Of a stretch of 25,972 nt of DNA, positions 1-25,972 are shown piece by piece (position 1 is the stretch's first letter; each line of letters opens with the position of its first letter). The notes beneath the pieces are model-generated. The model saw nothing but the letters and a program-made list of their open reading frames with translations, was not told the DNA's origin and did no database searches. The stretch is from NCBI GenBank assembly GCA_027592155.1, contig JAQCKY010000001.1, positions 1-25,972 of the forward strand. Reading direction: 5' to 3'. The position numbers were made by a program, and so were the translations under genes. The DNA comes from Pseudomonadota bacterium (GTDB lineage: Bacteria > Pseudomonadota > Alphaproteobacteria > Rhodospirillales > UBA2165).

Positions 1-1
1 G

Positions 2-412
2 GTGACCCGGCGCGTCATCGTCGTCGATGCCAGCAAGGACCCGGATGAGCCTCAGCCCTATCGCATGGCCAACCCGGAGATCATCTGGTCCTCCGAGGAA
101 GAACGGGAATACGAGGAAGGCTGTCTGTCATTCCCCGAACATTTCGCCGGTGTCGTGCGCCCCGAGGGCATTCGAGTTCGCTATCTGGATCATGAGAACG
201 AAATCCGCGAACTCGAGGCAAATGGACTGTTGGCGACCTGTATCCAGCACGAAATGGATCACCTCGAGGGTGTGCTGTTCGTCGACTACCTCTCCAAGCT
301 CAAGCGTGACCTGATTTTGCGAAAACTGCGCAAGCTTCAAAAAGAAGAAGCCAGAGACGCCAAGCGGGACGCCAAAAGAGAGGCCAGACGCAAAGCCCCG
401 GCCGCAGTTTAA
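2..412 (+). CDS. def: Peptide deformylase, 5' end outside the window
   Basis: Translation has the PDF motifs EGCLS and QHEMDH (HExxH); lies directly upstream of fmt; TAA at 410-412. Confidence 0.97.
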
Positions 413-428
413 GACGGGAGCCGTTCCC

Positions 429-1355
429 ATCGCCTCCAATCCCCTGCGCCTCGCCTTTATGGGCACACCCGATTTTTCGGTGCCGATCCTTAGCGCGCTT
501 ATCGATGCCGGCCATGATGTCGCCGCCGTCTATTCCCAGCCCCCCCGTCCGGCGGGACGCGGACAGAAGGAACGCCTGTCGCCGGTACATGCCGCCGCGG
601 TTTACAGGGGCATGGAGGTCCGGACCCCGAAAAGCCTGAAAGATGCCGAGGCCCAAACCGCCTTTGCCGCGCTTGATCTGGACGCCGCCGTGGTCGCCGC
701 CTATGGGCTGCTTCTGCCCAAGGCGATCCTCGACGCCCCGCGATTGGGCTGCATCAATGTGCACGCGTCCTTGTTGCCGCGATGGCGGGGTGCCGCGCCG
801 ATCCAGCGCGCGATTCTGGCCGGGGATAAGGAAAGCGGTGTAACGATCATGCAGATGGATGTCGGCCTCGATACCGGCGACATGCTGCTGGCCGAGACCG
901 TGCCGATCACCGGCGAGACAACGGGGGAAAGCCTCCATGACGCTCTATCGGATTTGGGGGCGGTGCTGATCCTCAAGGCGTTGGATGGCCTCAGCGACGG
1001 CACGATCACGCCGGTTCCCCAGCCCGACGACGGTGTGACCTTGGCGCCCAAGATCGGCCGGGATGACGGCCGCCTCGATTGGTCCCAACCCGCCGTGGCG
1101 CTTGAGCGCGCCGTCCGTGCTTTCTCACCCTGGCCTGGAGCCTGGTTCACACATAAAAATGAGCGCATCAAGGTATTGGCCGCCGAGGTCACGGACGGAG
1201 CCGGGGATCCCGGAACCGTTACCGGTGAGTTGACGATCAAGTGCGGTGAACAATCTCTGCGTTTGACCCGTGTCCAGCGCGCTGGGAAAGGCCCGATGGC
1301 GGCGGCGGACTTCCTGCGTGGATATGAAATTCCTACCGGCACCCGGCTCGATTGA
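429..1355 (+). CDS. fmt: Methionyl-tRNA formyltransferase; start probably non-canonical (ATC 429; CTG 444 is an alternative; first ATG at 459 is inside the conserved N-terminus)
   Basis: [54 protein letters not shown] motifs. GGGAG at 416-420 lies 8 nt before an in-frame ATC. Identity is firm, start is uncertain. Confidence 0.95.
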
Positions 1356-1372
1356 GCGGCGGGGCATCAAAC

Positions 1373-2110
1373 ATGACACGCTATAAACTCACGATCGAAT
1401 ATCACGGCGGCGGCTTTTCGGGCTGGCAGCGCCAGGCCAATGCGCCATCGGTACAGCAAGCCATCGAAGAGGCGATCACTCGTTATTGTGCCGAGACGGT
1501 GACGGTCCATGGGGCGGGGCGAACCGATGCTGGTGTCCATGCCCGCGCTCAGGTCGCGCATATCGATCTTGCAAAAGACACCAACAGCGATGAAATCCGC
1601 GACGCCCTGAACTTCCACCTCCGGGAAGAGCCGGCAACGATCCTGTCGGTGGAAGAGGTCGATGCAGAGTTTCACGCGCGTTTTTCCGCCGTCCAGCGGG
1701 CCTATGAATACCGGATCATCAACCGCAAGGCGCCGCTCGCCATCGAAAAAGGGCTGGCCTATTGGCTGCCCCAGCCCTTGGATGCCGATGCCATGCATGA
1801 GGCCGCTCAGGCGTTGCCGGGCAAACATGATTTCACGACCTTTCGCGCCGCCAATTGCCAGGCTGACAGCCCGGTGAAGACCCTCGACGCAATCTCGGTT
1901 CACCGGGAGGAGGACAGAGTCTACGTCCGAGTCCGCGCCCGCTCCTTTTTGTACCAGCAGGTCCGCATTCTGGTCGGCACCCTGAAGATGGTCGGCGAGG
2001 GAAAATGGACGGCGGAGGATGTGGCCCATGCGCTCGCGGCCAAGGATCGTGCCCGCGGTGGGCCGACCGCGCCGCCGGAAGGGCTTTACTTGACCGAGGT
2101 CGTGTACTGA
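1373..2110 (+). CDS. truA: tRNA pseudouridine(38-40) synthase
   Basis: MTRYKLTIEYHG...GWQRQ, GRTDAGVHA catalytic motif, HARFSA, RSFLYQQVR; ATG at 1373 preferred over the TTG at 1352 because it matches the family N-terminus. Confidence 0.97.
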   Translation: MTRYKLTIEYHGGGFSGWQRQANAPSVQQAIEEAITRYCAETVTVHGAGRTDAGVHARAQVAHIDLAKDTNSDEIRDALNFHLREEPATILSVEEVDAEFHARFSAVQRAYEYRIINRKAPLAIEKGLAYWLPQPLDADAMHEAAQALPGKHDFTTFRAANCQADSPVKTLDAISVHREEDRVYVRVRARSFLYQQVRILVGTLKMVGEGKWTAEDVAHALAAKDRARGGPTAPPEGLYLTEVVY

Positions 2111-2143
2111 AATCGCTCTCATATAAATTTAAGGGAGATCATC

Positions 2144-2860
2144 ATGGCGACGCTGGAAGAATCGACACGCGACGTGGTTTACGCCAACCGCATCCTCGAC
2201 ATGGAAAACGTCGTGGATGCCTTCGGCCACGTGACCTGTCGCCATCCCGACGATCCCGAAAAATTCATCATGTCGCGGTCCCGTGCGCCGGGCATTATCG
2301 AGCGCAGCGATATCATGGAATTCCGCCTCGGCGGCGAGGTCATCGATCAGCGTGACCGGGTAGTCTATGGCGAACGCTTTATCCATGGCGCCTTGATGGA
2401 GGCGCGCCCCGACATCAATGCCGTGGTTCATCATCATTCCCACGCCGTCATCCCGTTCGGCGTGACCGGGGTGCCGATCCGCCCGATCCTTCATATGGGC
2501 GCGGCGATCGGCCCTGACGTCCCGGTCTGGGACATCCGCGATAATTTCGGCGGAACCGATATGTTGGTCCGCAATATGGATCAGGGCCGCGATCTCGCCA
2601 AAGCCGTCGGCGACGGCAATGTCGCGCTGATGCGGGGTCATGGCGCGGTCGTCGGCGGGCGCACGGTCAGGGAGGCCGTGATGCTGTCGGTCTATCTCCA
2701 GGTCAACGCCAACCTGCAGGCCGAGGCGATGAAGATGGGTAATCCAACCTATCTCAGCGACGAAGAGATCGAGAAATGCACGGAAACATTCTATTCCGAT
2801 CTATCCGCCGATCGGGTCTGGGAATATTTCTGCGCCCGTGCCCAGGTAGAGGGGCTCTAA
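2144..2860 (+). CDS. Class II aldolase/adducin family metalloprotein (decarboxylase-like subfamily)
   Basis: DAFGHV, ERFIH, AVVHHHS and LMRGHGAVV metal-binding motifs; GGGAG ribosome-binding site before ATG 2144. Confidence 0.9.
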   Translation: MATLEESTRDVVYANRILDMENVVDAFGHVTCRHPDDPEKFIMSRSRAPGIIERSDIMEFRLGGEVIDQRDRVVYGERFIHGALMEARPDINAVVHHHSHAVIPFGVTGVPIRPILHMGAAIGPDVPVWDIRDNFGGTDMLVRNMDQGRDLAKAVGDGNVALMRGHGAVVGGRTVREAVMLSVYLQVNANLQAEAMKMGNPTYLSDEEIEKCTETFYSDLSADRVWEYFCARAQVEGL

Positions 2861-2929
2861 TTCCCCCTCCGGTAAGGAGAAAACGATAGCAAACCTGGTT
2901 CAGTTATGGTCGGCCCGCCGCCGACAAAA

Positions 2930-4141
2930 CTACGGAAATTCCGGCGATTTGCTGTTCGTCATCCCAAAGGCACCCGGACCGCCGAACAGCCGTTCTACCT
3001 CAAGCGCCGCCATGGCGACGTGATAAGGGGTGCTGAGCGGCAGGTAGTCGCAATCCGGCTCGAGGCCCCTGGACAAATATTCATGCCAGGAACCATCAGC
3101 GCCACAGTAGTTTTCGAGCATAAAGGTTATCGATCCGACCAGCGCTTCCCGTGAGGGCTCGGTCGGTGCCTCTCGAACCAATGTCGTGAGCGCCTTTATC
3201 CGTTCTGTCATCGGCCAAATGCGCTTTCGATCGCTAATGATATTGGCCGATGTGTCGACCAAATCGAAAATCCCGCCCGCGTCGAGATCCAGACAATGAC
3301 GATTAGCCCATTCCATAATCAGCGCATTGTCGGATTTAAATTCAGCTAAACCCGCGATGTCGGCATACTCGCTGACCAGCCAATACCACTCGTAAAGGTG
3401 GCCAGGTTGAATAAGCGACCCCTTTTCGCCGGATGCTTGCCCCCTTTCATCGAGATGTTCGAGAACTTTACTGCGATCCGGTGTTCTGAGCATTTCCGTG
3501 TAGATGGACATTATCCGTGCGGCGCATCTCAAAAACCCCTCGTCCTTCGTCGCCTTGTAGAGGGAGAGATAAGCCTCCAATAAATGCATGTGCGGATTTT
3601 GCTCAAGGGTCCTGCCGAGAGGGGTCCAGTCGCGCGTTGTCGCCGGCGCGAACCAGCCTCCCGGTAGTGCGAAGCGATCTAAAACGATGTCGTTGGACCG
3701 GTTAATCCATTGCAGCGCTTTGTCGTCGTGAACAATCGCCAGATAGTGCGCCAAACCAAACATGATAAAGGCGTGGCCATATAGATCCTTGGTCGTATCG
3801 GAAAGACCATTGTCGATCGTCAGGCTGAAGTACCAGCCACCGTCGGTCTCATCCCAAAAATTGTCGATCAAATCTTCGAACAGGTGCTGCGCGCAGTTCC
3901 GATAGACGGGATCTGCTGTCAGGCGATAGGCATGGGAGAAAAAGAACAACTGTCGCCCGACGACCATGCCCCGGCGATCGCCAAGCGGTGCAGCTGTCAA
4001 GTTCGCTTGCAGCCGCTCCCGGCTCTGACCACGCGAATGGTCCCAGCCGTCAGTCGCGCAGAGCCGAGCCATATTTCTGAACGTGTAATTGACAAACTTT
4101 CGCGCAGGGTCGGCTTGGTCCGGGGTGAAATTCACGTTCAT
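2930..4141 (-). CDS. AGE (N-acylglucosamine 2-epimerase) family sugar epimerase/isomerase
   Basis: RQLFFFS, DLYGHAF, QNPHMHLLEA, PGHLYEW, RIWPMTE and STPYH motifs typical of the AGE (alpha/alpha)6-barrel family. Substrate not assignable. Confidence 0.85.
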   Translation of the reverse strand: MNVNFTPDQADPARKFVNYTFRNMARLCATDGWDHSRGQSRERLQANLTAAPLGDRRGMVVGRQLFFFSHAYRLTADPVYRNCAQHLFEDLIDNFWDETDGGWYFSLTIDNGLSDTTKDLYGHAFIMFGLAHYLAIVHDDKALQWINRSNDIVLDRFALPGGWFAPATTRDWTPLGRTLEQNPHMHLLEAYLSLYKATKDEGFLRCAARIMSIYTEMLRTPDRSKVLEHLDERGQASGEKGSLIQPGHLYEWYWLVSEYADIAGLAEFKSDNALIMEWANRHCLDLDAGGIFDLVDTSANIISDRKRIWPMTERIKALTTLVREAPTEPSREALVGSITFMLENYCGADGSWHEYLSRGLEPDCDYLPLSTPYHVAMAALEVERLFGGPGAFGMTNSKSPEFP

Positions 4142-4203
4142 TTTTTTTAACTTGCTAGCTTAAAGGGCCCCGTCGAGGGGAGGACTGAGAGGGTTTTTTT
4201 TAA
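4141..4203. repeat. 10-bp direct repeat TTTTTTTTAA flanking a 43-bp spacer
   Basis: TTTTTTTTAA read directly at 4141-4150 and 4194-4203; overlaps the AGE start codon and the upstream gene's stop codon. Confidence 0.6.
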
Positions 4204-5615
4204 TGGCCTCCTGCATAGTCGGCGGCATGTTCTCCCGCCAATAATCCCCAGATATAGGCTTTCGACAGGCCGCCCATATAGGCGACCTTCGGCCCGCCCT
4301 CGAGCCCGCCGGTCGTCGTGCCGGCAGCGTAAAGTCCATCGATCACCGATCCATCGGGGCGCAGGACCCGGGCGTTTCCATCGATGCGGAGCCCGCCCAT
4401 CGTGCCGGTGATCCCAGAACAAAGGGGGATGGCATAGAAGGGGGCTTCGACAATCGGATGGGCTTTGAATTTGTCGGTGGAGCGCGCCGGATTGAGCGCG
4501 GATAATTCCGCCGAGGCATGGGCGTCGTTATAGACGGCAACGGTTTCCGCCAGCGCCGCCGCCGGAAGCCCGGCGAGTCCGGCGAGTTCGTCCAATGTCG
4601 CCGCCTCCCATTTCCAGCCGCCGCCTCGCTCCAGATGAGGGTCCGCGCCGACCGGCCCGATGCGCCCCGCGGACCGCCAAATCTGTGCATCGAGGATCAG
4701 CGTCGCGGATAAGGGATCGTCGAGCCTGGCGACATCGTTGGCCAAGGGCACACCGCCGCGCCCTTCGTCGGCGAAGCGGTTGCCCCCGGCATCGACGATA
4801 ATGGCGGCTTGGGCGAGCGCGTCGAGGGTCGGATAGGGCCAGAGCTTTTCGTTCTCCATGGCGTCGCGGTGCTGAAGATGGCCATAGAAGGTGCCGAGGC
4901 CCGATAGTTCCGCCCCGATTGCCTGCGCCATCCGCATGCCGTCGCCCCGGACATTGGGGGCCGAGCGGACAAGTATTTTATCGGCGGCGGCGGTGATATG
5001 CTCGCGGACCATCTCCTGGTTCGCCATGAAGCCGCCATCGGCGACCGTGACCGCCTTGGCGTCATAGCGGATGGCGGTGCCGTCTTTTTCTGCTGTCAGT
5101 CCGACGCAGGCGCCGTTCTCTTCCAGAAGGGACGTTACGGCCACGCCCCGATGGAGCTCCCCGCCGTACCGTTTGAGTTTGCGTTCCAGCTGCTGCAGCG
5201 TCACGTCGCCGCCATTGCCCTGCCAGTCGAGGCCGTGGTTGAAGCGCCGCGCCGGGGCCAAAACCCAATTAGGCTCCGTCGGGTTGTCGCCGATGCTGGG
5301 CCGGGTGAAGCGCACACCCTCGCCTTGCAGCCAGCGCAGCGCTCGCTTCGCCGTCTTGGCGTAGACCCGGGCGAGGTCTTTATCCGCGGAGCCCCCTGAT
5401 GCGTCTTCGATGACCTGCTCCAATGTCTCCACCGGCAGGGTCAGGGGGAAATAAGCGACGTTACCGACGCCGGTGGTGTAGCGGGAGTTGCAAAGATGCC
5501 GAGGGTCGGGCTCCTGTTCGAGCACGCAGACCTTGAGCCCGAGTTGCGCGGCACGGACGGCGGGGATCAGACCCGACAGACCGGCTCCAAAAGTAACGAG
5601 GTCGAATTGCGGCAT
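4200..5615 (-). CDS. FAD-dependent oxidoreductase, FAD_binding_2 (fumarate reductase flavoprotein / TcuA / KstD-like) family
   Basis: N-terminal GAGLSG dinucleotide motif, VADGGF, GDGMRMAQAIGA, GNRFADEG, TMGGLRID...VLRPDGSVIDGLYAAG; GGGAGG ribosome-binding site upstream. Confidence 0.85.
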   Translation of the reverse strand: MPQFDLVTFGAGLSGLIPAVRAAQLGLKVCVLEQEPDPRHLCNSRYTTGVGNVAYFPLTLPVETLEQVIEDASGGSADKDLARVYAKTAKRALRWLQGEGVRFTRPSIGDNPTEPNWVLAPARRFNHGLDWQGNGGDVTLQQLERKLKRYGGELHRGVAVTSLLEENGACVGLTAEKDGTAIRYDAKAVTVADGGFMANQEMVREHITAAADKILVRSAPNVRGDGMRMAQAIGAELSGLGTFYGHLQHRDAMENEKLWPYPTLDALAQAAIIVDAGGNRFADEGRGGVPLANDVARLDDPLSATLILDAQIWRSAGRIGPVGADPHLERGGGWKWEAATLDELAGLAGLPAAALAETVAVYNDAHASAELSALNPARSTDKFKAHPIVEAPFYAIPLCSGITGTMGGLRIDGNARVLRPDGSVIDGLYAAGTTTGGLEGGPKVAYMGGLSKAYIWGLLAGEHAADYAGGH

Positions 5616-5698
5616 AATGTTGGCCTCCCGATTGCGTTCGATTCTTCCGATGGGGCATTGTAGGTTTGCATATAAAATCAGTCCAACAGGAGGTAATC

Positions 5699-6244
5699 AT
5701 GGTGCGAATTCCCGAAATCAAACCGGAAGACATGGATGGCGAGCAAAAGCGCCTCTATGACCAGGTCATGGCGACAACCGGGCGGGTCAACGGCCCCGCA
5801 CGCGGATATATTTATTCTCCCGGTCTGTGGGAGACGACCAACGCTGTCAGCGGCTATTTTGAGAATTGTTCCCTGACCCATCAGCAGATCCGCATCATCG
5901 GCATGCTCACCGCGCAATATTGGCAGTCGGAATTCCCCTTTGCCGCCCAGGCCACTCTTGCCTTGAAAGCTGGTGTCGAACGCGCCGCGGTCGAAGCGAT
6001 CCGGGACGGTCAGCGCCCCGCCTTTGCCGATCCCAAGGATGAGGCGGTTTACGATCTGGTAAGCGAGCAGCTCGGCAACAAGAAAATCAGCGACGCAACC
6101 TTCGAAAAGTCGGCCGAAGTCCTCGGCTATCCGGGGGTGGTCGATGCGGTCGGCGCCATCGGGCATTTCTGCAAAGTCGCCATCATGGCCAGCACCGTCG
6201 ACATCGCCGCCCCGGAAGCCGCCGAGATCAAACTGGCGAAATAG
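5699..6244 (+). CDS. Carboxymuconolactone decarboxylase / AhpD-like family protein
   Basis: Length and pattern (GP...SP, A..AGV....EAIR.G.RP.F....EAVYD...E......SDATF) match CMD-like proteins; AGGAGG site precedes ATG 5699, so the ORF-track start at 5666 is unlikely. Confidence 0.75.
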   Translation: MVRIPEIKPEDMDGEQKRLYDQVMATTGRVNGPARGYIYSPGLWETTNAVSGYFENCSLTHQQIRIIGMLTAQYWQSEFPFAAQATLALKAGVERAAVEAIRDGQRPAFADPKDEAVYDLVSEQLGNKKISDATFEKSAEVLGYPGVVDAVGAIGHFCKVAIMASTVDIAAPEAAEIKLAK

Positions 6245-6296
6245 TCGGCGAGACGAAACCTGATTGGAGCGAGCCAGGTAAGAGAGTTGCCTGAAG

Positions 6297-6371
6297 CTCA
6301 TGCTTCGACAAGCTCAGCATGAGGGTGCTCGGGGACAAGCGGCCCTCACCCTGAGTGCATCGAAGGGTGAG
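6297..6371. repeat. REP-like palindrome doublet (two 27-nt arms in inverted orientation), copy 1
   Basis: CTCATGCTTCGACAAGCTCAGCATGAG at 6297-6323 and CTCACCCTGAGTGCATCGAAGGGTGAG at 6345-6371; each arm is self-complementary and the second resembles the reverse complement of the first; sits between convergent genes. Confidence 0.85.
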
Positions 6372-6395
6372 TTTCACGCACGGACCGATAACTCC

Positions 6396-6779
6396 CTAAT
6401 CCTCGGTCGGGCCGCCGGCTTCTTTCCAGGCGGCGTAACCGCCGGCCATGCTGGCGGCGTTGGTGAGGCCCATTTTGTTGAGGGTCAGCGTCGCCAAGGC
6501 CGAGCGCCCGCCGGTACCGCAATAAACGACAAAGAATTTGTCGCTGGCAAAGACCTCGTTGTGGAAGGGACCATCGGGGTCGGCGATGAACTCCAAGAGC
6601 CCTCGGGGCGCGCCCACGCTGCCCTTGATCTGGCCCTGGCTCTCGCCCTCCGATGCTTCTCTGACGTCGACGAACACCGTGCCCTCGTCGCCGACGAGGT
6701 CGAGCGCTTCTTGTACCGAAATCGTATCGATGGTGGCGTTCGCCTCCGCCATCATGTCCTTAAATCCGTAATGCGCCAT
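6396..6779 (-). CDS. Single-domain rhodanese (sulfur/selenium transferase fold)
   Basis: FVDVRE, active-site loop YCGTGGRS, MAGGYAAW signature. Confidence 0.92.
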   Translation of the reverse strand: MAHYGFKDMMAEANATIDTISVQEALDLVGDEGTVFVDVREASEGESQGQIKGSVGAPRGLLEFIADPDGPFHNEVFASDKFFVVYCGTGGRSALATLTLNKMGLTNAASMAGGYAAWKEAGGPTED

Positions 6780-6808
6780 GGTTGTTCCCTCTGCTGGTTG
6801 ATGGTTCG

Positions 6809-7645
6809 TTAGGCATTGCCCCAGGCGAGTTGCTCGGCTGAGTGAAGCGCATAGTGGTCGCCTTTATGGAAGGGCGCGAAGGCCTTGGCGATGACCTCAT
6901 GCAAGGCTTCAAGCTCCGTTTCAGACAAGCCTTCGAGCCGCGCACCGTGCGATCGCTGCAGCATGACATCCCAGAACCGGCCCTCCACCGGGCGTTCCCG
7001 CACCTCGCGGATCGGCGTATCGCCGACATCGGAAAAGCCTGCCTTGCGGAAAAACCCCGCCATCTCGCCATCGCCGCCATAACGGTGACGGCGCGAATTA
7101 GGCTTGATCACCTCTTCGCCGAAATAGTCGGCCACTGCTTGGGCGAGAACCGGGTTGAGGCTATTGTCCGCCGCCGGGCCATGGACCATAAAGGCGGCCC
7201 GCTTGCCGGGTTTGAGAACACGCCGCACGTCGGTCAGCACCGCCACCGGATCGTCGGCGAACATCAGGCCGAACCGGCAGGTTACGGCGTCGAATTGATT
7301 GTCATCAAAGGGCAGTGATGTCATGTCGCCGATCTCGAAACGCATATGCGCCAAGCCGAGATTGTCGGCCCGGTCCTGCGCCCCTTGCAGCATTTCCGAA
7401 TTGGCATCAATGCAGGTGACGGAGCCCGTAGGCCCTACTTTGACGGCAATACTGATGGCGGGCTCGCCCGCGCCCGAGGCGATATCCAGGCACCGCATGC
7501 CTTCGTCGATCTGGGCCGCTTCGATCAGCCGCTGGTTGGGCAGATCATAGTCGGACAGGCCCTTCGCCGCCGTCCGTGCCCAATGCGCCCCGCGCGCCGC
7601 CCAGGCGGGGTCTGATGCGCGAGATCCGGTGGTTTGCTCAGCCAT
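6809..7645 (-). CDS. Class I SAM-dependent methyltransferase (UbiE/COQ5-like fold)
   Basis: CLDIASGAGEP motif I, GDMTSLPFDDNQFDAVTCRFGLMF, RRVLKPG. Confidence 0.9.
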   Translation of the reverse strand: MAEQTTGSRASDPAWAARGAHWARTAAKGLSDYDLPNQRLIEAAQIDEGMRCLDIASGAGEPAISIAVKVGPTGSVTCIDANSEMLQGAQDRADNLGLAHMRFEIGDMTSLPFDDNQFDAVTCRFGLMFADDPVAVLTDVRRVLKPGKRAAFMVHGPAADNSLNPVLAQAVADYFGEEVIKPNSRRHRYGGDGEMAGFFRKAGFSDVGDTPIREVRERPVEGRFWDVMLQRSHGARLEGLSETELEALHEVIAKAFAPFHKGDHYALHSAEQLAWGNA

Positions 7646-7766
7646 TCAATTTGGCCTCTCATTTGTTTTGGAAGCTGGGAATATTCACTTACCCAGTCTA
7701 AGGTAAACCGTGGCGGAGTGGGCGCAAGTCTTCGCCCAAAAATTAACCCCAATGAGGAAAACAATA

Positions 7767-8516
7767 ATGACCCGCTCTCCAGTTACGCTCACAATTCTGA
7801 CGCTCTCCTTGCTCTTCTCAGGCAGCGCCCTGGCGCAAGGGGGATTCCTAGACAAACTCAAACAGAACATCCCCCAAATGCCGGGGTCGTCCGGCAGCGC
7901 CGCCACCAGCGCATTGAGTTTGGATGAAATCACCGCCGGATTGAAAGAAGCACTCGCCGTTGGCGCCGGGCGTGTTGTCGAGACCGTCGGCAAATCGGAC
8001 GGTTATAACAGCGATCCCGCGATCCATATTCCGCTGCCGGAATCTCTGCAAAATGTGCAGTCGACCCTGAAAAAGTTTGGGATGTCGGGCATGGCAGATG
8101 ATCTCGAACTCAAGCTCAACCGCGCCGCCGAGGCTGCTGCGCCGGGCACAAAGCAAGCCCTTTTGGATGCCATCAAGGGGATGAGCCTGGATGACGCCAA
8201 GGCGATCTATAACGGTCCTAAGGATGCCGCGACCCAATATTTTCAGCGTACCACGTCGGAAAACCTCAAAGGCGTGATCAAGCCGGTGGTCGATCAATCA
8301 TTAAGCCAGGTCGGTGCGATCGCCAGCTATGACAATCTGATCGGCAAATATTCGAATCTTCCCTTTGTGCCGAATGTGAGCGCTAATCTCTCCGAGCATA
8401 CGGTCGGCTTGGCGCTTAAGGGGCTGTTCCATTATCTTGCCGTGGAAGAAGCGGCGATCCGGGACAATCCGGCGAAACGCACGACGGAACTCCTGTCGAA
8501 AGTTTTAGGGCGTTAA
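7767..8516 (+). CDS. DUF4197 family exported protein
   Basis: Signal peptide ending SALA/QG; AGLKEAL, IHIPLP, LNRAAEAAAP, AATQYFQRTT, ALKGLFHYLAVEEAAIRDNP motifs; GAGGA at 7754-7758 is 8 nt before ATG 7767. Confidence 0.85.
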   Translation: MTRSPVTLTILTLSLLFSGSALAQGGFLDKLKQNIPQMPGSSGSAATSALSLDEITAGLKEALAVGAGRVVETVGKSDGYNSDPAIHIPLPESLQNVQSTLKKFGMSGMADDLELKLNRAAEAAAPGTKQALLDAIKGMSLDDAKAIYNGPKDAATQYFQRTTSENLKGVIKPVVDQSLSQVGAIASYDNLIGKYSNLPFVPNVSANLSEHTVGLALKGLFHYLAVEEAAIRDNPAKRTTELLSKVLGR

Positions 8517-8618
8517 CACAAGTTCTACCTGACGCAGTCGTGATGGGGAGGTACGGTTGCGCCGCCCGCCCGGCTGTGGTGAGTTAGGGCAAATGTGAAC
8601 TTAATGGAGTAGCAGAGC

Positions 8619-9664
8619 ATGGATACGCAAGTCGTACGCCTGACGTCTCTTTCTCACGGCGGCGGTTGAGGCTGCAAGATAGCACCGTCGGTGCTTGAAG
8701 AGTTGCTTTCCCAACTGCCCACACAATACACCGACCCGAATATGTTGGTGGGAACCGCGACCGCCGATGATGCGGCGGTCTATCGCCTGAACGACGATCA
8801 GGCGATCATCGCCACGACGACTTTTTCATGCCCATCGTCGACGATCCGTTCGACTACGGCCGGATGGCGGCGGCAAACGCGCTGTCCGACGTCTATGCCA
8901 TGGGCGGCAAACCGCTGTTCGCGTTGGTGGTTGCCGGTGTTCCGGTCGGCAAACTGCCGGTCGAAACCGTGCAACGCATCTTTGCCGGTGGGTATGAGGT
9001 TTGTGCGCAAGCCGGCGTACCCGTTGCCGGAGGACACACCATCGACATCACCGAGCCGATCTATGGTTTGGTCGCCATCGGCGTCGTTCATCCCGATAAA
9101 ATCCGCCGCAACGGCGATGCCCAGGACGGAGACGTTCTGGTCCTTGGCAAGCCTCTCGGGATTGGCATCCTGGGCGCGGCGGAGAACAAGGGTGAACTCG
9201 ACCCTGAAGGCTATCGACAGATGGTCGACACAGCTTCCCGGTTGAACGCGGTGGGTATCGATCTGACCGAGCTCGATGGCGTTCACGCGATCACCGATGT
9301 CACCGGGTTCGGTATTCTGGGGCATATGCTGGAAATCTGCCGAGGCTCAGATCTCGCCGGGTCCATCAACTTCGACGATCTGCCGATCCTGCCGGCGGCA
9401 CGCGACTATGCCGCCAAGGGCTACAACACCGGCGCGGCGGGCCGCAACTGGGCCAGCTATGTGGACAGCGTCGATGTGCCGGACCGTTTGTCGGAATACG
9501 ACATCAACATTCTCCGCGACCCGCAAACCAGCGGCGGCTTGCTGGTGGCCTGTGCGCCGTCGGCCGTCGACAGCGTGCTCAAGACCTTCCACGATCAGGG
9601 CCATGCCGAGGCGGCCGTGATCGGGTCTCTCGCTGCAGGCGATCCCCGGATCAACGTGGTTTAA
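8619..9664 (+). CDS. selD: Selenide, water dikinase (selenophosphate synthetase) with in-frame TGA at codon 17 (probable selenocysteine) and a 1-nt frameshift near 8819
   Basis: From ATG 8619 (GGAG at 8606-8609): [32 protein letters not shown]...DDAAVYRL...ATT; continues one base back as [14 protein letters not shown]...[12 protein letters not shown]...GGHT...TDVTGFG...DPQTSGGLL. Restoring one base gives 348 aa. Confidence 0.93.
8667..8695 (+). promoter_or_regulatory. UGA plus candidate bacterial SECIS hairpin
   Basis: TGA at 8667-8669; stem AGCACC (8681-8686) / GGTGCT (8690-8695) with loop GTC starting with G, 17 nt after the TGA. Confidence 0.6.
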
Positions 9665-9683
9665 GACGAAGTTCGCGGTTACG

Positions 9684-9790
9684 CATCCTCCCGCCTGCGC
9701 GAAGCCCGCTTCGGCGGGCGAAGGCAGGTCGACAAGCTCAGGATGAGGAGGCCTATTTTCACCCTCATGCTGAGCCTGTCGAAGCATGAG
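9684..9790. repeat. REP-like palindrome doublet, copy 2 (left arm interrupted)
   Basis: Right arm 9760-9790 is the reverse complement of 6297-6327 at 30/31 nt; left arm is CATCCT (9684-9689) + insert + TCGACAAGCTCAGGATGAG (9729-9747); sits between convergent selD and cytochrome c genes. Confidence 0.85.
9690..9728. repeat. 39-bp palindromic element nested inside the REP-like arm
   Basis: CCCGCCTGCGCGAAGCCCGCTTCGGCGGGCGAAGGCAGG with inner GCCCGC-TTCG-GCGGGC hairpin and outer CCTGC/GCAGG pairing; removing it restores CATCCTTCGACAAGCTCAGGATG. Confidence 0.7.
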
Positions 9791-9823
9791 GTGCCGTTCG
9801 TATCTCTAATGCCGCCCGTAACT

Positions 9824-10315
9824 CTAATAATGTGAATGGATGCCGCCGACAAAGCTGGCGAGGGCTTGGCGTTTGCGAATGTCGTCCGGCCAACGGCTTT
9901 TGATATAGGCCAATATTGCCCAGATCTCGTCTTTGCTTAGCTTTTTCTCATAGCCGGGCATGCCGCTTTTAAACCCGCGTGGCGCGTTGGCTTGTCCTCC
10001 CCAGCGCACATAATCGAACAACTCCCGGTCGGAATGTTCCCAGATATGGCCGTTACGGTCCTGCGGCGGTGCAGGATAGGTGCCGTCCGCTTTTTTGGTT
10101 TCCCAATTAGGCTCACCCTCCAGGTTCTCGCCATGGCATTTAGCGCAGTGCCGCAGATGCAAGGTCTGGCCCCGGGCTACCAGCTCGGTATCATTGGGAT
10201 CGGTGCGGGCCGTGATCTTTCCACTGACCAGCAAGAATATGCCCGCCAGTCCCGCGATGACGATATAAGCGGCAAATCCCAGCGCCAGGTTGCGGTATAG
10301 TTTATCTTGGGCCAC
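9824..10315 (-). CDS. Membrane-anchored monoheme c-type cytochrome
   Basis: N-terminal hydrophobic segment, CAKCH heme motif, GENLEGEPNW, distal SGMPGY, EIWAILAYIKSRWP; GTG start. Confidence 0.88.
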   Translation of the reverse strand: MAQDKLYRNLALGFAAYIVIAGLAGIFLLVSGKITARTDPNDTELVARGQTLHLRHCAKCHGENLEGEPNWETKKADGTYPAPPQDRNGHIWEHSDRELFDYVRWGGQANAPRGFKSGMPGYEKKLSKDEIWAILAYIKSRWPDDIRKRQALASFVGGIHSHY

Positions 10316-10458
10316 GTCGGATTCCGTTCTGCGTTTTGTGAGTCATCCTATGCGCTGAAATCGGGCTCGCGTAGCACAAAGTAAGTTTCGAACGGCTCGC
10401 GTTTTTTGTTTATCTCGCGTACCCTGAGGGAAACTATCAATCCTAAGGAGCGCCGCCC

Positions 10459-11424
10459 ATGACGCTGAATATGACCCGGTTCCACCTTATTTCGGCGATC
10501 TCGCTGATCCTGGCAATTTCCGTAATGCCGGCGAACGCTCAGCAACGTTATGAACCTTGGCAGAACCCGGACGGCTCCCAACGATCGGCGGGACAGCTTG
10601 AAGAGTTTATCAACCAGCTCAACGGCCTGATCGATACTGCGGAACGGGACCGCGCGGCGAACCCACGGTTCTTGCGCGATCTTCGAGATTTAACAAACGA
10701 GTACCAGCCGCAAGGATTTCATCGGGCTTGGCCGGACGTGTTGCTGGATGACGATTTCAGCGACGGTGACTACCAGTATAATCCAGTCTGGCAGGTCAGC
10801 GGCGGGCGGTTTTGGATCGAAAAAAGCTACGGTCTTAGAAGCAGCCTCGCTCAATCCGATCAGAACCGGCAATCCGACGATACGAGGTCCCGCGATAACA
10901 AAGATGCCGCCGCCCAGATACTCGGCAGCATTCTCAATCAAGCGCTCGGCGGCGGTCGCGGGCAATCCCAACAAGATCAAACGAGTGCGTCTTCTCCGGT
11001 CGGTCTTGCGGCGATCAGCACGGATACGCCGATCAGCAATTCTTTTTCCATACGCCTTGAGATGACATCCTGGAAAAACCAGGGGGAGTTCTTCATGGGT
11101 CCCTATCAGGGCGCGCAACGGGACGCCGGTTACCGGCTGGTCTACCGGGTGGGCTAAGTTCCTTCGGTGCAAATCTTGCGGGTCTCGTCGCGGGGCACGG
11201 CGGTCATCGGCTCCTACCATCAATCCTTAAAGCTTGAGGATCAAAAGCCCCATGTCATCAAGTGGACCCGGGACCAAGCCGGCGTCATGACGGTCGAGAT
11301 CGATGACCGAGAGATAATTCAGGTCACCGATCAAGGGTTCCGCGACCGCTTCAATGGCTTTAAAATGGCCAACGGGGGTGGCGATTATATCGTCCGGCGC
11401 GTCACGATTCAGGGGTCACGGTAA
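10459..11424 (+). pseudogene. Exported hypothetical protein interrupted by one in-frame TAA (11155-11157)
   Basis: ORFs 10459-11157 and 11167-11424 are in the same frame and read as one protein (GYRLVYRVG*VPSVQILRV...); signal peptide ending ANA/QQ; AAGGAG site before 10459, none before 11167. Confidence 0.7.
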
Positions 11425-11458
11425 AAAGAATCTTTTGATTCCAAGTGCTTGCCGGAAG

Positions 11459-11474
11459 TGTGATCTAGGTCACT
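11459..11474. promoter_or_regulatory. CRP-family (TGTGA-N6-TCACA type) binding site candidate
   Basis: TGTGATCTAGGTCACT matches the E. coli CRP consensus core TGTGATCTAGATCACA at 14/16. Confidence 0.55.
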
Positions 11475-11505
11475 GCCAATCTCGGGAAAAACGGCGATAC
11501 TCTAA

Positions 11506-11560
11506 ATCCTCCTAAACACTCCTCGCCCGCCTGGCAGTAATCAGCCCGGCGGGTTTTTTT
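11506..11560 (+). ncRNA. Candidate small RNA with two anti-Shine-Dalgarno motifs
   Basis: GATACT (-10-like) at 11496-11501, TCCTCCT at 11507-11513, CTCCTC at 11519-11524, then an intrinsic terminator. Not matched to a named family. Confidence 0.4.
11526..11560 (+). terminator. Intrinsic terminator
   Basis: CCCGCC-T-GGC / GCC-C-GGCGGG stem (6 bp, mismatch, 3 bp) followed by T7 at 11554-11560. Confidence 0.8.
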
Positions 11561-11588
11561 ATGGGATCGCGGCGTTGCCTCGTCGGGC

Positions 11589-12440
11589 CTATTCGTCGGT
11601 GACGCCGTTGCGTAGAATTCCGATCCCATCGATCTCCATCTCCATGACATCGCCGGGTTTCAGAAAGATACCGGCATCCCGGCGCGGCCGCACCCCGCCT
11701 GGGGAGCCGGTCGAGATTACGTCTCCGGCCCGCAATGTCGTGAAGGTGGAGAGGTAGGCGATAATCGCCGGGATCGAAAAGATCATGTCCTTCGTCGAGC
11801 CGTCTTGGATTGTCTCGCCGTTGATCCGTTGCTGAATGCGAAGGTTGGCGGGGTCATTGATTTCATCCGCCGTAACGATCCAAGGGCCAAAGGATCCGCT
11901 GGCCTCGAAGTTCTTGCCCGGTGTGACATTACGGCTTGTGTGATCCATCCAGTCGGGAATCGAGGAATCGTTGAAGATCGAATATCCGGCGATGTGGGCC
12001 AAGGCTTCGGATTCAGGGATATGGCGGCCCGTTTTACCGATGACCAGGGCAAGCTCCGCCTCGCAATCGAAATTATGGGATGCGGCGGGCCGCACCATCG
12101 GGACGTCATGGCCGACCTGGGAACTGTTGCGGCGCATGAAGATCGAGGGGTAGCCGACAAAGTCGCTGTCCATCTCTTGGAACGCCGTCCCAAAATTGCG
12201 CCCGACGACCAAAATCGACTCCGAAGGCCGGATCGGCGGCAAAAAAGTGACGGCGGATAATGCGATCTCCGGCGAGAGGTTGTCGGTCGTGGCGGCGAGC
12301 TCATCCAACGCGCCGGCTTCAACGACAGCGCGGACATCGGCGTAGCCGCCGCCCAGCCGCGATTTGGCATCGACGATACCGTCCTCTTGTACGACGCCGA
12401 AGCTGGTGTCTCCCTGGAAGAGGTAACTTGCGATTTTCAC
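11589..12440 (-). CDS. Fumarylacetoacetate hydrolase family protein
   Basis: FLPPI, DCEAELALVIGK, GYSIFND, GKNF, TLRAGDVISTGSPGGV; GTG start 12 nt after the upstream gene's stop. Confidence 0.92.
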   Translation of the reverse strand: MKIASYLFQGDTSFGVVQEDGIVDAKSRLGGGYADVRAVVEAGALDELAATTDNLSPEIALSAVTFLPPIRPSESILVVGRNFGTAFQEMDSDFVGYPSIFMRRNSSQVGHDVPMVRPAASHNFDCEAELALVIGKTGRHIPESEALAHIAGYSIFNDSSIPDWMDHTSRNVTPGKNFEASGSFGPWIVTADEINDPANLRIQQRINGETIQDGSTKDMIFSIPAIIAYLSTFTTLRAGDVISTGSPGGVRPRRDAGIFLKPGDVMEMEIDGIGILRNGVTDE

Positions 12441-12452
12441 TCGAGTGCCCCC

Positions 12453-13028
12453 CTAGCCGCTGACAATCGGAAATTTGGTGATCCAGTTCACGAAGATGGC
12501 CAGCGACCATTCGATCGCCACGATCGCGATCGCCATCCCGGTGGTCAGGTCGAGGGCCGTCCGCGCGACGAACCAGCTATAGCCCATGATGGCGAGGAGA
12601 ATGACGACCTGGAGGGGCAGTGCCAGTGCCGAAGGGATCACGCCGCCTTGGGCCAGGATGACGAAGGATATGAAAACCAGGTTCTGCCAGACTTGTGCCC
12701 AGTTATAGGCGACGATATAGCCGATATATTTGTCCGTACAGTCCAAGGCATCGGTGACGTTGATCATCACCAGCGGGAAAATAAACAGGGCAATGACGAA
12801 GGCGACCCCTTGGATCGTGAAGAACCGAACCGCGGATAGCGTCGGTTCTCCGGTCGTGAAGTCGACCAGCAGAAGCAGAAAGAACATCGGCGCGATCAGG
12901 AGACCGGCATAAAAGGAACGCCAGAACCCGCGAATGGTTTTGTCGAAATAAGCCATGCCGCCGGCGTCGAGCCGTGCGAGGCGATAAGCGCCGAAAAGAC
13001 CAGCCAGGACTTCTTTTTGAGTGATCAT
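12453..13028 (-). CDS. Hypothetical integral membrane protein
   Basis: 191 aa with about five hydrophobic segments; ATG overlaps the dapE stop (ATGA), implying translational coupling. Confidence 0.8.
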
Positions 13029-14176
13029 TCCGTTGGGAAATATCGGTTAAGGACATTTAAATATACCGCGGTCAGCGTTTCGATGTCCTTCACCTCTATG
13101 TGTTCGTCGGCTTTATGCATGCTGGCGCCGACGAGGCCGAATTCCGCCACCGGACAATGATCCTTGATAAAACGGGCGTCCGAGGTGCCGCCCGAGGTGC
13201 TGAGCTCAGGCGTGCGGCCGATAACCGTCTCCACCGCGCCGACCAGGATGTCGCTCAATTGACCGGGAGGGGTCAGGAACGCCTCGCCCGAGACATGGAT
13301 ATCCAGCATGTAATCGCCGCCAATGGCATCGAAGGTGTCACGCAGCCATTTGGTCAATGTTTCCGACGTATGGATATCATTGTAGCGGATATTGAACGTC
13401 GCCGTTGCCGTGCCGGGAATGACATTGGTCGCCGGATTGCCGACATCGACGGTTGAGACCTGCAAGGTCGTGGCCTGAAAATGGTCGGTGCCGTCATCGA
13501 GGGCCCCCTCGGTGATCGCGGCCAGCATCGTCACCAGCCGGTGGATCGGATTATCCGCCAAGTGGGGATAGGCGGTGTGACCCTGAATGCCTTGAACCGT
13601 CAGGGTGCCGTTGAGGCTGCCGCGCCGGCCGATTTTGACCATCTCGCCCATTTCCGACGGGTTGGTCGGCTCTCCGACCAGACAGACATCCAGCTTTTCG
13701 CCGTTCTCGTCGAGCCAGCCCAGCATCTTTTTGGTGCCGTTGACCGCCGGGCCTTCTTCGTCGCCGGTGATCAACAGGCTGATCGATCCGCCGAAATCGG
13801 CCCCGCGGGCCTCGATGAATTGTGCTGCCGCAGCCGAGAAACAGGCAACCGAAGCCTTCATATCCGAAGCGCCCCGGCCATAGAGCTTGCCGTCCTTTAT
13901 CTCCGCCGCGAAGGGATCGACCGACCAGGCGTCCCGATCACCGACCGGCACGACGTCGGTATGGCCCGCATAACAAAAATTCGGCGCGCCCGTGCCGAAC
14001 CGGGCATAGAGGTTGTCAACGTCCGCCGCGCCATCCTCGGAAAAGGGTAATCTGTGACAAACAAAACCAATGTCCCCCAGTGCTTTTTGGAGGACATCCA
14101 AAGCCCCTTCATTGGCGGGGGTGACGCTGGGACAGCGGATCAGCGCTTGGGAGAGGGCGAGCGCATCCACGGCCAT
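13025..14176 (-). CDS. dapE: Succinyl-diaminopimelate desuccinylase
   Basis: [46 protein letters not shown]; adjacent to dapD. Confidence 0.96.
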
Positions 14177-14180
14177 GCGC

Positions 14181-15020
14181 CTAATCCCGCAACAGATCGT
14201 TGATGGAGGTCTTGGACCGGGTTCCTTCGTCGACGCGCTTGACGATCACGGCACAATAGAGGCTCGGCCCCGGATCGCCGTTGGGCAGCGGTTTGCCGGG
14301 GAGCGTCCCGGGTACCACGACCGAATAGGCCGGCACGCGACCATACATGATCTCACCGGTGCTCCGGTCGACGATTTTGGTGGAGTTTCCGATAAAGACG
14401 CCCATCGACAGCACCGAGCCGGTCTCGACGATGACCCCCTCGGCGACCTCTGAGCGGGCGCCGACAAAGCAGTTGTCTTCAATGATGACCGGATCGGCCT
14501 GCAAGGGCTCCAGCACGCCACCGATACCGGCCCCGCCGGAGATGTGACAATCTTTGCCGATTTGCGCGCAGGAGCCGACAGTGGCCCAGGTATCGATCAT
14601 CGATCCTGAATCCACATAGGCGCCGAGATTGACGAAGGACGGCATCAGAACCACGCCGGGCGCGATATAGGCCGATTTGCGTACCACACAGTTCGGCACG
14701 GCGCGAAAGCCCGCATCCCTGAAACGGTTTTCGCCCCAGCCGTCAAACTTGGATGGCACTTTGTCCCACCAGGTGCCCTTGCCGGGTCCGCCGTCGATTG
14801 TTTCCATGTCGTTGAGCCGGAAGGATAGCAACACGGCTTTTTTCAGCCACTGATTGACCTTCCAGTTACCGTCAATTTTTTCCGCAACCCGGGCCTTGCC
14901 GCTGTCCAATACCTCTAGAGCGGCTTCAACGGAGTCGCGCACCTCACCTTTGGTGGCCGGATAAATATTGTCACGGTCTTCCCAGGCAGCGTCGACGGCG
15001 GATTCTAGTTCATTACTCAT
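14181..15020 (-). CDS. dapD: Tetrahydrodipicolinate N-succinyltransferase
   Basis: [61 protein letters not shown]. Confidence 0.98.
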
Positions 15021-15045
15021 AGCAAATTCCTCAAATTAGGCCGCG

Positions 15046-15074
15046 AAAATGCGGCAGCGGATGGGCCCTGTCAA
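15046..15074 (-). promoter_or_regulatory. Sigma-70 type promoter candidate for dapD-dapE
   Basis: Minus strand TTGACA-N17-CATTTT, ending 26 nt upstream of the dapD ATG. Confidence 0.6.
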
Positions 15075-15114
15075 TCACCACCCCGTGTGACCGCGAGCAA
15101 TCAGGCGGCCATTT

Positions 15115-15831
15115 CTAGGCGACCACCTCGGCGAGCCATTTGGTCAAGTCATCGGATACAAAATCCGGATTCACGGTTTCGGCGTCGGCGGCGGCCCAGG
15201 GGCGGTCGGTCGTAATCCAGACCGTGGTCATGCCCAAGGCGGCGGCGGGTGCCAGATTACGGGCGACATCTTCGACCATGACGGCGCCTTTAGGGTCAAA
15301 ATCGAACTCAGAAATTAGCTGGTGATAGGGTTTGTGATCCGGCTTCGGGATATAATCGGCGTCGACGATGTCGAAGATGGTTTCGAAATGGTCGCTGATC
15401 TCGATCCGGTCCAGAACCCGGCGCGCGTAAGGGCCGGCGGCATTGGTAAATACAACCTTGCGCCCCGGCAACTTGCTCAATGAATCCGCGAGGCTTTTGT
15501 TGGCCGGCACAACCGAGAAGTCGATGTCGTGGACATAATCGAGATAGTGGTCCGGGTCCATGTTATGCTCGTTCATCATGCCCGCCAGGGTCGTGCCATG
15601 TTCCCGAAAATACTGTTTTTGGATCTTATAAGCCTCTTGCGCGTCGATTTTTAGAAACTCGGCGACAAATTGGCACATCCGCCGGTCGATCTGATCGAAG
15701 AGGCGAATCGATGCGGGATAGAGGGTATTATCCAGATCGAATACCCAAGTCTCCACATCGCGCAGATCCGCAGGCTCGGTCCGGTTAATCCGGGAATGTC
15801 TTTCAGATTCAATAGATTTGGCCATCGTCAC
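15115..15831 (-). CDS. HAD-superfamily pyrimidine 5'-nucleotidase
   Basis: WVFDLDNTLY motif I, VFTNA, YIPKPD, MVEDVARNL; start may be the ATG at 15825. Confidence 0.9.
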   Translation of the reverse strand: MTMAKSIESERHSRINRTEPADLRDVETWVFDLDNTLYPASIRLFDQIDRRMCQFVAEFLKIDAQEAYKIQKQYFREHGTTLAGMMNEHNMDPDHYLDYVHDIDFSVVPANKSLADSLSKLPGRKVVFTNAAGPYARRVLDRIEISDHFETIFDIVDADYIPKPDHKPYHQLISEFDFDPKGAVMVEDVARNLAPAAALGMTTVWITTDRPWAAADAETVNPDFVSDDLTKWLAEVVA

Positions 15832-15938
15832 GCGTTTAGGTTATGAGTTAATCTGGTAATTGGGCGGCGAAAGCCCGATTTCTAAGTCAGGCGGCGTGGG
15901 TCGTTCCGCTGACATACTGGGGACAGCAGCGAAGATCA

Positions 15939-17636
15939 ATGGTTTCGGACGGTAATGCCAGCGTGAGAAGCGCGCCTGAAGGCGATCAGGCAAAAAGCGA
16001 GCGGGATAGATTTGTCGCCTTTGCCTTTTGCTGGGCCGATATCCTCGTCGAGCTCGACGCCGACGGCAAGATCACCTTTATGACAGGCGCCACCCAAGTC
16101 CTGGCCGGTAAAGAAGCGGCCAAACTTATCGGCACCCAATTTGCCGAGTTTGTCGCCAAACGAGACCGGGCGTTGGTCCGAGAACTACTCAAAGTTGCGG
16201 CGAAACGGGGCCGTATCGAGAATTCCACAATTCGCCTCGAAGGCTTGTTCGGGGAGAGCGCACCGCTGTCGATTGCCGGCTACAAGCTGGACGAACTAAG
16301 CGGCCATTTTTTTCTGGCCCTTCGCGCCGGCTCATCCGGTGGCTCCCGCATCGGTGCGCCGGGCCGTGATCAGGAAAGCGGATTGTTCGATGCCGACTCC
16401 TTTGCCCATGTCGCCGGCGAACGCCTCAAATCCGCGCGAGAAACCGGAGCCGATGCCGAGCTCACACTGATCGAACTTCTTGATCTCGATGCCTTGCGGG
16501 ACCGCCTTGACGAGGAATCGGAGCAAAGTCTTATCACGACTCTCGGCGCGGCATTGAGGGCGAACTCGGTCAACGGTGACACCGCCGGGCAGGTTTCTGA
16601 CGGCCGTTACGCTTTGGTGCACGACGCGTCGGTCGATGTCGCCGAGTTGGAAGAGGATCTCAGCGCTTATACCAAGGACGTCGATCCGGAAGGCCAGGGC
16701 GTCTCCGTGGAGGCGGCAACCGTCGCCACCGACGAAGACTCATTGAGCGACGAAGATTTGGCAAATGGGCTGGTGTATACCATCAACCGGTTTCGCGAAT
16801 CCAAGGGGACGGATTTTAATCTTACCGATTTCTCGAACAATTTATCGGGGATGATTGGTCAGGCAGTGAAGTCGGTAAAATCCTTGAACGATATTATCGA
16901 AAAATCGAATTTCGATGTCGTGTTTCATCCGATCATCGGTGTGAACGACGGTAGAATTCATCATTACGAGGCCCTTGCGCGGTTCCCCTCGGGCATGGGC
17001 GATGCGTCGCCGTTCGAAACCATCACCTTCGCGGAAGATATCGGCCTAATCTGGCAGTTCGATTTCGCCATGGCAAAAAAGGTCGTCGCATGGCTTTCCC
17101 AGAGCGGCAATAAAAGGCATAGCGTTGCGGTTAATATTTCCGGCTTTTCGGTCGGCCATCCAGAATATCTGGAAGCCCTGCAGTCGCTCCTTCAGCGCAA
17201 TTTTTGGGTCCAGGGGCAGTTATTGTTCGAGATCACCGAGTCGTCACGCATCGTCGACCTTTCGACTGCCAACGACTTCATCCAGACCTTGCGTGCAGCC
17301 GGTTATGCTGTTTGCCTCGATGATTTCGGGGCCGGTGCGGCGAGCTTTCAGTATCTGAGCACCCTCGAAGTGGATGTCGTCAAGCTCGACGGATTGGCGG
17401 TAAAGAATGCTCAGCGGGCGACCAAGGGCCGCGCTTTCCTGACCGCGCTCACCCGGCTTTGCCAGGATCTTCACGTCGAGACCATTGCCGAGATGATCGA
17501 CGAACCCAAAGGGTTGGAATTCATCCGGGATTGCGGCGTCGATTACGCCCAAGGCTTTCTTTTCGGCGAGCCGTCCGGCGATGTCCAAAATTTTAGAGAC
17601 TCGATTCCGTCGGCGCTCTTCCACGGAGGGTCATAA
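15939..17636 (+). CDS. PAS + degenerate GGDEF + EAL protein, likely c-di-GMP phosphodiesterase
   Basis: HYEALAR, VAVNISG, FEITES, LDDFGAG, VKLDG, IAEMID, AQGFLFG present; GGDEF position reads SDGRY. Confidence 0.88.
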   Translation: MVSDGNASVRSAPEGDQAKSERDRFVAFAFCWADILVELDADGKITFMTGATQVLAGKEAAKLIGTQFAEFVAKRDRALVRELLKVAAKRGRIENSTIRLEGLFGESAPLSIAGYKLDELSGHFFLALRAGSSGGSRIGAPGRDQESGLFDADSFAHVAGERLKSARETGADAELTLIELLDLDALRDRLDEESEQSLITTLGAALRANSVNGDTAGQVSDGRYALVHDASVDVAELEEDLSAYTKDVDPEGQGVSVEAATVATDEDSLSDEDLANGLVYTINRFRESKGTDFNLTDFSNNLSGMIGQAVKSVKSLNDIIEKSNFDVVFHPIIGVNDGRIHHYEALARFPSGMGDASPFETITFAEDIGLIWQFDFAMAKKVVAWLSQSGNKRHSVAVNISGFSVGHPEYLEALQSLLQRNFWVQGQLLFEITESSRIVDLSTANDFIQTLRAAGYAVCLDDFGAGAASFQYLSTLEVDVVKLDGLAVKNAQRATKGRAFLTALTRLCQDLHVETIAEMIDEPKGLEFIRDCGVDYAQGFLFGEPSGDVQNFRDSIPSALFHGGS

Positions 17637-17651
17637 CGCATAGCCTAGGGC

Positions 17652-18578
17652 TTAGCTGGCCTCGATCAGCGTTCCCGCGCCATGCTCGGTGAACAGTTCC
17701 AGCAGCAGCGCGTGGGGAACCCGGCCATCGATGATGACGGCGGCTTCGACATCTGCTTCTACCGCTTCAAGGCAGGTTTCGACCTTGGGGATCATGCCGC
17801 CGGCGATGGTGCCGTCCTGCATGCGGGCCCGGGCTTCTTTCGCCGTCAGGTGCGGAATCAACCTCCCCTTTTTATCGAGCACACCGGTAACATCCGTCAG
17901 CATCAAAAGGCGCTTTGCCCCCATTGCCGCGGCAATCGCGCCGGCGGCCGTGTCGGCATTGATGTTGAAGGTTTCGCCCTTGTTCCCGATCCCGATCGGC
18001 GCGATCACCGGGATCATGTCCGAATCCTGGAAGACGTCGAGAACATTGGTCGTGATTTCCCGGGGCTCACCGACAAACCCAAGGTCAAGAATTTTTTCGA
18101 TATTCGAATCCGGGTCGCGTTTGGTGCGGCGCACCTTGGTCGCGCGGATCAGGTTGCCGTCTTTGCCTGAGAGGCCGACGGCGAACCCGCCCGCCGCATT
18201 AATGGCGGTGGCGATTTGTTTGTTGATCGTGCCGGCCAGCACCATCTCCACGACCGTGACGGTCTCCGCATCGGTAACCCGCAAACCATCAATGAAAGAC
18301 GATTGGATTTTGAGGCGTTCGAGCATCTCGCCGATTTGCGGTCCTCCGCCATGGACGACGATGGGGTTAATGCCGACTTGTTTGAGAAGGACGATGTCAT
18401 CGGCAAAGAGCTTGGCCAGCTTTGCATCGCCCATCGCATGGCCACCATATTTGACGACGATCGTTTCGCCGGCATGGCGTTGCATAAACGGCAATGCTTC
18501 CGAAAGCACGCTCGCTTGCGCCAACCATTCTTCGGCGGATTTGGTGGATTTTTTGGGTTTTGCTTCGGACTTTGGCAT
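17652..18578 (-). CDS. argB: Acetylglutamate kinase
   Basis: [51 protein letters not shown]. Confidence 0.98.
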
Positions 18579-18587
18579 GACGGGACT

Positions 18588-19256
18588 CTAGCTGATGTCA
18601 TCCGCTGCCGCCAGCGCCGCCAACATGGCCCGCAGTTCGGCAATCCCAGTACCGTTCTTGGCGCTGGTGGGAATGATCGTGGGGTGGGCGGCGGTGTGTC
18701 CGGCCGCCTCTTGGGCGGTCTCCGCGAGGAGTTTATCGAGGGCTCCGGCTTTTATCTTGTCGCATTTGGTGAGCACGATCTGATAGATCACCGCGGTCTC
18801 ATCGAGAAGCGTCATCGCCTCGCGGTCAACGGTTTTGAGACCGTGCCGGCTGTCGATCAGCAGACAGGTCCGGCGCAGTTGCGGCCGGCCCCTCAAGTAG
18901 CTCCGGGTAAAGGCGGTCCATTGTTCGACCAAATGCCGGGGCGCCTTGGCGTACCCGTACCCGGGCAGGTCAGTCATCATGAGCCGATTGCCCAGGCGGA
19001 AGAAGTTCAGTTGCTGGGTCCGCCCTGGCTGGTTCGATGTCCGGGCCAGGGTCGAACGGCCGGTCAAGGCGTTCACCAGACTCGACTTGCCGACGTTGGA
19101 CCGCCCGGCAAAGGCGATCTCGGGCAAGTCGCTGTCGGGCACCTCGTCGGGCGCGGTTGCGCCGCGGACAAATTCGCATTCCTGCGCGAACAACCAATGC
19201 CCGAATTTGACATCAGGCTCATCTTCCGTTGATACGGAATCGTTCTCTGGGCCCAT
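18588..19256 (-). CDS. yihA: Ribosome biogenesis GTPase YihA/YsxC (EngB)
   Basis: GRSNVGKSS (G1), PGRTQ, DLPGYG (G3), TKCD (G4), TSAK. Confidence 0.97.
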   Translation of the reverse strand: MGPENDSVSTEDEPDVKFGHWLFAQECEFVRGATAPDEVPDSDLPEIAFAGRSNVGKSSLVNALTGRSTLARTSNQPGRTQQLNFFRLGNRLMMTDLPGYGYAKAPRHLVEQWTAFTRSYLRGRPQLRRTCLLIDSRHGLKTVDREAMTLLDETAVIYQIVLTKCDKIKAGALDKLLAETAQEAAGHTAAHPTIIPTSAKNGTGIAELRAMLAALAAADDIS

Positions 19257-19284
19257 AATGTTTCCCCAGTTATGTCAGGTGCCG

Positions 19285-21279
19285 TTAACGCTTCTTCTTA
19301 GGGCGCCGGCGCTTGTTGGGCCGTTTCGGTTTCGGGTGTGACACATTGGCGGACGTGGCCTCCGGCGTTTCGGGCTCGGCCTTTGCCTCCGTCGCGTCCG
19401 CCTCTGTTTCTTCTGTCGCAGACGCTTCTAACGGATCATTATTGTTGGCGCTTCCCGCCGCCGCCGCCGCAGGCGCGGTTTTCTTAACCTTGCCGCCACC
19501 GATGGCGACACCGGCGCGTTTCATGATCACATATTGCTGCAGGATCGAAAGTGAGTTGTTCCAGGTCCAATAAATCACCAGGCCGGACGGGAAACGGGCC
19601 AGCATGATGGTGAAGATGAAGGGCAGGAACATGAATATCTTTGCCTGCGTCGGGTCGGTCGGCGCCGGATTCAGCTTTTGCTGGAAGTACATGGTTAGAC
19701 CCATCAGGACCGGCCAGACGCCGATGACGGCGAATTCAGGCGGTGTGAAGGGGATCAGGCCAAACAGATTTACAAAAGTGAGGCTATCGGCCGCCGAAAG
19801 ATCCTGAATCCATCCGAAAAACGGGGTGTGGCGCATTTCGATGGTGACAAAAAGAACCTTATAGAGTGCGAAAAACACCGGAATCTGAGGCAGGATCGGT
19901 AAACAGCCCGATGCCGGATTGGCCTTTTCCCGTTTATAGAGGCCCATGACCTCTTGGTTCATCTTGGCACGGTCTTCTTTGTAGCGGTCCCGGATTTTCA
20001 TCATCTCGGGTTGCAGCTCCTTCATCTTGCTCATCGCCCGGTAGGACTTATTGGCAAGGGGGAAGAAGGCGAGTTTGATCAAAACCGTCAGGAAGAGAAT
20101 CGACAGGCCCATATTGCCGATCCAGCCATTGAAGAAAATTAGGGCTTTGAAGATCGGCTTGGTCAGCCAGGCGAAATATCCCCAATCGATGGCAAGGTCG
20201 AACCGTTCGATACCAAGCTCATCTAGGTAGCTGTCGACCAAGGCGGCTTCCTTGGCGCCGGCAAACAACCGGTTCGTGGATTCGGATACGGCGTTGGGCG
20301 CCACGGTCGCGGAGGGTGCCAGAAAATCGACACGGTAGCGGTCGATGCCCTGCTCGACGCTGTTGGTATAGCGGGTTTGGGTTTTGGTCTTCTGATCGGG
20401 GATCAGCGCCGTCAGCCAATATTTATCGGTGATACCGGTCCAGCCGCCGGTGGTTTCTTTCTTGATGATCTTGCTGTCCGCATCCTGGACATCGTCATAA
20501 TCATATTCCGCCAAAACGCCGTCAAAGACGCCGACCAGACCCTCATGCAGGATATAGAAATCGAGGACATCGGGAGTACCGGTCCGCAAAATCTGACCGA
20601 AGGGGAAAACGGTTGCGCTCTTGGTGCCCTTGTTCTCAACCCGTTGGGTGATCGTGAACATATAGTTGGCGTCAAGGGCGATGGTTTGGCTGAACTTGAC
20701 CTTGTCTTTGTTTTCCCAGCTCAAGGTCACCGGGTTCTCGGGCGTCAGCGTCGTGCGATTGGCGGTCCAAAGCGTCGAGCCGTTCGGCACTTCGGTGTCG
20801 CTGGAAAGCCACCAGAACTGCGCATAATAAGGGCTTCGTCCGTTAAACGGCTCCAACAAATGGATTTTTTCGCTGTCCGGTTTGATCGTCTCGTTATAGT
20901 CCTGCAAATCATCGAAACGCCCGCCGATCAGGGAAATCGAGCCTTGCAGCCGTTTGGAATCGATCTTGATCCGGGGAACACTGGCGAGCGTCCTCTCCCG
21001 GTTTAATCCCGTCGAACCCGGAAGTTGCGGAGCGTTGGCTGAGGCGGCGGAGGGAACCGAAGGCGTCTGTTGCGCGCCGCCCGGTAGCGCCGGTGCCTGC
21101 GAACTCGTACCCGACGGCAATTGCGGCGTGGTTGCCGTTTCCGGTGCCGGTTGCCCGGTCGGAGCCGATTGCCCGGCGATCTCACCGGGCGGCGGCGGGG
21201 GTGGTGCGAAAAACAGCTGAAAGGTCAAGATGATGGCGACAGAGGCCACGACGGCCATCAGGAGATTTTTGTTGTCCAT
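19285..21279 (-). CDS. yidC: Membrane protein insertase YidC with long C-terminal tail
   Basis: N-terminal TM, large periplasmic domain, IDWGYF, SMK-like SKMKELQP, GCLPILPQIPVFFALY, LVIYWTWNN; follows rnpA-yidD. Confidence 0.98.
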   Translation of the reverse strand: MDNKNLLMAVVASVAIILTFQLFFAPPPPPPGEIAGQSAPTGQPAPETATTPQLPSGTSSQAPALPGGAQQTPSVPSAASANAPQLPGSTGLNRERTLASVPRIKIDSKRLQGSISLIGGRFDDLQDYNETIKPDSEKIHLLEPFNGRSPYYAQFWWLSSDTEVPNGSTLWTANRTTLTPENPVTLSWENKDKVKFSQTIALDANYMFTITQRVENKGTKSATVFPFGQILRTGTPDVLDFYILHEGLVGVFDGVLAEYDYDDVQDADSKIIKKETTGGWTGITDKYWLTALIPDQKTKTQTRYTNSVEQGIDRYRVDFLAPSATVAPNAVSESTNRLFAGAKEAALVDSYLDELGIERFDLAIDWGYFAWLTKPIFKALIFFNGWIGNMGLSILFLTVLIKLAFFPLANKSYRAMSKMKELQPEMMKIRDRYKEDRAKMNQEVMGLYKREKANPASGCLPILPQIPVFFALYKVLFVTIEMRHTPFFGWIQDLSAADSLTFVNLFGLIPFTPPEFAVIGVWPVLMGLTMYFQQKLNPAPTDPTQAKIFMFLPFIFTIMLARFPSGLVIYWTWNNSLSILQQYVIMKRAGVAIGGGKVKKTAPAAAAAGSANNNDPLEASATEETEADATEAKAEPETPEATSANVSHPKPKRPNKRRRPKKKR

Positions 21280-21296
21280 CTTTCGGTCCGGGCTCC

Positions 21297-21605
21297 CTAG
21301 GACTGGTGGACCGATACGGCCGAATTCGGATCGGCGGCGGTGTCGGTGTTATGGTGATGGGTGGGAATGAGGCAATCGGTGCCCGGTTCGGGCACCGGGT
21401 CAAATCCGGATGTTCCCCAGGGCTGGCAGCGGCCAATCCGCTTGAGGGTGAGCCAGCCACCCCTAATCGGGCCGTGCAGCGTCAATGCTTCGATGCCGTA
21501 TTGGGAACAGGTTGGATAATGTCTGCAGCTGCACGGCAGGACCGGCGAAATCATCAGTTGATAGACGCGAATAAGGCCGCGGAGGAATAAGCTGAGAATT
21601 TTCAT
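21297..21605 (-). CDS. yidD: Membrane protein insertion efficiency factor YidD
   Basis: [34 protein letters not shown]; ATG overlaps the rnpA stop. Confidence 0.96.
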
Positions 21606-21982
21606 TTGCTGGTCACCCCAGCATACGCCCCGAGTTTCCGAAGCGAGACCTCAAGGTCGTCGAGCAGGGCGGCATAGTTCCGCCGCCGGGTGCCGGCGCG
21701 GCCGATCAGGACGTAGTCATGGTGGTCTATGGCGTGCTCGGTCAATATATTTTCCGCGATGGCACGAAGGCGGCGTTTGGCCCGGTTTCGCACCACGGCG
21801 TTCCCAACTTTCTTGCTAACCGTAAACCCGACACGGATTGCTGACGCATCTCCAGCGATCGGTTCTTCGGCATCTCGCGCGCGTGCTTGGAGAATCAGCC
21901 CGGGTGTCACCCATTTCCGGCCTCCGCGCTGAGCGCGCAGAAAATCCGAACGATTTTTGAGACGCAAGAGGGTCGACCCCAC
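21602..21982 (-). CDS. rnpA: Ribonuclease P protein component
   Basis: [32 protein letters not shown] (RNR motif). Confidence 0.97.
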
Positions 21983-22001
21983 GGCGCCGATCTCCGGCAG
22001 G

Positions 22002-22136
22002 TTATGCGGACAGGCGCTTCCGACCCTTGGCCCGGCGTTTTGCCAGGACGCGACGACCGCCTACGGTCGCCATACGGGAGCGGAAGCCGTGTCGGCGTTT
22101 TCGCACGAGGTTGCTGGGTTGAAAGGTTCTCTTCAC
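22002..22136 (-). CDS. rpmH: 50S ribosomal protein L34
   Basis: GTG at 22136 with GGAG upstream gives [44 protein letters not shown] (44 aa); the ORF-track start at 22220 is too early. Confidence 0.99.
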
Positions 22137-22178
22137 CTGATTTCTCCGCGGTTCCGCTTTGGTAAATTCAAGGGCCGG

Positions 22179-22207
22179 TGTATACGTTTTCCATCCTGGG
22201 AAGTCAA
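22179..22207 (-). promoter_or_regulatory. Sigma-70 promoter for the rpmH operon
   Basis: Minus strand TTGACT-N17-TATACA, ending 43 nt upstream of the rpmH start. Confidence 0.8.
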
Positions 22208-22351
22208 CGCGCTGCGCCACACTCTTGATAACGGAATGTTGACTGGATGTTGGTGTGGCATGGACGTAGTTAAGCGGCGTCCGCGGAGTGATCGCTAGAC
22301 TGCCCGTCGGGCCTATTTTTTTGTTAATTTACGCAGGCGCTTCTTCCTACG

Positions 22352-23128
22352 ATGACAGATAATGAATCCATCGCAGAAACCATCGCAGAAACAAGCAGTG
22401 GCGCGCGCAAATTAGCCGTTAAACGTTTGTTACCGTTCGCGGTTTTGATCGCCGCATTGATCGTGACCTTCAGTCTGGATCTCCACCAGTATTTATCTTT
22501 CGACAGCCTCAAAGAGAACCGGGAAACCATCCTGGAATGGCGATCTTCCAACGCGGTGCTCGCGGCACTGTTGTTCGTCTTGGTCTATGCCGCGGCGATC
22601 GCCATCAGCTTGCCTGGTGCGATCTGGCTCACAATCGCATCCGGGTTTTTGTTTGGAACCCTACAAGGCGGCCTCCTGGTGGTTTTCGCGGCCACCCTCG
22701 GCGCGACCATTATCTTTCTCGCCGCCCGTTACGCTTTCGCCGACTTTTTCCATGCCAAAGTGAGCGGTTTGCTAAAGCAAGTGGAAGAGGGCTTTCGCAA
22801 AGACGCGGTAAGCTACCTTCTGTTTTTGCGGTTCGTGCCGGTCTTTCCGTTTTGGCTCGTCAATCTCGTGCCGGCGGTCCTGGGCGTATCGTTACCGGCC
22901 TATGTGATTGCCACATTTTTTGGAATAATTCCGGGGACCATGGTTTTTGCCAGTTTGGGCAACGGTATTGGCCATTTGATCGATCAAGGACGAACCCCCG
23001 ATCTCGGTATCATCTTTGATTTACAGGTCTTGGGCCCGCTTTTGGCACTCGCGTTATTGTCGTTGATCCCCGTCGCCTATAAACACCGTTCCGCTTTCGG
23101 CATCGGCAAAAACAAGGCCGGCGGATGA
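22352..23128 (+). CDS. TVP38/TMEM64 (VTT/DedA superfamily) membrane protein
   Basis: SLPGA...TIASGFLFG, GATIIFLAARY, YLLFLRFVPVFPFWLVNL, TFFGIIPG. Confidence 0.93.
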   Translation: MTDNESIAETIAETSSGARKLAVKRLLPFAVLIAALIVTFSLDLHQYLSFDSLKENRETILEWRSSNAVLAALLFVLVYAAAIAISLPGAIWLTIASGFLFGTLQGGLLVVFAATLGATIIFLAARYAFADFFHAKVSGLLKQVEEGFRKDAVSYLLFLRFVPVFPFWLVNLVPAVLGVSLPAYVIATFFGIIPGTMVFASLGNGIGHLIDQGRTPDLGIIFDLQVLGPLLALALLSLIPVAYKHRSAFGIGKNKAGG

Positions 23129-23191
23129 TCCGTGGTGCGGATACCGATCTCGCGGCTGTCACCCGATCCATCCATTGTTTGAGCATTTTTC

Positions 23192-24604
23192 ATGACAGAA
23201 CGAATTGACGCGGATATTTGCATCATCGGTGCCGGCTCGGGCGGACTGACCGTCGCCGCCGTTGCCGGTCAACTGGGCGTTTCTACGGTTTTGATCGAAA
23301 AACACAAGATGGGTGGCGATTGCCTCAATTACGGATGTGTGCCGTCGAAGGCGCTTCTGGCCGCCGCCCATGCTGCGGCGGGAGCCCGAAGCGCGCATCG
23401 GTTAGGGATCGAGTTGGACTCCCCGAACATCAACGGTGATGGCGCCTATACCCACGTTGCCCGCGCCATCGCCGAAATCGCTCCCCATGATTCCGTCGAA
23501 CGCTTTGAAGGGTTCGGCGCCCAGGTCATTCTTGCCGCGGCCCGGTTCACCGGGCCCCGCGAGGTTGAGGCCGGAGATTACACCATCCGGGCCCGGCGTT
23601 TCGTCGTGGCGACGGGATCGAGCCCCTTTGTGCCGCCGATCCCGGGGATCGGAGAAACCACCCACTACACCAACGAAACGATTTTCGGGCTCGATCGAGT
23701 TCCCGGTCATCTGATCATCGTCGGGGGTGGGCCGATCGGAATTGAAATGGCGCAGGCGCACCGCCAATTGGGCGCCGAGGTGACGGTCGTCGAAATGGCC
23801 TCGATTCTGCCGAACGACGATCCCGAGTTGGTTGGGATTCTCAGAACGCATCTCAGCGATGAAGGCATTCATCTGTTGGAGGGCACTGCCGTAGAGGGTG
23901 TTCGCGAACTCGATTCCGAAATCGAGGTTCAGTGCGGTGGTGGCCAGTCGGTTCGGGGCACTCATTTGCTGATCGCAGCGGGTCGGCGCCCCAACCTGGA
24001 TGGCCTCGAGCTGGAGAAGGCCGGGGTTACCTACACCGGAAAAGGGATCGATGTTGATGAGCGGCTGAGGACCACCAACCGGCGAATTTCCGCCATCGGC
24101 GATGTCGCTGGGGGGCACCAATTTACCCATATCGCCGGGTATCATGCCGGCATTTTCATACGTAACGCGCTGTTCCGGATGCCGGCGAAGGTAAGCAAAG
24201 GCGCTTATCCCTGGGTAACCTTTACCAGTCCCGAACTGGCCCAGGTCGGTCTCACCGATGCGACAGCCAAGGCGCAATTCGCCGATATTCGCGTGCTGAG
24301 CTGGCCCTTTTCCGACAATGACCGGGCGGTAACGGAGGGCAAAACCATCGGCATGGTCAAGGTCATCACCCGAAAAGGAAAAATTCTGGGCGCCAGTATA
24401 TTGGGACCTCACGCCGGAGAGTTGATTCAGACCTGGGGGCTGGCGATCAGCGCCGGGCTCAAGATCGGCAAGATCGCCAATATGATCGCGCCCTATCCGA
24501 CCTTTGCGGAAATCAACAAAAGGGCGGCGGGGGAGTATTTCACGCCGAGTCTCTTCAGCGATCGGACCCGTAAGATCGTCAGTTTTCTCAGTCGCTTCGG
24601 CTAA
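23192..24604 (+). CDS. Class I pyridine nucleotide-disulfide oxidoreductase (LpdA/MerA-like)
   Basis: IGAGSGG, GGDCLNYGCVPSK redox disulfide, VGGGPIGIE, AIGDV, C-terminal IAPYPTFAE; no HMA domain or C-terminal Cys-Cys. Confidence 0.92.
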   Translation: MTERIDADICIIGAGSGGLTVAAVAGQLGVSTVLIEKHKMGGDCLNYGCVPSKALLAAAHAAAGARSAHRLGIELDSPNINGDGAYTHVARAIAEIAPHDSVERFEGFGAQVILAAARFTGPREVEAGDYTIRARRFVVATGSSPFVPPIPGIGETTHYTNETIFGLDRVPGHLIIVGGGPIGIEMAQAHRQLGAEVTVVEMASILPNDDPELVGILRTHLSDEGIHLLEGTAVEGVRELDSEIEVQCGGGQSVRGTHLLIAAGRRPNLDGLELEKAGVTYTGKGIDVDERLRTTNRRISAIGDVAGGHQFTHIAGYHAGIFIRNALFRMPAKVSKGAYPWVTFTSPELAQVGLTDATAKAQFADIRVLSWPFSDNDRAVTEGKTIGMVKVITRKGKILGASILGPHAGELIQTWGLAISAGLKIGKIANMIAPYPTFAEINKRAAGEYFTPSLFSDRTRKIVSFLSRFG

Positions 24605-24670
24605 GCCCGTACAGGCGAAGAATGGGTCCGGGTGCTAGGCGCGCATCGCCGTGTGAGATAGGGTGGCAGC

Positions 24671-25972
24671 ATGGCTGAATCCGCCAAATCAAAAACGCCG
24701 TTTTTACGGAGTCTATCGGCACGGCTGCTGGTCTTGACAATATTTTTTGTCATGCTCGGCGAGCTGCTGATCTATGCGCCCTCGATCGCGCGCTTCCGGA
24801 CCGTCTATCTTGAAGAGCGGATCGCCGAAGCGCGGCTTGCCAGTATTGCCCTGGAAACCACCCCGCCGGCACAGGTCACGACACAGCTTCAGCAGAAGAT
24901 TCTCGATTTCTCGAATACCTACAACATCGTCCTGCGCCAGCCGAAACGCAGCATCCTGGCCCTCGGCGACCGGCCACCGCCCCTCGTCGATCTGACCGTC
25001 GATCTGCGCAAGACCGGCTTCTTGGGCTCGATCCGCGATACCGGTCAGGCGATGATTCAAACCAAGAACCGCGTTATGCGGGTGATCGGCCCGGCCCACA
25101 ATGACCCCGAAACCATTGTCGAGGTTCTGGTCGATGAGGCGCCGATGCGAGAGGCAATGTATGCTTTTTCAAACCGTGTCCTCGCGCTTTCCATCGTTAT
25201 TTCGCTGGTAACCGCCAGCCTGGTGTATCTCAGCCTGCAATGGCTGATGGTCGCCCCGATCCACCGGATCACCGAAAGCATGATGGCGTTCCGGGTACGG
25301 CCCCAAGACGAGTCGGTAAGCCCTAAGCCCAGCAGCCGGTCCGATGAAATCGGGGTGGCGCAACGGGAGCTGGCGGTGATGCAGCAGGAACTCCGCGTCT
25401 CCTTGGCGCAAAAGGAACGCCTCGCCTCGCTCGGCTCGGCGGTCGCAAAGGTTAACCACGATCTTCGAAATTCTCTCTCGACAGCAGTGCTGATCTCCGA
25501 CCGGATCGCGGAAAGCGATGACCCGGACGTCAAGCGGGTCGTGCCGAGATTGTTCGAAGCCATGGATCGGGCAATCGCCCTTTGCAATCATACCCTCAAT
25601 TTCGTCAAGGATGCGGGCCCCCAGGTTCATGCCAGTAAATTTCCGCTGACCGACTTGGTGGATGATGTCGGCGCTGGAATTATATCGTCCGAACTCGGAA
25701 CCATCGGAACAAATGGCATCCGGTGGGATAATCAAATCGATGCAGCCTTTGAGGTCGAAGCCGACCGCGACCAGCTTTTCCGTGCCTTCACAAATCTCGG
25801 CCGCAACGCTTATCAGGCGGGCGCGTCAACCGTCTGCCTTGAGGCCAAAATGGAAGAGGACAAGATTCATATCGACGTGACCGATAACGGGCCGGGGTTG
25901 CCGCAAAAGGCGCGGGATCATTTGTTTGAACCCTTTACCAGCTCCACCCGTCCCGGCGGAACCGGATTGGGG
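24671..25972 (+). CDS. Membrane sensor histidine kinase (2 TM, HAMP, HisKA, HATPase), 3' end outside the window
   Basis: Open frame from ATG 24671 to the window edge: LSARLLVLTIFFVM (TM1), TM2, SRSDEIG (HAMP), VNHDLRN (H box), NLGRNA, TDNGPG, LFEPF, GGTGLG. Missing from the ORF track because no stop is in the window. Confidence 0.95.
   Translation, partial: MAESAKSKTPFLRSLSARLLVLTIFFVMLGELLIYAPSIARFRTVYLEERIAEARLASIALETTPPAQVTTQLQQKILDFSNTYNIVLRQPKRSILALGDRPPPLVDLTVDLRKTGFLGSIRDTGQAMIQTKNRVMRVIGPAHNDPETIVEVLVDEAPMREAMYAFSNRVLALSIVISLVTASLVYLSLQWLMVAPIHRITESMMAFRVRPQDESVSPKPSSRSDEIGVAQRELAVMQQELRVSLAQKERLASLGSAVAKVNHDLRNSLSTAVLISDRIAESDDPDVKRVVPRLFEAMDRAIALCNHTLNFVKDAGPQVHASKFPLTDLVDDVGAGIISSELGTIGTNGIRWDNQIDAAFEVEADRDQLFRAFTNLGRNAYQAGASTVCLEAKMEEDKIHIDVTDNGPGLPQKARDHLFEPFTSSTRPGGTGLG

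Follow-up and report, generated by a model that had tools for sequence, protein, structure and literature searches.

A selenocysteine-type selD with a conserved SECIS hairpin, probably split by an assembly error, in an uncultured marine Rhodospirillales lineage

We found that the stretch of DNA analysed here (the window; 25,972 nt) carries a gene that, judged from its sequence, is selD (selenide, water dikinase, or selenophosphate synthetase) in its selenocysteine (Sec) form, belonging to an uncultured marine alphaproteobacterium of the Rhodospirillales type. The catalytic position of the encoded protein falls on an in-frame TGA, which is followed by a putative bacterial SECIS hairpin, and the reading frame is broken further downstream by the lack of one base. 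We are very confident that a Sec-type selD with a functional SECIS exists in this lineage. The whole account, in which such a gene, SECIS included, has been split by an error of assembly, is probable. A Sec-containing SelD is, as such, ordinary and already known. The window is contig C294 of a 3.19-Mb MAG (620 contigs, 80% completeness, 3.8% contamination), referred to below as the own genome.

Read directly in the window, the start codon of selD is ATG at 8619-8621 on the forward strand, and GGAG at 8606-8609, 9 nt before it, is a likely ribosome-binding site, to which this function is given from its position only. The listing of open reading frames under the standard code places the earliest selD start at GTG 8691. 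The earlier note had proposed that the true N-terminus lies 72 nt upstream of this called frame; indeed, ATG 8619 and GTG 8691 are 72 nt apart and in frame, and the frame between them is continuous. The start and the N-terminus are the same in the aligned family relatives, and likewise in L050, a metagenome contig coding for a 95%-identical protein (P0003), where GGAG also stands shortly before the same ATG. The N-terminal part of the gene extends for 67 codons in frame 1, from the true ATG to the frameshift site (8619-8819, forward strand), as seen from its translation and its match to TIGR00476, and the C-terminal part, translated from DFFMPIVDD onward in a second frame, comprises 281 codons and the stop (8819-9664, forward strand). 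The TIGR00476 model of selD covers 8637-8828 with one internal TGA, and matches 8819-9565 with 316.5 bits.

For profile scoring, both parts were joined with an X at the break, giving a protein of 348 residues. This protein exceeded the cut-offs of the equivalog models for SelD over its full length, scoring 493.5 bits with NF002098 (cut-off 299; residues 2-340 on positions 2-336 of the 347 of the profile) and 399.7 bits with TIGR00476 (cut-off 125). A phmmer comparison with the E. coli SelD structure (PDB 3u0o) aligned residues 4-339 with E = 9e-96. From residue 4 onward the two sequences run colinearly, with U17, C19 and K20 of the window protein on Cys17, Cys19 and Lys20, which bears out the correspondence with E. 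coli Cys17 and Lys20 drawn in the earlier note. The glycine-rich N-terminal loop with Cys or Sec at 17 and Lys at 20 (E. coli numbering) is present, H13-G-A-G-C17-G-C19-K20 of E. coli matching H13-G-G-G-U17-G-C19-K20 of the window residue for residue. Apart from the Sec codon, a single frame is what a selD gene should have, and here the window departs from it by one G missing at 8819/8820.

The TGA at 8667-8669 (forward strand) is, by translation, codon 17, as had been noted, and its assignment as the Sec codon at the catalytic position comes from the alignment to 3u0o and from conservation. Forty related genomes were searched with the C-terminal part of the protein, and the N-termini of the matching genes were then read. 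TGA occupies codon 17 in 20 of the 23 other selD genes so compared, and TGC in the other three (G006, G028 and G037); the earlier note had named this conservation as a check on its reading. The 20 genes with TGA come from 19 species genomes of the same family, which span about 11 genera at roughly 60% protein identity, and from the contig L050. All 19 species genomes have HGGG-TGA-GCK, with a frame otherwise open through DFFMPIVDD, and L050 has the same ATG, the same TGA, the same hairpin and the same neighbour genes as the window. The in-frame UGA is thus aligned with the Cys of homologues and kept as UGA in orthologues. In addition, a contig from an independent public run, X3, is without differences to the window over 8563-8713, TGA included, which answers the check on reads and close relatives that had also been proposed. 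Because the TGA is common to the 19 species genomes and L050, and is also seen in run X3, we regard it as ancestral to the lineage and not as a private nonsense mutation.

Directly downstream of the TGA lies the candidate SECIS (8681-8695, forward strand), identified by its fold and its conservation. The hairpin, AGCACC-GUC-GGUGCU, has a stem of 6 Watson-Crick pairs (8681-8686 with 8690-8695) and an apical loop GUC (8687-8689); 17 nt separate the first base of the loop, a G, from the A of the UGA. The 6-bp hairpin with a G-initiated loop 17 nt past the TGA was therefore read and folded just as the earlier note had described it. The published consensus for bacterial SECIS elements (PMC13188914, Fig. 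2 legend) allows an apical loop of 3-9 nt and an upper stem of 4-16 bp, and asks for a G in the first two loop positions, usually then G or U, a distance of 16-37 nt from the UGA and a free energy of at most -7.5 kcal/mol (PMC13188914). With its GUC loop, 6 bp, 17 nt and -7.7 kcal/mol, the hairpin falls within all four limits of this model, an outcome in favour of Sec for the SECIS check that the note had proposed. On its own, the 19-nt stretch of the hairpin has a folding energy of -7.7 kcal/mol, which 0 of 200 shuffled sequences reached (z = -3.57). However, no exceptional stability was found for the fold in a context of 40-50 nt (z = -0.26 and -0.72 against shuffles). Since this larger context is no better than shuffled sequence, the argument for the hairpin rests on conservation and not on energy.

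The conservation is pronounced. Of 18 aligned Sec-type genes, 17 have the same hairpin sequence down to the wobble bases of its Ala, Pro, Ser and Val codons, whereas flanking wobble positions in the same genes vary freely. We computed codon entropy for 21 Sec-type genes over 108 conserved columns of four-fold-degenerate codons. The mean was 1.43 bits, and the hairpin codons 22-25 had 0-0.28 bits; only 5 of the 108 columns were at or below 0.3 bits, and four of these are the consecutive hairpin codons. A search for the 29-nt motif made up of TGA and hairpin, in which the observed synonymous variation between the two was allowed, found the motif exactly in 45 species-representative genomes, all of them MAGs labelled Rhodospirillales, Rhodospirillaceae or Alphaproteobacteria; the record names of several point to marine samples. 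The main hairpin, being invariant in 17 of 18 genes, offers no covariation to score, and support for the structure from sequence change comes solely from the divergent Sec-type gene of G005, which has a hairpin of different sequence at nearly the same place, with a 7-bp stem and a GUU loop. No conserved lower stem below the hairpin was evident in the alignment of the Sec-type genes.

We also looked at the corresponding position in the Cys-type genes. The gene of G028 (L043) has a 5-bp hairpin remnant there, with one G-U pair and a UGC loop, which looks like a fossil SECIS left after a conversion of Sec to Cys, as described in PMC1794560. The gene of G037 (L037) has a different 5-bp stem at this position, and in that of G006 (L042) no hairpin was found when 40 nt from the TGC were folded. 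Separately, the 5′ end of the window selD is far more conserved at the DNA level than the rest, with 5 codon differences to L050 among the first 60 codons compared and 82 among the 281 downstream. Constraint on the RNA outside the hairpin is one possible cause, recombination another.

The Sec machinery that the earlier note had expected elsewhere in the genome, and had proposed looking for, is there. Contig C51 carries selA (1367-2782; 544 bits) and, adjoining it downstream, selB (2-1354; TIGR00475, 394 bits against a cut-off of 242), which is cut by the contig end. The SECIS-binding winged-helix domain of SelB (PF09107) was not found in the own genome; because selB runs off the end of C51, this miss is no evidence of absence. 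Two genes for tRNA-Sec with anticodon UCA, both above the Rfam cut-off and both on the reverse strand, lie at C33:2485-2579 and C89:6106-6200. These two genes (loci L002 and L003) differ from each other. The copy on C89 is 83-95% identical to the copies of family relatives (at least 91% in 7 of 9 full-length matches), and the copy on C33 only about 74-82%, again over full-length matches; C33 may be a contaminant contig or carry a divergent second selC. The selA on C51 is 61-66% identical to the copies of family relatives, comparable to selD at roughly 60%. Thus selA, selB and tRNA-Sec are found in the same genome as the window, the linkage being that of MAG binning and of similarity to family relatives. 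A search of the 20 relatives whose selD is Sec-type detected selA in 16; the four without a match are 66-89% complete, and one of the four has tRNA-Sec. No tRNA genes were found inside the window itself.

SelD would not be the sole user of this machinery, because the own genome also holds genes for a SelW-like (Rdx) protein with C-M-M-U (C445:1942-2142, reverse strand; L104) and for an AhpD-like protein with C-K-Y-U (C68:3988-4158, forward strand; L113), each with an in-frame TGA at the redox motif. Two further candidates, matches to the CMD domain with an internal TGA, were observed at C68:2506-2715 (reverse strand) and C38:2255-2368 (forward strand); the translation of the former does not show a CMD domain. 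Searches of the 80%-complete own genome found no selU (tRNA 2-selenouridine synthase, TIGR03167) and no alpha subunit of a Sec-type formate dehydrogenase (TIGR01553); for the latter, all that turned up were weak hits on other molybdopterin enzymes, none with an internal TGA.

Together with what is known of the family, these features suggest how the gene would be read. A ribosome would start at ATG 8619; at the UGA of codon 17, SelB carrying Sec-tRNA(Sec) would bind the putative SECIS at 8681-8695, inside the coding sequence, and deliver selenocysteine, so that translation would proceed without termination. The Sec would thereby be placed in the glycine-rich N-terminal loop, H-G-G-G-U-G-C-K, at the site of E. 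coli Cys17. Insertion of Sec at UGA 8667-8669 and synthesis of selenophosphate by the window SelD are both predictions from family knowledge. The selenophosphate made by SelD would be needed by SelA to form Sec-tRNA(Sec), and since SelA needs selenophosphate, the synthesis of SelD would depend on its own product, a known self-referential loop. The earlier note had offered this self-dependence as a point of interest; it is long established (PMC1794560, PMC13188914).

The frameshift that the earlier note had mentioned nearby is real in the sequence as given. Frame 1 ends with IIATT at 8819, and the conserved continuation, DFFMPIVDD, stands in the next frame, which is open to the stop at 9662-9664. 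At the site of the shift (8819-8820, forward strand) a single G is missing, the window having ACGAC where its relatives have ACGGAC; ACG-GAC, coding for T-D, is present in all 23 of the other selD genes compared. A 151-nt contig from run X3 spans 8699-8848 and departs from the window in two places, with one substitution and one additional G after 8818, and so has an intact frame. The G is also present in L050. Two further runs, X1 and X2, hold most of the window and are probably the source samples; their evidence was taken from Logan contigs. Contigs of X1 and X2 that match the window exactly end at 8785 and resume at 8843, and none of those listed spans 8786-8842; the word depth is about 4.6. 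Such depth as these runs show at 8818 would come from contigs of other origin, whose alignment is limited to the conserved DFFMPIVDD stretch. Because the source-run contigs stop there, and the depth is about 4.6, the MAG consensus at the break rests on very few reads.

The rest of the gene bears no other damage. The dN/dS ratio of the window selD against L050 is 0.06, and the 281 codons after the break differ synonymously in 67 cases and non-synonymously in 15, with no further lesions. About this locus, another disruption was found 1.5 kb further on, where TAA at 11155-11157 stands in place of CAA (Gln) in L050. It splits the homologue of a 319-residue protein into two open reading frames on the forward strand, 10459-11157 and 11167-11424. 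The 319-residue protein of L050, for which no NCBIfam match was found, has a hydrophobic N-terminus and is 83% identical to its window homologue over the full length. The TAA may be a second lesion or an error of assembly, and its nearness to selD fits a consensus that is locally error prone.

Three other explanations of the locus have to be weighed against a Sec-type gene split in assembly. One concerns the TGA, which might be a nonsense mutation of a Cys codon in a decaying gene, with the hairpin beside it a coincidence. The earlier note had kept such a change as a fallback, linking it to the frameshift. TGC becomes TGA by a single change, and the frameshift does lie only 150 nt downstream in the same gene. 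Yet the TGA is ancestral to the family and the frameshift private to the assembly. Moreover, TGA stands in 20 of 23 other selD genes that are all otherwise intact, the hairpin is under constraint at synonymous sites, the TGA-plus-hairpin motif recurs exactly in 45 species genomes, and the Sec machinery is present. We therefore rejected a nonsense mutation on the conservation data, and give it practically no chance of being right.

The other two accept the Sec codon and concern the missing base. The deletion might be true and very recent, a genuine Sec-type selD having been inactivated in this strain, with the use of selenium lost or being lost; the cell would then make no more of SelD than its 67 N-terminal residues, followed by a tail read in the wrong frame. 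The deletion does stand in the assembled sequence, a second disruptive change (TAA 11155-11157, CAA in L050) makes two lesions within 2.4 kb, which could be gene decay, and in the course of their evolution bacteria have commonly lost selenoproteins and the Sec trait (PMC1794560). What speaks against real loss is that decay is not visible in selD itself, given a dN/dS of 0.06 and the lack of stops or indels over the 281 downstream codons; that the near-identical contig of the independent run X3 has the G; that the contigs of the source runs have their gap exactly at the site, at a depth of about 4.6; and that selA, selB, tRNA-Sec and other TGA-containing selenoprotein genes, useless without SelD, are still in the MAG with their frames open. 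We consider such a loss unlikely, though it is the most credible of the competing explanations. Alternatively, the frame might be restored during expression, by a -1 ribosomal slip or by transcriptional slippage on the run of five T at 8822-8826, yielding full-length SelD. The run does follow directly after the break, and tRNA-Phe could, formally, slip by -1 on UUU. However, the canonical X XXY YYZ heptamer is absent, and the product would read T-T-T-F-F, losing the Asp of the TTDFF motif that is present in all 23 other selD genes. All 23 relatives, moreover, encode SelD in one frame with the same T run, and the shift occurs in one low-coverage assembly only, hence there is no conserved recoding signal. 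Restoration of the frame by slippage is accordingly very improbable. That the deletion is real at all, with a strain that has just lost SelD while keeping selA, selB, tRNA-Sec and TGA-containing genes, or that relies on low-level frameshifting, is to us doubtful. If it were true, the window would show either a whole selenium-utilisation trait at the very start of its collapse or, with low-level frameshifting, a cell in which the one enzyme underlying all selenoproteins depends on a shift of frame. We favour, as the probable explanation, an error of low-coverage metagenome assembly that removed one base from a gene intact in the organism. On the main point, the reading of the locus as a Sec-containing SelD made in the earlier note stands, with the UGA and the hairpin conserved and the Sec machinery in the same genome.

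The surroundings of selD are conserved as well. Over 6396-10315 the gene order is rhodanese and SAM methyltransferase (both reverse strand), DUF4197 and selD (forward strand), and cytochrome c (reverse strand), and the same order is kept at 715-4508 of L050, the 95%-related contig. Just downstream of selD, the segment 9669-9800 reaches word depths of 65-508 in runs X1 and X2, where selD itself has about 4.6, and shows many joints and loose ends with variable inserts. This segment is a multi-copy REP-like repeat, common to many places or organisms in the sample.

The analysis has consequences for annotation. Dozens of database entries for SelD of this family (P0003-P0058 and others), including the 95%-identical one, are exactly 324 residues long, because gene callers start after the UGA. 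These entries are without 24 N-terminal residues, among them the catalytic Sec17, Cys19 and Lys20, and represent a systematic annotation truncation. In the window the called selD is even shorter, 278 residues, through the frameshift. For Sulfurimicrobium lacus, NCBI holds both a truncated SelD entry of 324 residues and a full-length one of 346, which suggests that current annotation pipelines can recover full-length SelD.

For the window, the correction is a true start at 8619, a Sec codon at 8667-8669 and one base missing at 8819/8820. Recognition of this selD indicates that selenocysteine is in use in an uncultured marine Rhodospirillales lineage, whose predicted selenoproteins are SelD and proteins of the SelW-like and AhpD-like kinds, and that a marine Rhodospirillales family has one nearly invariant short SECIS in common. 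The probable consensus errors in this MAG are a warning for its users. The value of the window selD lies mainly in annotation, and selenium biology is unchanged by it.

The classic case of a Sec-containing SelD is that of Haemophilus influenzae, and Sec-containing forms of the enzyme are widespread. A survey of bacterial genomes ranked FdhA and SelD ahead of all other selenoproteins in how widely they occur; every organism with selenoproteins had at least one of the two, and 38 Sec-SelD genes were counted among 285 bacterial selenoprotein sequences (PMC1794560). That SelD might maintain the Sec trait "for itself" was already discussed there (PMC1794560). A 2026 review places SelD second among prokaryotic selenoprotein families in breadth of occurrence, describes the Sec of its N-terminal loop as the catalytic residue, and remarks that in marine communities the Sec trait may be kept up by SelD (PMC13188914). 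The use of Sec in the lineage of the window agrees with published metagenomic surveys, which count SelD with the most abundant selenoproteins of marine origin (PMC9312934, PMC13188914).

Compared with E. coli SelD (PDB 3u0o), the window protein has the same H-G-x-G-[C/U]-G-C-K loop, the same Lys20 and a similar length (347-348 residues). The difference is at position 17, where E. coli has Cys (TGC) and needs no recoding, whereas the window has UGA and a putative SECIS. This element resembles those of the E. coli fdhF/fdnG type, as captured by the bSECISearch consensus, in that a stem-loop lies directly 3′ of the UGA inside the open reading frame, with a loop that starts with G and then U; the candidate in the window, however, stands at the small end of the model, with a 3-nt loop, a 6-bp stem and -7.7 kcal/mol against the limit of -7.5 kcal/mol. 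With other bacterial Sec-SelD proteins, to which it is orthologous, the window SelD shares a Sec where E. coli has Cys17, in the glycine-rich loop near the N-terminus, a UGA followed by an in-frame SECIS hairpin, and dependence on selA, selB and selC. There is no difference in kind; the window copy comes from an uncultured marine member of the Rhodospirillales and has a private one-base deletion. What distinguishes its lineage is a SECIS that is short (6-bp stem, 3-nt loop) and unusually invariant, the 29-nt motif being exact across 45 species genomes.
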